Part shown: one piece after another, positions 1-64,000 of the stretch | How positions within the stretch are numbered: position 1 is the stretch's first letter | How the letters are laid out: each line of letters starts with the position of its first letter | Source of the DNA: Hyphomicrobiales bacterium | GTDB lineage: Bacteria; Pseudomonadota; Alphaproteobacteria; Rhizobiales; HXMU1428-3 | Direction: 5' to 3' | NCBI GenBank assembly: GCA_021775425.1 | Contig: JAJFHX010000048.1 | Location: 45,445 to 109,444 of the forward strand | DNA length: 64,000 nucleotides | Program-made: the position numbers and the translations under genes | Notes under the pieces: generated by a model | Database searches by the model: none | Seen by the model: the letters and a program-made list of their open reading frames with translations, nothing else | Told to the model about the DNA's origin: nothing

Positions 1-170
1 ATGTCTTCCATATCAGCTACACTTGGCCGCGCTGAAATAACCGACAACTCCTGATAAACCTGACAAGAATCGGCATTAATAATCACACCATCAAATTCAC
101 GTGCCAAAGCCAGCGCAAATTGTGATTTGCCACTCGCTGTCGGCCCCGCAATTAATATCGGTTTTGTCAT
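1..170 (-). CDS. miaA: tRNA dimethylallyltransferase, N-terminal part (runs off window start)
   Basis: Not in the ORF track. Manual translation from ATG 170 gives [49 protein letters not shown], with the MiaA P-loop GPTASGKS and the IINADSxQVY motif. Divergent from serB. Confidence 0.93.
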
Positions 171-275
171 TTAAATATCCCAGCCAAAAATCAACTCGCC
201 TCTTTTGTAATCCCTCCATTTGCCATATAGAAAGGAAGCTTACAAATAATCAACAGTGCTCTATTAGAGGAACAA

Positions 276-1190
276 ATGACAAAAACGGCCTCAGTCCTCA
301 CCATCATCGCACCTGATGAACAGAATTTACTGAACGAGGAGTTTCTAAACTCCCTCAAAGAACATCTGAACATCGAAAAACAACCGGTGTGGCTGGCAGA
401 AAAGAAGGCCGTTGATCTCTTTCTTGAAGTTCCCTCACAAATGGCAAGTGCACCTGACACAATCAAACAGGATATAACATCTTACCTCCAACCATACCCA
501 CTTGATTTCGCCCTGCAACCTTTGGAAAGCCGCCGCAAAAAACTACTCATCTCAGATATGGACTCAACCATCATCAGCGAAGAATGCATTGATGAGATCG
601 CTCACATGGCCGGCATCAAACCCAAAATTGCCAGCATCACCGAACGGGCCATGCGCGGCGAAATCGAATTTGACTCCGCCCTGAAAGAACGCGTCTCTCT
701 GTTAAAAGGTCTGGACACAAACGCACTTGAAACTGTCATCAATGAGCGCATCCACCTCAACAAAGGCGCGCGAACTCTGGTGCAGACCATGGCCCAAAAC
801 GGGGCCTTTTGTGCACTGGTTTCAGGTGGGTTCACATTTTTCACTGAAAAGATTGCGGCCATGACCGGCTTTCATACCACCAGAGCCAACACGCTCGAAA
901 TGAAAGATGATAAATTAACCGGCAATGTCATTCCGCCAATTCTCGGCAGTGCCGCCAAAAAACATGCTTTGCACACTTTTGTTGGGCAACATAATATAAA
1001 TCTGGAATATACACTTGCAGTTGGCGATGGCGCTAACGATCTGGAAATGATTAATCTTTCAGGTCTTGGTGTGGCTTATTATGCCAAACCGATCGTCGCC
1101 GAGCAGGCAGACGCAGCCATCAACCACACAGACCTGACAAGCCTGCTATATTTCCAAGGGTATAAAAAGTCAGAATTTATCACCAGTTAA
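276..1190 (+). CDS. serB: Phosphoserine phosphatase (HAD family)
   Basis: HAD motifs LLISDMDSTII, LVSGGFTFF and AVGDGANDLEM. Confidence 0.95.
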   Translation: MTKTASVLTIIAPDEQNLLNEEFLNSLKEHLNIEKQPVWLAEKKAVDLFLEVPSQMASAPDTIKQDITSYLQPYPLDFALQPLESRRKKLLISDMDSTIISEECIDEIAHMAGIKPKIASITERAMRGEIEFDSALKERVSLLKGLDTNALETVINERIHLNKGARTLVQTMAQNGAFCALVSGGFTFFTEKIAAMTGFHTTRANTLEMKDDKLTGNVIPPILGSAAKKHALHTFVGQHNINLEYTLAVGDGANDLEMINLSGLGVAYYAKPIVAEQADAAINHTDLTSLLYFQGYKKSEFITS

Positions 1191-1228
1191 AGCACAACCT
1201 TAGCCAAGAAAACAGAACAAACACACCA

Positions 1229-2932
1229 ATGAACAAATACCTGATCCTGATCTCAACCCTCATCTTGAGCGTCACACTTCTTACTACAGGACTTTACACA
1301 ACTCGCCTTAGCGCCCAGAGCGATGAGGAAGAAAAAGTAAAGCAGGAGCAACAACAGGCCGAAGCCGTTGAAGCCCTGACCACTCTCGACCAGTTATTAC
1401 AAAACCGGCAAACTCAACAACAGTCCATCAAAAGACTAAAAGCTGAATTGCGCGCCGCCAAAGAAGATGTGACAAAAAAAGAAATTGAAGCGACCCTCAA
1501 AGCTGAAACCGAAAAACTAGAGCGCACCGAACAGCAAATTTCAGCCCTCACTGCCGGCATCACAGAAGAAGCCTATTACGAACGCGAAACCAAAAAATTC
1601 AATCTCCAGGATGAGTTGCAAAACCTGGCCGAACCCTTCGTCAAAATGGTGAAAAGCACCACCGAAACCGCCCGCCAGATTGATACCCTCAAACTCACCA
1701 TCAGCGATGCCATTCAACGCCAGGCCATAGCTGAAAGCGCCATAGATCGCATTCAAACACTAATCAAAACCAATGCAAAAACAAAATCATCCAATCTCAA
1801 AGCCACCAGTCGTCATCTTGAAAAAGAATTGAAAAACTGGGTTGAGCGGCAAAAAGAAGCCGCCAACCTGCAATCAACCTCAGAACAGCAACTGGCTCTG
1901 AAACAAAAAGCCGCGGCCAATTCAAATCTCGAAAACTATGCAACCGGATTCATCCGTACCAGAGGCCTCAACCTTTTAATCGCTATTCTGACCTTTTTCG
2001 GCACCTTTATGCTGCTACGCGGAATTAATAAACTCGCCGGCGTCCTGTTTCACAGAAAAGGCCGCAAGCACAGTTTTTATTCAAGGCTCATCCGCCTCCT
2101 CTATCAGGTCTTCACTATCCTTGGTGCCACCTTGATGATGATGATCGTGCTCAACCATCTAAATGACTGGATCTTATTAGGTGTCGCCGGCCTGTTCACC
2201 ATCGCCCTTGCCTGGATCGGCCTGAAAATGCTGCCTGTCTTAACCGAACAAGCCATTCTGCTGCTAAACCTTGGCGCGGTTCAGGAAGGCGAACGCCTGA
2301 TGATCGATGGTGTACCCTGGTTTGTGAAACGGCTCGATCACTACACCGTTCTAGAAAACCCCGCCCTTGATGGTGGCCATTTCACCGTGCCGATCCGCGA
2401 ACTGGTTGGCCGTCATTCCCGCCCACCCGCAAGAGACGAAGCCTGGTTTCCAACAAAGAAAGATGACTGGGTTCAACTGCAAAACGGTACCATCGCCAAA
2501 GTTGTCATCCAGACGCCAGAACTCGTACAGCTGGTTGAACTGGGCGGCGCCCGCATTACCTATCTGACAACAGAGTTTCTAAATACAAAAATTCGCAACA
2601 TCTCAACCGGCTTCCGCATCACAATGGAATTTGGAATTTCCTACAAACATCAGCACCAGGCAACGGATATCATCCCCGCCATGCTGCATGATCATATCAA
2701 AACCGGGCTGGATAAATTCATCGACCAGGAAAATCTTCTGGATCTTGAAATTGAACTACTGCGCGCTGGCAGCTCTTCCATAGATTATGAAATCGAAGCC
2801 GATTGCGATGGCAAAATTGCCCACCGCTATGAAGACATTGAAGGGGAAATCACAAGACTGGCAATTGAAGCCTGCAACAAATATGAACTCGAAATCCCCT
2901 ACCCGCAATTGGTAATCCATAAGCCGGAATAA
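1229..2932 (+). CDS. MscS-like mechanosensitive channel family protein with a long N-terminal coiled-coil region
   Basis: Signal or anchor helix, long Q/E/K-rich helical region, three hydrophobic segments, then LNLGAVQEGERL...LENP and FRITMEFGISY, which resemble MscS beta domains. Confidence 0.65.
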   Translation: MNKYLILISTLILSVTLLTTGLYTTRLSAQSDEEEKVKQEQQQAEAVEALTTLDQLLQNRQTQQQSIKRLKAELRAAKEDVTKKEIEATLKAETEKLERTEQQISALTAGITEEAYYERETKKFNLQDELQNLAEPFVKMVKSTTETARQIDTLKLTISDAIQRQAIAESAIDRIQTLIKTNAKTKSSNLKATSRHLEKELKNWVERQKEAANLQSTSEQQLALKQKAAANSNLENYATGFIRTRGLNLLIAILTFFGTFMLLRGINKLAGVLFHRKGRKHSFYSRLIRLLYQVFTILGATLMMMIVLNHLNDWILLGVAGLFTIALAWIGLKMLPVLTEQAILLLNLGAVQEGERLMIDGVPWFVKRLDHYTVLENPALDGGHFTVPIRELVGRHSRPPARDEAWFPTKKDDWVQLQNGTIAKVVIQTPELVQLVELGGARITYLTTEFLNTKIRNISTGFRITMEFGISYKHQHQATDIIPAMLHDHIKTGLDKFIDQENLLDLEIELLRAGSSSIDYEIEADCDGKIAHRYEDIEGEITRLAIEACNKYELEIPYPQLVIHKPE

Positions 2933-2935
2933 ATA

Positions 2936-2978
2936 AACAAAGCCCCGCACCTCAATCAAAGAGGAGCGGGGCTTTGTT
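2936..2978. terminator. Bidirectional intrinsic terminator
   Basis: AACAAAGCCCCGC-ACCTCAATCAAAGAGGA-GCGGGGCTTTGTT inverted repeat with A/T tails, between the convergent MscS-like gene and degP. Confidence 0.8.
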
Positions 2979-3046
2979 ATAAAAAACTTGTTATTTCAGT
3001 TTAGCCGCTCAAATAAATGAGGGGCGACCAATTCCAGAATGAATAA

Positions 3047-4633
3047 TCAACCCTGCGGGTTAGAAGGCAATGCCACAAAACTGAACTCACCACCCTCACG
3101 GGCAACAAAAAAGATGATGTTCTTTTTATTAGCAGCTTTAAGCGCCGTAACTTTTTTAACAACATCTTTGGGTGCAAAAACCTTTTCATGCATCACTTCA
3201 ACAATCACATGTCCAGCCTGAAGCCCCTTCTCCTGAGCCCGGCTGCCCGGTGCAACCTTGGTGATTAAAACACCCTTGGTTTTGCTGCCAATCTTAAACT
3301 GACGGCGCAGTGCCGGAGTAATGTTAGAAAGTGTCATGCCCAGCACTTCAGCTTTCTTTTTCACTTCAGGCTTAATCCTGTTCTGGCTTAATTCAGGGTT
3401 ATTCTTTTCAGCCTCTTCAAGCCGGGCAATCTCAACTTTAACAGTCGTTTCTTTGCCCTGACGCATCAGCTTCACATCAACCTTTTTCTCAACCGGTGTC
3501 AGCGCGACAATCTTCGGCAATTCACGAGAAGATTTTACATAGTGCCCGTCAAATTCAAGAATAATGTCACTCGCCACCATGCCCGCTTTATCTGCCGGGC
3601 CACCTTTAGTCACTCTGGCCACAAGCGCACCTTCAGCTTTTTTCATGCCAAAGCCATCAGCAATTTCAGGTGTCACTTTTTGAATAAGTACTCCAAGCCA
3701 GCCGCGCCGTGTTTCACCATATTTTTTCAATTGCGCAACAACATTCACAACAGTGTCTGAAGGCACAGAAAACCCGATGCCAATTGAACCGCCGGAAGGA
3801 GAAATAATCGCGGTGTTCACACCAATCACTTCACCCTTCATATTAAATAAAGGTCCACCCGAGTTACCCCGGTTAATCGCGGCATCAGTTTGAATAAATT
3901 CATCATAAGGGCCAGAGTTAATGTCCCTGTCTTTAGCGGAAACAATGCCAACAGTCACAGTACCACCAAGACCAAACGGGTTACCAATCGCCATCACCCA
4001 GTCACCAACACGCGCCGTTGAAGACTTCCCGAACGGTACCGCAGTCAATGGCTTTTTCGGTGTCACTTTAAGGAGCGCAAGGTCCGTTTTGCTGTCAACA
4101 CCGATCACTTTGTCAACTTTCAGTTTCGAACCATCGACAAAATTAATGAAAATCTCATCAGCACCCTTGATAACGTGGTTGTTGGTAACAATCAGTCCAT
4201 TAGGGTCAATCACAAAGCCCGAACCAAGTGAACTCACACGCTGCGCACGGTTATTCTCTTTGTTGTCGTCAAAAAAATCTTTGAAGAATTTTTCAAATGG
4301 CAAACCTTTTGGAATTTGCGGCGGGCGCCCACCAGGGCCTCCCTTTTTCGCAAAAGGATTTTTAACTTTCTGACTGGTAGAAATATTGACAACAGAATTT
4401 TGCAGGGTTGCCGCAAGATCAGCTAAAGTGCCGTCTTCTTGTTGTTTGGCATGAGCCTGGCTTGCCAGCAAAAGCGAGAGCAACAGAAATGAAACGGCAA
4501 TTAAAATTAACCCGTCTCTGATGAAAGAAGCCGTTTTTTGCTCCTTTACGGCAACACGGGCCACCGCCCGGTTACGTCTTAAGGCATCCTGCCGGGTTAA
4601 AGAAGTTTGTCTCTTTGTTACAATGCGCGGCAT
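3047..4633 (-). CDS. degP: Do/DegP/HtrA family serine endoprotease with two PDZ domains
   Basis: TNNHV, DLALLK and INRGNSGGPL catalytic triad motifs plus PDZ repeats. Start placed at ATG 4633, which has an AGGAG SD; the ORF track extends to 4702. Confidence 0.92.
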   Translation of the reverse strand: MPRIVTKRQTSLTRQDALRRNRAVARVAVKEQKTASFIRDGLILIAVSFLLLSLLLASQAHAKQQEDGTLADLAATLQNSVVNISTSQKVKNPFAKKGGPGGRPPQIPKGLPFEKFFKDFFDDNKENNRAQRVSSLGSGFVIDPNGLIVTNNHVIKGADEIFINFVDGSKLKVDKVIGVDSKTDLALLKVTPKKPLTAVPFGKSSTARVGDWVMAIGNPFGLGGTVTVGIVSAKDRDINSGPYDEFIQTDAAINRGNSGGPLFNMKGEVIGVNTAIISPSGGSIGIGFSVPSDTVVNVVAQLKKYGETRRGWLGVLIQKVTPEIADGFGMKKAEGALVARVTKGGPADKAGMVASDIILEFDGHYVKSSRELPKIVALTPVEKKVDVKLMRQGKETTVKVEIARLEEAEKNNPELSQNRIKPEVKKKAEVLGMTLSNITPALRRQFKIGSKTKGVLITKVAPGSRAQEKGLQAGHVIVEVMHEKVFAPKDVVKKVTALKAANKKNIIFFVAREGGEFSFVALPSNPQG

Positions 4634-4905
4634 CAATATTCTCCTGAAATGCACACCCAAATCCTTAGTATCATTAGCTAAAATAGCTGGCCATAAGGTC
4701 AAAATATGCAGAAAATTCTATAGCAAAACCAAGAGCACAGGCTCAATCGCTTCACCATTCCAATATAATATAGCCATCTACCGGCAAAATACCAGTAGAG
4801 GACCGATAAAACTCAGCCTAATTTCTAAAAAGAGTGAGGGTTTTTTATGTCTAAAACAAGCTGAAATCCGGCCAGATCACCAATAATTGAGAATTAGATT
4901 AACTC

Positions 4906-5100
4906 TTAAACCCTGAGATGCTGAACATACCAGATCAGCGCCACACCAAAAGCCAGTGAAGCCACACCTGCATAACGAAGGAATTGCTCATCCATTTCAA
5001 TCATTTGCTGAATAACTCTGGCAATCTGGTGAGGGAAAAGGCCCCATAAAAGCCCTTCAATAACAAAGGCGAAGCCAATTCCCATCACAAAATCAAGCAT
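4906..5100 (-). CDS. DUF2065 small membrane protein
   Basis: IEGLLWGLFP...LRYAG motif, two hydrophobic segments, TAATG overlap with the hflC stop. Confidence 0.85.
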   Translation of the reverse strand: MLDFVMGIGFAFVIEGLLWGLFPHQIARVIQQMIEMDEQFLRYAGVASLAFGVALIWYVQHLRV

Positions 5101-5969
5101 TATCTCTCGCCAGATGACTGGTTAAAATATTTAAAGAACTGAGAATTCGGAGTAATCACCAGTCTCGTATCACCAGAAGCAAGCCCTTTTTCATAAGCCT
5201 GCATTGACCGATAAAAAGAAAAGAATTTAGGGTCCCGGTTAAATGCTTCAGCAAAAACATTATTCCGCAACGCATCACCCTGACCGCGAATAATTTCAGA
5301 CTTTTTAGTCGCCTGAGCTTTCAGCTCTACAACTGAACGATCCGCCTGAGCGCGAATTGTGCGGGCAATCTCTTCACCCTGCGCCCGGTAAGTTGCCGCT
5401 TCCTGCTGGCGTTCACGCATCATCCGCGTATAAACATTATCACGCAACTGGTTCGGCAAATCGGCCCGTTTCAACCTGACATCAATCACCTCAACACCAA
5501 ATGGAACAGCCTGCTGGTGAACAATTTTTGTCACCTCATCCATCAGCTCTTTCCGTTTGTCCCGCACAATATCATCAAGGCTGGCAGCAGCCAGAACCCG
5601 GCGGAAAGACGCGTTCACAAAGTCAAACAAGCGACTGTCAAACTGCAACCTTGAGCCGATATTCTGATAAAATTTCAGCGGTTCAGTAATCTTATAGCGG
5701 GCAAAAGCATCAATAATAATCCGCTTTTTACCGGCAATCAGAATTTCCCGTGAAGGCACATCAACTTCAAGCAGCTTCTTGTCAAAGAAAACCACATTCT
5801 GAACAAATGGCACTTTAAAATGCAGCCCCGGTTCTGAAATTTCTTTTTTCACTGCACCAAGTTGCAGGACCATCGCCCGCTCTGTCTGGTGCACAGTAAA
5901 GATAGAAAAGTAAGCCGCAATCGCAGCGACGACGCCAACAACGATCAAAAAACTAAAAAATCCACGCAT
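5100..5969 (-). CDS. hflC: FtsH protease modulator HflC
   Basis: N-terminal TM, PGLHFKVPFVQNV, DVRLKRADLP, FFSFYRSMQAYE. Confidence 0.95.
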   Translation of the reverse strand: MRGFFSFLIVVGVVAAIAAYFSIFTVHQTERAMVLQLGAVKKEISEPGLHFKVPFVQNVVFFDKKLLEVDVPSREILIAGKKRIIIDAFARYKITEPLKFYQNIGSRLQFDSRLFDFVNASFRRVLAAASLDDIVRDKRKELMDEVTKIVHQQAVPFGVEVIDVRLKRADLPNQLRDNVYTRMMRERQQEAATYRAQGEEIARTIRAQADRSVVELKAQATKKSEIIRGQGDALRNNVFAEAFNRDPKFFSFYRSMQAYEKGLASGDTRLVITPNSQFFKYFNQSSGER

Positions 5970-5981
5970 CTTTGTCTCTCC

Positions 5982-7094
5982 CTATCTCTGAGCTGGTTTC
6001 TTATTTAATTCATTCAACGGCAGGTAAGGCACAACGCCCCCACCCTTGCCATCATTATCAAGAATCACTTTGTCCGTACCAGTAAACACCCGCTCCATCA
6101 TCTCAATGTAAAGCCGCTCCCGTGTCACTTCTGGAGCTTTGCTATATTCCTGATAAATAGATTTAAAGCGAGCCGCTTCACCTTCAGCTTCAGCCACAAC
6201 CCGCGACTTATAAGCTTCAGCATCTTCAGTAATACGCGCAGCAGCACCTCTGGCTTCAGGCACAACTTTGTTAATATAAGCTTTGGCTTCCTGTTCTAGC
6301 CGGCTCTTATCCTGCTTGGCGGCTTCCACATCGTTCACCGCTTTAATAACTTCGTTTGGAACGTCAGGCTTACCAATCAACACGACGAGAATGTTAATAC
6401 CAGAATCATATTCATCCAGTGTCTTTTGCATTGAGGTCTGCACCTGGTCCTGATTGGCCGCAAAAGTTTCATTGAGAACCGCATTCAGGGTCTTCTGACC
6501 AACCACTTCACGCATCGCACTTTCACCAACCTCACGCACAGTCTTGGCTGGATGCTCAACATTAAACAGATATTTCTTTGCGTCCTTAATATTCCACTGG
6601 ATAGTGAACTGCACATCAACGATGTTATTATCGCCAGTCAGCATCATGCTGGCATTCCTGTCAATCGGGCTATCATTAAACCCACGGCCACTAAATTCGC
6701 GCCCGCCACCAATGTTAATTTTCTGAGCAAATTGCGGTTTAATGAGATAAACCTGCTCAACTGGGTTAGGAAATCTGAGATGTAAGCCTTCAGGTAACGT
6801 ACGATGATACTTACCAAACTGCGTCACAATACCAACCTGATCGGGGTTAACTTTAACCGTAAAGGCAAAGAAACCAACAATCGCAGCAAGCCCTGCCAGA
6901 AACAGATAAAACAGCGGTCCGCCAGCACTACCACCTTTGCCGCCACCAGGCATTGCCCGTTTTAACCGGTCCTGGCTTTTCTTGAACAATTCTTCAATAT
7001 CAGGCTGTTGCCCGCCGCCTTTGCCACGTGGACCCCACGGCCCATCTCCACCACTTCTACCACCATTATTGCCGTTTTGACTGCTCCAGGGCAT
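5982..7094 (-). CDS. hflK: FtsH protease modulator HflK
   Basis: MPWS...GPWG N-terminus, MLTGDNNIVDVQF, APEVTRERLYIE, VVPYLPLNEL. Confidence 0.95.
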   Translation of the reverse strand: MPWSSQNGNNGGRSGGDGPWGPRGKGGGQQPDIEELFKKSQDRLKRAMPGGGKGGSAGGPLFYLFLAGLAAIVGFFAFTVKVNPDQVGIVTQFGKYHRTLPEGLHLRFPNPVEQVYLIKPQFAQKINIGGGREFSGRGFNDSPIDRNASMMLTGDNNIVDVQFTIQWNIKDAKKYLFNVEHPAKTVREVGESAMREVVGQKTLNAVLNETFAANQDQVQTSMQKTLDEYDSGINILVVLIGKPDVPNEVIKAVNDVEAAKQDKSRLEQEAKAYINKVVPEARGAAARITEDAEAYKSRVVAEAEGEAARFKSIYQEYSKAPEVTRERLYIEMMERVFTGTDKVILDNDGKGGGVVPYLPLNELNKKPAQR

Positions 7095-7241
7095 GCTTAT
7101 TTCCTATTAAGGTTGAATGACATAACTCATCTTCGGTAATTCACCCCTCACCCGTCAGACTGAAATTTCAGCTTTCGAATGAATATAATTACCGAACACG
7201 AAGCTCTCTTGTCATAAATTTGTATCTTGCCATTTAAAATC

Positions 7242-7270
7242 TATATGCTGTTATTTAGGCGCAATTTCAA
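7242..7270 (-). promoter_or_regulatory. Candidate sigma70/RpoH-type promoter of hflK-hflC
   Basis: Minus-strand TTGAAA-N17-CATATA about 150 nt upstream of hflK. Confidence 0.4.
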
Positions 7271-7377
7271 TTTTTTAAAGGTATTCTGGCAAAAAATTGC
7301 TTAACGCACTATACAGCAAACCTTTGCCTAAACCTTATAAAACCCACTTCAACCATATGCAATGGGCCATTATCAAG

Positions 7378-7407
7378 AAAAAGGGCGGCTTTTCATCAAA
7401 GCCACCC
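7378..7407 (-). terminator. Intrinsic terminator after chemoreceptor 1
   Basis: Minus-strand GGGTGGCTTT/AAAGCCGCCC stem followed by a T-run. Confidence 0.75.
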
Positions 7408-7431
7408 TCAAAAATCTGTATTTTGCTATAT

Positions 7432-8883
7432 TTATTCAGGCGTATAACCAATTCTAAAGCCGCCCCAGTGCCGGCCATTAATAAAGATCGGCGCGCTGAT
7501 ATCCTTCATCGGCACAAAATTCCCGCCGCCCATATCTCTCTGATACGTCTGTAATAGCAACGGCTCCTGGTTCATACCCGAACGCCGCCCGGTTAAATCA
7601 AGGAAATATCTGTGATTTCGGCAATTAGCTGTATTCCAAACCGGATCACTCCCCTGAGGTTTCGAAACTGCCAAAATATTTGCTGAAATATACGCAGTAT
7701 CATCAATTAATGCGCACCATTTAATCCGTTCATCTGTTGATACAACATCTTCAATTAAATCCTGAAAAGTCTGGTCAACAAATTTCGAAAATTTAGCAAT
7801 ATGTTGAACCGGGTCTGTACCCGGCACTTCTTCATGGTTGCGATCAAACAGCTCAGCCTCTGAAATAGCACCACTTGCCATCGCTTCACTTATTTTCGTA
7901 TTGATCAGCTCAACAGCAGCGCTGGCCTGATTGATAATTTTCGCTTCTTCTTTATTTGTCCCGCTGGTAATCGATTGAAGAACCAGGTCATCACTGTCGT
8001 CAGCGACTTTTCTCATTGTCCCTGAAACTTCAACCAGCTTAGAGCTGGATTTTTTCATATTCGTTGAAACTTTATTAGAAACCGCACTGAAATCTGAACA
8101 GGTCGCGTTCACGATCTCCATTTGCTGATCAATAATTCCATTGGTCCGGTCAATGGTTTCAATCGCACCTGAAACTTTTTCAAGAATCTCATTAAAAGAA
8201 CTCGAACATTCTTTCACATTCTCAGCGGTCCGGCCTGTTTCCCGGCTGGTTGAATTCAGCAATTCAAAACCATTTTTAATCTCAGCCAGCGTGTCTTCAA
8301 TTTGTGTCGTGGCTTCAGATGTTGATGAAGCAAGCGCTTTCACTTCATTCGCTACCACGCTGAAACCCTTGCCGGCTTCACCGGCACGCGCTGCTTCAAT
8401 CGTCGCATTTAGCGCCAGCAGATTGGTTTGTTTGGCAATCCCATTAATGACATTGGTAATATTACCTACATTTTCAAGCGCCGCATTCAACTGCGAGAGG
8501 CGCTCATCACTAGCCTCAACCGCTTTAATAAGTTTGTTGATCTGCTCATTGGTAGATTCAACCGTTTCGCGAGAATGCTTAATTTCATTATTCGCTTCGT
8601 TCGAAACAACATTGGCTTCAGATATGTTATTTGAGATTTCAGAAGCTGTCGTCTGCAGCTCAATAAGCTGTTCTACAAAGCCATCAAATTCCTGCACATC
8701 ATGTTGAGCAATATCTGCCACATCTTTAATTTCATCAGCAGAAACCGCAATATCAAGAGCAACACGGCTCAATGTGGTGGAAATGATATTTAAAGTGTCT
8801 CTTGCAACACCTTTCCCCTCAGTCGGTTTTGGCGCTTCATTCAAATCTTCTTCAACCTCAGCCATGTCAACAGCAACTGACAT
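7432..8883 (-). CDS. Soluble methyl-accepting chemotaxis protein with C-terminal sensor-like (Cache-like) domain
   Basis: [30 protein letters not shown] signalling tip, no TM helix, C-terminal LFD...GTDP...[10 protein letters not shown] domain. Start at ATG 8883 with GGAGA SD. Confidence 0.9.
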
Positions 8884-8940
8884 CCGCAAATTCTCCCAAT
8901 GGACGTAAAATAACGATATGACGAGACTAAAGTTTAGTGA

Positions 8941-8956
8941 TTAATGAAGTCTTACC
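8941..8956. promoter_or_regulatory. CtrA-like box upstream of chemoreceptor 1
   Basis: TTAA-TGAAGTC-TTACC, a near match to the TTAA-N7-TTAA consensus. Confidence 0.45.
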
Positions 8957-9001
8957 CTGTGTAACATATTACCCCAATTATAACATGAAACTATTGGGCA
9001 A

Positions 9002-10468
9002 TCAGGGTTTGTAACCAATGCGGAAGCCACCCCAGTGCCGTCCCTGCACCCAAACCGGGGCTGAGCAGTCCTTCATGACCACAAAATTGCCGCCGCCCAT
9101 ATCCCTGAGATAAGTCTGCAACAATATTTCTTCCTTGTTCGAACCAGAGCGGCTCCCGGTTGGGTCATCAAAAATCCGGCGGTTGCGAGAATGGGCCGCA
9201 TTCCATACAGGGTCATCCCCCTGCGGCTGTGAAAATTGTTTGTTATGGGTAGGCAGATACGCCTTGTCATCAATCGCAGCACAAAACACAATGTTAGAAT
9301 TTCTGGTGAGAATTTCTTCCTGCAAATCAGTCAGAACTTTATCAGTAAAAAGCGTATAACGTGTCATATGCTGAACCGGGTCAGTTCCTTCAATCGGCTG
9401 ATAATTCCGGTCAAACAGGTCTTCTAAACCAATTTCACCCGAAGCAACACTTTCCTCAAATATCTGACTGACACGAGCTGCTGTATCCTTAGCATAGCCG
9501 ATAATTTCCCGGTCACTGATATTGGCACCATTTGAAGCTGCCATAACCACTAAACTGTCGCCAGCATCACAAATCCCGCTCATCTGTGTTGAAACTTCAT
9601 TCAGAGAATGCACCGCTTCTTCTACATTTTGCGAAACAACATCAGCAGTTGATAAAATATCATTACAGGTTCCAATCACATCACTCATGCGCTGTGCGAT
9701 CCGGTCTGTTTCCTCATCAACCTCAGATAGTGATTGAGACGCACCATTAAGCATTTCAGTAAAATGTGAAGCTTGTGTTTCAACTTCATTGGCCGTCAGG
9801 GTCGCCGATTTACTCTGATCACTAAGCCGCCCGAACCCGTTCTTGATTTCGGTCAGCGTTTCTTCAATTTGTGCGGTTGCTTCAGAAGTAGATGAAGCAA
9901 GAGCCTTCACTTCTGATGCTACGACACTAAACCCTTTGCCGGCTTCACCGGCCCGCGCTGCTTCAATGGTCGCATTTAGCGCAAGCAGATTAGTTTGCTT
10001 CGCAATCCCGTGAATAACACTCGCAATGTTCCCGACATTTTCCAGCGAAGAACTCATCATCGTCATATGGTTTTCAATCGTCTCAACAGACTGAACCAGG
10101 CTGGAAATTTTCATAATTGTATTGGAGACAGTTTCCTGAGAGGCGCTCATCTCATGATTGGCGCCGCGTGCAACTTCACTGGAATGCTGCACATCCTGCC
10201 CGATTTTTTCATTTATTTCGCGCAGCTTGATAATCTGCTCAATAAACCTGGCGAATTCTGCTTTATCCGCTTTGGAACGCTGTGAGATTCCATCAACTTT
10301 TCCAGAAGCCGTGGCAATTTCAAGTCCCAAATGACTTAACCTGGTACTCAGCTCGTTAAAGGCCTTAATCACAACCTCAAGAGACTGCTTTTGTGGCACC
10401 ACTGAAAGCTCATTCATGCCGTCAGGAGAATTTCCGGTTTCATCGATTGCAACTTGTTCTGCACTCAT
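9002..10468 (-). CDS. Soluble methyl-accepting chemotaxis protein, tandem paralog
   Basis: Same architecture and motifs as 7432..8883. Probable start MSAEQ at 10468; the ORF track extends to 10540. Confidence 0.9.
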
Positions 10469-10599
10469 TCCGACCCCATAGATAAAGAAAAATGACAATA
10501 CTCCATCACGCTCTTGGTAAAGAGACGTCATGAAATTCATTCAGCCAGGAGCTTTTTCGCTCCATTTTTAAGTCTTTGAATAAATCGTAGAGTGAAGTA

Positions 10600-10615
10600 G
10601 TTAATTTTCATTCAA
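10600..10615. promoter_or_regulatory. CtrA-like box upstream of chemoreceptor 2
   Basis: Minus-strand TTGA-ATGAAAA-TTAAC, one mismatch to TTAA-N7-TTAAC. Confidence 0.4.
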
Positions 10616-10691
10616 TGGAAATGGTGTCTAGAACTATAGTAGAGGGTCTGTAGAGCCCAAAAAAGCTCATATTAAGCTTTAACTGATCGCA

Positions 10692-11207
10692 TCAGGTCTT
10701 TTTATAATATATATAACTATAGTCATTACTATCAGCGGCACTGGCTTTAAAATCATCACGCGATATTTCCTGCCATTCAGCCATATTAAGAGTGGGAAAA
10801 GTCGCATCGCCCTCAGGTTCTGCATGTACAAGTGTATAATAGATTGAAGTCGCAACCGGCAAAAACAGACGATACAGCTCCGCGCCGCCAATCATCATAA
10901 TTTCATCTGCTCCGGCAATTTTAGCCCTCGCCAATCCGATTTCCAGCGCTTCATCCACTGAATTAACAACATATGCTCCTTCAATTTTCAGCGAAGGATC
11001 TCTGGTCACGATAATATTATCGCGCCCGTCAAGCACTTTACCGATCGACTGGAACGTCCGCCGGCCCATGATCATTGGTTTGCCCATTGTCAGACAACGA
11101 AACCGTTTCAAATCACTGGAAAGCCGCCATGGCAACTCGTTATTCCTGCCAATGACACCATTTTCAGCAACAGCCACAATCAAAGAAATTTCCATAGCGT
11201 TGCTCAT
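10692..11207 (-). CDS. folA: Dihydrofolate reductase
   Basis: AVAENGVIG, LPWRLSSDL, IMGRRTFQSIG, IGGAELY. Confidence 0.95.
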   Translation of the reverse strand: MSNAMEISLIVAVAENGVIGRNNELPWRLSSDLKRFRCLTMGKPMIMGRRTFQSIGKVLDGRDNIIVTRDPSLKIEGAYVVNSVDEALEIGLARAKIAGADEIMMIGGAELYRLFLPVATSIYYTLVHAEPEGDATFPTLNMAEWQEISRDDFKASAADSNDYSYIYYKKT

Positions 11208-11236
11208 CCCAATAGCTAGATTTTTTGAACGGCGGA

Positions 11237-12031
11237 CTATACAGCAATTGGCGCTTTAATAGAAGGCGCCGCTTTATAGTCCTTTAGTCTAAAATCCTCA
11301 AAACTAAAATCAAATATGTCATCAACTTCCGGGTTGATCTCCATCTTAGGTAAAGCAAGCGGATCCCGGCTCAGTTGCTCTTTCGCCTGCTCCATATGAT
11401 TGAGATAAAGATGTGCATCTCCAATCGTGTGCACAAAATCCCCCGGTTTTAACCCGGTCACCTGAGCCACCATCATAGTCAGCAAGGCATATGACGCAAT
11501 ATTAAACGGAACACCGAGAAAAATATCAGCTGATCTCTGATAAAGCTGACAGGAAAGTCGCCCCTCCGCCACATAAAACTGAAACAGACAATGACACGGC
11601 GGCAACGCCATATTATCAACTTCTGCCGGGTTCCATGCTGAAACAATATGCCGGCGACTGTCCGGGTTATTTTTCAGTGAATGAATAAGGTTTGCGATCT
11701 GATCTATCTTTCCACCCTCGCGCGATGGCCAGGATCGCCACTGTGACCCGTACACAGGACCGAGATCTCCATTTTCATCCGCCCACTCATCCCATATGGA
11801 AACACCATGCTGTTTTAAATAAGAGATATTCGTCTCTCCTTTTAAAAACCACAGCAATTCATGGATAATAGATTTTAAATGCAGCTTTTTCGTTGTCAGC
11901 ACGGGGAAACCATCATCAAGATTAAACCGCATCTGATAGCCAAACAGGCTTTTCGTACCTGTTCCTGTTCGGTCACTGCGCTCAACGCCGGTTTCCATAA
12001 CAGTCGATAAAAGCTCTAGATATTGTTTCAT
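11237..12031 (-). CDS. thyA: Thymidylate synthase
   Basis: [32 protein letters not shown]. Confidence 0.97.
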
Positions 12032-12187
12032 AATTCGAGTTTTGACCGAGATTCTGCACTGCGTCCAGTAACTTTAGGGGAGAAAACGTCCTATACAGAC
12101 AAGTTATCCATAGAAATGACACCAATTCAGTTACCCTTTTGACAAACAATCCCTTTTTTTTGCCACGTGACTACACTATATTGAGTC

Positions 12188-12597
12188 TGCGGGAGAATTT
12201 CCGCTATGGCGATAAACTGTCATCGTAATAAACCATTCGGACCCGGGGGCGGTACCCGGCGCCTCCACCAAAAGCCCATAACACCGCAACGAATACCAAA
12301 ATTAAAAGTGTAACTCGAAGTCAACTTTCAAACTTAGCGATTTACGCAAATGGTATTTTAGACAGGTTAGCCTGTGTGGGTTTTTGATGGGGGCGAAATA
12401 GGATCGACGAGGGTGTAAAGGATGGTCTTTCGCTCGGCATGGTACCACCGCATCGGACCATTATAGTAGTTGCAAATGACAACTATGCTCCAGTTGCACA
12501 AGCTGCTTAATGCAGTGACGTGTGCTGAAATAAAACTCCTGATCGGTTAAGCTCGGTCAGGCGCGGTTTGGAGAGCACCGGGCAACAGAAGCTCTCC
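12188..12597 (+). ncRNA. ssrA: Permuted two-piece tmRNA gene with tag ANDNYAPVAQAA
   Basis: Acceptor piece ends GGGGGCGGTACCCGGCGCCTCCACCA at 12270. Coding piece starts GGGGGCGAAATAGGATCGAC at 12389, giving a G3-U70 pair. Tag frame 12472..12510. 3' hairpin GGAGAGC/GCTCTCC. Outer boundaries approximate. Confidence 0.95.
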
Positions 12598-12754
12598 ATT
12601 TAATTTTGGCATGACCAGTTGCATCAAGATTCTGTCAGCAACTGAATTTGCTGTAGAAATGATCTGAACTGAATAAATTTTTTAAATTTTATAAGAATAC
12701 TAATGTATAAAAAATTGGTATCAGTAGTACAAAGTGAAAGAGGCCTGACCCGTC

Positions 12755-13411
12755 ATGAGCGGCCAAACAATTAATTATGAATTCCTGGCTAAAGAGGCTC
12801 TGCGCTCTGTTGTTCGCGCTGTCTTAAAGCAAATTAAAGAAGAAGGCCTCCCCGGAGATCATCACTTTTATATCTCCTTTCACACAACGGCGCCCGGCGT
12901 AAAAATCTCCAATCGCATCAGCGCCCAGTATCCAAGAGAAATGACCATAGTTCTCCAGCATCAGTTCTGGGATCTGAAAGTCGAGGATGATTATTTTGAA
13001 GTCCGGCTGTCATTTTCAAACATTCCTGAATTACTCGTCATCCCCTACAGCGCTGTCAAAGTGTTCTTTGACCCGTCTGTCCCCTATGGTCTGCAATTCG
13101 ATCAGAACCTCAGACCAGAAGCTGTTGAAGATAAATCCGGCTTTATAGAAGATGTCTGGCAGATGACACCTGAAAACAGCGAGAATCCATTAACTGAAAT
13201 GGGCATGGATGATATGAAGTTTTCAAACAATGACAGTCCTGATGGCTTTATCCCTGAATCTGATCCATTAACAAGTGACGAAGCTGAAGAAATTAGCAAT
13301 ATAGAAAAAAGTGAAGAAGTGCAGGACACAGCTACTGATAAACCAGAATCAGATGGCTCTGAAACAGATAGTGCTGAAATCGTCTATCTCGATACCTTCC
13401 GCAAAACCTGA
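12755..13411 (+). CDS. sspB: Alphaproteobacterial SspB ClpXP adaptor
   Basis: GLPGDHHFYISF, YPREMTIVLQHQFWDL, C-terminal AEIVYLDTFRK; directly downstream of ssrA. Confidence 0.92.
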   Translation: MSGQTINYEFLAKEALRSVVRAVLKQIKEEGLPGDHHFYISFHTTAPGVKISNRISAQYPREMTIVLQHQFWDLKVEDDYFEVRLSFSNIPELLVIPYSAVKVFFDPSVPYGLQFDQNLRPEAVEDKSGFIEDVWQMTPENSENPLTEMGMDDMKFSNNDSPDGFIPESDPLTSDEAEEISNIEKSEEVQDTATDKPESDGSETDSAEIVYLDTFRKT

Positions 13412-13842
13412 TCAGTTCTCACTTGTTTGATAACAGACCCTGCCTGCAACCTTTCTGGCTGCAGAACCGTATCAAAAATATCTCAATGCTTAAAATCTAA
13501 CCTGAAAACCGATCCGGTTAACAGCTGAGTACGAAGTACATTTCTGTCTCAGAGATCATACATCCCACCAAAAGAAAATTGATCAAGAGATGATATAAAA
13601 AGTCGCAAAATGATTGGTTATATCAGAAAAACATCAGAGAATTATGCTATCAGCCAGTGTTAAATGCTTGTTGCTGCATCATTGACTAGTCTTCTTCAAA
13701 CAAAACCATCTAAAAACAAAGTCAAAATAACCAGTTATATTTGAATAAAGTCGAAATTTAATTGACTTTTGCAGTCGAGTTACAGAATAAGATAGATTGA
13801 AAAGCATAGATAAAACCTAAAAGCTATAAAGGAGAATTTCCA

Positions 13843-15231
13843 GTGTCCACCCGTACAGAGACAGATAGCTTCGGCCCCCTGGAAGTCCCAACTGATAAAT
13901 ATTGGGGCGCTCAAACCCAGCGCTCACTGGGGAATTTTAAAATTGGTATCGAAACAATGCCAAAAGCCCTGATCAGAGCTTTAGGAATTATCAAGAAAGC
14001 AGCCGCTCTCACCAACAAAGATCTCGATAATCTCGAGCCTCACCTGAGCGAAGCCATTGCCAAAGCGGCGGACGATGTTATCGACGGTAAACTGGATGAT
14101 CATTTCCCCCTTGTGGTCTGGCAAACCGGCTCCGGCACACAATCAAACATGAACGCAAACGAAGTCATCTCCAACCGGGCCATTGAAATTCTGGGTGGCA
14201 CCATCGGCAGCAAAGACCCCGTTCACCCAAACGATCATGTCAACCGCTCACAAAGCTCAAATGATACCTTCCCGACAGCGATGCACATCGCCGCTGTTGA
14301 AGAAATTCACCGCCAATTAATCCCGGCATTAAAACACCTTCTGAAAGCACTCAACCACAAAGTAGAGAGCTGGGCCGAAATTATTAAAATTGGCCGCACC
14401 CATTGTCAGGATGCAACCCCGCTAACGCTGGGGCAGGAATTTTCCGGTTACGCCGCTCAGGTTGAAAATGGCATCAAACGCATCGAAGCCGCCCTTCCGC
14501 GCATGTATATGCTGGCCCAGGGCGGCACAGCCGTTGGCACCGGGTTGAATGCAAAACCAGATTTTGCGGTAAAATTCGCCAGTCATGTCGCAGATATCAC
14601 AGGCCTTGAATTTATAACCGCACCAAACAAATTTGAAAGCCTCGCCGCTCATGATGCTTATGTAGAGATGTCAGGCGCATTAAATACTGTCGCAGTCAGC
14701 CTGTTTAAAATCGCCAATGATATACGCCTGCTGGGCTCTGGCCCCCGCTCAGGACTGGGTGAATTAAACTTACCAGAAAACGAACCCGGCTCATCTATCA
14801 TGCCCGGAAAAGTCAACCCGACCCAGTGCGAAGCCCTGACAATGGTTGCAACCCAGGTGATGGGTAATCATTCAACCATCACCATCGCCGGCAGTCAGGG
14901 ACATTTCGAACTAAACGTCTACAAACCGGTAATGGCCTATAACCTCCTGCAATCAATCCGCCTGCTGGGCGAAGCATCAGTTTCCTTCACAGATAAATGC
15001 ATAGTCGGCATTGAGCCAAACCTTGAACAGATCAAACAATTAATGAGCCGCTCTCTCATGCTTGTCACAGCACTTGCACCAAAAATCGGTTATGACAACG
15101 CGACAAAAATCGCCAAAACAGCTCATAAAAATGGCACCACTCTGAAGCAGGAAGCCTTAAATCTCGGCTTTGTGACAGAAGAAGAATTTGACGCCATTGT
15201 AAAACCGGAAGATATGATCAGCCCCAGATAA
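13843..15231 (+). CDS. fumC: Class II fumarate hydratase
   Basis: [30 protein letters not shown]; GTG start with AAGGAG SD. Confidence 0.97.
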
Positions 15232-15252
15232 AGATGACCATTTAGAGAGCGC

Positions 15253-15531
15253 TTGATGCAGGATATACCAAAAAAAAGATCACTTACTTTAAAAGGCCAT
15301 CGCACTTCAATTTCCCTTGAAGATGCCTTCTGGATTGCTCTCAATGATGTCGCAGAGAAAGAAGATAAATCAACCTCAGAGCTGGTCGAGATGATAGATG
15401 AAAACAGAGGTGAGGCCGGCCTCTCCAGCACTATTCGTATTTATATTTTAAAATATTATCAAAGCCGCAACCAGCGTTTTGAAAAAAACAAAAACGGTGC
15501 AAGGGAAAAATTAAACACCGCAACCAGATAA
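15253..15531 (+). CDS. Ribbon-helix-helix domain protein (RHH_4-like)
   Basis: KRSLTLKGHRTSISLEDAFW...LSSTIR motif. Confidence 0.85.
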   Translation: MMQDIPKKRSLTLKGHRTSISLEDAFWIALNDVAEKEDKSTSELVEMIDENRGEAGLSSTIRIYILKYYQSRNQRFEKNKNGAREKLNTATR

Positions 15532-15560
15532 CCCATCAATCATCCATGCGAGCCCATCAA

Positions 15561-18500
15561 CTATTCAGGTAACAACAACGGCAAGTCAGTCCGGCCTAGT
15601 TCTTTATCAATCTTTTCTTGTTCCGCCTTAATTCTCGCCTTTTCCTGCTCAATGCGCTTCAGCTCTTCTTCAGCCTGCCGGCGCTGTTCTGCAAGTCGTC
15701 GCGCTTCATCCTCAAGCCTGATTTTTTCCAGGTTCCGCAATTCCCGCTCTTTATGTTTCAGCGTTAAATAACGTTCAAAATCAGCGACATCCAAAGCGGC
15801 AACCATATCACCAATCGATGTCAGATCACCTTCCATTCGCCGGTTAACAGCTGGCACAGCACCTGCCGAGCTTTTCACAGCTGGCTGTATCTGCCAGTTA
15901 CCAGCCCAGTTTAAATCCCTGAGACTCAATTCAGCCCTGATGCCGATCACCCCTGGCTTCACGCCAAGGTCATCCTGACGCAGCTTCACCGTGCCATCAA
16001 TCAGCTGCAAACCAAGGTCAGTCGATTGAATATCAATCGGCCCGGCATTCGAAATAATATTCGTAAGGTCAGATTTTAACTGCGAAGGATCACCCGTTTC
16101 AGATCGTAAGTACCGCTCAGCCAGTTGACCAAGCAATGACGGACTGACTTGTCTGATTTTTCCATCAGAAATTTTCACAAAACCCTGTCCAACAAGGCTC
16201 GAAATAAGCGCCCGGGGGTTCCCCCCGACACCACTTAAAGAAAGTTCAAATGAAAAATCACCCGACCCAAGGCTGGCCTCTTCAGCGGTGCCAACTTCTT
16301 CAAGCCGCCCGCCCTTAAGTGAGGCAAGCCCGTTTAAACTATATGTCCCAGCGCCTCCTGTTCCCTGTCGAAGCGTGCCGCTAGCACTGAACATCCCGCC
16401 AAGGCTTTTGCCTTCAAGTTTGATAATTTCAATATGGGTTTTATGAACCCGCCATTGAACCAGCGCATCAGAAAGGCTCAGTTGTTCCGTCAGTTGCAGT
16501 TCATTTGATTTAATCGAAAACTCACCAAGCAATGGCGAACTGCCATCTTTATCACCGCGCGCACCGCTTTCAGTTTTCCGGTTTGCATTTTCCGACCTAA
16601 ATTGAAAAGGTAATGACGACCAGACAAATTTCTTTGAACTCTCACTGTCTCTCGTTCTGGATTTTTTCGCCCCATCTTCCTGAAGCACGCCAATCAAAGA
16701 GCCAAAATCCAGCCGGTCTGTTGCCATCGCCAACCGGTATTGTTTTTCACCGTTTTTCTCTTCAAAGATCCCGGTACCAATGACCTGATTGTCACCAATC
16801 GCCATCTGAAGGTTACTAAGCGAAAACCCGTTAGAAGTAAGTGAGATTGTACCCCGCGCTTTAAACGGGTCCGCTGATCCGGCTGCCAGGTGTCCATAGC
16901 CAAACAAAGACAAAACATCTTTTGCATTCGTACCACTGAACTGCAACACACCGTCCGATGCAAGCTGCTGTTTTTTGAGCGCAAACTGCCCCTTATATGA
17001 AGCTGACATAACCGCATTCTCAAGATTAACCTGACCGCTGAACCCGGTATCCGCCGTTCCGCTGGCAGTAAAAGTCAGCTTACCCGGTCCAAGATCTTGC
17101 TGCTGCACCTGCCGATCCATTCCAAGCGGCAATAATTTTGCTGCCAACAGCGCCCCGTTTTGGCTTTCCATACCGCCAAGAACAGTCATCGGCCCCTGGT
17201 CCACCCCATTGGCAACCTTAGGCACAAATACAGAAAACGCCGCGTCACTTCCCCCCATAACGCCGTCAAATCTGTATTGCGTCGCATCATCTTCATCCTG
17301 CCGGCGAACAGCCAGCCGAAGCGGGAAAAATCTGCCAATCGCATCACCCTCAAATTGCAAAGTATGCTCAACACCTGAAAGCTTCAGCAAATCCTCAACA
17401 GCAACAAAATCAGGCGCTTCAATTATGAACCTGTCTTCACCTGAAGGGTCAGCCTTACCATTTTCATATAAAAATTTAAGCCCGTTCTCGCTCACTCCGG
17501 CAACCGATTTAATCCTCGAACCGGCCTTATCTTTCGTCCACAACAACCGCACATCCCGCTGCACACCATCTTTAAAAACCAGCCGCTGTGCCTGCAATTC
17601 AAAAACAGTATTCATCACAAGCTCTGCCTGCTCTGATCGCAACTTGGTGTCAGGTCGGTTCATTTCCCTGATAAAGGAGGAAAGTTCTTCCTCAAATTCA
17701 AGCAACCCAACCGGCTTACCCAGCAATTCCTCAACATTAATCAACCCAGCCTTTAATATCACCTTGATTTCAGATGGATCAGCCTCACGTGCCGCTTTTT
17801 TATATGACATCCCCCCCCGCAATGAAGAGCGGCCCATATCCACCTGCAATCCACTAAGCACAAGAGATGACCCAACAGAATTCAACTTACCATTCAGCAT
17901 GAATTTGCCCCGACCAGCACCAATATCCCCGGTATAGTCAGGCACAGCCCAGTTGATGAACTCTTTAAACTGCAGCCCGCGCAAATAAATCTGACCATCA
18001 AACTCAGCCGTGTTGTCAGAGGTCTCCCGTTTATCATGTTCAGAATCTGATTGAGCCTGAACCTGTGCAAAAGTTCCAGATACACTTAAGCGGCTGCTAC
18101 CAGGCAATCGCCCCGCCATATCCTCAACACGGATAATGCCTTTTTCACCCTTGAGCAGCAGACGAAAATCACGCACATCACCCTTGCCAAGGTAAATCTG
18201 CTTGGCGTTCATTGTAAAATTGATGGTTTCAAACTGGCGTGCCTGTTGCAGCAAAATATCATTCAACTGCGTAACTGCCGCCCCCGGGTTCACTTCAGTC
18301 AACCGCTCACGGTTTTGTTTCCCGTTCATCTGGCTATCAACAACAATAGAACCATAGCGGGCACGCATTAAAATCGAATTCAGGTCAATGACCTGGCCAT
18401 CTGCTTCCCCCTTGAGGCTCAATTCATCCTGCCAGTTAATATCCACCTGCCCGCGCACTGTTTGCGGCCGCGCCAGACTACCCGCACGAACCAGAATTTT

Positions 18501-19568
18501 TGAAAATTGTGCATCATGTCCAGACAGCTCTAAATGGGAGGTAATATAAAAATCATCATCTGCAGCAAGTGACGACTTAGGCTTCTGATTTTCAATTGTT
18601 TTTTCCGCTAGTTTAAGAGCTTCATCACGACCATCAGCTTGAGCACCACTTTTATCTTTCCCGACACCCGTTTTCCGAACAGACGCCGTAATATCACCGC
18701 CAGAGCGAAAATAGCCAAACCCGGCCTTGATATCACCAGAGGCAAACCATTTTTCAGCCTTTTCTCCAAAAGTGCCGTCAAATTCAACCCGGCTATCCGT
18801 ATCGGGCACCGTGATTTTCGCTTTTATTGGAAAAAGCCTTGTCTTTTCCTTTTCAGTTTCAGAGCCAATAGCCAGCCGGATAAACCGCTCATCCGCACTG
18901 CCGGTATATTTCCCGTTAAAATAAAACGGCCCGTTTAATGTCATGGCTGAAAGCACACCATTGATATGATCAAATCGCAAACGCCGCGCTGGTTTGTCTG
19001 CATTGCCAGAAGCCGATTGTAAAATCAGATCTCCCTCAACAATCTGCACATTTTTCAGAGAAATAAGATTTGGCCTGAGCTCAAACCCTGAAATTGAAGC
19101 TTCTTTTGAAAAAGTCCCTTCGGCTCTATTGCGGTCGGCGTTTCTTTCAACAGGTTTCTCAGTCGTCGTATCAAATGTCGGCTTGCCATTTTTATCAAAC
19201 TGTAACAGCAATCTCGGCCGGTCGAGTGTCAGCTTGCTTGCCTCCATGATGCCTTTCAGCAAGGGCGGCACAGCAACCCACATCGTCAGCTCTTTCACTT
19301 CAAGGATAGGCCGGCCTCTGACACCGCTTTCACCAATCCGCAGATTTTCAGCACTGACAAACGGCGCTGGCAACAGCCTGAGGTTAAGACTGCCATCCAG
19401 CTCTACCTTGGAGCCAACTATTTTAGAAAGATGCACTTCAAAATCACTGCGATAATTATCCCAGTTGATCATCATCGGCACCGTGAACAGCAGCGCTAAA
19501 ACCAGAACCATAAAAGCTGCAATTGCAGTTAAAACATTATTCAAAGCAAATTTCCTTGAAACAGACAA
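15561..19568 (-). CDS. AsmA family protein
   Basis: N-terminal anchor followed by VPMMINWDNYRSDFE...G.L.LRLLPAP; glycine/beta-rich 1335-aa body; C-terminal coiled coil. Confidence 0.85.
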   Translation of the reverse strand: MSVSRKFALNNVLTAIAAFMVLVLALLFTVPMMINWDNYRSDFEVHLSKIVGSKVELDGSLNLRLLPAPFVSAENLRIGESGVRGRPILEVKELTMWVAVPPLLKGIMEASKLTLDRPRLLLQFDKNGKPTFDTTTEKPVERNADRNRAEGTFSKEASISGFELRPNLISLKNVQIVEGDLILQSASGNADKPARRLRFDHINGVLSAMTLNGPFYFNGKYTGSADERFIRLAIGSETEKEKTRLFPIKAKITVPDTDSRVEFDGTFGEKAEKWFASGDIKAGFGYFRSGGDITASVRKTGVGKDKSGAQADGRDEALKLAEKTIENQKPKSSLAADDDFYITSHLELSGHDAQFSKILVRAGSLARPQTVRGQVDINWQDELSLKGEADGQVIDLNSILMRARYGSIVVDSQMNGKQNRERLTEVNPGAAVTQLNDILLQQARQFETINFTMNAKQIYLGKGDVRDFRLLLKGEKGIIRVEDMAGRLPGSSRLSVSGTFAQVQAQSDSEHDKRETSDNTAEFDGQIYLRGLQFKEFINWAVPDYTGDIGAGRGKFMLNGKLNSVGSSLVLSGLQVDMGRSSLRGGMSYKKAAREADPSEIKVILKAGLINVEELLGKPVGLLEFEEELSSFIREMNRPDTKLRSEQAELVMNTVFELQAQRLVFKDGVQRDVRLLWTKDKAGSRIKSVAGVSENGLKFLYENGKADPSGEDRFIIEAPDFVAVEDLLKLSGVEHTLQFEGDAIGRFFPLRLAVRRQDEDDATQYRFDGVMGGSDAAFSVFVPKVANGVDQGPMTVLGGMESQNGALLAAKLLPLGMDRQVQQQDLGPGKLTFTASGTADTGFSGQVNLENAVMSASYKGQFALKKQQLASDGVLQFSGTNAKDVLSLFGYGHLAAGSADPFKARGTISLTSNGFSLSNLQMAIGDNQVIGTGIFEEKNGEKQYRLAMATDRLDFGSLIGVLQEDGAKKSRTRDSESSKKFVWSSLPFQFRSENANRKTESGARGDKDGSSPLLGEFSIKSNELQLTEQLSLSDALVQWRVHKTHIEIIKLEGKSLGGMFSASGTLRQGTGGAGTYSLNGLASLKGGRLEEVGTAEEASLGSGDFSFELSLSGVGGNPRALISSLVGQGFVKISDGKIRQVSPSLLGQLAERYLRSETGDPSQLKSDLTNIISNAGPIDIQSTDLGLQLIDGTVKLRQDDLGVKPGVIGIRAELSLRDLNWAGNWQIQPAVKSSAGAVPAVNRRMEGDLTSIGDMVAALDVADFERYLTLKHKERELRNLEKIRLEDEARRLAEQRRQAEEELKRIEQEKARIKAEQEKIDKELGRTDLPLLLPE

Positions 19569-19832
19569 TCAATTGCATCAAAACTAATTCAAGAGACGAA
19601 CATCACACAGCCTCAGTTCGTTCCCCCAAAAGAAACACAAAAAACTAAAACAGCATAATCTTCATTCTCAAACTTCACATTTTGCAACAAATGTGGCCTA
19701 TTATAAAAGGCTTTGTTGGCAAAATCACTATTTACTATCAGTATCCTATGTTTCAGTCAGAATTTTGAACCAGCTCTGAGACTATAGCCAAATCACCACT
19801 GTCAACGCAAAGAGTGACCCACTGAGAAGCAC

Positions 19833-21581
19833 ATGAAGCAAAACCTGAAGATCAAGAGACGAATAAACCGCTTCATTATCAGACAAACTCTCGTTCTCCG
19901 CCCCGTATGTAATGAATTATATTATGACCGTATTGCCCCGCATTTGCGTGCCTTCCTGCAAAATCAGTCATTCACACTTTGGGTGATTGCCCTGCTCATT
20001 GGTGTCACAGTTGGCTGCGCAACTCTGGTTTTCCGTCACGCCATCGGTGCGTTTCAATGGTTATGGCTCGGCACTTCCAGCGAACATATCGGTATTCTGT
20101 ATCAAACAACACCCAAATACATCTTCTTCCTCGCCCCCGTCATTGGCGGTTTCATCGTCGGCCAGATCCTGCATCATTTTATAGAAAGCCGCCGCCCTCA
20201 CGCTGTCGCTGACGTAATAGAAGCCAAAGCGATCAAAGGCTCACATATAGATTTTAAAAATGGTATGTGGAACGCTTTAATCGCAGCCATCAGCCTCGGT
20301 TTTGGGGGCAGTGCTGGCCGCGAAGGGCCGGTTGTTCACCTGGGCGCAACACTTTCCTCTCTCATTGCAAGGGTCAGCAATCTTGATCACAGCCAGCGGC
20401 GCATCCTTCTGGCGGCTGGCGTTGCCGCCGCCGTATCCGCTTCGTTCAACGCCCCGATTGCTGGTGTGCTTTTCGCCCATGAAGTTATTCTCGCTCACTA
20501 TGCATTAAGCGCCTTCGTTCCCATTGTCATGGCAAGCGTTGTTGGCACTATCATCGCCCGGCTGACAATTGGTGAATTCCCCGCCTTTCTCATCCCCGAA
20601 TATACCATCTCTTCATATGTTGAATTCCCGGCCTTCGCCCTGCTCGGGCTGTTTGCCGCCCTTGTTGCGATCTTTTTTCAGCTCAGCCTCTCAACTGCCG
20701 AGCGCATCAGCCTCAGTTATAATCTGCCAATCTGGCTAAGGCCAATCATCGGCGGAGTTCTGGTCGGATCAATTGCTATTTTCTTTCCTGAAATTCTCGG
20801 CGTTGGTTATGACACAACAGATAACGCATTGAAACAAAACCTCAGCCTCTCGCTGTTGCTGGCTCTCTTACTTGCCAAAATCATCGCCACCTCCATCACC
20901 CTTGCCAGTCGCTTTGGCGGCGGCATTTTCTCACCCTCTCTATATCTTGGGGCCTGTGCCGGCGGTGCTTTCGGGCTGATCATCGCCTCAATTTATCCCC
21001 TCACCGCTTCCAGTCACGGGCTCTATGCCATTCTCGGAATGGGCGGCGTCGCAGCCGCCGTTCTCGGCGCGCCTATTTCAACCGCGATGATTGTTTTTGA
21101 GTTAACTGGCGGCTATGAAATGACCATCGCGCTGCTGGTCACCGTTTCAATTTCAACCGCCCTCACACAGGCCGTCCTGGGCATGAGCTTCTTCCACTGG
21201 CAATTATCAACCAGAGGCATTTTCCTTTCAGCCGGGCCGCACAAACGCATAGCCAGCATCCTGACTGTCAATGAATTTTACACCCCATTGAAAAAAGACG
21301 AACACAATGAGGAGGCTAACGAAGGGGAAAAGCAACAGGGGGAAGATAATGCGCAACAAAATATCCTCCAAAAAGATGAAAACGGAAAATATCCCCCTTC
21401 CGCTTTTTTGACAGACAGCATCGAAAAAACACTGCGCACTTTTGACCATCACGGGCTTGAAACCCTACCCGTCATCATTGATAAACAGAACATGGAAATC
21501 ATCGGCCATGTGCACCACCTTGGCGCCATAAAAGCTTACAACAAAGCCCTGATTGAAGCGCATGAAGAAGAACATAAATAA
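19833..21581 (+). CDS. ClC chloride channel/antiporter family protein with a degenerate CBS tail
   Basis: GSAGREGPVVH, FNAPIAGVLFAHE, GGIFSPSL, many TM helices. Confidence 0.9.
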   Translation: MKQNLKIKRRINRFIIRQTLVLRPVCNELYYDRIAPHLRAFLQNQSFTLWVIALLIGVTVGCATLVFRHAIGAFQWLWLGTSSEHIGILYQTTPKYIFFLAPVIGGFIVGQILHHFIESRRPHAVADVIEAKAIKGSHIDFKNGMWNALIAAISLGFGGSAGREGPVVHLGATLSSLIARVSNLDHSQRRILLAAGVAAAVSASFNAPIAGVLFAHEVILAHYALSAFVPIVMASVVGTIIARLTIGEFPAFLIPEYTISSYVEFPAFALLGLFAALVAIFFQLSLSTAERISLSYNLPIWLRPIIGGVLVGSIAIFFPEILGVGYDTTDNALKQNLSLSLLLALLLAKIIATSITLASRFGGGIFSPSLYLGACAGGAFGLIIASIYPLTASSHGLYAILGMGGVAAAVLGAPISTAMIVFELTGGYEMTIALLVTVSISTALTQAVLGMSFFHWQLSTRGIFLSAGPHKRIASILTVNEFYTPLKKDEHNEEANEGEKQQGEDNAQQNILQKDENGKYPPSAFLTDSIEKTLRTFDHHGLETLPVIIDKQNMEIIGHVHHLGAIKAYNKALIEAHEEEHK

Positions 21582-21813
21582 CCAACATTTATGAAAATAA
21601 ATCCAAATCATCCCTCATCCGGGGAAAACAGCTCCATTTGGCCTCAATAAAGGTGATATCTCTTCCCCTCGCCTTTTTTTCAGGTAAATTTTCAGCTACC
21701 TTGCCTTGAAGATTCTTTATTCAGCAAATGACAGCAATGTTTGGCGTGCGAGTAAACAAACAACAAAATAAACTGACTTTCTAACCGTACACAAACAGGT
21801 ATCACGTTCTATC

Positions 21814-24123
21814 ATGACCGCCCCAAAACCAGACCAAACCACTGAAAATGCCGAAGAAAAACAAATGGCACGGCCAAAATTATCAGAGCGCGCCCTCGCC
21901 AGCAGGCCAGACAACCTCCCTTATCTAGATGGCCTGAATGAAGCTCAGTCAGAAGCTGTTTTAACAACAGAAGGCCCCGTGCTGGTTCTGGCTGGTGCAG
22001 GCACCGGTAAAACGCGCGTCTTAACCACCAGAATTGGCCACATCCTCGCAACTGGTAAAGCCCGCCCAAACGAAATCCTCGCCGTGACTTTCACAAACAA
22101 AGCCACCAGGGAAATGAAGAATCGCATCGGCAACATGATCGGCGGCATGGTCGAAGGCATGCCCTGGCTTGGGACCTTTCACGCCATTGGCGTTAAAATT
22201 CTGCGCCGCCACGCAGAAATGGCCGGCCTAAAATCCAATTTCACCATCCTTGATAGTGACGACAGCCTGCGCCTGATGAAACAACTCATCAAAGCTGAAA
22301 ACATCGACGAAAAACGCTGGCCACCGCGCCAGTTGGCCCTCCACATTGATGGCTGGAAAAACCGCGGCCTCACCCCTGATAAAGTCCCTGCCGGTGAAAA
22401 GTTTAAATTTGCAGACGGGCGCGGCCTTGAGCTTTATGCCGCCTATCAGAAACGACTGAAAGAATTAAACGCCGTCGACTTTGGCGATCTGCTGCTCGAG
22501 ATGAACCAGCTACTCGCCAACAATCCTGATATCCTCGCCAATTATCACCGCCGCTTTAAATACATCCTGGTTGATGAATATCAGGACACCAACGTCGCTC
22601 AATATCTCTGGCTTCGCCTGATTGCTCAGGGCACCGGTAACATCTGCTGCGTTGGCGATGATGATCAGGCCATTTATGGCTGGCGCGGTGCCGAGGTTGA
22701 TAACATCCTTCGTTTTGAAAAAGACTTTCCCGGCGCAAAAACCATCCGCCTGGAGCGCAACTACCGCTCAACCGGCAACATACTCGCCGCAGCTTCAGGG
22801 CTCATCGCCCATAATGAAGACCGCCTTGGCAAAACCCTCCACACTGATGATGGCCTTGGCGAACAGGTCAGCTTGCGCGGCCTCTGGGATGATGCCGAAG
22901 AAGCCAGAACCATTGGCGATGAAATAGAAGCCCTTCAAAGCAAAAAACACACTTTGAACGAAATCGCCATTCTCGTCCGCGCCTCCTTCCAGATGCGCGC
23001 TTTTGAGGATCGCTTCGTCACTCTTGGCCTGCCTTACCGCGTCATTGGCGGCCCCCGCTTTTACGAACGCCTTGAGATTAAAGATGCTTGCGCTTATTTT
23101 GACGTTGTCCTCAACCCGGCCAATGACCTCAAATTCGAGCGCATCATCAACACCCCCAAACGCGGCCTCGCCATTGCCACCCTTGAAGTATTGCACCACC
23201 ACGCCCGCGCGCGCGGCATTTCTTTGTTTGAATCCGCCCTTGAAATAGTTGAAACCGAAGAACTGCGCCCCAAACCAAGGGGTTCATTAAATGGCCTTTT
23301 AAAACGCTTCGCAAACTGGCGCTCACTGGTTGAAAGCACCCCCCACACAGAACTTGCAGAACAAATTCTTGATGACAGCGGCTACACAGAAATGTGGCAA
23401 AAGGACAAAAGCCCGCAAGCCCACACTCGGCTTGAAAACTTGAAAGAACTGGTCCGTTATATGGGTGAATTTGAAAACCTCGCCGGTTTTATGGAACATG
23501 TCTCTCTGGTGATGGATGCAGACGCCAACAGCGATGGCGACCGTGTCAACCTGATGACGCTGCATGCCGCCAAAGGCCTTGAGTTTGACACCGTCTTTTT
23601 ACCCGGCTGGGAAGAAGGCCTCTTTCCTCACCAACGCTCCCTTGATGAAGAAGGACGAGCTGGCCTTGAAGAAGAACGCCGCCTTGGCTATGTCGGCATC
23701 ACCAGAGCCCGCAAAAAATCTCACATCAGCTTTACTCAGAACCGCCGCATTCACGGCTCCTGGGTCACCCAGCCGCCGTCTCGTTTTATAGATGAACTAC
23801 CGGAAGACAACATTGAAATCATTGAACAATCCGGAAATTATGGTGGTTATGTCGCCTCCCGCTTTGAAAACATGCAGCAAAACCACCAGCGCAGCATTAA
23901 AACCAGCTCTTCAGTGAATGACGCGAATTTCTCTAAAACCATCGACGCCACGGTCGTCAAACGCAGTTTCAAACCTGAATCAGACTTTGACCTCGGCGAG
24001 CGCATTTTCCATCAAAAATTCGGCTATGGCTCAATTGAGGAAATCAATGGCGACAATCTCACCATTGCTTTTGAAAAAGCGGGCACCAAAAAGGTCAAAT
24101 CCTCCTTTGTTGAGCGCCACTAG
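21814..24123 (+). CDS. uvrD: UvrD/PcrA ATP-dependent DNA helicase
   Basis: AGAGTGKT, LVDEYQDTN, VGDDDQAIYGWRGA, LERNYRST, MTLHAAKGLEF, YVGITRAR, C-terminal Tudor-like domain. Confidence 0.95.
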   Translation: MTAPKPDQTTENAEEKQMARPKLSERALASRPDNLPYLDGLNEAQSEAVLTTEGPVLVLAGAGTGKTRVLTTRIGHILATGKARPNEILAVTFTNKATREMKNRIGNMIGGMVEGMPWLGTFHAIGVKILRRHAEMAGLKSNFTILDSDDSLRLMKQLIKAENIDEKRWPPRQLALHIDGWKNRGLTPDKVPAGEKFKFADGRGLELYAAYQKRLKELNAVDFGDLLLEMNQLLANNPDILANYHRRFKYILVDEYQDTNVAQYLWLRLIAQGTGNICCVGDDDQAIYGWRGAEVDNILRFEKDFPGAKTIRLERNYRSTGNILAAASGLIAHNEDRLGKTLHTDDGLGEQVSLRGLWDDAEEARTIGDEIEALQSKKHTLNEIAILVRASFQMRAFEDRFVTLGLPYRVIGGPRFYERLEIKDACAYFDVVLNPANDLKFERIINTPKRGLAIATLEVLHHHARARGISLFESALEIVETEELRPKPRGSLNGLLKRFANWRSLVESTPHTELAEQILDDSGYTEMWQKDKSPQAHTRLENLKELVRYMGEFENLAGFMEHVSLVMDADANSDGDRVNLMTLHAAKGLEFDTVFLPGWEEGLFPHQRSLDEEGRAGLEEERRLGYVGITRARKKSHISFTQNRRIHGSWVTQPPSRFIDELPEDNIEIIEQSGNYGGYVASRFENMQQNHQRSIKTSSSVNDANFSKTIDATVVKRSFKPESDFDLGERIFHQKFGYGSIEEINGDNLTIAFEKAGTKKVKSSFVERH

Positions 24124-24454
24124 CATGTCCCCGGCTTAATCCAGCCACTTTCACATCCGGATGCCAAGCCGGACGCCAGGCTGCTGCACCCTCAGATTTC
24201 ACCAATAATCATCGAAATAAAACTGGCCAATATGTCACAAAACGCCCTTGTTTCGCCAATTTAACAAGTGAGCATTCAACTTTCTTTGCATCCCAAACAA
24301 CAGTTCTTTATAAATGTTCAATGCAATAAAGCGTGCCAGAACCTGTTTTGCGGCCAAAATCCTGAATGGTGGACAAATTTTTGTTTTGTTGAATGTATTG
24401 TAATATTTTTTACCTATAATAACACGGCATTAAGTGAATAAGCGGAGTTGAGTT

Positions 24455-25918
24455 ATGAGTAACACAGAGGTAAGCCAGGGGGCATTAGATGACGGTTTTC
24501 ATGAAACCACTCCCGAGCAAAAGGTAAAAGGCTTCAAACGGTTTTACAGCCTTTTCTTCCCTTCAAGTGCAGACGCCCGCAACAAACAGCGCACAGACAA
24601 CGCGTCCAGAAAAAAAGCCATCAAAGGCCTCGCATCTGTTAACGCGCCCGCAAAAGAACGCTTCATTCCCATTTCAAGCAATGCCATCATAGAGCATCTC
24701 AACAGACCAGAAATGTGGAACGACAACGAATTCCCTGCCGCTCAGAATTTTATGGAAAATCTCATCGCCTGGCGCCACCAGTCATACAGAGGCAGGCTGA
24801 CCAGACTGAAAAACGCATACCTCACCTTCAGCCCGGATAGAGACACTGTCAAAGCCATTGACTACACCCCCATCCAGCTTTTGCAGATGCGCCATAATCT
24901 GATGGAACATTTAGGTGATCTGCTGGAATCAGCCAATTATGAAAAAGTCACCCAGGAAGATCTTGACCTGCTCCTCACATCAGACAGCCCCTATGGCCTT
25001 CGTCTGCATGTCGACCTTGACGCATTTGATGATGTTGTCATTTACTTTCGCGGCGCCACCACCAAAATAGTTGAATATCGTGATTGGAGATGGGCTTATC
25101 TGAAAAAGAAGGGCGTCGAAACACCTATTTTCCAGCGTTTATTCGTGGCCCTCAAATTAAAACCAGAAGAAGAAATGATCAAAGAGCTGATGATGAAAGA
25201 ACAGCTCACCCGCAAGAAGGCTGAAAAACGCATCAGAAAAAACAAAAAGATCATGCCGGATGAAGTCACCAGTGACCACATCTATCTAAAGCTGTTTAAA
25301 AACATCCCCCAGGATGACCTTGAGATGATGTTCCCGAACACCAAGGTTGAATTCAAACTGTTTGATAAATTAAAAATCGGCCTGACAGCGGGCGGTGGCA
25401 CCATTGCCGGCCTCGCTGCCGCCATTCCAAAACTGCTTCTGGTCACAACCGCAGCCCTCAACCCAATCACCCTGTTGACAACCCTTGCAGGCATCATCGG
25501 CCTGTTGATCCGTCAGGTGACAAAAATTTTCCATCAGCGCAATGAATATATGATGACACTGGCGCAAAATCTTTACTTCCATAACCTCGCCAATAACCGC
25601 GGCGTTCTCACCCTGCTGGTTGACAGAGCCGAAGAAGAAGACACCAAAGAAGAATTGCTGCTGTATAATTTTCTTGTCCGCAACAAAGACCAGCACAAAA
25701 ATCTCAAAGCCACCAAAGACGAAATTGAAGATTATCTTCAAAGACAATTCGGTGTTGATATCGCCTTTGATATGGAAGATGGCTTTAGCCGCCTGCTGCG
25801 AGATGGCATTGTTGAAAAAGCACCCGATGGTGGCTACAAAATTCTGCCCCCAGCCCGTGCAGCCCGGCAGTTAGAACGCCTCTGGCGCGGTGTGCTTATC
25901 AAAACGGAAACGGTTTAA
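24455..25918 (+). CDS. DUF3754 / TMEM143-like protein
   Basis: LKLFKNIPxDDLEMMFP, a hydrophobic hairpin, NLYFHNLANNRGVL..LVDRAEEEDTKE. Confidence 0.75.
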   Translation: MSNTEVSQGALDDGFHETTPEQKVKGFKRFYSLFFPSSADARNKQRTDNASRKKAIKGLASVNAPAKERFIPISSNAIIEHLNRPEMWNDNEFPAAQNFMENLIAWRHQSYRGRLTRLKNAYLTFSPDRDTVKAIDYTPIQLLQMRHNLMEHLGDLLESANYEKVTQEDLDLLLTSDSPYGLRLHVDLDAFDDVVIYFRGATTKIVEYRDWRWAYLKKKGVETPIFQRLFVALKLKPEEEMIKELMMKEQLTRKKAEKRIRKNKKIMPDEVTSDHIYLKLFKNIPQDDLEMMFPNTKVEFKLFDKLKIGLTAGGGTIAGLAAAIPKLLLVTTAALNPITLLTTLAGIIGLLIRQVTKIFHQRNEYMMTLAQNLYFHNLANNRGVLTLLVDRAEEEDTKEELLLYNFLVRNKDQHKNLKATKDEIEDYLQRQFGVDIAFDMEDGFSRLLRDGIVEKAPDGGYKILPPARAARQLERLWRGVLIKTETV

Positions 25919-26041
25919 CCGCATAACAAGCTTACAATCTTTATTTTAAGTCTATCTTCTCAGCTGTCATTCTATAGAATGCTGAGCAGAACGGCCTGTG
26001 CAATACCGTATGCATAAATCAGATTCAATCAACGAGAAAAC

Positions 26042-26941
26042 ATGGCTAACGAACAACTCTTCCAACTTCATTTTCGATCAGAAAAAACAATAAACGCCCT
26101 TATTGCCGACATCCTTGAAAACCTTGACCCGGCCCCCGTCTCAGTCAGTTTTTTTGAAGATGAAAACAAAGTCTGGCAAACCACAGCCCATTATCAGGTC
26201 ATGCCGGATACAGAAGTACTAAAATCCGCAATTAATGACATCCTCGGCATCAGCGAAGATCAGTACCAGCTCATAAGCTCCAAAACGGAAGATATTGACT
26301 GGGTCTCCCATGTCCAAAAATTATTAAAACCAGTGCGGGCCGGTCGTTTTTTCATCCATGGCAGTCACGATAATGACAAAGCCAGCAATGAACCCTTCGC
26401 CTTCGAGATTGACGCCGCTCAGGCCTTTGGCACCGCCCACCATGGCACCACCAAAGGATGCTTAATCGCCATTGATGATTTATCCCAAATCATCACCCCA
26501 AAAAATATTCTCGATCTCGGCGCAGGCTCAGGCATCCTTGCAATTGCTGCGTCTAAAGTCTGGCCAACAGCTGAAATCACCGCCAGCGACATAGACCCGA
26601 TCGCAGTCAATATCGCCAGTGAGAATGAAACGCTCAATCAAAACTCCGTCAACCCATCAAGACCAATCACACATCTCTGCATTGATGGCGTCAACGATCC
26701 GGCAATCAACTCCAAAGCACCGTTCGACCTGATCATCGCCAACATCCTGGCCGGCCCTCTCATTAAAATGGCAGGCGAGGTTTCGGCCATCCTCAACACC
26801 AACGGGCAGCTGCTCTTGTCTGGCATACTTGATACACAGTCAGATGAAGTGGTCCGGGCTTATGTTGCAACGGGGCTGAAACACCAGCAGACCCGTTTTT
26901 ATGGTGAGTGGACAACAAGCAATTTCATCAAACAACCCTGA
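26042..26941 (+). CDS. prmA: 50S ribosomal protein L11 methyltransferase
   Basis: AQAFGTAHHGTT, LDLGAGSGILAIA, DLIIANILAGPL. Confidence 0.92.
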   Translation: MANEQLFQLHFRSEKTINALIADILENLDPAPVSVSFFEDENKVWQTTAHYQVMPDTEVLKSAINDILGISEDQYQLISSKTEDIDWVSHVQKLLKPVRAGRFFIHGSHDNDKASNEPFAFEIDAAQAFGTAHHGTTKGCLIAIDDLSQIITPKNILDLGAGSGILAIAASKVWPTAEITASDIDPIAVNIASENETLNQNSVNPSRPITHLCIDGVNDPAINSKAPFDLIIANILAGPLIKMAGEVSAILNTNGQLLLSGILDTQSDEVVRAYVATGLKHQQTRFYGEWTTSNFIKQP

Positions 26942-27034
26942 CAACTGACTGGAGAACAGAGATATTTGATGCTAAAAAACAAACGAAGCAGTGAACAAAA
27001 ATAACGCCCGAAAAAAGGGCAATTCGAGGCAAGC

Positions 27035-28906
27035 ATGTTCCAGTCATATGAAAACCGCGGCGGACCAGATCATACAAGTGAGCGCATCACAAATTTAAGA
27101 ACAGAGCTGAAAAAACGCAACATAGATGGCTTCATCGTCCCAAGAAGCGACCGCCATCTCAATGAATATGTCTCAGATCATGATGAACGCCTGCTCTGGC
27201 TAACCGGCTTTTCAGGCTCTGCTGGTCTATCCATAATCCTCCAGAACACAGCGGCCATTTTTGTTGATGGCCGTTATACGCTCCAGGTCCGGCACGAAGT
27301 TGATTTATCTATCATGAGCCCCATTTCCATCACCGAGCAAAGTCCCGCAAACTGGCTGGGTGAGCAAATGAAACAAGGTATGCGCATCGGCATTGACCCT
27401 TCCCTTCATAGTGTGAAAGCCTTTGAAACATATCAGGAAACAATTGAACAAAAAGGCGGCAAGCTTGTTTCTCTGAAAAACAATCCGGTTGATAATATTT
27501 GGCCAGACCAGCCAGTAGAGCCAAAAAATCCGGTCACCGCACATCCAAAAAAATATGCCGGGCAAAACCCTGATGAAAAAATCACTCAGATACAGGAAAT
27601 CCTCAAAGAACAAGGCTGTGAAGCCTTCGTCATGACAGCGCCTGAATCCATCTGCTGGCTGTTTAACCTTCGAGGCAGTGACATCGGACACACGCCAATC
27701 ATGCTAGCCAATGCCATCGTCCATTCCCGCGCCAGACCAGAACTGTTCCTCGAAGCTGACCGTCTCAACACAAGAGCCCTCGATCAAGTCACACTCAACG
27801 CAAAATTATCAAAACCAGATGCGTTTGAAGATAGTTTAAAATCGCTTGGAGCCAAATTCAAAAAAGTACTGATCGACCCAAACAGAACCAACAGCGCCAT
27901 CTACCAGACCTTAAGAGCCGCCCGGGCAGAAATTATTCGCGGCAGTGATCCCTGCGCGCTACCAAAAGCAATGAAAAACCAGGCTGAAATTGAAGGCAGC
28001 CGCAGCGCCCACATACGAGATGGCGTCGCTATGGTCAGGTTCCTCCATTGGCTTGAGCAAACCACCACCACATTGGAAGTTGACGATCAACCAGCCCCAG
28101 AAGGCACGGATGAAATCGGCGCTGCCAAACAACTGGAAGCCTTTCGCGAAGAAACCGGCGCTTTAAAAGACATCAGCTTCGAAACCATTTCAGGTGCCGG
28201 GCCAAATGGCGCCATCGTCCATTACCGCGTCAGTGAAATGACCAACCGGCCATTGAAAGATGGTGAATTATATCTCGTCGATTCGGGCGCGCAATATCAG
28301 GATGGCACAACAGACATAACCCGCACCATCGCCATTGGCCAGCCAACAGGCCCCATGCGCCGCCATTATACTCTGGTGCTGCGCGCGCATATCGGCCTCG
28401 CCACAGCTCATTTCCCCGAAGGCACAAGAGGTGTTGACCTCGACCCACTCGCCCGCGCCCCCTTATGGCAAGCCGGGCTTGATTTTGCCCATGGCACCGG
28501 CCACGGTGTTGGTAGTTTTCTCTCTGTTCATGAAGGGCCGCAAGGCATTTCAAAACGCGCCATGGTTCCGCTAAAACCCGGCATGATTATCTCAAACGAA
28601 CCAGGCTATTACCGTGAAGGCGCTTACGGCATTCGTATTGAAAATTTAATTCTGGTGACAGAACCAGAAGACATCACCGGCGGCGAGCAACCCATGATGC
28701 ACTTTGAAACATTAACCCTCGCACCATTTGACAAAAACCTGATTGACACCGACCTCCTCACTAAAAAAGAATTGAAATGGCTTAACCAATACCACCGCAC
28801 CGTTTGGAGAACCCTATCTCCAGAATTAAAAGGCCCCGCCAAATCCTGGTTGAAGCAAGCAACAGCCACGATTAAATCTGCCCGAAAATTAGCAAAAACA
28901 GTATAA
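27035..28906 (+). CDS. Aminopeptidase P family (M24B) Xaa-Pro aminopeptidase
   Basis: WLTGFSGSAG, VDSGAQYQDGTTDITRT, HGTGHGVG, VHEGPQ, SNEPGYY, GIRIEN. Confidence 0.93.
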   Translation: MFQSYENRGGPDHTSERITNLRTELKKRNIDGFIVPRSDRHLNEYVSDHDERLLWLTGFSGSAGLSIILQNTAAIFVDGRYTLQVRHEVDLSIMSPISITEQSPANWLGEQMKQGMRIGIDPSLHSVKAFETYQETIEQKGGKLVSLKNNPVDNIWPDQPVEPKNPVTAHPKKYAGQNPDEKITQIQEILKEQGCEAFVMTAPESICWLFNLRGSDIGHTPIMLANAIVHSRARPELFLEADRLNTRALDQVTLNAKLSKPDAFEDSLKSLGAKFKKVLIDPNRTNSAIYQTLRAARAEIIRGSDPCALPKAMKNQAEIEGSRSAHIRDGVAMVRFLHWLEQTTTTLEVDDQPAPEGTDEIGAAKQLEAFREETGALKDISFETISGAGPNGAIVHYRVSEMTNRPLKDGELYLVDSGAQYQDGTTDITRTIAIGQPTGPMRRHYTLVLRAHIGLATAHFPEGTRGVDLDPLARAPLWQAGLDFAHGTGHGVGSFLSVHEGPQGISKRAMVPLKPGMIISNEPGYYREGAYGIRIENLILVTEPEDITGGEQPMMHFETLTLAPFDKNLIDTDLLTKKELKWLNQYHRTVWRTLSPELKGPAKSWLKQATATIKSARKLAKTV

Positions 28907-28976
28907 TCCGGCATAACATCACAAGCTGCAAAAGACAGAGCCAGCAGGAAAATTACTATAGGAAAGGACACTCTCA

Positions 28977-30122
28977 GTGCTCGACACAGAACCTTCCCAC
29001 TTAATCATCGGTGCTGGCCCCGTCGGCCTGACCGCCGCGATAGAATTAAAACGCCGCGGCATCAACGCTATGATCATAGATAATGATGGCGAACCAACAA
29101 CAGAAAGCCGCGCTCTCGCCATTAACGCCCGCTCACTTGATATTTTTGAACCAAGTGGCATCACAGAGCGGCTGATTAAAGCAGGCAATAAAATCGAAGA
29201 AGTCATTGTTAAAAAAAACAACCAGCAGATCTTTCAACTGGACCTCACAAAAATTCCTCATAAATATAATTTCATGCTCTGCCTCCCCCAGTCTGAAACC
29301 GAGCAGATCCTGATTGATTATTTAAAAGAACAAAACCACGCCATAAACTGGTACACCTCACTTGAAAACATCTCGCTTACCTCAGCCGGTTTTCAGTGCT
29401 TTTTAAAAGATCTGCAGGAGGGTGAAGATGCTGTCCCGGTCATGGTTGAAACTGGCAACCTGATTGGCGCTGACGGCGCTCATTCATTTGTGCGCAATTC
29501 TCTGCAGTTCACTTTTGATGGGGAAAGCCTGCCTGATGTTTGGAGCCTTGCTGATGTCCAACTCAAAAACTGGCCTCATTCCTTTAACAAAGCGGTTATA
29601 AATTTCACAGAACTAGGCCCCCTTGCTTTCTTACCGATCAAAGAAGGCATGGGTCGTCTGATATCACCAAATAAAGCATTGCTGGATCAATTGCCAAAAG
29701 GTGTCGAGGTTGAAAAAACCATTTGGCAATCTGACTTTAAAATCAGTTACCGCCAAGTCAGTACCTACCAGAAATCAAACAAGGAAAAAACTGCCAATGC
29801 TTTTCTTGCCGGTGACGCTGCCCATATTCATTCCCCAGCCGGTGGCCGCGGCATGAACCTTGGCATAGAAGACGCCGCCACTCTTGCCTACCTGATGGCT
29901 GAAAACCGAACCAGTGAATATAGCAATCTAAGACATCCGATCGGTCAAAAAGTGTTGAAGCGCACAAAAAGCCAGACCAATCAGATAACCACACTTGGCG
30001 GCCCCGAAGTGTTCTTCATTAAATACATCGCGCCGATCGTTTTCTCAATCAAACCAATGAGAAATGCCCTCTTCTCCTCACTGGCAGGTCTGGATAGCCC
30101 GACACCAGAGTGGCTGAAATAA
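28977..30122 (+). CDS. FAD-dependent monooxygenase (aromatic hydroxylase-like)
   Basis: IIGAGPVGL, GADGAHS, GDAAHIHSPAGGRGMNLGIED; GTG start with AAGGA SD. Confidence 0.88.
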   Translation: MLDTEPSHLIIGAGPVGLTAAIELKRRGINAMIIDNDGEPTTESRALAINARSLDIFEPSGITERLIKAGNKIEEVIVKKNNQQIFQLDLTKIPHKYNFMLCLPQSETEQILIDYLKEQNHAINWYTSLENISLTSAGFQCFLKDLQEGEDAVPVMVETGNLIGADGAHSFVRNSLQFTFDGESLPDVWSLADVQLKNWPHSFNKAVINFTELGPLAFLPIKEGMGRLISPNKALLDQLPKGVEVEKTIWQSDFKISYRQVSTYQKSNKEKTANAFLAGDAAHIHSPAGGRGMNLGIEDAATLAYLMAENRTSEYSNLRHPIGQKVLKRTKSQTNQITTLGGPEVFFIKYIAPIVFSIKPMRNALFSSLAGLDSPTPEWLK

Positions 30123-30135
30123 CGGCTCGGTTAAA

Positions 30136-32334
<2,199 letters not shown>

Positions 32335-32368
32335 TCATCTGAAATCTCTGCATCAGCAGCTCAGCTCA

Positions 32369-33277
32369 TTAAAGTGGGCTAAGATTCTTAGCGACATTAA
32401 CAGTGCTTTTCCAGGTTTTAGAAAGCCACGACCCGGAATTTTCACGCGGGGCCAAACCACCGGATTTCAACAGGGCATAAGTATCTTTATACCATGGCGA
32501 ATTCGGGAAGTTATGACCAAGGATCGCACCGGCCGTCTGCGCTTCAGAGGCAATACCAAGAGCCATATAAGCTTCAGCAATCCTCGCCAGAGCTTCCTCA
32601 ACATGCGTAGTTGTCTGATAATTCTTGATCACAGATTTAAACCGGTTAATCGCAGCCAGATAGTTTTTCCGGTTTAGGTAATATCGGCCAACATTCATAT
32701 CAGCTGCCGCCAATACATCTCTTGCCACACGAATACGGTTTTTAGCGTCTTTCGTATATCGGCTGTCAGGATAGCGTCTCACCAGTGTTTCCAACGCGAC
32801 AAGGGCTTCTTTTGTGCGCTTCTGGTCTCGTTTCGGGTCCGCAATCTGGTCATAGTAGGACATCGCGATCACATGATGCGCAAGCGCTGATTCTTTGGTG
32901 CCCGGATGCAGGGCAACATATCGTTTTCCACCCGCAATCGCCTCGGTATATTTAAACGCCTTATAATTTGCGTAAGCCGCAAGAACAATAGAACGCCGCG
33001 CCAGAGGTGAATAGGGATGTAGTCGGTCCACATCTTCAAACTTGGTCGCAGCCGTGGTGTATTTACCACTTGTAAGCAACTGATCCGCTTCACTATATAG
33101 CTTCTCAGCTGGCTCTACTTTTTCTGCATCAAGAAATTCTTTATTCTCACCGCCAAACCAGCCACCCAGATTGCTCACAGACGAACCAATACCAGAAAGC
33201 GGTGATGAAGAACATCCGCCAATTCCGGCAGTCGTCAGAATAAGTAACACAAATGCAGCCCGCTTTAGCGTCAACAT
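32369..33277 (-). CDS. bamD: Outer membrane protein assembly factor BamD (lipoprotein)
   Basis: Lipobox IGGC, HPYSP.ARRS, VGRYYL, LGHNFPNSPWY. Start at ATG 33277 with AGGGG SD. Confidence 0.93.
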   Translation of the reverse strand: MLTLKRAAFVLLILTTAGIGGCSSSPLSGIGSSVSNLGGWFGGENKEFLDAEKVEPAEKLYSEADQLLTSGKYTTAATKFEDVDRLHPYSPLARRSIVLAAYANYKAFKYTEAIAGGKRYVALHPGTKESALAHHVIAMSYYDQIADPKRDQKRTKEALVALETLVRRYPDSRYTKDAKNRIRVARDVLAAADMNVGRYYLNRKNYLAAINRFKSVIKNYQTTTHVEEALARIAEAYMALGIASEAQTAGAILGHNFPNSPWYKDTYALLKSGGLAPRENSGSWLSKTWKSTVNVAKNLSPL

Positions 33278-33761
33278 ACAAGTCCCCCTAAAGGAAAAAT
33301 AAAAATCCAAAACAAAATACACAGATGACGAACAGAGCAACAATTAACAAACCTGCTGTCAAGAGTCTCATGCAATCATCCATTGAGTTAATTCTGTCAA
33401 AAACTCAGCAACTTCAGCATTTCTTCAATCAGCCAGGCTCAACAAAGCTTTTGCCAATCTGTTTCGTCCCATACATTCGGGGCATAGCGTTCAATTGCCA
33501 CATAAAAATGCGACACGACTAAAAAATCTAACCCAAATGAAGGCCACGAATGTGGAGATTCTATGCTCGATTATACGACTTTTTCAGAAAATGCGACAGA
33601 TCATTCTAAAAAGTTCAGGATTTACTTAACAATTGGCCGAAATCACACAATAGCAGCGATATATTTTAGCGTCATATTACAGTTTCACCCAGCGGCCTCA
33701 TAACATCATTTCAATGCAAAAGTAAATCAGGGAACAGAACCGAGAGAATACCGTAACAATA

Positions 33762-33787
33762 AGAAAAGGCGGGGTTAATTCCCGCCT
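33762..33787 (-). terminator. Intrinsic terminator after lpxC
   Basis: Minus-strand AGGCGGG-AATTAAC-CCCGCCT followed by TTTCTT. Confidence 0.75.
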
Positions 33788-33854
33788 GACTTAAAAATTT
33801 AAACTGAAAGAAGTTAGATCCCGATAACAACAGGAGAACCGGAACGTTAAAGTC

Positions 33855-34820
33855 CTAGTTTCTGTCAGCTGCATAATTAGCCGCAGCCAGCAAAGCGGCA
33901 CCCCGGCCCTCATTATGATGCTCAGTAACCGTAGCAGGAACCGAAGGCACATCGACATAAGTCCAGGCATCACTGTCAGCCAACAGAGTTTTTATCGCTT
34001 TTGCATTCAGCGCATGACCACCACGATAGGATTTATATGAACAAAGCAATGGCGAACCAGCCAGCGCCAGATCACCCACCGCATCAAGCGCTTTATGACG
34101 AACAAACTCATCTTCAAAGCGCAAACCTTCGCGGTTTATAACGGTGTCATTATCAATCGCAACTGTATTTTCAAGCGAAGCTCCAAGTGCCCGCCCGGCA
34201 GCCCACAAACCTTCAACATCTGCCATAAAGCCAAATGTTCTGGCCCGTGCAAGTTCTTCACGGAAAATGCCAGGGTTCATATCAGAACTGAATTTCTGAC
34301 GGCCAATGGCTGGTGTTTCAAAATCAATCTCAACTTCAATCCGAAAACCATTATAAGGCAGCAATTCACCCCAACAGCCATCTTCTTCCACCCGAATAGG
34401 TTTCAAAATCTTGATAAACCGTCTTGGCGCATCAAGTTCGGCAATACCAGCTTCTTCGATCGCTCTGACAAATGGCATCGCACTACCATCCATAATCGGC
34501 ACTTCGCCATTATCAATTTCAACCATCACATTATCAATTGATAAACCGCGAAGAGCAGACATCAGATGCTCTACCGTCGCGACTTCGGCACCGCAGTCAC
34601 TACCAAGAACTGTGCAAAGAGTGAGGTTTTCAATAAAATCGCAATGCGCCTGAATTTCAACATCCCGCCCATCAGAAACGACGAGAAAATTAATACCGCT
34701 ATGCGCGTCAGCCGGATGAAGTGTGATCGAAACAGGAGCCCCGGAATGAACGCCAACCCCGGTCATGACAACAGACTGTTCCAACGTCGTCTGCTTAGCT
34801 CCAACATATGAATTACCCAT
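33855..34820 (-). CDS. lpxC: UDP-3-O-acyl-N-acetylglucosamine deacetylase
   Basis: ATVEHLMSAL, ARARTFGF, FVRHKALDAVGDL, GGHALN. Confidence 0.97.
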   Translation of the reverse strand: MGNSYVGAKQTTLEQSVVMTGVGVHSGAPVSITLHPADAHSGINFLVVSDGRDVEIQAHCDFIENLTLCTVLGSDCGAEVATVEHLMSALRGLSIDNVMVEIDNGEVPIMDGSAMPFVRAIEEAGIAELDAPRRFIKILKPIRVEEDGCWGELLPYNGFRIEVEIDFETPAIGRQKFSSDMNPGIFREELARARTFGFMADVEGLWAAGRALGASLENTVAIDNDTVINREGLRFEDEFVRHKALDAVGDLALAGSPLLCSYKSYRGGHALNAKAIKTLLADSDAWTYVDVPSVPATVTEHHNEGRGAALLAAANYAADRN

Positions 34821-35670
34821 GAGAGTATACCCTCTAAATTACCCTGTCTTCTCTAGACATCCAGAACGCATGGGAACAAATGACACAAACAAAACTCGTC
34901 TCATAAGCTCAACTAGCAGTCCGAAGCCCCCACCACATCACAAGCTGGCAATCCTAAAGTCCGTTGCTGACATTAAGGTTCAGACAGTCTTTCATTTTTC
35001 CTGAGGTTCAAAAACAACCCCCATACAAATCCAGATCAGATCTTACCCCGGTCACCTTCAAGTTTAAGAACCTGCACTTTAAATGCGCTTTTCTCTCTCA
35101 AACATCATGTAACCACAATGCCGATGCAATATAATAAGGCTTAAACTTTTGTCTTTCTCATCATTGCTTTTTTAATAAGGCAGATCACATCTCAATCAAC
35201 CTAAACAATGACAAATGCCCATATATTTCATCTGCAACGGTCTCATTTCTGGAAAATCAGAATTTCTTATTTAATAATGTCATTTTCAGCATAACTGAGA
35301 TGAAAATGACCTTCCCGAAATAAAAACATCTGAATAAATTCAACCAGATCAGAAACCAACAAGCCCATGGCTTATCATTGAAGACAACATACAACAGTCA
35401 TCTGCCCGGCGACAAATCACGGTTTCTTACAGTCTGTTACCAACTGTTAACCTTTTGTTTTTTATGGAAAATGATGGAATTTTTCACGTTTTTAAACAAA
35501 AAATGTGAGCGTTCATTTCACATGAAGCTCCGTTTTTCATCAAAATAACACATTAAACCAACTTGATTCGCCGCTAAACAGCAATCAGAACAGCCAATAG
35601 ATGGTTTGACAATCAAATGAAACCCCAACCTTGATCAAGGTGATTGAAGAGACGAACTAAGGAAATTTGT

Positions 35671-38034
35671 TTAGTTTTTTTTCTTCAAAAATGGCGGAAT
35701 ATCAGAAATTTCCTCATCATCATCAATAGAAAGAGGATGCCCCAGTCCTTTTTTGATTTCAATAGTTGGATACCGCTCCTGCGCGGTTTCTGGTCGCGTA
35801 TTTAATGGCGCAGCATCTTCTTCACTTTGCGCTTGCGGCTGATGCTGAGGATGCTGGTTGTAATGTGCCTGCATGTGTTGTTCAAACTCACTGGCAGCAT
35901 AATCTTCTGTTAGTTCACTTTGCTCAGAATGATCAACTTGTTTAAGAAGCTCATCATATGCCGAAGCTTTCTCAACAGAACCAGTCATCCCGGCTCCAAC
36001 ACGTCTTTCCTGATCAGCCACCTGATTATGCTCAACCACCGGGTTATGCCTTGCTGCTGTCTCCACGCGAGGAGGCCGTTGCACAGGCACTTCTGGCGCG
36101 GCAGGTGGCGGCCGTTGACCGTAATAGCTGGTTTCTTCAGACCGCAAATGTTGCCCTTCATCAGAACCGCGTTGATCAGCAACACCCCCGCCGCCAGCAG
36201 CTCCACCAGAAAAATCAGCTGGTCGATGCGCTGGATGTGCAGCCGCTCTTTGCGGTGGCCCAGCAACGAAATCTGGTAGAGGATCAGCAACAGAAGGGGG
36301 TGCTAGAGAAGTAGCAGAGGCAGGCTCAGAGTCCCCGCCTTCTTCAGAACCCTCATTGTCCTGAGATCGGTTGCGTCCGGTAATCCGGTCAAAAAAGCCA
36401 ACCTTTTTCTTTTGCGCCACAATCCCGTGATTGTTTGATGGTGCTTCATAGGCTCTTAACTGTTTTTGCCCTGTGATTGGCAAGTCTTCCATGCTTGGCA
36501 TACGCCGTGTGGGTTGCATAGGCTGGTTTACTCTTTGCGGGGCGCCGGGGACAAATTCACGCCCAGTCGAGCGTCCATCCATCCCACCATCATCATTAAA
36601 AGGCGCGTTGCCAAAACCAGCATCAGCACCGTCATTCATAAAACGCGGCGGTTTTTTTACAATCTGCACATTGCCTTTTTGTTCAGAAACCGTTGTGTCT
36701 GACTTTGGCTGACCCTGGGGCACACCACGACGCCCGAATTCTCCCTGAGGTACTGACGAAGCTGACGCTTTTCCAGCTCCCCCGCCCATATCAACACCGC
36801 CAGGCTGCCTGTTTTGTTGTGGTGATGCATAAACATCCCCCACATTTTTTGCTGCAGGAATGCCTCTCACACCCTGGTTAACAACTCCCTGCCCCTTAGG
36901 TCCATTCGGGTTATTATGTCCACCCTGCTGCATCGGCCCACCGAACCGCGCGGCCCGGCCAACCGGTTCTTCAAGTTGTTGAATGCGCTCATTCAGACCA
37001 AGAGCATTCTCTTCTTCCCGGTTGTCAATTTCCATCCGACGGCGATCGGCCTCAATATGCATGGATTGCGGATGCCCATGGTTCAAACCGGAAGCCACCA
37101 GCGAAACCCGCAAATATCCCTCTAGCTGCTCATCAAATGTAGCGCCAACGATAATATTCGCATTCGGGTCAACTTCTTGTCTAATGCGGCTGGCAACCTC
37201 ATCCACTTCAAATAAAGTCATATCATGCCCACCGGAAATTGAGATCAGCAACCCCTTAGCTCCGGCAAGCGAAATATCATCAATCAGAGGGTTGGAAATA
37301 GCTTCTTCAGCAGCTTTTCTAGCCCGCCCTTCACCATGTGCAACCCCGGTTCCCATCACCGCGGCGCCCATTTCAGTAATCACCGTTTTCACATCTGCGA
37401 AATCAAGATTAATCAACCCTTCTTTCATAATCAGATCAGTGACACAGGCCACACCGGAGTTCAAAACAGAATCAGCCAGACAGAAACTTTCAGCAAACGT
37501 CGTCTGTTCATTCGCCAGACGGAATAAATTCTGGTTCGGAATAACAATCATCGTGTCAACATAATTGCGCAGTTGCTCAATCCCGGCCTCTGCTATACGC
37601 ATGCGCCGCTGACCTTCAAACTGAAAAGGCTTCGTAACAACCGCCACAGTTAAAACGCCAAGATCCTGCGCAATACGTGCTATAACGGGGGCCGCTCCGG
37701 TGCCAGTGCCGCCGCCCATACCGCAGGCGATAAACACCATATGCGCACCAGCCATAAGTTCTTTAACTTCCTCAAGAACTTCTTCGGCAGCACCTTCACC
37801 AATTTCAGGGTTTGAACCGGCCCCAAGGCCTTCCGTCAGATTCGCACCGAGCTGCAAACGAATATCAGCACCAGACATCGAAAGCGCCTGCGCATCAGTG
37901 TTTGCCGCAACAAATTCGACACCATGCAGCCCTGAAGCAATCATATTATTGACTGCATTCCCGCCAGCACCGCCAACGCCCATCACAATAATGCGCGGCT
38001 TCAATTCATGAAAACTATGAACGTTTGATGTCAT
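35671..38034 (-). CDS. ftsZ: Cell division protein FtsZ with an exceptionally long linker (787 aa)
   Basis: [28 protein letters not shown]; C-terminal peptide [11 protein letters not shown]. Confidence 0.97.
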
Positions 38035-38111
38035 TTAATTCCCCGCTTCAAAAGGAAGCATATTTATTGTAACTGATTCGGACCCTTAAAAGCCAAACTG
38101 ATTTGAGCGGC

Positions 38112-39464
38112 TTAAAAACTCTCTTTTAGCCATAAACCCATGCGAGACCAGTAACTTCCCCCATGCGCACCGCGCGGCGCTTTCATAGAAAAATCATCCG
38201 CAAGGTCATAAACCTGCAACGCTTCATAAAGCCCAATGGAGCTTGAAAATGCCGGTCCCATCATCTCTGTCGGCAATCCTTCAAGTGCCGGCGGCGCGCC
38301 AATGCGAACCGGTTTGCCAAAAATTTCAGAAGCAAATTCCGTTAATCCGTTCAGCTGACTGCCACCTCCGGTGAGGATCAGACGCTGGCCAGAATGCGCA
38401 CCAAATCCGCTCTTATTAAGGCGCTCCATCACCAGCGAAAGTATATGCTGCACCCGGGGCCTGATGATGTCTGAAAGCTGCGCTGAACTGATTTGCCCTT
38501 CAGACACATGCCCGTCACCAACAATCGAATAGCTGATCGGTTTGTCCCGCTCACCCTCTCGCTCTGCCCCCGCTCCGAACGCCGAGCCATAAAGCACTTT
38601 AATCCGCTCCGCTTCCTGCAAAGGGCAATTTAAAGCCTGGGCAATTTCAAACGAAACCAGGTCACCACCAATGGCAATCGCATCAGAATGAACAAAATAA
38701 CCATTGGCAAACAAAGCCAGCTTTGTCGTCCCGCCGCCAATATCAATCACTGTGGTACCAAGCTCAACCTCGCTTTGGTCAACCACAGCAAGCGCACTGG
38801 CATAAGATGACGCCATAACCCTCGCCGCCCGCAAATGACACCGCTCTAACAGCAAAGCAATATTCTTTAAGGGCGAAACATCCGCCGTAACCGCATGCAG
38901 GTCCAGCTCTAAAAGATCACCAATCATATTGGTTGGGTCCGCAACCCCTGAAGCTTCGTCAAGCGTATAGCCAAGCGGCATAAGATGCAGCACAGCCCGG
39001 CCATTTTCAGCCGCATAATCCCGCCCGGCCACCATCACTTCGTCAATATGGCCCTGCTTAACAGAATTCCCGTCAAGCTGGACACTTGTTGTAAAGTTCA
39101 TGGATTGCAGCCGCCCACAGGAAACGGCAACGACAACATTCTCAACCCTCATGCCAGCCATTTTTTCAGCCTGGCTGACAACATCACGAACTGCCTCTTC
39201 AGCCGCATCAAGATCAACCAGCACACCCGCTTTCATGCCGCGTGCCCGCTGGTGTCCAAAACCGACAATCCTGAGCGAAGCACCAAGCGGTTTACCATGA
39301 AAATCTCTGATCCCCTGGCCTTTATAAACACCCGAACTTTCAGCCGGCAAAGGCATAGCCCCATCCACCCACTCACCAATCAGACAGGTGAATTTAGATG
39401 TGCCAAGATCAATTACCGTGACCCGCGAACCATATTTCGCTGTTTGTTTTTCACGACCAAACAA
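38112..39464 (-). CDS. ftsA: Cell division protein FtsA
   Basis: IDLGTSK, IDIGGGTT, LTGGGSQL; C-terminal amphipathic tail WLKESF. Confidence 0.95.
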   Translation of the reverse strand: MFGREKQTAKYGSRVTVIDLGTSKFTCLIGEWVDGAMPLPAESSGVYKGQGIRDFHGKPLGASLRIVGFGHQRARGMKAGVLVDLDAAEEAVRDVVSQAEKMAGMRVENVVVAVSCGRLQSMNFTTSVQLDGNSVKQGHIDEVMVAGRDYAAENGRAVLHLMPLGYTLDEASGVADPTNMIGDLLELDLHAVTADVSPLKNIALLLERCHLRAARVMASSYASALAVVDQSEVELGTTVIDIGGGTTKLALFANGYFVHSDAIAIGGDLVSFEIAQALNCPLQEAERIKVLYGSAFGAGAEREGERDKPISYSIVGDGHVSEGQISSAQLSDIIRPRVQHILSLVMERLNKSGFGAHSGQRLILTGGGSQLNGLTEFASEIFGKPVRIGAPPALEGLPTEMMGPAFSSSIGLYEALQVYDLADDFSMKAPRGAHGGSYWSRMGLWLKESF

Positions 39465-39481
39465 AATTTTATCCCGCTCTG

Positions 39482-40459
39482 TTAAGTGCCGCTGGAAGGT
39501 TTCAATTGCGGTATAATTTTACTAAGCTCCCGCGAATCAAAATCTTTTTCAGAAGTAAGAACTTTTATATTTTTACTATTTTTAGGCCGCAATGTGACCC
39601 TGTCATCAAGCCGGAGGTCAATCACCGCTAACTCCCGGTTTAAAATATTATGCTGCGCCTGCAGTGATCTTAACCGGTTAAGCGCCACTCTAACGGGCAA
39701 CTCCGGCAAAAATACCTGCAAGCCGTTATGCATCACCAAAGTCCAGCGCCGCTGATCAACCCGGCTAAACCTGACAACAAGCGGCTCAATATCATCAAAG
39801 CTGTTTAATATCTGACGCAGTTCACTCGCCGCATTAGGCGCGCCCTCACCATCAAAAATTGGCAGATCAAGAAAACTGCCAACTTTCGTCTTTTCAATCA
39901 GCTTGCCGACAGCATCAAATACATATGTCCCCTTAACAGTCACAAACCGGCCAACCGGCTCAACCTCTTCAACATAAATATTGATACCATGCGGAAACAC
40001 CCGCTCAACTTCCGCCCGCTTGATCCAGGGTAATTTCTCAATCTTTTTTTTCGCATCAGACGTATTAATAGAAATCAGCGAACTATCCCAGATATTACCC
40101 AGCCTGGCGACAATCTCTTTCTCTTTGGTCCGCTCATGCCCGACAATATGCACTTGCTCTATCGGAAAGCTAGTCAGAGCAATTGCTCTGTTACCAAATG
40201 ATTTTAATTCAGATAGAAACTTGAACTCGTCAGTCATGTGGCGCTGAAACCCCACAGCCACACCAACTGTAACAATGATCAGCCCGCCAAGCCAAAGCGG
40301 CCATTTGCGCCGCCGACGGGATTTTAGTGGTTTAAAACCGGCAGAACTCGGCGCAACCTGAAATTCTTCGGCATATTCATCTTTGACATAACAACCAATA
40401 AAGGGAAGATCGTCTGAAACCCTGTTTTTATCAGAATTCTGACCTTTGCCTTTGCTCAT
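39482..40459 (-). CDS. ftsQ: Cell division protein FtsQ/DivIB
   Basis: Single TM, POTRA (LPWIKRAEVERVFP), VIDLRLDDR; ATGA overlap with the ddl stop. Confidence 0.9.
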   Translation of the reverse strand: MSKGKGQNSDKNRVSDDLPFIGCYVKDEYAEEFQVAPSSAGFKPLKSRRRRKWPLWLGGLIIVTVGVAVGFQRHMTDEFKFLSELKSFGNRAIALTSFPIEQVHIVGHERTKEKEIVARLGNIWDSSLISINTSDAKKKIEKLPWIKRAEVERVFPHGINIYVEEVEPVGRFVTVKGTYVFDAVGKLIEKTKVGSFLDLPIFDGEGAPNAASELRQILNSFDDIEPLVVRFSRVDQRRWTLVMHNGLQVFLPELPVRVALNRLRSLQAQHNILNRELAVIDLRLDDRVTLRPKNSKNIKVLTSEKDFDSRELSKIIPQLKPSSGT

Positions 40460-41382
40460 CGATTGCAAGATGCATCCTCCACCATCCACCGTACCAGCTC
40501 ATTAAAACTCCAGCCGGCACGCTCAGCCATCTCCGGCACCAGCGAAGTCGCTGTCATACCGGGCTGCGTGTTCACTTCAAGGCACACCAGAGTATCCCTA
40601 TGCTCATCATATCGGAAATCTGCCCGGCTCACGCCGCGGCAACCAAGAGCTTTATGCGCCGTTAATGTCCATTTCTGTATGAATTGGTAAATATTTGATG
40701 AAATTTCTGCCGGTATTATATGTTGTGAACCGCCTGGTGCATATTTAGCATCAAAATCATAAAATTCGTGCCCTTTTTGAGGTTTTATCTCCAGCACATC
40801 AAGTGCCCGGTTTCCAAGCACCGCACAGGTCAGTTCTTTTCCTGACACAAACTCTTCAAGCATCATCAGGTCATCTTCGGCACCCGCTGCAAGGATTTCC
40901 TGCCCGGGGGGGGGCTGCTGCATATCTTTGATGATGAAAATACCAAAACTGGAGCCATCAGCCACCGGTTTCAAAACATATGGAGGCACCATCAAATGCC
41001 CCAGTGCCGCCTCACTACGTTTTACAATCTTATCCGCCGCAATCGGCACACCTTCAGAAGCAATGATTTTTTTAGCGATTTTTTTATCCATCGCCATGGA
41101 AGAAGACAGCACACCCGAATGCGTATAAGGAATGTTCAAAACTTCCAATATTCCCTGCATACAGCCATCTTCTCCAAATGGTCCATGCAGCGCATTAAAA
41201 CAGACATCCGGCTTCAGCTCCTCAAGCACAGTCGCAATATTACGCTCAACATCAATTTCAGTGACCTTAAAGCCCTCAGCCCGCAGCGCCTCAGCACAAG
41301 CCTTTCCCGAACTAAGACTGATCTCACGTTCTAAAGACCACCCCCCCATCAGCACCGCTACATGGCTGTCTGCATCAATCAT
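40456..41382 (-). CDS. ddl: D-alanine--D-alanine ligase
   Basis: VLMGGWSLEREISL, NALHGPFGED, CRGVSRADFR, LEVNTQPGMT; ATGA overlap with murB gives start 41382. Confidence 0.96.
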   Translation of the reverse strand: MIDADSHVAVLMGGWSLEREISLSSGKACAEALRAEGFKVTEIDVERNIATVLEELKPDVCFNALHGPFGEDGCMQGILEVLNIPYTHSGVLSSSMAMDKKIAKKIIASEGVPIAADKIVKRSEAALGHLMVPPYVLKPVADGSSFGIFIIKDMQQPPPGQEILAAGAEDDLMMLEEFVSGKELTCAVLGNRALDVLEIKPQKGHEFYDFDAKYAPGGSQHIIPAEISSNIYQFIQKWTLTAHKALGCRGVSRADFRYDEHRDTLVCLEVNTQPGMTATSLVPEMAERAGWSFNELVRWMVEDASCNR

Positions 41383-42323
41383 TGCGCCAAATCCTCTCCC
41401 ATCACATCCGCGATGCCTAGTCTTTTGATTTCCCACTCAAGCTGAATGCCACTGTTTTCCAATACACGTTTGCGGATCGTCTCACCAAGCGTTTCAAGGT
41501 CAGACCCGGTGGCATCTCCTTCATTAATCAGAAAATTGCAGTGCTTTTGCGAAACTCGCGCCCCGCCAACCTTAAATCCACGCAGGCCCGCCTCATCAAT
41601 CAGCTTCCATGAACTGTGCCCCGGCGGGTTTTTGAAAGTACTGCCACCGGTCCTGTCTTTAACGGGCTGCTTTTCTTCCCTGTAAGCAACAACTTCGGCA
41701 TTTTCAGCCTGTATCTCTTCCGGGTCACCCGCCCGCCCGGCAAATGTCGCCTCGGTAAAAATATAATGCTTTGGCAATGCACAATTGCGGTATGTGTGCC
41801 CCATTTCATCTGCGCTGAATACATGAACATTGCCTTCAAAATCAACCGCCCGCGCCTCAACCAGAAAATCCCGGGTTTCTCCGCCATGCGCGCCCGCATT
41901 CATCCGCAGAGCCCCGCCAATCGAGCCTGGAATGCCCCGATAAAAACTTAAGCCAGCCACACCGTGTTCAGCCGCTGCCCGCGCCAGTTTCATATCAGGC
42001 ACACCCGCCCCGACCCTGATACGGTGGTTATCAAGAGCTTCAATCTGATTAAACCCGCGCCCAAGCCGTATAACAATCCCCGGAATCCCGCCATCCCGCA
42101 CCAGCAGATTAGACCCAAGTCCAATGACAGTAATCGGCAAATCAAGTGGCTTATGTTTCATGAAATAAGCAAGGTCAGCCTCATCAGCCGGCATATATAA
42201 CAGCTGAGCCGGCCCGCCAACTCGAAACCAGGTGATCTCAGACATCAGCGCATTCGCTTTTAATCGCCCCTTAAGCTCAGGCAGCGCCGCTTTAAATGCC
42301 TCTAAATGATCTTCAAACTCCAT
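41379..42323 (-). CDS. murB: UDP-N-acetylmuramate dehydrogenase
   Basis: FRVGGPA, GLGSNLLVRDGG, GIPGSIGGALRMNAGA, GGSTFKNP. Start at ATG 42323 with GGAG SD. Confidence 0.96.
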   Translation of the reverse strand: MEFEDHLEAFKAALPELKGRLKANALMSEITWFRVGGPAQLLYMPADEADLAYFMKHKPLDLPITVIGLGSNLLVRDGGIPGIVIRLGRGFNQIEALDNHRIRVGAGVPDMKLARAAAEHGVAGLSFYRGIPGSIGGALRMNAGAHGGETRDFLVEARAVDFEGNVHVFSADEMGHTYRNCALPKHYIFTEATFAGRAGDPEEIQAENAEVVAYREEKQPVKDRTGGSTFKNPPGHSSWKLIDEAGLRGFKVGGARVSQKHCNFLINEGDATGSDLETLGETIRKRVLENSGIQLEWEIKRLGIADVMGEDLAQ

Positions 42324-42454
42324 AAAGTTCTCCAACAACCAAATCAATTATAGAAAGCTGAATGACTCAGCCCAAAAAGCAACATCCTTCAGCACGCCAT
42401 AACAAACAACGGTCTAAAAAACGGACGCTTTACCAAATGACTAGAAATTTTTAC

Positions 42455-43876
42455 TTACGCCGCAACACCGGTTAAAGCCCGTGGCAGATCATTCATCCAT
42501 GCGGAAATCGTGCCCGCCCCAAGACCTATGATCAGGTCTCCCGGTTCAGCAATTTTAGAAAGCAGCGGCACAAGATCCACCTCATTACCAATATAATGAA
42601 CGGCCTTACCCCTTGAAGAAATCCCCGCCCCAAGCGATTCATGGTTTATCCCCGGCAGCGGGTCTTCCCCGGCGGCATATACAGGCGCAAGAACCACCAC
42701 ATCCGCCTCATCAAAACAGGCCTGAAAATCTTCAAAATGACACTGCAAACGGGAAAATCTGTGCGGCTGCATAATCGCGATCACTTTGCCTTTTGTAGTC
42801 GCCCGGGATGCCCCAAGTACAGAACTGATCTCAACCGGATGATGTGCATAATCATCATAAATTTCAAAACTGTTGACAGAGCCAACATGCGTAAAGCGGC
42901 GCTTCACTCCTTTAAATCCGGAAAGCCCTTGCTTGATTGTCTCAAGCCCAACACCAAGTTCATGCCCGATCGCAACAGCAACAGCCGCATTTAACGCGTT
43001 ATAATGCCCCGGCATCGGCAGATGAAAACCTTCAAGCATCTGCGCACCGCCGCTCATCGCGTCTGATAACAAGAGATCAAACCGCTGCTCACCAGAGCCC
43101 GGCACTTCGTTTAACAATCTGATATCAGCATCCATCGCCGTGCCATATGTCAGCACCCGTTTTGAAGTCAACCCCGCATCAGACCGCAAATCTTCAACCA
43201 ATTCCCGCACGACCGGATGGTCAATGCCAGCCAGTGTAAATCCATAAAAAGGAATTTGTGTTGCAAATTGCCTGAACGCCGCCTTCACGCCGGCAAAATC
43301 ACCATAATGCTCCATATGCTCAGGATCGATATTGGTAATCACCCCAATCTGACAAGGCAGCTTAATAAAACTTCCGTCAGATTCGTCAGCTTCCGCCACC
43401 AGCCAGTCGCCCTGCCCGACACGTGCGTTCGAGCCAAACGCTTCAATAATCCCGCCATTAATCACAGTTGGGTCAATATCACTGGCACAAAGCACAGAAG
43501 AAATCAGAGAAGTTGTTGTAGTTTTCCCGTGCGTGCCCGCCACCGCAATCGAAGCTTTAAGACGCATCAGCTCAGCCAGCATTTCAGCCCGAAGAATGAT
43601 CGGAATGCCCGCCGCCCGTGCGGCCACAACTTCTGGGTTATTTTGTTTAATCGCTGAAGAAACAACCACAACGGATGCCCCCTCGACATTCGCTGCCGCA
43701 TGGCCGGTAAACGCTTTGGCACCCTTAGATATCAACCGTTTAACATTCGCGTTCGCACTCATGTCACTGCCCTGAACCTGATAGCCAAGATCAAGCAAAA
43801 CTTCTGCAATGGCACTCATACCAATGCCACCCATCCCCACAAAATGCAAAGACCCGATATTTAAAGGCAGTCGCAT
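42455..43876 (-). CDS. murC: UDP-N-acetylmuramate--L-alanine ligase
   Basis: HFVGMGGIGMSAIA, AGTHGKTTTT, AEADESDGSF, DDYAHHP. Start MRLP at 43876. Confidence 0.96.
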   Translation of the reverse strand: MRLPLNIGSLHFVGMGGIGMSAIAEVLLDLGYQVQGSDMSANANVKRLISKGAKAFTGHAAANVEGASVVVVSSAIKQNNPEVVAARAAGIPIILRAEMLAELMRLKASIAVAGTHGKTTTTSLISSVLCASDIDPTVINGGIIEAFGSNARVGQGDWLVAEADESDGSFIKLPCQIGVITNIDPEHMEHYGDFAGVKAAFRQFATQIPFYGFTLAGIDHPVVRELVEDLRSDAGLTSKRVLTYGTAMDADIRLLNEVPGSGEQRFDLLLSDAMSGGAQMLEGFHLPMPGHYNALNAAVAVAIGHELGVGLETIKQGLSGFKGVKRRFTHVGSVNSFEIYDDYAHHPVEISSVLGASRATTKGKVIAIMQPHRFSRLQCHFEDFQACFDEADVVVLAPVYAAGEDPLPGINHESLGAGISSRGKAVHYIGNEVDLVPLLSKIAEPGDLIIGLGAGTISAWMNDLPRALTGVAA

Positions 43877-44024
43877 AATCAAAATCCCTAAAAGTCTTTT
43901 CCCAAATCCGATCAATACACAGCTTAGCTACGAAATTCGGGCAGAATTCAATAAATCTACCATCCAGATGTCAGATAACGAACAATTAGACACCCCTGAC
44001 ACAGCAAAAATCAGGCAACCTGAC

Positions 44025-45128
44025 TTAATCACAGCCATCAATAACAACATCAGCCAGTTTCACAACGGCATCAGGCTGCCCTATGGATTTGGCAGCATTC
44101 GCGGCTTTTTGCAACCCCGTTGGCTCAGCTATAAACTGATGAATTAGCTTATGAAACCCCGTCATTGTGATATTCTTTTGTTCCAAAATCCATCCACCGC
44201 CTGCTTTTTCAAGGTTTTTTGCGTTTAAAAGCTGGTCATTATCCAAAGCATGCGGCAACGGCACCATTATAGCAGGCCTGCCACAAACCGCCAGCTCTGC
44301 AACCGTTGAAGCGCCAGAGCGGCCAATCACCAGGTGAGATTGGCTCATGATTTGCGGCAAATCGCTGAAAAACGACTCACATCGCGCTTTAATCCCTGAA
44401 TATTCATACAGAGTCTGAACCCGGTCGAGGTCCTCCTTCCGGCATTGCTGCACAATAGAGATTTTCGAGCGAACCTCTTCTTCCAATTCCGCTAGAGCTG
44501 CCGGAAAGAAGTCAGAAAAAAAACGTGCCCCCTGGCTGCCACCAAAGATCAAAATCTGAAACGGGCCCGCAAACTGGCCATCTGCATCCAGCGGATACGC
44601 CGCATCCTTCACATCAAGCACCTTCTGACGCACAGGATTACCCGTCAGTCTCACTTTAGATAGACAGGTCTCAGGCAGAAACTTCACCTCTTCAAACGAG
44701 GTCGCAATCACATCCACTCGTTTGGCAAGCAACCGGTTCGCCCGCCCCATCACCGCATTCTGGTCATGCAATCCGGTTTTAATTTTAAGCTGGCCCGCAG
44801 CCATCAGCGGCGGGAATGTCGGGTAGCCCCCAAATCCAAGCACAAAATCCGGATTGATCTTGCGCAATAATTTCCGCGCCTGAAGAATACCGCTCCATAA
44901 CGCATAAGCTGTCTTGAATAACGCCAGCGGGTTTTTACCCTTGAGTGTCGCAGAGCGCACAACATGCATCGCATCAACTGGTGCTTCACCAGAAAACTGG
45001 TCAACCCGTTCATCGGTCACAATATGTACTTCATGACCGCGCCGTTTCAGCTCTTCAGCAAGCGCAAATGCGGGGAACAAATGCCCCCCCGTGCCACCAG
45101 CAGCCAGTAAAATCCGTTTCATCGCCAT
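44025..45128 (-). CDS. murG: Lipid II GlcNAc transferase MurG
   Basis: AAGGTGGHLFPA, GFGGYP, FGGSQGA, GRSGAST. Confidence 0.96.
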   Translation of the reverse strand: MAMKRILLAAGGTGGHLFPAFALAEELKRRGHEVHIVTDERVDQFSGEAPVDAMHVVRSATLKGKNPLALFKTAYALWSGILQARKLLRKINPDFVLGFGGYPTFPPLMAAGQLKIKTGLHDQNAVMGRANRLLAKRVDVIATSFEEVKFLPETCLSKVRLTGNPVRQKVLDVKDAAYPLDADGQFAGPFQILIFGGSQGARFFSDFFPAALAELEEEVRSKISIVQQCRKEDLDRVQTLYEYSGIKARCESFFSDLPQIMSQSHLVIGRSGASTVAELAVCGRPAIMVPLPHALDNDQLLNAKNLEKAGGGWILEQKNITMTGFHKLIHQFIAEPTGLQKAANAAKSIGQPDAVVKLADVVIDGCD

Positions 45129-45178
45129 AGTCCCTCATATACTCATATATTGAGCCGTTAAAAAGACAAACCAACCAA

Positions 45179-46276
45179 CTATCGCCGCGTCAACGCCGTC
45201 GTCATCCCCAGCAATAAAGAAATACCAATCAACGATGTCCCACCATAAGAAATCAACGGCAATGTCATGCCTTTCGCCGGTATCAACCCGAGGTTAACAC
45301 TCATATTGATCCCCGCCTGTAAGGCAAACAACATCATCAGGCCCGAAACCGCAAACCGCACAAACGGATCCTGCATATTCCGCACCCGCATCAGTGAGAG
45401 AAACACAATGCCCCCATAAATCAGCAATAGCAGCAGACAGGCCAGAACGCCAAATTCATCAGCGATCGCAGCAAAGATAAAATCATTATGCGCATCCGGC
45501 AGATATTGCTCTGCCAAAGATCCTTCACCTGGCCCGCGCCCAAACCACCCCGCCTGACGAAACGCCTCAAGCGCTCGCGCGATCTGATAATTTTCACCTG
45601 AAGGATCTAGAAAGTGGTCAATCCGCGCTGTCACATGCGGCAAGAACTGATAAGCAAGATAGAGGCCGATCACACCAGCCACCAGAAACAGCATCACCCA
45701 GCTCCACGCCAGACCAGCAAGAAAAAACATCCCCACCCATGTTGCCGTGATCAGCAATGTCTGGCCAAAATCCGGTTGCAGAATTAACAACAGGGCCGCG
45801 ATTACAAAAAAGCCGAAAGCAAAACTATGCGCAGGCATGTCCTTGCGTTTGATGCCTTCTGCAAATGCCCAGGCGGTCATAATTATAAAAGCAGGTTTCA
45901 TAACTTCAGAAGGTTGCACCGAAACATCCGCAATCCGAAGCCAGCGTTGCGCGCCGTTGATCTCCGGCCCAATCAGCAATACGGCAATCATTGAAAAAAT
46001 CGAAATCACAAATACCGCCAGCGATAACCGCCTGATATTTGAAGGGCTGAGTAAGGACACAGCTATCATAATCACAGCACCAAAGACCGCAAAAATCAGT
46101 TGCCGTTGCACAAAATAAAAATGCGGCAGATCCCGCCTGATAGCCACCGGCGGGCTGGCAGAAAGCAACATGACAATGCCAATCACCAAAAGCAGCAGGG
46201 AAAGGCCAAGAACTGTACGGTCAACAGTGAACCACCATTCGGTTAGATGGCTCCTTTCAGAGCGGGAAATTACCAT
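45179..46276 (-). CDS. ftsW: Peptidoglycan polymerase FtsW (SEDS family)
   Basis: QPSEVMKP, QPDFGQT, PDAHNDFIFA, KGMTLPLISYGG. Confidence 0.95.
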   Translation of the reverse strand: MVISRSERSHLTEWWFTVDRTVLGLSLLLLVIGIVMLLSASPPVAIRRDLPHFYFVQRQLIFAVFGAVIMIAVSLLSPSNIRRLSLAVFVISIFSMIAVLLIGPEINGAQRWLRIADVSVQPSEVMKPAFIIMTAWAFAEGIKRKDMPAHSFAFGFFVIAALLLILQPDFGQTLLITATWVGMFFLAGLAWSWVMLFLVAGVIGLYLAYQFLPHVTARIDHFLDPSGENYQIARALEAFRQAGWFGRGPGEGSLAEQYLPDAHNDFIFAAIADEFGVLACLLLLLIYGGIVFLSLMRVRNMQDPFVRFAVSGLMMLFALQAGINMSVNLGLIPAKGMTLPLISYGGTSLIGISLLLGMTTALTRR

Positions 46277-46283
46277 GAATTAA

Positions 46284-47852
46284 TCACCCCTCCGCTGCCA
46301 TTTCCACATTTGCGACCGCCCTGACAACATCACAAAAGGCCTCACCGCGCACTTCAAAATTCGGAAACTGATCAAAACTGGCAGCTGCCGGTGAAAGTAG
46401 CACAGCCGCCTCACCTGAACCCGCTTCAAGCCCGGTTGCAACGGCCCGGCTCACAGCCGTTTCAATATCACCGCAAATCTCATAAGCTATATTCGCTGCT
46501 CTAAGAGTATTGCCAAAATCCTCTGCCGCTTCACCAATTAAAAACGCCTTCCTGATACTTGAAAAGTGCGACTTAAGCCCTTCTATGCCGCCCTCTTTCG
46601 CCCGTCCTCCGGCAATCCAGTATATCTCAGGGTAACTCCTTAAAGCCTGCATGGAAGCGTCCGCATTGGTTGCCTTGCTATCATTTACAAATAACAACCG
46701 CCGCCCCAAACGAGACAGCACACCAACCTGTCGCATCCTGTGGCTCAGGCCGGGAAATGTCCGCAACCCTCTCACCAGACCAGCCACATTCACTGTTACT
46801 TGCTTTGCAAGCGCAAAGGCAAACGCCGCATTTTGCGCATTATGCGCCCCCCGCAAATGAGTGATCCCATTCAGATTAACATCAAGCACCTGCCCACCAT
46901 CCTGATATAAACTGAAGCCGTCATCACGCAGCTCTATCCCGTTTGACTTTACCTGCAAAATCATGGGGCTGTCAGCCCGTCCAACAAACATCATATTATC
47001 AAGTGAAGAAAGTCGCTCAGCAATAGAACGGCAATACTGATCATCAACCGAAATCACACCTGTGCCCGAAAGGCCCAGCCCATCAGCCCCACTTCCAATT
47101 CCAGTACCAACCTGCCCGTGCTCATGAAAGCCAAGCCGATCAAGTATAAGATTATCAAATATCTTCCCCTTAACCGCCGCATAATTTTCAACCGTCCCAT
47201 GCCTGTCGATATGGTCAGGTGTAATATTCAACAATCCGGCTGCTGTTGGCTGCAAAGAAGGCGTGAGGTCAATCTGATAAGAAGAAAGCTCCAGCACATA
47301 AATCGTGCCCCCTTCCTCATCACGTGATCCAAATTCAGGCATATCCAGCACGCCAAAACCGATATTGCCGCCCATCACCGCAGTTTCACCTGCCGCATTC
47401 AAAATATGCGTCGTCAGGGCTGTCGTGGTGGATTTTCCGTTCGTGCCGGTCAGCACAATGATTTTGTCAGCAAGTTCTGAGCGGCGATTAAGAGCCAGAA
47501 ACTCCTGAAAAAACAGCTCCGTATCACCAATAACAGGCACATTGGCCGCATTCGCCAACTTTACCGACCAGTGCGGTTCAGGATGGGTCAATGGCACGCC
47601 CGGCGAAAGCAGCAGCGCATCAATATTGCCCCAGTCAAGGTCTTTGAGGTCACTGACAGTAAATCCTTTATCTCGCGCCGCTACGCATCGTGCTTCATTA
47701 TCATCAAACACAACCAGATCAGCGCCGCCCGCCTGAAGCGCCGAAGCCGCACTCATCCCGCTGATGCCAAGACCAAACAACGCAATATTTTTATTCTTAT
47801 ATACAGAGATAGGTATGATAGCCCAATTCCCCCACCAGCTAGACAAGTTCAA
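46284..47852 (-). CDS. murD: UDP-N-acetylmuramoyl-L-alanine--D-glutamate ligase (start uncertain: TTG 47852 or ATC 47819)
   Basis: ALFGLGISG, TGTNGKSTTT, NDSKATN, LLSPAAASFDQF. Confidence 0.95.
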   Translation of the reverse strand: MNLSSWWGNWAIIPISVYKNKNIALFGLGISGMSAASALQAGGADLVVFDDNEARCVAARDKGFTVSDLKDLDWGNIDALLLSPGVPLTHPEPHWSVKLANAANVPVIGDTELFFQEFLALNRRSELADKIIVLTGTNGKSTTTALTTHILNAAGETAVMGGNIGFGVLDMPEFGSRDEEGGTIYVLELSSYQIDLTPSLQPTAAGLLNITPDHIDRHGTVENYAAVKGKIFDNLILDRLGFHEHGQVGTGIGSGADGLGLSGTGVISVDDQYCRSIAERLSSLDNMMFVGRADSPMILQVKSNGIELRDDGFSLYQDGGQVLDVNLNGITHLRGAHNAQNAAFAFALAKQVTVNVAGLVRGLRTFPGLSHRMRQVGVLSRLGRRLLFVNDSKATNADASMQALRSYPEIYWIAGGRAKEGGIEGLKSHFSSIRKAFLIGEAAEDFGNTLRAANIAYEICGDIETAVSRAVATGLEAGSGEAAVLLSPAAASFDQFPNFEVRGEAFCDVVRAVANVEMAAEG

Positions 47853-47917
47853 GATATGAAAATTGACGCAAAAATCACGATATGATCCAGCTCAGAAAAT
47901 GAGCGACAGAGCTGAAT

Positions 47918-49006
47918 TTAGCGAAGCTTCAAGGTACTTAGTCCGATCAGAGCCAGCACCACAGCAATAATCCAGAAGCGTACCACAATGGTCGATTCGG
48001 CCCAGCCCTTCTGCTCATAATGGTGATGCAAGGGCGCCATACGAAACACCCGCTTGCCGGTCATTTTAAAAGAAGCCACCTGCACGATCACAGATACAGC
48101 TTCAAGCACAAACAAACCGCCCACAATACCAAGCACCAGTTCGTGTTTAACAGCCACCGCAATCGCCCCAAGTGCCCCGCCCAGCGCAAGCGAGCCCGTA
48201 TCACCCATGAAGATCATCGCCGGCGGTGCGTTAAACCACAAAAAGCCTAAGCCTGCGCCAATAAACCCGCCACAAACAACCAGCAATTCACTCGTCCCGG
48301 GCACAAAATGGATTTGCAGATAATCAGCAAATGTCGCATGCCCGACAAGATAAGAAATCACCCCAAAGGTAGAGCAGGCAATCATCACTGGCACAATCGC
48401 CAGTCCATCCAGCCCGTCAGTCAGGTTCACAGCATTGCCAGCGCCCGCAATCACCAGCGCGCCAAAACAGATAAACAACACAGGGCCAAGATCAATCAGC
48501 ACATCTTTAAAAAACGGAATGGTCAGTGAGGTTGAAAACGGCTCTTTACCAAGCGACATAAAAATCGCGCAGGCAATCGCGGCGATAATAAGCTCAAGCC
48601 CAAGCCGCACCCGCCCGGAAAAACCGGCCGTCGTCCGCTTAGAAACTTTCAGATAATCATCATAACCACCGATGATCCCATAGCTGAGCGTAACAAACAA
48701 AACCACCCAGACATAAATATCCCGCAAATTTCCCCAAAGGATTGTCGAAACAAAAACGGCTGACAAAATCATCAGCCCGCCCATGGTCGGTGTTCCCTGT
48801 TTTTCAATAATATGCCGCTGCGGCCCATCTTCACGAATGGGCTGGCCTTTGCCCTGCCTGACACGCAGATTTTTAATAAGCGCCGGCCCGAACAAAAACA
48901 CAAACAGCAAAGACGTCATGATCGCGCCGCCAGTGCGAAAAGTAATATAACGAAACACGTTCAAGGCACCAAACTGGTCAGCAAATCCCACCAACTCATA
49001 AAACAT
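47918..49006 (-). CDS. mraY: Phospho-N-acetylmuramoyl-pentapeptide transferase
   Basis: [39 protein letters not shown]. Confidence 0.97.
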
Positions 49007-49045
49007 CAGAACATTCCCTCATTCCCTGTGACCAAAACCAGCGTT

Positions 49046-50509
49046 TTAGTGCTTATAATTTTCAATCAGCTCACGAACAATCAAACCCATTTCACTGCCA
49101 AGCGACCCTTTGACCATAATCACATCACCGGGAAGCAAGCTTTCACCAAGCGGCTCAAGCAATTCAGCAGATTTTTTCCCATAGCAAGTTTGCTTTATCT
49201 CAGGCAACCCTTCAAACATATGCGCCATCATCTCACCTGATGCAAACACCAAATCTATATCAAGCTCAGCAATCAAAGGGGCAAGGTTTTTGTGATATTC
49301 AACAGCATGCGCCCCAAGTTCCAGCATATCCCCTAAAACCGCAATACGGCGGCAATATGTATCCCCCTGCATAGCGCTCAGATTTTTAAGTGCAATTTCC
49401 ATAGAAGGCGGGTTCGCATTATAACTTTCATCAATCAACGTGAACCCGTTAAATTCTTCATTTTTCTTCAGTTTCAGCTCATGCAGTACACCCCGCCCGT
49501 CTGGCGCAGTCAAAGAAGAAAGCAACGGCAACGCATGTCTGACATCACAACCCGCCAGCATCAGAACCCCAAGCGCCCCAATCATATTTGAAGCAATATG
49601 CGCCCCGGGCTGAGAAATCGTGAACTCAAACCTTTGCCCCAATAAACTGGCCTGCACCTGACTATCAAGCGTGCCATAATGAGCTGAGCTGAGGCAAAAC
49701 CCGCGCTCCCCATCAGCACTGGCGCCAAAACCATAAACAGCACTCACTTTGAGGCGCCGCGCCGCATCACATAACCGCTCATAGTGTTGGTTATCCACTG
49801 GAAGTAAAGCCACCCCATCTGCCACAAGGCCCTCAAACACTTCTGCTTTCGCATCCGCAATTTCTTCTTCATTATTAAAATGGCCAATATGCGCTGGCGC
49901 AATCGTCGTGATCAAAGCTATGTGCGGTTGAATAAGTTTAGAGAGCGGGCGAATTTCCCCGGCATGGTTCATGCCCACTTCAAAAACAGCAAATTCACAA
50001 TCCCGTGGCATCCGCGCCAGCGAAAGCGGCACCCCCCAATGGTTGTTAAATGATTTAACAGAAGCATGCGTTTTGCCGAACTGACAGAACATCTGCTTAA
50101 GCGCTTCTTTCGTGCCGGTCTTTCCTGCGCTGCCGGTCACCGCCACAATTTTCGCACTGCTGCGTTTGCGCGCCCAGAGCGCCATTTTTTCAAGCGCGGC
50201 GAGCGTGTCATCAACCCGCACCAGCACCCCGTCCCCCGGCTGAGCCTCATAGCCATGCGAAACAAGTGCCGCATGAGCCCCGGCAGCAAACGCGGCTGAA
50301 ACATATAAATGCCCATCCTGCGAAACACCTTGTATCGCCACATAAAGCGCACCCGGCTCAAGCGTCCGGCTGTCTATAGAGACAGATGTAAGAGAATGAG
50401 AATTTTGTTCACCGGACAAATCATTCTGTTCAGCAAGCGGCGCTAAAGTGCCATCAACAGCCTTCACCAGTTCTTCAAGCGTCCATAATTCATCCATAAA
50501 CTTAACCAT
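49046..50509 (-). CDS. murF: UDP-N-acetylmuramoyl-tripeptide--D-alanyl-D-alanine ligase
   Basis: VTGSAGKTGTK, SFNNHWGVPL, FEVGMNHAGEI, DESYNANP, LGDMLELG. Confidence 0.96.
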   Translation of the reverse strand: MVKFMDELWTLEELVKAVDGTLAPLAEQNDLSGEQNSHSLTSVSIDSRTLEPGALYVAIQGVSQDGHLYVSAAFAAGAHAALVSHGYEAQPGDGVLVRVDDTLAALEKMALWARKRSSAKIVAVTGSAGKTGTKEALKQMFCQFGKTHASVKSFNNHWGVPLSLARMPRDCEFAVFEVGMNHAGEIRPLSKLIQPHIALITTIAPAHIGHFNNEEEIADAKAEVFEGLVADGVALLPVDNQHYERLCDAARRLKVSAVYGFGASADGERGFCLSSAHYGTLDSQVQASLLGQRFEFTISQPGAHIASNMIGALGVLMLAGCDVRHALPLLSSLTAPDGRGVLHELKLKKNEEFNGFTLIDESYNANPPSMEIALKNLSAMQGDTYCRRIAVLGDMLELGAHAVEYHKNLAPLIAELDIDLVFASGEMMAHMFEGLPEIKQTCYGKKSAELLEPLGESLLPGDVIMVKGSLGSEMGLIVRELIENYKH

Positions 50510-50796
50510 TTTCCTGAACGCTAAAAAAAACCGCTGCCATCAATAGAGGGCGGGCATCGTATTTTGGTAAATGAACCTGTCACATCAATGCAAAAGGTCT
50601 AACCAACCCAAAATACCAAATCAAGTTGAAAACAAAGCTTTTTTCAAAGAGGGAAACAATCAAGTCAATAAAATAGCATTTTTGACACATAGCAGTGGAT
50701 AGATCACACAGCTGAAACCATCAAACGCGTCCAAAACATCAATTCACCCCCAAACAACCCACAAACCAAACAAATGCAACACACTCCCGGCTTACT

Positions 50797-50956
50797 AGGC
50801 CCGGTTGCCTGGTGGGCAACCCAAGGGCCACTAAGAATGTGGGCATCTGAAGCCCCGTCAAAAAAAGGCATCTGATGTCACATTGAGTTAATGCTCATTA
50901 CCCTCCGTAGGACCAGGCCCGGTTGCCTAGTGGGCAACTGAAGGGCCATCAAAAAA
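50797..50956. repeat. Duplicated 34-nt palindromic hairpin plus a degenerate partial third copy at the murE 3' end
   Basis: 50797..50830 and 50915..50948 share 31 of 34 nt; 50839..50865 matches 50930..50956 at 23 of 27 nt. Confidence 0.85.
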
Positions 50957-52450
50957 GAGCCCCGCCGCAACCGCTTCATGATCTGAAAATGGTAATGTTT
51001 CACCTTTAACAATCTGCCCGGTTTCATGCCCCTTGCCAGCCAGAAGCAACACATCCCCCACACCTAACCCGGCGATGGCATATCGCACAGCCTCTGATCG
51101 CTCCCCAATTTCAATCACTTCCACCTTAGAGCCAGCATTCACCTCTGTTTCAGAGGCAGCAACAGCCGCCGCCATGATTTCCGCCCTGATTGAGGCCGCA
51201 TCTTCATTGCGTGGATTATCATCGGTTACAATCACGCGGTCTGCCAGCCTAGCCGCAATCTCGCCCATTATAGCCCGTTTGCCGCGGTCTCTGTCCCCAC
51301 CACATCCAAACACCACAACCAGTTTCCCCTGCTTATAAGGCAGGAGCGCTTTAATCGCATTTTCAAGCGCATCTGGTGTGTGCGCATAATCAATAAACAC
51401 GGGCGCACCAACTTCTGTGCCGGTTAGCTTTTTGCTGCCAGCCAGTTCAAGCCGCCCCTTCGCGCCTTTTATATCTGCGAGTATTGGCAGAATTTCAGCC
51501 ATCCGAACCCCGCCCGCAGCGACCAGAGCCGCCGCCACCAGCACATTGCTGGTTTGAAACTCACCAACCAGAGGCAACAGAATTTCTGCCTGCTGCATAT
51601 TGCCGGCTTCATCCAGGTAAGAAAGGTTGAGCCGCTGCGAAAATTCATGCCGGCTGACTTGATCCACCCTGATAAATTCACCCTTATGGCCAATGGTCGA
51701 AACCCTGATAGACCGGTTCTTGCAAATCTGAATGATATCTTCCGCCCCGGCAGCATCCGCATCAATGACAGCCACACCGTCTTCATGAAGCAACTCACTG
51801 AACAATCGCTTTTTCTCATTGAAATAAGCTTCAAATGTCTCATGATAATCAAGATGATCGCGGGTGATATTAGTAAAGGCGGCAGCTTTAAAGCTAATCC
51901 CGTCAAGCCGTCGCTGCGCCAGCCCATGTGAGGACGCCTCAAGCGCCAGATGGTCAACACCTTCAAGCGCCAGTTCCTGCATCAAATGATGCAAAGTCAC
52001 CGGGTCAGGCGTTGTATGATTGAGCTTAATTTCCTTGCCTTTTGAAACAACACCGATCGTACCAAGACTGGCACCCGCAATGCCAAGCTGTTCCCAGATC
52101 TGGCGCACAAAACTCGCAACAGAGGTTTTGCCGTTTGTCCCCGTCACACCGATCACCGTCTCTGGCTGGGGCGCATAAAACCGCGACGCCATTTGCGCCA
52201 GCAATAATCTCGGGTCCTGTCGTTTCAAAAGGGGAACTGTTTCAGGAACAGAGCCATCAAATTTTTCATGTGTGAGAACAGCACTAGCCCCATTTGAGAG
52301 AGCCTGCTCGATAAATAACGCCCCATCAACAGCAACCCCCGGCAGCCCGGCAAAAAGAAAACCCGCTTCAACAGCACGGCTGTCAGCCGTTAGCCCGGTA
52401 ACATCCACATCAGGGCCACTATACCCCTCAACCAGTTGAGATAATTTCAT
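50927..52450 (-). CDS. murE: UDP-N-acetylmuramoyl-L-alanyl-D-glutamate--2,6-diaminopimelate ligase
   Basis: VTGTNGKTS, HTTPDP, EASSHGL, DYAHTPDA, FGCGGDRD, DDNPR (DAP-type), AGKGHE. Start at ATG 52450. Confidence 0.96.
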   Translation of the reverse strand: MKLSQLVEGYSGPDVDVTGLTADSRAVEAGFLFAGLPGVAVDGALFIEQALSNGASAVLTHEKFDGSVPETVPLLKRQDPRLLLAQMASRFYAPQPETVIGVTGTNGKTSVASFVRQIWEQLGIAGASLGTIGVVSKGKEIKLNHTTPDPVTLHHLMQELALEGVDHLALEASSHGLAQRRLDGISFKAAAFTNITRDHLDYHETFEAYFNEKKRLFSELLHEDGVAVIDADAAGAEDIIQICKNRSIRVSTIGHKGEFIRVDQVSRHEFSQRLNLSYLDEAGNMQQAEILLPLVGEFQTSNVLVAAALVAAGGVRMAEILPILADIKGAKGRLELAGSKKLTGTEVGAPVFIDYAHTPDALENAIKALLPYKQGKLVVVFGCGGDRDRGKRAIMGEIAARLADRVIVTDDNPRNEDAASIRAEIMAAAVAASETEVNAGSKVEVIEIGERSEAVRYAIAGLGVGDVLLLAGKGHETGQIVKGETLPFSDHEAVAAGLFFDGPSVAH

Positions 52451-52490
52451 AAAATTCCGCTCACCCGCCACTTGCCTGATATTAAGAAAC

Positions 52491-52528
52491 GCCCCTGCTT
52501 AGCATGAAAGCCCCTGTTTAACATGAAA
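52491..52528. repeat. Tandem repeat, 2 x 19 nt, upstream of murE
   Basis: GCCCCTGCTTAGCATGAAA followed by GCCCCTGTTTAACATGAAA. Confidence 0.8.
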
Positions 52529-52653
52529 GGGAGGGCAATATAGAGGCAAAATTACTGCGCCGCATTCAAAAGCACAACAGATTTACGGCAAAGCCGCCAA
52601 AATCCACAATGCCACCAGTTCTCACTGGTGCCCGATGGCAAAAGTTTCACAAC

Positions 52654-52694
52654 AAAAAAGGTCATTTCAAAGCGTTACCAATGAAATGACCTTT
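52654..52694 (-). terminator. Intrinsic terminator between ftsI and murE
   Basis: 13-bp inverted repeat AAAGGTCATTTCA/TGAAATGACCTTT with a T-run on the minus strand, 42 nt after the ftsI stop. Confidence 0.75.
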
Positions 52695-52735
52695 GTTTCT
52701 AATGATCGGGGGATCATCAGGGGAGATTTAAAATG

Positions 52736-54439
52736 CTATTTGGTTGTTTTTACTGAAACTCTATCCAGCACAGGATAAAAAGGCTTCACCTTAAACAAAG
52801 GTGCAAGCCGTGAAATAATTTTTGCCGTCGTAGGGGCCGCATTCACACCCGCCACATTCACGCCGTGCGCTTTCGGCTCAGCCTGCGGTTCATCCAGCAT
52901 GACAAACACCAGATATTCGGGCTTATCATAAGGAAAAATACCAACAAAACTCGTCCGTACTTTTTCTTTTGAATATTTCCCTTTAATCACCTTGTTCGCC
53001 GTGCCGGTTTTACCACCAACTCTGTATGGCGTCACTTCAGCCCTTTTGGCCGTGCCGTGTTGTTCTGTTACATTGGCCCGCATCAATTTGCGGATTTTGT
53101 CGCTGGTCGCTACGGAAACAACCCGTTTTGCGCCTTCTTTTGCTTCCCGTTCAGAACGTTTCAGAAATGTCGGTGGCACATAAATTCCGCCATTCACAAG
53201 TGCGCCAACCGCACTGGCAAATTGCAAAGGAGTCACCGCAATGCCATGCCCGTATGATGCTGTCGCAGAGTGAACTTCACCCCACCGTTTTGCCGTATCC
53301 GGTTTTCTAAAAGTCCCAAGCTCAGTTTCAACCGCATCAAGCAGATGTAGCTTAGAAAGAAAGTTCTTATGATTTTTGGGGCCAACCTGCAGCGCGAATT
53401 TTGCAGTCCCAATGTTAGACGAGCGCACAAAAACATCTTTGAGGCTCAGATCACCTTTCACACCGTGATAGTCCCTGATTTTAAAGCCACCCAGTTGAAG
53501 CGGCTCAGAAACATCAACCCGGCTATCAAGTGTCGCGGTATTTTTCTCAAGAACCATCGCCATTGTCACAGTTTTAAAAACAGACCCAAGCTCAAACAGC
53601 CCGCCCGATATCCGGTCAAACCGTTCCTTATCTAAGAGCAATGAAGGTTTTTGCGGGTCAGTCACCGGCAAAGAAGAAAGTGCAACCACTTCCCCGCTAT
53701 GCACATTCATAACAATCCCGGCCGCATTCTTGGCCTTATAGCGAAGCATTGCCTGCTTAAGTTCCTGGTTCAGAATGTAATTCGCACCAATATCAAGCGA
53801 AAGCTGCACCGGCTCATTTTCATCAGCCCCAAACTTAAGCGGGTTATCAAGCCGGGTCCGGTCAATAAATTTTTCAATGCCAGCATGACCAATATTGTCA
53901 ATATCCACATGGCCAATCACATAACCACCAAGCGAACCCTTCGGATAAACCCGGCGAATTTCAGGCGTCACATCAACCCCCGGTAACCCAAGGTCAAAAA
54001 TCTGCTGTGCGTGTTTGGGGTGCAGGCCACGTTTAATAAATACAAACTGCCGGTCGCTATGGGTCATCTGACGCAGCAGATCCATTTCATCAATTTCCGG
54101 CAACGCCGTTTTTAGCTTTTTAACCACCATTGCCGGGTCCATAAGACCTGATGGATTGGCATAAAGAGAAGGCGCTTCAATATCGGTTGCCAACAACTGA
54201 CCCTGAGCATCAATAATATCTGGCCGCGCCTTTTGCACGCCAATCGGTGAAATCCGGTTTAACTGCTGATCAGCCGGGCGCAAAAATCCAAGCGAAATCA
54301 AATTCCCCCCAATCAGCGAGAACATGCCAAACATAACAACCAGCATCAGTGAGTGACGCAGAGTAAATTGTCTCCCCTCGCGCGGCGTCGTTTCAATAGG
54401 TTCGTATCCTTGATTACTGCGTCTGATATTATTGACCAT
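52736..54439 (-). CDS. ftsI: Division transpeptidase FtsI (PBP3)
   Basis: N-terminal TM; SxxK (GSVFK), SxN (SSN) and KTG motifs; position in the dcw cluster. Confidence 0.93.
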   Translation of the reverse strand: MVNNIRRSNQGYEPIETTPREGRQFTLRHSLMLVVMFGMFSLIGGNLISLGFLRPADQQLNRISPIGVQKARPDIIDAQGQLLATDIEAPSLYANPSGLMDPAMVVKKLKTALPEIDEMDLLRQMTHSDRQFVFIKRGLHPKHAQQIFDLGLPGVDVTPEIRRVYPKGSLGGYVIGHVDIDNIGHAGIEKFIDRTRLDNPLKFGADENEPVQLSLDIGANYILNQELKQAMLRYKAKNAAGIVMNVHSGEVVALSSLPVTDPQKPSLLLDKERFDRISGGLFELGSVFKTVTMAMVLEKNTATLDSRVDVSEPLQLGGFKIRDYHGVKGDLSLKDVFVRSSNIGTAKFALQVGPKNHKNFLSKLHLLDAVETELGTFRKPDTAKRWGEVHSATASYGHGIAVTPLQFASAVGALVNGGIYVPPTFLKRSEREAKEGAKRVVSVATSDKIRKLMRANVTEQHGTAKRAEVTPYRVGGKTGTANKVIKGKYSKEKVRTSFVGIFPYDKPEYLVFVMLDEPQAEPKAHGVNVAGVNAAPTTAKIISRLAPLFKVKPFYPVLDRVSVKTTK

Positions 54440-54893
54440 TCGAACCACCCCTACTCACTTTTGAAACAAATTCACCAATCAGATCAGTACGACTAGCCCC
54501 TTTTTTTCCACCTGAAGTCTCGCGTATGTTTTCGCGCGTTAACAGATCATTTGTCGAAAAGGTCTCAAGTGCATCATCATCGTCAAAAGCATCAGCAAAT
54601 TGTTGCCCGTCTTTCTGATAGGGCAAACCATCTACATCTCTTGATGATATAATCTGTTTGGGGGTCAGTTGTTTTAACTTTAAGGACTGAGCCAGTTTCT
54701 CAATCCGAGCCGGCTGAGTAAGAATGCTCCACTCAGCCTTCAAAACAGCAAGTTGCTGCTTCTCAACGGCAATATCCTGGCGCAAGCGCACAGAATCAAG
54801 CTGAAGGCTTCTCGTGTCATATTTGATTTTATAAAGAACGCCGGCCATACCAAGCGTGGCTATGAAAATAGCAATCGTAAGAAAACGCAACAT
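54429..54893 (-). CDS. ftsL: Cell division protein FtsL (alpha type)
   Basis: TM, coiled coil, LKAEWSILTQPARIEKLA; lies between rsmH and ftsI. Confidence 0.85.
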   Translation of the reverse strand: MLRFLTIAIFIATLGMAGVLYKIKYDTRSLQLDSVRLRQDIAVEKQQLAVLKAEWSILTQPARIEKLAQSLKLKQLTPKQIISSRDVDGLPYQKDGQQFADAFDDDDALETFSTNDLLTRENIRETSGGKKGASRTDLIGEFVSKVSRGGSNGQ

Positions 54894-54943
54894 TACTCAA
54901 ATACTCATTCACTGCCCAATACAAAGGCAATGTACTCAAAAGG

Positions 54944-56053
54944 TTACAATTGAAGAGACTTAATCCCAAGGTCAGTTTCATCAAACTCTAAAGGCGGATG
55001 CACTGTCCGAATGGCAGACCGTAAAACAGCTGAACGCGCTCTTTTATTGAATGACATCTCTTCTTCACTAGCTTTAACAGCCTTAGGGTTAATGATTTGA
55101 AAACTTGGGCAACTTTCTTTGTTAAGATCCGGTAAATGTCTGGATTGATTTGGCACACGCCCCGCCGCTGTGCGCAGGTAATTTTTCACGATTCTGTCTT
55201 CAAGAGAGTGAAACGAAACCACAACCAGCCGCCCACCGGGCTTTAAAATCTGGCTGGCAGCATTCAACCCTCTCAGCAATTCCCCAAGCTCATCATTGAG
55301 ATAAATTCTGAGCGCCTGAAAAGAGCGTGTCGCCGGGTGTATCTTGTCACTCGCCTTTTTAAAGACCACCTTTTCAATCAGCTCAGCAAGCTCTGTTGTG
55401 GTCCTGAATGGTTCATCCACCCTGCGCTCAACAATCGCTTTTGCAATATAGCGGGATTTACGCTCTTCGCCGAAACGATAAAGCACATTGGCTATCTCTT
55501 CTTCAGCAAGGCCATTAACAAGATCCGCCGCAGTCGGCCCTGATTGAGACATCCGCATATCAAGCGGCCCACTGTTCCTGAATGAAAAACCACGCCCCTC
55601 CTGGTCCAGTTGCATGGAAGAAACGCCAATATCAAGTACAACGCCGTCAACCTGGGTAATCCCGAGTTTCAGCGCATGAGAGACCATATCAGAAAAGCGC
55701 CCTTCACAAAGCTCTAGCCTCGGCCCGAATTCTCTCAGCATAGAGCGCCCGTCCCTGATTGCATCCGGGTCCTGATCAATGCCAATGACCCGCGCATTCG
55801 TGCCTGATAAAATCGCCCGCGAATAACCGCCGGCCCCAAACGTACCGTCAATGTAAATTTCTTCATTGTCAGAGGAAATGCCATCGGCAACCGTTTTAAT
55901 GACAGTGCTGAGCGTATCTTTATCTTGCCGACGCTGCTTTTTGTGATCACGTTCCGGCGTTTCAAGCAGAGCCGTCATCACTTCATTTAAAAGGACAGGA
56001 ATGTGACGGTCGGTACCGCCTGCAAAGCCTTCTATTTTCGCCTCGCTCACCAT
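54944..56053 (-). CDS. rsmH: 16S rRNA m4C1402 methyltransferase
   Basis: HIPVLL, DGTFGAGGYS, LDIGVSSMQLD, HPATRSFQALRI, SFHSLEDRIVK. Confidence 0.96.
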   Translation of the reverse strand: MVSEAKIEGFAGGTDRHIPVLLNEVMTALLETPERDHKKQRRQDKDTLSTVIKTVADGISSDNEEIYIDGTFGAGGYSRAILSGTNARVIGIDQDPDAIRDGRSMLREFGPRLELCEGRFSDMVSHALKLGITQVDGVVLDIGVSSMQLDQEGRGFSFRNSGPLDMRMSQSGPTAADLVNGLAEEEIANVLYRFGEERKSRYIAKAIVERRVDEPFRTTTELAELIEKVVFKKASDKIHPATRSFQALRIYLNDELGELLRGLNAASQILKPGGRLVVVSFHSLEDRIVKNYLRTAAGRVPNQSRHLPDLNKESCPSFQIINPKAVKASEEEMSFNKRARSAVLRSAIRTVHPPLEFDETDLGIKSLQL

Positions 56054-56189
56054 CATCACTCCTACCCTTAACAAATTATGGCCAATTGACCCTGTTCATT
56101 ACCAAGCTGTTCTACTTAATTTACCATACCTCGGCTGAGATAGCTCAATTTCATCTCACTGAAAATTAAAGCACTTGACAAAAACCCTT

Positions 56190-56651
56190 TTATTTTTCCC
56201 CTGTTCTTGCCTGCCCTAGCAGCTTTCTCAAATCTCTGACCTTGCCGCGTGCTGCGTTCCGCGCTGCCTCAAATTTAGCAGGCTCCCACATCTGAAACTT
56301 GTCCCCAAGCCCGACAAACGTCACCTGTCCCTCAAATCCTGCCACATCGCGAAGCCGTTGCGGTAAAGTGATACGGCCATCATTATCTATTTTAATATAT
56401 TCACTTTCACCAAACAGCGCTGTTGCAAGCTGGTCTTTTTCATCTGAATAAGGCGCCAGATCTTCAAGCAAACCGCGAATATGTTTGACAAGCCGGGGCC
56501 CGCCAGCATCAAGCGCCTCTGCATCAAGCGCCGGATGGCAGAATATTTCGTCAGAGTTTTCTTTGGCCAGAACCGTGCGAAAAGATGCCGGGACAGAAAC
56601 CCGTCCCTTGGCGTCTATCTTATTCGTAAAGCTGGAAACAAACTCATCCAT
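56190..56651 (-). CDS. mraZ: Transcriptional regulator MraZ
   Basis: NKIDAKGRVSVPASFR and DNDGRITLP, two SpoVT-AbrB-like repeats. Confidence 0.95.
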   Translation of the reverse strand: MDEFVSSFTNKIDAKGRVSVPASFRTVLAKENSDEIFCHPALDAEALDAGGPRLVKHIRGLLEDLAPYSDEKDQLATALFGESEYIKIDNDGRITLPQRLRDVAGFEGQVTFVGLGDKFQMWEPAKFEAARNAARGKVRDLRKLLGQARTGEK

Positions 56652-56890
56652 CAGCGCAGCTCACAGGTTTAAATTAAATGCCCGATAGTCTTGAGAAGCG
56701 GCACAACCGCCCTCACTGCTCTGGATCAAATCCCCCCGATTGAGGTCCCAGGCTTTCGTAAAAGTTCAAACTGACCAGATCCCAGACGATCCCATTTTCG
56801 CGGCTTCTTATCTCCGCTCCATCTGAAACGCTTCACTTCAAAACTGAAAAGACCCCTCAATCCAACTTTGAAGCACCAATTTGAATGGAG

Positions 56891-56956
56891 AAAAAAAGGA
56901 GGGTTGGCGGCAGCACCGCCTGTGGCCTCGTTGGCAATGCGCTCACACCAACCCTC
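56891..56956 (-). terminator. Terminator/attenuator-like structure in the mraZ leader
   Basis: Minus-strand GAGGGTTGG...CCAACCCTC 9-bp stem followed by C and T7. Confidence 0.6.
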
Positions 56957-56977
56957 ATCAATCCCACATCATCCAAA

Positions 56978-57017
56978 TGGGTATATATGGAATACTATGG
57001 GATTTTATGGGTGTCAA
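56978..57017 (-). promoter_or_regulatory. dcw (mraZ) promoter overlapped by four MraZ-type boxes
   Basis: Minus-strand TTGACA (57017..57012)-N17-TATTCC. Plus-strand TGGGT, TGGAA, TGGGA and TGGGT at an exact 10-nt period starting at 56978, 56988, 56998 and 57008. Confidence 0.75.
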
Positions 57018-57023
57018 CGGAAA

Positions 57024-57046
57024 TTAATGGTTTATTTAGGATTAAC
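57024..57046. promoter_or_regulatory. Two overlapping CtrA-like boxes just upstream of the mraZ -35
   Basis: TTAA-TGGTTTA-TTTA and TTTA-TTTAGGA-TTAAC, each one mismatch from TTAA-N7-TTAA. Confidence 0.5.
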
Positions 57047-57505
57047 CATGGGAAAACCTAAATATTTTGCCCCTTTTCACGAAAAACTATCTGCAATAAC
57101 GGTTTTCAGAGCCACAAAATCACGCAAAACAGCCGCGATTCAGCCAGAAACTGCCAAAATTCTTCGAAATTTCATCAATTGAATGCCTCAGGCGAACGCC
57201 GTGGCAAAGAAGCAACAACAGGGCGGTTTTCCAGGGTGATCCCTTGAGAGAAAATCAGTTAATCCTGCCCAGCGCCCGGAACACCACCACCACTCCCAGA
57301 TTAACCCACAGCATTGACCCTTCAGAGAATTGACGTCCCATAAAGGAAGTGGCAAAACCAGAGACTGAATTGAATTTGAGTGAATTGTTGATTATGTGAA
57401 AATCGTCAATGTTCTGCCCTCTTCACTCGCTAACGAGAAATCAGAGCGTCTCTCGCCTTCAAGGCCTACGAAACAACTCCGTTCAACGGGAAAGAATGAA
57501 TAAAA

Positions 57506-57901
57506 ATGAGTCAGCAAGCGGCATCGAGTTTCACTGTCACTTCCTGGGTTGAACAACCCTTTGAAGGTGAAACCGGCGGCATTAAAATTACGCAGGCTGT
57601 TGTTTCCACCAGCTTTGTAGGAGACGTCACGGGCGTTGGCTCTGTGATCTACATCATGAAGCACCAGCCGGATGGCACAGCCAAATTCATCGGGCTTCAA
57701 CAAATCAACGGCGCCATAGGGGGGCTGAACGGCAGTTTCGCCATTGAGCAAACCGGTTATTTTGATGGCAAAGAAGCCAAGGGAACCTGCGTGATTAAAC
57801 AAGGCACCGGAACAGGCGCTCTTGCAAACATTAACGGCCAGGGTGAGTTCACCGCACCCATGGGCCGTGAAGGCACCTTAAATCTGACCTTCAGTCTTTA
57901 A
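57506..57901 (+). CDS. DUF3224 domain protein
   Basis: FTVTSWVE, FVGDVTG, GSFAIEQTG, GTGTGALANING; all-beta pattern. Confidence 0.8.
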   Translation: MSQQAASSFTVTSWVEQPFEGETGGIKITQAVVSTSFVGDVTGVGSVIYIMKHQPDGTAKFIGLQQINGAIGGLNGSFAIEQTGYFDGKEAKGTCVIKQGTGTGALANINGQGEFTAPMGREGTLNLTFSL

Positions 57902-57937
57902 TCAGTTATTACGGAATTAAATGCCAGATCAGGCAAG

Positions 57938-58543
57938 TCACTTGCCTTCAGGTGGCTGCGTCGCCTGCATTGAAGGCCGCAACCTCATTTTTTGATACCA
58001 CGCTGAAAGATCCGTATGCCGGTCACGCCATTTCATATGCGGCATTCTGAAATCCACATAAGCCATAGCGCAGGCAATTGAAATATGACCCAGATTGATC
58101 TGCTCATCCATGGCTTTGATGGTTTTAGCCGCCGCACCAATACCGCGCGCCACTGCAATTTCATCCCGAATGATAAGCTCTTTAATCTGTTTTTCAGCAG
58201 GCCTGTTCCGCTCTTTAACAGAACGCACCGCAACATCCATAATCGTATCCGCTAATGTCTGAGCTTGCAGCACAAACCACCGGCTGGCTCCACTGGCAGG
58301 CACAAATTTCGGCCCCTGCATATTGGTTTCAATATAATCAGCAATCAGTTTGCTGTCATAGAAGGAGACACCGTTCTTCAAAACCAGCACCGGAATCCGC
58401 GCCATCGGGTTATGTTCAAGCAGCTCAGCCGGGTCTTCCCATGGGTTACAACTGGTCAGCTCAATATCGTCATAGCCCTTTTCAATCAGCAACACCCGGA
58501 TTTTTCTGACAAACGGCGATGTTGGACTGCCTAATAATTTCAT
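57938..58543 (-). CDS. Glutathione S-transferase family protein
   Basis: SPTSPFVRKIRV, NPMARIPVL, YDSKLIADY, ISIACAMAYVDFR. Confidence 0.9.
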   Translation of the reverse strand: MKLLGSPTSPFVRKIRVLLIEKGYDDIELTSCNPWEDPAELLEHNPMARIPVLVLKNGVSFYDSKLIADYIETNMQGPKFVPASGASRWFVLQAQTLADTIMDVAVRSVKERNRPAEKQIKELIIRDEIAVARGIGAAAKTIKAMDEQINLGHISIACAMAYVDFRMPHMKWRDRHTDLSAWYQKMRLRPSMQATQPPEGK

Positions 58544-58638
58544 TTCTGCCCCCGCAATAAACAACCCGTCACACGCACTGGTTGTGTTTTATTTTCATAG
58601 ATTTGCTCCCTGTGTCAAGAAACAAACCTTTATTTGCT

Positions 58639-59079
<441 letters not shown>

Positions 59080-59127
59080 ATTCATAGGGTTTTGGCAACC
59101 TATCAACACCCCGTCAAGCCAAAACTG

Positions 59128-59961
59128 TTATTTTGAAATCTCTTTAACCAGCAAGTCAATTAACATAGCCGTTTCATGGTCAATAACGCTGTTAACCAGT
59201 TGCGGCCGATAATGACGCTGAAATGCAGCAATCACCAGCCCAGTGCGCTCATCAAACTCCGAACTAACCTCAACACCATACCCGATGCGCTGCAACTTCT
59301 GCTGAATGTCTTTCACTTTTTCTGCGTTCAGCTCAACCGACTTTGCGCGCATAGTCAGCACATCATTTTCATCAAGCTCAACAAAACAACCAACACCAGC
59401 CTTCGCCAGACCTTTCCAGTCAAAATGCGCTCCAGGGTCCTGCTTCCTGTGCGGCGCCACATCAGAATGCCCAAGCACCCTTGCCGGGTGAATGCCATGC
59501 CGCTCAACTATATCAACACAAAGCGCCGTCACCGCCTCCATCTGCGCCCGTCCATAGGCCGGCAACCGCGCAAGCGCATAACCCTGATTTTGAATTTCGA
59601 TGCCAATAGAACAGGAATTTATATCGCTCTCACCGGCCCAAAAAGCTTCCCCCGCATGCCAGGCCCGCTCAGCCTCAGGCACCATCTGAATAATCCGCCC
59701 CATACCATCAACCAGATAATGCGATGAAACACCAGCCAGAGGAGATGTCAGCAGATGAAGGGCATAGTCATTGGTTGGTGTCGCGGTATAATGCAATAGC
59801 AGCATGTCTGGCTTAACACCGGCCTTACGCTCGTTAAAATTAGGCGAAGGCACATAGTTTTCCGGCAACACAAGCGACGTATCATTCGGACATGTTTCCC
59901 TTGTGTCAGATGACATCTTAGAAGGTGACCTCCTATAATGTGGAATATCAGCTCCGGTCAA
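59128..59961 (-). CDS. N-acetylmuramoyl-L-alanine amidase (Amidase_2, AmiD-like) with a peptidoglycan-binding tail
   Basis: PSPNFNER, LLHYT, VSSHYLV, RAWHAG, SIGIEI, GHSDVAPHRKQDPG, AFQRHYRP. Alternative ATG at 59916. Confidence 0.92.
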   Translation of the reverse strand: MTGADIPHYRRSPSKMSSDTRETCPNDTSLVLPENYVPSPNFNERKAGVKPDMLLLHYTATPTNDYALHLLTSPLAGVSSHYLVDGMGRIIQMVPEAERAWHAGEAFWAGESDINSCSIGIEIQNQGYALARLPAYGRAQMEAVTALCVDIVERHGIHPARVLGHSDVAPHRKQDPGAHFDWKGLAKAGVGCFVELDENDVLTMRAKSVELNAEKVKDIQQKLQRIGYGVEVSSEFDERTGLVIAAFQRHYRPQLVNSVIDHETAMLIDLLVKEISK

Positions 59962-60677
59962 AGACCACGCTCCCTCGATAACTCATCGTAGGCCTCATTA
60001 ATCGCCTGCAACCGCGCCGTCGCAATGGCCACAAATTCCTCAGGCACACCTCTCGCGATTAATTTATCCGGGTGGTTTTCCCTGACCAGCTGGCGATAAT
60101 GCGATTTGATTTCACTGTCTTCAGCTCCAGGCTCAATGCCAAGAATTTTATAAGGGTTTTCTTTGCAATTGATCACATGCCGCGCCTGAATATTTGCAAA
60201 CTCAACCTCGCTGAAACCAAAAATCCGCGCCACTTCTTCAAGAAATGAAATTTCATTCGGATGCAGGATATTGTCCGCCTTGGCAATATGAAACAACCCA
60301 TCCAGCACATCTGCCAGAATCTGCTTCTCACCCTTCATGCAATTAGCAAGTTGTTTTGCATAAGCATCAAAACCGGCCACATCCTGCTTGGCAAGGTTAA
60401 ACAGCCGGGCCACATTTTCCGCGTCATCTTCCGGCACCTTGAACACTTCTTTAAAAGCCGCGATCTCATCTTTCACCACAACGCCATCAGCCTTGGCCAT
60501 CTTGGCCCCAAGCGCAATCACCCCAACTGTAAAAGCAACTTCACAGTCAGTCGGCCGCTCACCGTCAACCCAGTGGTCAATACCAAAATGTCCGGCCATC
60601 AGCCCAAGCAACCCACCAACCGGCCCACCAACAGCCAGCCCGGCAGCCCCACCAGCGACTTTCCCCCATATGGACAT
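59958..60677 (-). CDS. djlA: DjlA-like co-chaperone (TerB-like domain plus C-terminal J domain)
   Basis: MSIWGK, AKMAKADG, NPYKILGI...RENHPDK (HPD motif). Confidence 0.85.
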   Translation of the reverse strand: MSIWGKVAGGAAGLAVGGPVGGLLGLMAGHFGIDHWVDGERPTDCEVAFTVGVIALGAKMAKADGVVVKDEIAAFKEVFKVPEDDAENVARLFNLAKQDVAGFDAYAKQLANCMKGEKQILADVLDGLFHIAKADNILHPNEISFLEEVARIFGFSEVEFANIQARHVINCKENPYKILGIEPGAEDSEIKSHYRQLVRENHPDKLIARGVPEEFVAIATARLQAINEAYDELSRERGL

Positions 60678-60895
60678 AAAATTTCCTTTTCATTATAAGC
60701 GGCTGCCTGAAAACTCAGGCAACCAACAGTCGAATATCGCAATTCGTCATTTTTTAGAGATCATAAAGGGTTTTAACCGGTTGAAAAAGCCCCTTTTAAA
60801 ATGAAAGTCAGATAGATTTCAATTAACTGATACCCAGCTCTTTCATACCTCTCAGACAGCTTGACAATAATTTTCAAAGCCGCGAAATATACCCC

Positions 60896-63800
60896 ATGAG
60901 CAGACAAACAAAAGCCAGCAACAAACAAAAACCAAAATGGTCATTCTGGATTGATCGCGGCGGCACCTTCACAGACATTCTGGCCAAAACACCAGAAGGC
61001 GAAATCGTTTCAGAAAAGCTCTTATCAGTTAACAAATCCCAATATCAGGACGCAGCAATAGAAGGCATCCGTCGCTCTTTAAAACTGAGCCCAGGCGATG
61101 TTATCCCGTCAGACTGTATTGATACGGTTAAAATGGGCACAACTGTCGCAACCAATGCCCTGCTGGAGCATAAAGGCGAACCGACCCTGTTGTTAACAAG
61201 TGAGGGGCTTGAAGACTGTCTTGAAATCGGCACGCAAGCCAGAAAGGACATCTTCGCGCTCAATATCATAAAGCCTGAAATGCTCTACACCAGCTCAGTA
61301 GCCATAAAAGAGCGGCTATACGCAAATGGCGAAATCAAAACTCCGCTAGATCTTAAAGAAGCAAAGTCTGTTCTGGAGCAGCACTACAAGAAAGGCCTGC
61401 GCGCCGTTGCGATATTATTCATGCACAGTTACCAGTTTCCAGAGCATGAACAGCAAGTCGCAGAACTGGCCAAAAATATCGGCTACACCCAGATTTCACA
61501 AAGTCATAAAGTCAGCCCGCTGATCAAATACATCCCCCGCGGTGACACCACAATGGTAGATGCCTACCTCACCCCGCTCCTTCATCTCTATACAAACAAA
61601 GTCGCCAATGAGCTTGATCTTGCCCGCACCAACATCAAACTTTATTTCATGACCTCATTAGGCACCCTCACTGAGCGCGACAAGTTTAACGGAAAAGATG
61701 CCATCCTTTCAGGCCCGGCCGGGGGCATCGTCGGCGCAGCCAAAACCGCCGAAGCTGCCGGCATTGAAAAAATTATCTGTTTTGATATGGGCGGCACCTC
61801 CACAGATGTCGCTCACTTTGCCGGACAATATGACCTCAGCTTTGAAACTGAAATTGCTGGAAAACGGCTCCAGTCTCCTATGCTGCACATTCATACAGTC
61901 GCAGCAGGCGGCGGCTCTATTCTCGGCTTCACTCATGGTCGCATGACAGCAGGGCCTGAAAGCGCTGGCGCTGACCCGGGCCCCCTTGCTTACAGAAACA
62001 ACGGCCCGCTAACCATTACAGATGCCAATTTAATGACTGGGCGTATTCACCCTGATTATTTTCCAAAAATTTTCGGCACCGCTCATGACCAGGCACTGGA
62101 TTATCAAGCGGTTAAAACCGCCTTTGAACACCGCGCCAGAGAGATCAGCAAATCGCTTGATGGCTCACCTCCATTAACACCTGAAGAATGCGCAGATGGT
62201 TATCTGAAGATCGCCAATGAAAACATGGCCGCCGCCATTAAGAAAATTTCCGTCGAGCGCGGCATTGATATAAAAGACTACACCCTCCAGTGTTATGGCG
62301 GCGCAGGCGGCCAGCACGCTGTCGGCATAGCTGAAAGCCTTGGCATCAGCAAAATATACATCCACGCTCATTCAAGCCTGCTTTCCGCCTATGGCATGGG
62401 GCTCGCCAGTGAAGCCGCCCGCAAAAGAACCATGCTAAACCTCAATCTTGCCCCCCATGAAGAGGAACAACACCTCAAAAAAACAATGGCGACGATAAAA
62501 GAACAGGCAGCAGATCTATCATCAAAAGCCAGAAAAGAACTGGACAGCCAACTAGCAGATGATGAATTAAAACAAACCATCACCTGTTATTTAAACTACC
62601 AAAATCAGGAAACCAAAATCCCGGTTCGCTTGAGAGATCCCGCAACCATGCTGCAAGACTTTGAAGAAAGCCACCTGCGCCAGTTCGGCTTCCTCCAGCA
62701 GCAAACACCCATTAAAATCACCCAGCTTGAAGTCGAAATTGCCACCACCCCACAAGTCCCTGAAGAAATACCACCAACTGAAAATCCAAAAGGTATTACG
62801 CAAGAAAAACAGGCTTCAGATTTTCCTGAAAACACCACTCACACCAATATCTACCACAACGGTGCCTGGCATCAGTCCCTGCTGTTTCATGATGATGCAG
62901 CCCAGACCAGAAAACAGACCATAAAACTCACAGGCCCGGCGCTCTATGTCTCATCCCATCAGACTGTTTTTGCCCCAACTGGCTGGCATCTGACCAGAAA
63001 CACCAACGGCCACATCAACCTGATAAAGAATGAAGCTGAGCAAACGGCATCCACTACAACTGAGCAACAAAAGCCCAGCCAGCACAAAACAGAAAATCCA
63101 GACCTCAAGCCCAACCCGATCCAGCTAGAGCTATACAACAACCTCTTTATGTCGATCGCAGAACAAATGGGTGAAGCTCTCAGAGCCACAGCACAATCCG
63201 TCAACATTAAAGAGCGACTTGATTTTTCATGCGCCATATTTGACAAACACGGCGCACTCATTGCCAACGCCCCGCACATGCCCGTGCATCTGGGGTCTAT
63301 GGATAGAGCCGTCGAAGCCATCATCAAAGCCACTCAAAATGGAGACCAATTAAAACCGGGTGATGCCTATATGATCAACGCCCCCTATAGCGGCGGCACC
63401 CACCTGCCTGACATCACTGTCATTACCCCGGTCTTCCACCAGAAAGAGTTGATCGCCTTCGTCGCCTCAAGGGGCCACCACGCCGATATTGGCGGCATCA
63501 CCCCCGGCTCCATGAGCCCAAACGCCACCACCATCAATGAAGAAGGCATCCTGATAGAATGTTTTAAACTGGTCGATCAGAATAATTTCAAAGAACAGGA
63601 AGTCTTCGAACGACTAACCAATCACCCTCACCCGGCCCGTAACCCGGCGCAGAACATCGCTGACTTAAAAGCCCAGCTTGCTGCCAACTCAAAAGGCATC
63701 AGAGAACTGGAAACAATTATCACCAATAAAGGCCTTGATGAGCTGCAAAATTATATGGATTTTGTTCAGGATCAGGCAGAACAAGCCGTCATCGAGATGA

Positions 63801-64000
63801 TAAAGAGGCTCAACAAAAATGAAGCCTCTTCTTTTAAAGGTGAATTTCAATGTGAAATGGACCCGATTAATCAGCAGAGCAATCACATCAAAGTAAAAAT
63901 CACACCGGATGCGGCGAATGAAAAGTTGACCATTGATTTTACAGGCACCAGCCCCCAGACAAACAACAACTTCAACGCCCCTGAACCCGTGACCAGAGCC
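60896..64000 (+). CDS. ATP-dependent 5-oxoprolinase / fused hydantoinase A+B, truncated by the window end
   Basis: Not in the ORF track because there is no stop before the window end. Manual translation gives [65 protein letters not shown] and [10 protein letters not shown]. Confidence 0.93.

What the first reader, a model, noticed from the sequence alone, without database searches (positions are those of the whole stretch)
35671..37090. 787-aa FtsZ with a disordered linker of about 450 aa
Seen: the GTPase core ends near residue 316 and the conserved tail ([11 protein letters not shown]) is at the very end, leaving about 450 G/P/Q/E/A-rich residues in one open frame. Established: the FtsZ linker controls protofilament bundling and cell-wall enzyme activity in Caulobacter (508 aa); rhizobial and Bartonella FtsZ are under about 600 aa. 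The linker has short islands recalling rhizobial FtsZ motifs ([10 protein letters not shown]; amphipathic [12 protein letters not shown] near residue 545), then about 225 extra residues including an acidic helix-like block ([10 protein letters not shown]...[10 protein letters not shown]). The tail ends in basic KKKN rather than RRQAN. Inference: a possibly record-length FtsZ with extra partner or membrane-binding modules, or condensate behaviour.
Basis: partly seen in the sequence, partly recalled or inferred. Interest (0 to 1): 0.72.

Follow-up and report, generated by a model that had tools for sequence, protein, structure and literature searches.

The report
Very long FtsZ linker, not unique
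The cell-division protein FtsZ of this uncultured marine-type alphaproteobacterium really does carry a floppy linker of about 450 residues, but all its relatives have long linkers too and a few other bacteria have longer ones, so it is an extreme member of a known pattern and not a record or a new kind of protein.

Summary
Window 35671..38034 (-) is one 787-aa ORF: FtsZ core 1-320, about 450 G/A/P/Q/E/R-rich residues, then [10 protein letters not shown]. It is the genome's only FtsZ and lies in ftsQ-ftsA-ftsZ-lpxC-bamD.

The "record length" reading fails.
- All 13 other genomes of the genus, and about 30 metagenomic relatives, have 594-776-aa FtsZ. After start correction the window's is the longest of its clade.
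- Unrelated alphaproteobacterial lineages have genuine 810-857-aa FtsZ with 455-510 post-core residues (466 here). One is an 833-aa FtsZ in a species-representative genome.

The linker is built like beads on a string.
- Seven conserved islands keep fixed spacing: RMPSMEDLP to GFFDR is 35 aa in nearly every member where both motifs were found, outgroups included, and ERYPT to DIPPFL is 24-29 aa.
- Two hypervariable spacers (353-453 and 558-750) carry all the length variation.
- AlphaFold2 gives pLDDT below 50 for most of the linker. Short helices sit at 326-354, 520-529 and 714-726.

Most likely this is an ordinary FtsZ tether whose spacers expanded under weak constraint. Function probably lies in the islands, whose partners are unknown. 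Extra membrane-binding modules or condensate behaviour remain plausible but untested.

The parts
35671..38034 (-). ftsZ, 787 codons plus stop; the only FtsZ in the genome
   Evidence: ORF. TIGR00065 389 bits against cut-off 295. A single tubulin signature GGGTGTG in the six-frame scan of the genome. One match in G000.
37075..38034 (-). Residues 1-320: short N-terminal peptide plus the GTPase core (Tubulin and FtsZ_C domains)
   Evidence: Pfam 14-174 and 223-317. AlphaFold2 fold with pLDDT mostly 75-95, except 169-223 which is below 50. 94% ingroup column identity.
36973..37089 (-). Island 1, residues 316-354: [36 protein letters not shown] charged helix abutting the core; the sequence is clade-specific.
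   Evidence: Ingroup identity 0.74-0.82, outgroup match 0.19-0.25. AlphaFold2 helix 326-354, pLDDT 59-74.
36676..36972 (-). Spacer A, residues 355-453: hypervariable G/P/Q-rich disordered spacer
   Evidence: Ingroup identity 0.24, occupancy 0.57. pLDDT below 50. Core to PPRF distance is 70-145 across the clade, and the window has the maximum of 145.
36634..36675 (-). Island 2, residues 454-467: [14 protein letters not shown], clade-conserved
   Evidence: Ingroup identity 0.82, outgroup match 0.31. Alignment.
36364..36567 (-). Order-wide module, residues 490-557: [47 protein letters not shown] to GFF spacing is fixed at 35 aa.
   Evidence: Weak TIGR03483 match at 511-576 covering model positions 1-62. 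Ingroup identity 0.76-0.81, outgroup match 0.33-0.59. 35-aa spacing in clade and outgroups. Helix 520-529 at pLDDT about 76 and a short helix 548-551.
35785..36363 (-). Spacer B, residues 558-750: hypervariable disordered spacer. Residues 592-704 (35923-36261) match no relative.
   Evidence: Ingroup identity 0.24, occupancy 0.58. GFF to RYPT distance is 86-241 across the clade and 208 here. No relative matches residues 592-704 in any frame.
35857..35895 (-). Residues 714-726, (S)[11 protein letters not shown]: a subclade-specific helical islet inside spacer B, equivalent to EYDLSMEEHY in relatives
   Evidence: Motif present only in the window's subclade, 14 of 32 ingroup proteins. AlphaFold2 helix 714-726, pLDDT 62-68.
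35755..35784 (-). Island, residues 751-760: [10 protein letters not shown]. Clade-specific, 24-29 aa upstream of the C-terminal peptide.
   Evidence: Ingroup identity 0.74, outgroup match 0.08. Fixed spacing to the CTP. Found nowhere else in the genome.
35674..35724 (-). Residues 771-787: acidic run plus the conserved C-terminal peptide [10 protein letters not shown] (clade variant of LEIPAFLRRQAN)
   Evidence: tails of clade and outgroups. Ingroup identity 0.82. Short helix 781-783.
38112..39464 (-). ftsA, immediately upstream; the expected membrane anchor that binds the FtsZ C-terminal peptide
   Evidence: TIGR01174 ftsA 303.6 bits against cut-off 175.85.
39482..40489 (-). ftsQ-like gene upstream of ftsA
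   Evidence: Weak FtsQ match, 26 bits, well below the cut-off. The call rests mainly on its position in the dcw order.
33855..34820 (-). lpxC downstream of ftsZ
   Evidence: TIGR00325 315.8 bits against cut-off 187.

Best explanation
This is the single, canonical dcw-cluster FtsZ of an uncultured Hyphomicrobiales genus.

Architecture:
- Residues 1-320 are the polymerising GTPase core.
- Residues 771-787 are the conserved C-terminal peptide, which docks on FtsA (encoded next door) and probably on other anchors.

The linker is organised as beads on a string:
- a charged helix abutting the core (326-354);
- a module with fixed inner spacing: [12 protein letters not shown], then 43-52 aa, then [10 protein letters not shown], then 35 aa, then KKKVGFFDR;
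- a second module: ERYPTIE, then 24-29 aa, then DIPPFLK;
- two hypervariable, indel-prone spacers (353-453 and 558-750) between these.

The spacers account for all the length variation in the clade (594-787 aa). They most likely expanded under weak constraint and not for a new function.

How it works:
- Inferred from Caulobacter, Agrobacterium, B. subtilis and E. coli work: the linker acts as a flexible tether between treadmilling protofilaments and the membrane, limits lateral bundling, and tunes turnover and downstream cell-wall synthesis.
- Inferred from their conservation: the islands are short linear motifs for partners or self-association.

Shown here: the architecture, conservation pattern, predicted disorder, clade-wide distribution and non-uniqueness. 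Inferred: all the functional steps.
For: - Identity and context. Single copy.
- Clade-wide long FtsZ: 13 of 13 same-genus genomes; true lengths 635-787; 32 proteins, 594-787 after start correction.
- Islands and spacers. Fixed inner spacing against variable spacers.
- Disorder: AlphaFold2 pLDDT below 50 over most of 355-776, with short helices only at the islands and at 714-726. Composition, FCR 0.24, NCPR -0.03 and kappa about 0.20, inside the usual FtsZ range of 0.13-0.36 (range).
- Tolerance of linker length: E. coli FtsZ with 25-250-aa linkers keeps its ring diameter, treadmilling velocity and GTP hydrolysis rate, and linker length does not correlate with cell width in 4,603 species.
- Linker roles in Caulobacter and Agrobacterium.
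- Independent expansions elsewhere share only the CTP.
Against:
- Seven islands are strongly conserved, three of them clade-specific. This is more structure than a 'mere tether' needs, so part of the linker may have specific, unknown functions.
- The long forms are kept across most of the clade, and the shortest (594-619 aa) are the basal members. This could also mean directional selection for length.
- 'Weak constraint on spacers' is inferred from low identity and gappy alignment, not from a formal selection test.
Confidence: 0.78

Rival explanations
1. The conserved islands are dedicated docking sites or a built-in membrane anchor. Candidates are the clade-specific helix 326-354, [19 protein letters not shown], and the order-wide RMPSMEDLP-35-KKKVGFFDR module. 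The basic-hydrophobic [13 protein letters not shown] segment might bind membrane directly, like a MinD-type amphipathic peptide. On this reading the linker is a multivalent hub as well as a tether.
For: - Island identity is 0.74-0.82 inside spacers of 0.24 identity.
- Spacing is invariant: 35 aa from RMP to GFF, also in outgroups, and 24-29 aa from ERYPT to the CTP.
- AlphaFold2 places its only confident linker elements at the islands.
- Direct membrane binding by FtsZ amphipathic segments has precedents: Mycoplasma FtsZ, with chloroplast FtsZ1 cited there.
- Oomycete mitochondrial FtsZ and other FtsZ end in GLFGRFFSL or PAFVRKLFKK-type peptides.
Against: - The Caulobacter literature states that no binding partner of the linker is known.
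- The GFF segment has only a moderate hydrophobic moment (0.41-0.48), is internal, and is predicted as a 4-residue helix at pLDDT about 50.
- FtsA and a normal CTP are present, so no extra anchor is needed.
- No other protein in the genome carries these peptides, which could otherwise have hinted at a shared receptor.
Confidence: 0.3
2. The extreme length is itself adaptive. A 450-aa disordered linker would promote FtsZ condensates (storage or sequestration between divisions in a slow-growing, possibly polar-growing or budding Hyphomicrobiales bacterium), or extend the reach between the Z-ring and the membrane.
For: [quoted passage not shown] Those authors propose this is general for alphaproteobacterial long linkers.
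- Long forms are retained across most of the clade, and its earliest-branching members are the shortest.
Against: - Length varies continuously from 594 to 787 aa within one genus-level clade, with hypervariable sequence. This looks like drift more than an optimum.
- Linker length does not track cell width, and E. coli tolerates 25-250-aa linkers in vitro.
- Nothing is known of this organism's morphology or growth.
- No condensate predictor or assay was available here.
Confidence: 0.2
3. Artefact: the long frame results from misassembly, a compensated frameshift or a chimeric MAG contig, and the real protein is shorter.
For: - The genome is a 50-contig MAG at 94% completeness.
- Residues 592-704 match no relative.
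- Reads could not be examined.
Against: - The same architecture, with the in-frame CTP, occurs in more than 30 independently assembled relatives. These include contigs of 0.4-3.1 Mb and a record labelled as a chromosome.
- Islands on both sides of the unique stretch are in frame.
- No relative's linker matches any other frame at a significant E-value.
- The in-frame GC1>GC3 pattern is strong, and the alternative frames hold 10-43 stops.
- No repeats are present that could mislead an assembler.
Confidence: 0.02

Closest known systems
Agrobacterium tumefaciens FtsZ_AT (about 240-aa linker) and Caulobacter crescentus FtsZ (about 170-aa linker)
   Same: - Canonical dcw-cluster alphaproteobacterial FtsZ: GTPase core, long disordered linker, C-terminal peptide binding FtsA.
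- In those species the linker regulates bundling, turnover, cell-wall metabolism and condensate formation.
- Other Hyphomicrobiales FtsZ share the RMP..EDxP and GFFxR islands.
   Different: - The linker here is about 1.9 times the A. tumefaciens one and about 2.6 times the Caulobacter one.
- Three additional clade-specific islands are present.
- The tail is DIPPFLK(K/E)K and not LEIPAFLRRQAN.
- The N-terminal peptide VH(S/N)FHEL(K/R)PR departs from the PDITELKPR that is described as invariant in canonical Hyphomicrobiales FtsZ.
Other very long-linker FtsZ: 810-857-aa proteins from a Kiloniellales MAG and other alphaproteobacterial MAGs (P0135-P0149, P0158-P0162, P0235), and the 833-aa FtsZ of genome G454
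   Same: Core at the N-terminus, 455-510 post-core residues, a recognisable C-terminal peptide and low-complexity disordered composition.
   Different: They share none of the window's linker islands and have no significant linker similarity, so the expansions are independent. For example, the G454 linker is Q-rich.
NCBIfam TIGR03483, FtsZ_alphas_C (alphaproteobacterial C-terminal extension)
   Same: Residues 511-576 align to model positions 1-62, which cover the RMPSMEDLP...GFFDR module.
   Different: - The score is 13.8 bits against a cut-off of 62.95.
- The second half of the model (variable part plus LEIPAFLRRQAN) is separated from the first by the 193-aa spacer B and has a divergent CTP.
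- The model is narrow: none of 81 class-wide genomes reached its cut-off.
FtsZ with intrinsic membrane-binding amphipathic segments (Mycoplasma genitalium C-terminal helix; chloroplast FtsZ1)
   Same: A basic-hydrophobic peptide ([13 protein letters not shown]) resembles MinD-type membrane-targeting peptides.
   Different: Here the peptide is internal, only weakly amphipathic and untested. The protein keeps a canonical CTP and an adjacent ftsA, whereas the Mycoplasma group lacks the FtsA-binding peptide.

Membership tests
FtsZ (TIGR00065 equivalog; Pfam Tubulin plus FtsZ_C) | Whole-protein score above the curated cut-off of the equivalog model | tested here: met
   389.2 bits against 295.2. 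Pfam PF00091 at 164 bits and PF12327 at 118 bits.
FtsZ (TIGR00065 equivalog; Pfam Tubulin plus FtsZ_C) | Tubulin signature GGGTG(T/S)G and the T7 synergy-loop motif NxDxxD | tested here: met
   GGGTGTG at 107-113. NLDFAD at 209-214 is invariant in the alignment.
FtsZ (TIGR00065 equivalog; Pfam Tubulin plus FtsZ_C) | Canonical dcw position after ftsQ-ftsA, and the only copy in the genome | tested here: met
   ftsA TIGR01174 at 303.6 bits immediately upstream, with lpxC and bamD downstream. One FtsZ in G000.
FtsZ (TIGR00065 equivalog; Pfam Tubulin plus FtsZ_C) | Conserved C-terminal peptide ((D/E)-(I/L)-P-x-F-L-(R/K)) at the extreme C-terminus | tested here: met
   DIPPFLK at 778-784. Clade-wide variant DIPPFL(K/R).
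FtsZ (TIGR00065 equivalog; Pfam Tubulin plus FtsZ_C) | GTP-dependent polymerisation and Z-ring formation | not testable with these tools
   Needs purified protein or in vivo imaging.
TIGR03483 FtsZ_alphas_C (alphaproteobacterial C-terminal extension) | Score above the curated cut-off (62.95 bits) over the 121-position model | tested here: not met
   13.8 bits, model positions 1-62 only. The model is narrow: 0 of 81 class-wide genomes were over the cut-off.
Intrinsically disordered FtsZ C-terminal linker (CTL) | Lies between the core and the CTP, has low sequence conservation and is predicted disordered | tested here: met
   pLDDT below 50 over most of 355-776. Spacer identity 0.24. Disorder-type composition. 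Conserved islands are interspersed.
Intrinsically disordered FtsZ C-terminal linker (CTL) | Charge patterning (kappa) within the range seen in FtsZ tails (about 0.13-0.36) | tested here: met
   Kappa about 0.20 for the linker and 0.22 for the tail, using my own approximate implementation.
FtsZ with an intrinsic membrane-targeting amphipathic helix | A terminal amphipathic helix that binds membrane, typically replacing the FtsA-binding peptide | tested here: inconclusive
   The internal [13 protein letters not shown] has a hydrophobic moment of 0.41-0.48 and a 4-residue predicted helix at pLDDT about 50. The CTP and ftsA are retained. Binding is not testable here.

The most novel reading that the evidence does not exclude
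The FtsZ linker of this Hyphomicrobiales clade may be a modular docking platform as well as a passive tether. The order-wide RMPSMEDLP-35-KKKVGFFDR module and the clade-specific [19 protein letters not shown] and 326-354 helix islands would each bind a defined partner, or the membrane in the case of the GFF peptide. These would be the first sequence-specific binding sites described inside an FtsZ linker. The expandable spacers would tune reach or condensate formation.
Probability: 0.3. Interest if true: 0.55.

Novelty: new member of a known kind. Interest (0 to 1): 0.3.

Why it matters
- FtsZ linkers are usually treated as sequence-agnostic entropic springs with no known partners. This clade offers a natural series: one genus-level lineage with linkers of about 270 to 450 residues, where length varies only in two spacers while seven islands keep exact spacing.
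- That makes it a ready-made comparative data set for separating the effects of linker length from those of linker motifs, and for testing the 2026 proposal that long alphaproteobacterial linkers drive FtsZ condensates.
- By itself the window protein changes no concept. It is neither unique nor the longest.

Tried and rejected
I used frame, codon and relatives-based checks instead.
2. The 884-1114-aa 'open frames' at ftsZ in other Hyphomicrobiales genomes looked like longer FtsZ. They are upstream read-through in high-GC DNA, and the true proteins are 563-635 aa. The same applies to the 818-aa Caenispirillum entry and others with the tubulin signature at residue 230-420.
3. Repeat-driven expansion or assembly collapse: only a trivial 18-nt two-copy repeat and chance-level dispersed repeats were found.
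4. A hidden domain in the linker: Pfam and NCBIfam at E up to 0.1 give nothing except the weak TIGR03483 match.
5. Shared origin of long linkers across lineages: no shared islands and no significant similarity.
6. CTP-like or island peptides elsewhere in the genome (possible competitors or mimics): none found.
7. Homology between the oomycete mitochondrial FtsZ tail (GLFGRFFSL) and the RMP-35-GFF module: the RMP part is absent there, so the resemblance is only superficial.
8. Earlier scan notes on FtsZ concern N-terminal extensions coupled to ParA in actinobacteria and have no bearing here. No look-alike stretch has been noted before.
9. MipZ search: the Pfam model hits every control genome through its P-loop, so it is uninformative.
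Full report
**What is there.** Window 35671..38034 on the minus strand is a single 787-codon ORF with an ATG start.
- Pfam finds Tubulin (14-174) and FtsZ_C (223-317).
- The NCBIfam equivalog TIGR00065 scores 389 bits against a cut-off of 295.
- The neighbours are ftsA (TIGR01174, 304 bits) and an ftsQ-like gene upstream, with lpxC and bamD downstream. This is the canonical end of the dcw cluster.
- The 3.19-Mb, 50-contig, 94%-complete genome (GC 46.6%) holds only this one FtsZ.
- The finding's coordinates (35671-37090) correspond to residue ~316 through the stop codon.

**Check of the observation.**
- The core ends at about 316-320; the last AlphaFold2 strand is 307-315.
- [10 protein letters not shown] is at 510-519, [14 protein letters not shown] at 542-555, [10 protein letters not shown] at 692-701, [15 protein letters not shown] at 715-729 and [17 protein letters not shown] at 771-787.
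- The linker (321-770) is G/A/P/Q/E/R-rich, with FCR 0.24, NCPR -0.03 and kappa about 0.20.
- The frame is not a chance opening. The other five frames of the linker contain 10-43 stops, GC1 far exceeds GC3 in frame through both spacers, and the conserved C-terminal peptide is in frame.
- There are no meaningful DNA repeats.
More than 30 independently assembled relatives have the same architecture, and no relative's linker matches the window in another frame.

**Who else has it.** The organism belongs to a genus-level group of uncultured Hyphomicrobiales MAGs. Their submitters label them variously as Hyphomicrobiales bacterium, Methyloligella sp. or Rhodomicrobium sp..
- All 13 other genomes of the genus carry long FtsZ.
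- True, start-corrected lengths of the complete genus copies are 776, 765, 765, 756, 749, 740, 662, 636 and 635 aa.
- Thirty-one metagenomic relatives extend the range to 594-776 aa. The window protein is the longest of its clade by about 11 residues.
- Outside the genus, a 401-genome sample of the order showed open frames of 884-1114 aa. These are upstream read-through in high-GC DNA; the real proteins are 563-635 aa and end in LEIPAFLRRQAN.

**Is it a record? No.**
- I searched 5.8 billion proteins with the core alone, with the query length padded so that only proteins of 790 aa or more were candidates. This gave 337 hits.
- Many are fusions, miscalled starts or N-terminally extended forms. 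A set have the core at the N-terminus and a proper C-terminal peptide, with 455-510 post-core residues against 466 here. These are P0135 (834 aa), P0138 (831 aa, Kiloniellales MAG), P0142 (857 aa), P0144, P0146, P0148, P0160-P0162 and P0235.
- I confirmed one directly in DNA. Genome G454, a species representative from another alphaproteobacterial family, encodes an 833-aa FtsZ with a 502-residue Q-rich post-core region.
- These proteins share none of the window's linker motifs, so long linkers arose several times independently.
- The literature already gives linkers of 13-433 aa in 4,603 cultured species, with Bacteroidota peaking near 295 aa (Kojic, Megrian and Loose, bioRxiv 10.1101/2025.11.25.690400).

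**Anatomy of the linker.** Column conservation over 32 clade members, together with the alignment, resolves seven islands:
- 316-352: HPx[19 protein letters not shown]
- 454-467: GNVQIVNKPPRFM
- 490-502: GREFVxGAPQ
- 512-532: [18 protein letters not shown]
- 541-557: QKKKxGFFxRLTGRN
- 751-760: ERYPTxE
- 774-784: the C-terminal peptide

Island identity is 0.74-0.82. The two long spacers, 353-453 and 558-750, have identity 0.24 and occupancy about 0.57.

Distances between motifs are telling.
- RMP to GFF is 35 residues in all but one member where both motifs were found (37 in P0014), outgroups included.
- PPRF to RMP is 43-52 in all but two members.
- ERYPT to DIPPFL is 24-29.
- By contrast, core to PPRF ranges 70-145 (the window has the maximum) and GFF to ERYPT ranges 86-241 (208 here).
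- In outgroups GFF to CTP is only 80-86.
- Residues 592-704 of the window protein match no relative at all.

AlphaFold2 on a 45-sequence alignment gives a folded core and pLDDT below 50 for most of 355-776. Helices are predicted at 326-354 (pLDDT 59-74), 520-529 (about 76), 548-551, 714-726 (62-68) and in the terminal peptide.

The 490-557 module corresponds to the first half of TIGR03483 (FtsZ_alphas_C), but the protein scores 13.8 bits against a cut-off of 62.95. That model is narrow in any case: 0 of 81 class-wide genomes passed it.

**How it most likely works.**

Established elsewhere:
- The FtsZ linker tethers protofilaments to membrane anchors through the C-terminal peptide.
- It limits lateral bundling and is needed for proper cell-wall remodelling in Caulobacter.
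- In vitro, E. coli FtsZ with 25-250-aa linkers keeps its ring diameter, treadmilling velocity and GTP hydrolysis rate.
- No linker-binding partner is known.

Inference for this protein:
- The two spacers are entropic tether that has grown by indels under weak constraint. This would explain the continuous 594-787-aa range and the hypervariable sequence.
- The islands are the selected parts and probably act as short linear motifs for partners or self-association.
- From simple polymer estimates (my own calculation, not a tool result), about 450 disordered residues have a contour length near 165 nm and an r.m.s. end-to-end distance of roughly 12-20 nm.
- Kappa of about 0.20 is typical of FtsZ tails, so nothing can be inferred about cell width.

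**Rivals.**
1. The islands are true docking or membrane-binding modules. The basic-hydrophobic [13 protein letters not shown] recalls MinD-type membrane peptides. Precedents for direct membrane binding by FtsZ exist (Mycoplasma; chloroplast FtsZ1 cited there). However, its hydrophobic moment is moderate, it is internal, and FtsA plus a normal CTP are present.
2. Length is adaptive, for example for condensates. A. tumefaciens FtsZ forms condensates, and truncating its ~240-aa linker to 50 aa reduces focus formation (mBio 2026, PMC13170164). The window's linker is nearly twice as long, but this is extrapolation.
3. Assembly artefact. This is very unlikely for the reasons given above.

**Comparison with the known, and verdict.**
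- By every testable criterion the protein is a member of the FtsZ family.
- It is a divergent, sub-threshold relative of the rhizobial C-terminal extension family.
- It differs from characterised alphaproteobacterial FtsZ in four ways: linker length (about 1.9 times that of A. tumefaciens), three clade-specific islands, a DIPPFLK-type tail, and an N-terminal peptide that departs from the PDITELKPR reported as invariant in canonical Hyphomicrobiales FtsZ.
- It is a new, extreme member of a known kind. It is neither unique nor a record.
- Its main value is as part of a natural length series with fixed motifs, which could be used to separate length effects from motif effects in FtsZ linkers.

Noticed in passing
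Proteins P0183-P0215 (1090-1186 aa), P0227-P0240 (940-1115 aa) and P0222/P0223/P0226 (about 820 aa): A large metagenomic family of FtsZ has the GTPase core preceded by an N-terminal extension of about 350-680 aa (tubulin signature at residue 450-790). Their tails fuse a CTP-like peptide to a basic amphipathic end (GGLPAFVRKLFKK, DLPSFVKRLFGGKKKD). Only the two FtsZ Pfam domains are on record for them.
   Followed up: no
P0145, P0151, P0152, P0154, P0159 (oomycete FtsZ): Oomycete FtsZ proteins (presumably mitochondrial) have a short linker and end in KGLFGRFFSL or GFFGRLFSL in place of the bacterial CTP. This superficially resembles the alphaproteobacterial internal KKKxGFFxR(L/I) island, but the RMP..EDLP partner motif is absent.
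   Followed up: partly
G454:C4, about 1218500-1221000 (locus L102; identical in length to P0160): A species-representative alphaproteobacterial genome (about 2.3 Mb; the locus is 41% GC) encodes a genuine 833-aa FtsZ. Its 502-residue post-core region is strongly Q-rich (QQPTQQQ-type runs). This is longer than the window's protein and unrelated in linker sequence.
   Followed up: partly
Loci L093-L098, L030, L042, L080: In high-GC Hyphomicrobiales genomes the frame upstream of ftsZ stays open for 300-520 codons. 'Open frame' lengths of 880-1114 aa, and some database entries (for example the 818-aa Caenispirillum FtsZ), therefore overstate FtsZ length. The true starts give 563-607 aa.
   Followed up: yes
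Window 38005-38034 (residues 1-10 of FtsZ) and the clade alignment: The clade's N-terminal peptide is M(T/S)SNVH(S/N)FHEL(K/R)PR. It is two residues shorter than, and lacks, the PD(I/L)TELKPR motif that a 2026 G3 paper describes as invariant in canonical Hyphomicrobiales FtsZ.
   Followed up: partly
Whole genome G000: No MinC (PF03775) or ZapA (PF05164) match was found in this 94%-complete genome. The MipZ Pfam model gave only partial P-loop matches and also hit all control genomes, so it is uninformative. How the Z-ring is positioned in this lineage remains open.
   Followed up: partly
Window 38112-39464 (ftsA): The FtsA model aligns only from residue 62 of the 450-aa ORF (model position 23). 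The N-terminal region, from a TTG start, therefore carries an insertion or divergent segment of about 40 residues (…GEWVDGAMPLPAESSGVYKGQGIRDFHGKPLGASLR…).
   Followed up: no
Locus L026 (JBNOAI010000002.1, labelled Leptospira interrogans strain LS0056): A contig labelled Leptospira interrogans encodes a 575-aa FtsZ that aligns to window residues 10-558 at 50% identity. Its tail is unusual (…DFTDFSRKGRGRQ).
   Followed up: no

Follow-up and report, generated by a model that had tools for sequence, protein, structure and literature searches.

What determines the level of the long dcw operon in bacteria is not yet well understood. The MraZ operator, as analysed by Eraso et al. 2014, reportedly consists of repeated GTG(G/T) or TGGGN boxes at a 10-bp period in E. 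coli and Mycoplasma. Published MraZ boxes have the form GTG(G/T) with a 6-nt spacer, with three boxes in most bacteria and four in Mycoplasma (PMC12957436). Besides autorepression by MraZ, the UpsM/StsR system is the one RNA-level mechanism that we found described in Alphaproteobacteria, and it is reported to be exclusive to Rhodobacteraceae. In particular, UpsM (RSs0682) is a 206-nt terminated small RNA derived from the 268-nt 5′ UTR of mraZ and the dcw genes in Rhodobacter (Cereibacter) sphaeroides and other Rhodobacteraceae (PMC5089854; PMC8266604); the authors' conclusion was that only this family combines a long leader and a terminator with the lack of a private mraZ start (PMC5089854). 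In another phylum, the mraW RNA motif (Rfam RF01746) is a conserved 5′ UTR structure before dcw genes of Actinobacteria, and it has been seen as a transcribed leader in Corynebacterium (PMC3890552).

The window, by which we mean the whole analysed stretch of 64,000 nt from a Hyphomicrobiales genome, contains a dcw cluster that begins with mraZ and continues with rsmH, ftsL and ftsI (open reading frame list). A divergent DUF3224 gene at 57506 marks the upper border of the mraZ intergenic region. The leader in between carries an element that is probably an UpsM-like attenuator or small RNA in its logic, built from a new RNA motif. Its features, in window coordinates, are as follows.

56190..56651, minus strand: mraZ, first gene of the dcw cluster, ATG at 56651 (open reading frame list; 153 aa; Pfam PF02381, E = 8.8e-17)
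56989..57017, minus strand: promoter PmraZ, sigma-70-type; -35 TTGACA at 57017-57012, 17-nt spacer, -10 TATTCC at 56994-56989
56977..57052, minus strand: CC(C)AT box array, a putative MraZ operator; 10-bp period, about -70 to +6
56963..56981, minus strand: P1, small 5′ hairpin CCCAU...GUGGG, +2 to +20 of the predicted RNA
56899..56956, minus strand: P2, long imperfect hairpin of 11 + 10 bp; body of the RNA motif and predicted terminator stem in the window's genus
56956-56946 and 56909-56899, minus strand: P2 arms, 5′ GAGGGUUGGUG and 3′ CGCCAACCCUC, read directly
56922..56929, minus strand: apical-loop motif GAGGCCAC in P2
56891..56897, minus strand: U7 tract directly after P2 and a C; predicted part of an intrinsic terminator
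56972-56958, minus strand: mini-ORF MMWD*, ATGATGTGGGATTGA, read directly
56652..56890, minus strand: spacer from the U-run to the mraZ ATG, part of the read-through leader; poorly conserved

A preliminary description of this DNA, made from its letters, had proposed a promoter about 330 nt upstream of mraZ, and TTGACA-N17-TATTCC indeed occupies that place, with a predicted start near 56982. The long hairpin followed by a U-run that it had described was likewise found, with both arms, the C and the U7 tract in position, and is conserved in the window's genus. A simple promoter and terminator scanner run on the window called neither PmraZ nor the P2 terminator. The scanner accepts only -10 elements whose last base is T and hairpins with loops of 3-8 nt, and so its rules bar a -10 element ending in C and any loop longer than 8 nt; the omission is a limit of the scanner and no evidence against the signals. 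Plus-strand open reading frames of 104, 58 and 48 aa and a minus-strand frame of 44 aa overlap the leader region, and a Pfam scan of those of 104, 58 and 44 aa gave no match. Elsewhere in the window, an RNase P RNA of class A (Rfam, 294 bits) lies at 58636-59078 on the minus strand, 1.7 kb upstream of the mraZ promoter, and an alphaproteobacterial permuted (two-piece) tmRNA (Rfam, 279 bits) lies at 12150-12600 on the plus strand.

The promoter is overlaid by boxes with an exact 10-bp period, with up to eight box starts (57052, 57040, 57030, 57020, 57011, 57001, 56991 and 56981). The four boxes starting at 57011, 57001, 56991 and 56981 form the core CCCAT-N5-CCCAT-N5-tCCAT-N5-CCCAT, which has one match in the window where none is expected (100 shuffles). 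Across 23 orthologous promoters, the position profile has information peaks every 10 bp at eight positions, of which the distal two are weaker. TTGAC and TATCCC, the latter being the relatives' -10 element, are nearly invariant at a fixed spacing in all orthologues. Further, a pattern scan of a genome collection, whose degenerate pattern yields mostly chance matches and is of use for alphaproteobacterial promoters, placed the core TTGAC-N-CCCAT-N4-ATCCCAT-NN-TATCCCAT upstream of mraZ in metagenome-assembled genomes labelled Bauldia, Parvibaculum, Hyphomicrobiaceae, Rhodospirillales and others, where the leaders are about 70-200 nt long. As a sequence pattern, the core of the PmraZ box array is common to mraZ promoters across Alphaproteobacteria, in several orders. 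The array puts at least three G-rich boxes with a 10-bp period on the mraZ promoter; since its ATGGG boxes, on the opposite strand, match the published ones in period and core and cover -70 to +6, it is likely an MraZ operator.

Several other signals were noted at these promoters. The sequence TAAA-N7-TTAA at 57024-57038 on the minus strand, about 42-56 nt upstream of the predicted start, resembles a CtrA box, and in other families (loci L140, L143, L144 and L164) TTAA-N7-TTGA overlaps the -35 element; CtrA motifs have been reported at mraZ in S. meliloti (PMC3616915). In a record titled Candidatus Cybelea sp. (L118), the alphaproteobacterial promoter and box core CCATTGACCCCCATGATATCCCATGGTATCCCAT stands upstream of a mraZ homologue at about 3745 on the minus strand, in a contig that may be mis-binned.

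With the 449 bases that precede mraZ as query, a BLAST search of 40 related genomes returned a single conserved block in 12 of the 13 same-genus genomes, corresponding to query positions 49-210 (57052-56891 in the window) at 76-85% identity. One end of the block is a short way upstream of the promoter and the other coincides with the final U of the tract; reading the boxes as an MraZ operator would explain the start at 57052. Downstream of the U-run, nothing aligns between the window and the same-genus genomes, while mraZ itself is 82-89% identical. The preliminary description had made its proposal depend on conservation of the structure in relatives, and the survival of the whole promoter-to-U-run block in these 12 genomes answers in its favour.

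Beyond the genus, a covariance model built from the MAFFT-aligned structure (R1) was run on 150 genomes of the order, from 100 genera, and gave exactly one match per genome, in 7 genera. A second covariance model (R2) matched 13 of the 151 genomes in the order sample, belonging to families f1, f11, f19, f34, f40, f43 and f52; family f14 was found by R1 only, so that 8 families carry the element. The occupancy is high within family f40 (35 of 41 genomes and 8 of 9 genera with R2) and R2 matched two of the three genomes of f11. In every genome examined, the element lies directly after PmraZ and upstream of mraZ. R2 was also run on 150 other families of the class, one genome per family, and had no match. 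Similarly, no Rfam 15 family matches the leader in a search of the region 55500-58500 at E <= 10, and none matches in three orthologues at E <= 1. As far as these searches reach, the RNA motif is uncatalogued and limited to part of the Hyphomicrobiales.

The conserved block encodes a structure that is more stable than its composition predicts. In particular, a 106-nt stretch folds at -41.4 kcal/mol, compared with -30.4 +/- 3.3 kcal/mol for 200 dinucleotide shuffles (z = -3.4), none of which folded as low; the whole 343-nt leader has unremarkable folding (z = -0.49), and the structure is therefore confined to the first ~91 nt. When 14 orthologues were folded one at a time, nearly all gave two hairpins, a small one at the 5′ end and a long imperfect one whose 12-nt loop includes GAGGCCAC. 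In an alignment of 36 sequences that was fitted to the covariance model, and which thereby favours the structure, 87.9% of cells are paired, compared with 49-60% when the partners are slid; both sides changed in 21 of the 27 pairs (120 cells), and on each of five measures all 500 shuffles fell short of the observed value. An independent MAFFT alignment points in the same direction, with 84.1% of the structure paired, compared with about 50% when slid. The preliminary description had suggested looking for covariation across orthologous leaders, and the long hairpin passes this examination.

The covariation differs between the helices. Helix 1 (P1) is 88.5% paired over the 36 sequences, with 3 of 7 pairs changed on both sides, and its 5′ half is the last operator box. 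Helices 2-4, which make up P2, are 82-96% paired and have compensatory changes in 18 of 20 pairs. The stems vary widely among orthologues, with arm pairs such as GCAUUGCC/GGCGGUGC, CAGGAU/AUCCUG and CUUCG/CGAAG, and two segments are nearly invariant: the P1 5′ side, CCC(G/A)UUCG, and the loop GAGGCCAC, which at least 90% of the 36 aligned sequences share, between variable flanking stems. Overall, the comparison of orthologous sequences shows that transcripts starting at the predicted site would begin with a conserved structured RNA of ~91 nt, composed of P1 and P2.

The anatomy of a terminator is found at the 3′ end of this RNA. In silico, the stem base GAGGG.../...CCCUC followed by C and U7 has the make-up of an intrinsic terminator, and U6-U9 follows P2 in all 12 same-genus orthologues; a U-run also stands at the stem base in genus g65 and in several members of family f40. 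In the high-GC families, the U-run is variable or absent and the hairpin is kept in many. Within the window's genome, 107 of the 165 sites with a hairpin and T6 outside open reading frames fall within 120 nt after a stop codon, a distribution by which this genome uses canonical hairpin and U-run terminators elsewhere. The U-run is retained although the bases that follow it drift; for this reason the terminator anatomy appears to be under selection in the genus, and we infer that P2 and U7 form an intrinsic terminator there, with a predicted RNA product of ~91 nt. P2 is atypical for a terminator, being 58 nt long with a 12-nt loop, and the U-run may partly reflect low G+C content. Judged across the families, the motif's conserved function is something other than termination; the retention of the hairpin in relatives without a U-run indicates that the hairpin and its loop have a function independent of termination.

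Genus members differ in the length of the spacer after the U-run, with a range of 32 to about 250 nt: one relative (L011) has 32 nt before the mraZ ATG, two others (L009 and L010) have ~85 nt, and the window has about 245-248 nt. Directly after the terminator, a second hairpin (CUUCAAAGUUGG...CAGUUUUGAAG) at 56834-56874 on the minus strand contains GGGG-N-CUUU-N-UUUU, and the group L002-L007 has GAAGCGGGGGCUUUGUUUU at the matching place; this second hairpin may be a weak back-up terminator or a processing site.

The invariant loop GAGGCCAC is presumed, from its conservation, to be the docking site for a trans-acting partner, either protein or RNA. No consistent complement of GAGGCCAC exists within the leaders or the mraZ start region, and several orthologues have none of at least 6 nt. 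In the genome, the complement GUGGCCUC has 49 matches, of which 7 are outside long open reading frames and none is at a plausible translation start. One of the matches comprises the 3′ acceptor strand, discriminator and C74 of tRNA-Cys. The tRNA-Cys 3′ end GUGGCCUCCA (G000 contig C8:19642-19715, outside the window) is complementary to GAGGCCAC, and the 5′ junction of the G000 pre-tRNA-Cys reads AGA|GGCCAC. As a loop partner, tRNA-Cys was rejected: the tRNA-Cys of genome G081 has GUCGCC and its leader loop keeps GGCC, and since the two do not co-vary, the match is probably a coincidence. Two other roles for the loop were also discarded. It does not read as a Shine-Dalgarno sequence, there being no start codon 5-10 nt after GAGG in family f40, and it does not mark a regulon of similar hairpins, as GAGGCCAC lies in the loop of a strong hairpin only once in the genome. 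Elsewhere in G000, on contig C24 at ~55810-55886 (outside the window), an intergenic region has GCGTTCCGTACATTTT three times in tandem, with the last copy degenerate, immediately before GTGGCCTC.

The explanation that best joins these parts, namely a phased-box promoter, a conserved leader RNA, a predicted terminator with its small RNA, and a partner for the loop, has a probability of roughly 0.55 as a whole. According to it, MraZ would bind the box array and repress its own promoter, and transcripts would start with the ~91-nt structured RNA, in which P1 is followed by P2 presenting GAGGCCAC. P2 and U7 would then stop a fraction of the transcripts near 56891, freeing a small RNA of ~91 nt, and only read-through transcripts would bring the 330-nt leader into mraZ-rsmH-ftsL-ftsI and beyond. 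The element would thereby cap the number of transcripts that enter the division operon, as UpsM does in Rhodobacter. Since relatives that lack the U-run still have the hairpin and loop, the primary conserved job of the loop would be recognition by a trans-acting partner, which could alter termination, stability or processing. A more specific version, offered tentatively and at less than even odds, is that P2 and GAGGCCAC define a new class of cis-regulatory RNA, dedicated to docking a protein or small RNA through which dcw transcription, stability or termination would respond to a cellular signal in at least 8 Hyphomicrobiales families; low-GC lineages would later have added a U-run to this ancestral element, turning it into an UpsM-like terminator and small RNA.

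Other explanations divide the same evidence differently. The hairpin could be a docking or stability element of the 5′ UTR and nothing more, with little termination in vivo and a U-run of minor importance in a low-GC genus; the long P2 with its large loop fits this idea, as does the retention of hairpin and loop without a U-run in L014, L140, L147, L157, L159, L160, L162 and L163. We consider it unlikely, though worth keeping in view, since the U-run is present in every one of the 12 genus members even though the bases next to it cannot be aligned, it also abuts the stem base in g65 and several f40 members, and a GC-rich stem base with U7 is the canonical signal that the window's genome uses. 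Alternatively, promoter and terminator could constitute a free-standing small-RNA gene, with mraZ expressed mainly from a second promoter inside 56652-56890. A secondary start site is known for at least one mraZ ortholog in agrobacteria (PMC10469942), from which it follows that a second promoter could exist in the 248 nt that separate the window's U-run from the ATG; a TTAATT island about 25 nt before the ATG is conserved in the group L002-L007 and the window, and according to Weber et al. most non-Rhodobacteraceae have proximal mraZ starts. Against this, the spacer lacks conservation, and its minus strand has no promoter-like site between the terminator and the mraZ ATG according to a scanner that covers alphaproteobacterial promoters poorly; moreover, the boxed upstream promoter is common to mraZ across Alphaproteobacteria, including genomes with short leaders. 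In L011, the 32 nt after the terminator leave no room for a private promoter, so that dcw transcription there must pass the terminator, which supports a cis-acting attenuator. On balance, the separate-gene arrangement is rather improbable.

The preliminary description had also favoured a regulated switch, in which competing hairpins or translation of MMWD* would choose between terminator and anti-terminator. The alternative pairings GUUGG/CCAAC and GGCGG/CCGCC do exist in the window, as does the mini-ORF at 56972-56958, and a ribosome stopped at 56958 would cover the 5′ arm. This part of the proposal did not hold up in the relatives, where the competing helices are 58.1% paired over 36 orthologues, no better than shuffles (59.0%) and against 39-54% in slid controls; the consensus is a single rod, with no mutually exclusive helices of the kind expected of a riboswitch or structural switch. 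The mini-ORF is real as a reading frame, but neither its length nor its presence is conserved: it has no Shine-Dalgarno sequence, its size in the genus ranges from 4 to over 20 codons, and its ATG is missing in other families, so that the conserved leader peptide and ribosome-binding site of a ribosome-dependent attenuator are not seen. Open reading frames across the terminator were considered and rejected as well; their frames shift between close relatives and their starts are not conserved, and the C-rich 3′ arm makes some of them begin MPPPP. Indels of a single base within the hairpin (a 1-nt deletion in L005 relative to L003, and an indel between L148 and L147) leave no conserved reading frame. 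With helices, mini-ORF and frames all unconserved, there is no evidence for a riboswitch-like or translation-coupled switch, which we regard as very doubtful. Hardly credible, finally, is conservation purely at the level of DNA, through protein sites downstream of the start and with an incidental RNA fold. The 5′ half of P1 is an operator box, and in the genus the downstream G-rich segments GTGGGG and TGGGGG resemble inverted boxes, yet these segments are not phased in other families, pairing is kept while the stems change (double changes in 21 of 27 pairs), and an invariant 8-nt loop between variable complementary arms is the signature of an RNA element.

The reading as a phased-box promoter followed by a conserved RNA with terminator anatomy can be set beside the systems described for dcw genes and leader terminators. 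Like the MraZ operators of E. coli and Mycoplasma, the array consists of short G-rich boxes with an exact 10-bp period that overlap the promoter and start site. Its boxes have the opposite orientation, reading CCCAT on the coding strand (ATGGG on the non-coding strand), and they number 6-8, which exceeds the 3-4 boxes of the operators studied so far. The rnTrpL RNA of Sinorhizobium meliloti (PMC6614838) is comparable in that a leader terminator releases a small RNA with possible action in trans, whereas the leader here has no conserved leader peptide. The mraW motif is another orphan structure in a dcw leader and is unrelated to the present element, which has no RF01746 match at E <= 10, occurs in a different phylum, and lies upstream of mraZ rather than mraW.

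The likeness to UpsM, which the preliminary description had emphasized, stands with regard to position and logic and fails with regard to kinship. As with UpsM, the element lies between the dcw promoter and mraZ, within the mraZ 5′ UTR as defined by the predicted start; the long leader contains a predicted Rho-independent terminator; termination would give a small RNA and read-through the operon mRNA; and phased MraZ-type boxes stand at the promoter. The differences are that it shares no sequence or structure similarity with UpsM, that its predicted RNA is ~91 nt rather than 206 nt, that it belongs to the order Hyphomicrobiales and not to Rhodobacteraceae, and that its hairpin presents an invariant loop and is found in relatives even where no U-run follows. 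In Gymnodinialimonas mytili, a member of the Rhodobacteraceae, the mraZ locus has a strong hairpin and U-run about 110 nt before mraZ, and R2 found no significant match there (best 8.8 bits, E = 0.2); neither that leader nor the window's matches any Rfam family. From these results, the element is analogous to UpsM and not a member of its family. A second, unrelated leader RNA thus occupies the same position in another order, here with terminator anatomy, which suggests that gating of dcw entry by a leader terminator arose more than once. Being compact, with strong covariation and one invariant 8-nt loop, the motif offers a tractable handle toward a new regulator of cell division.
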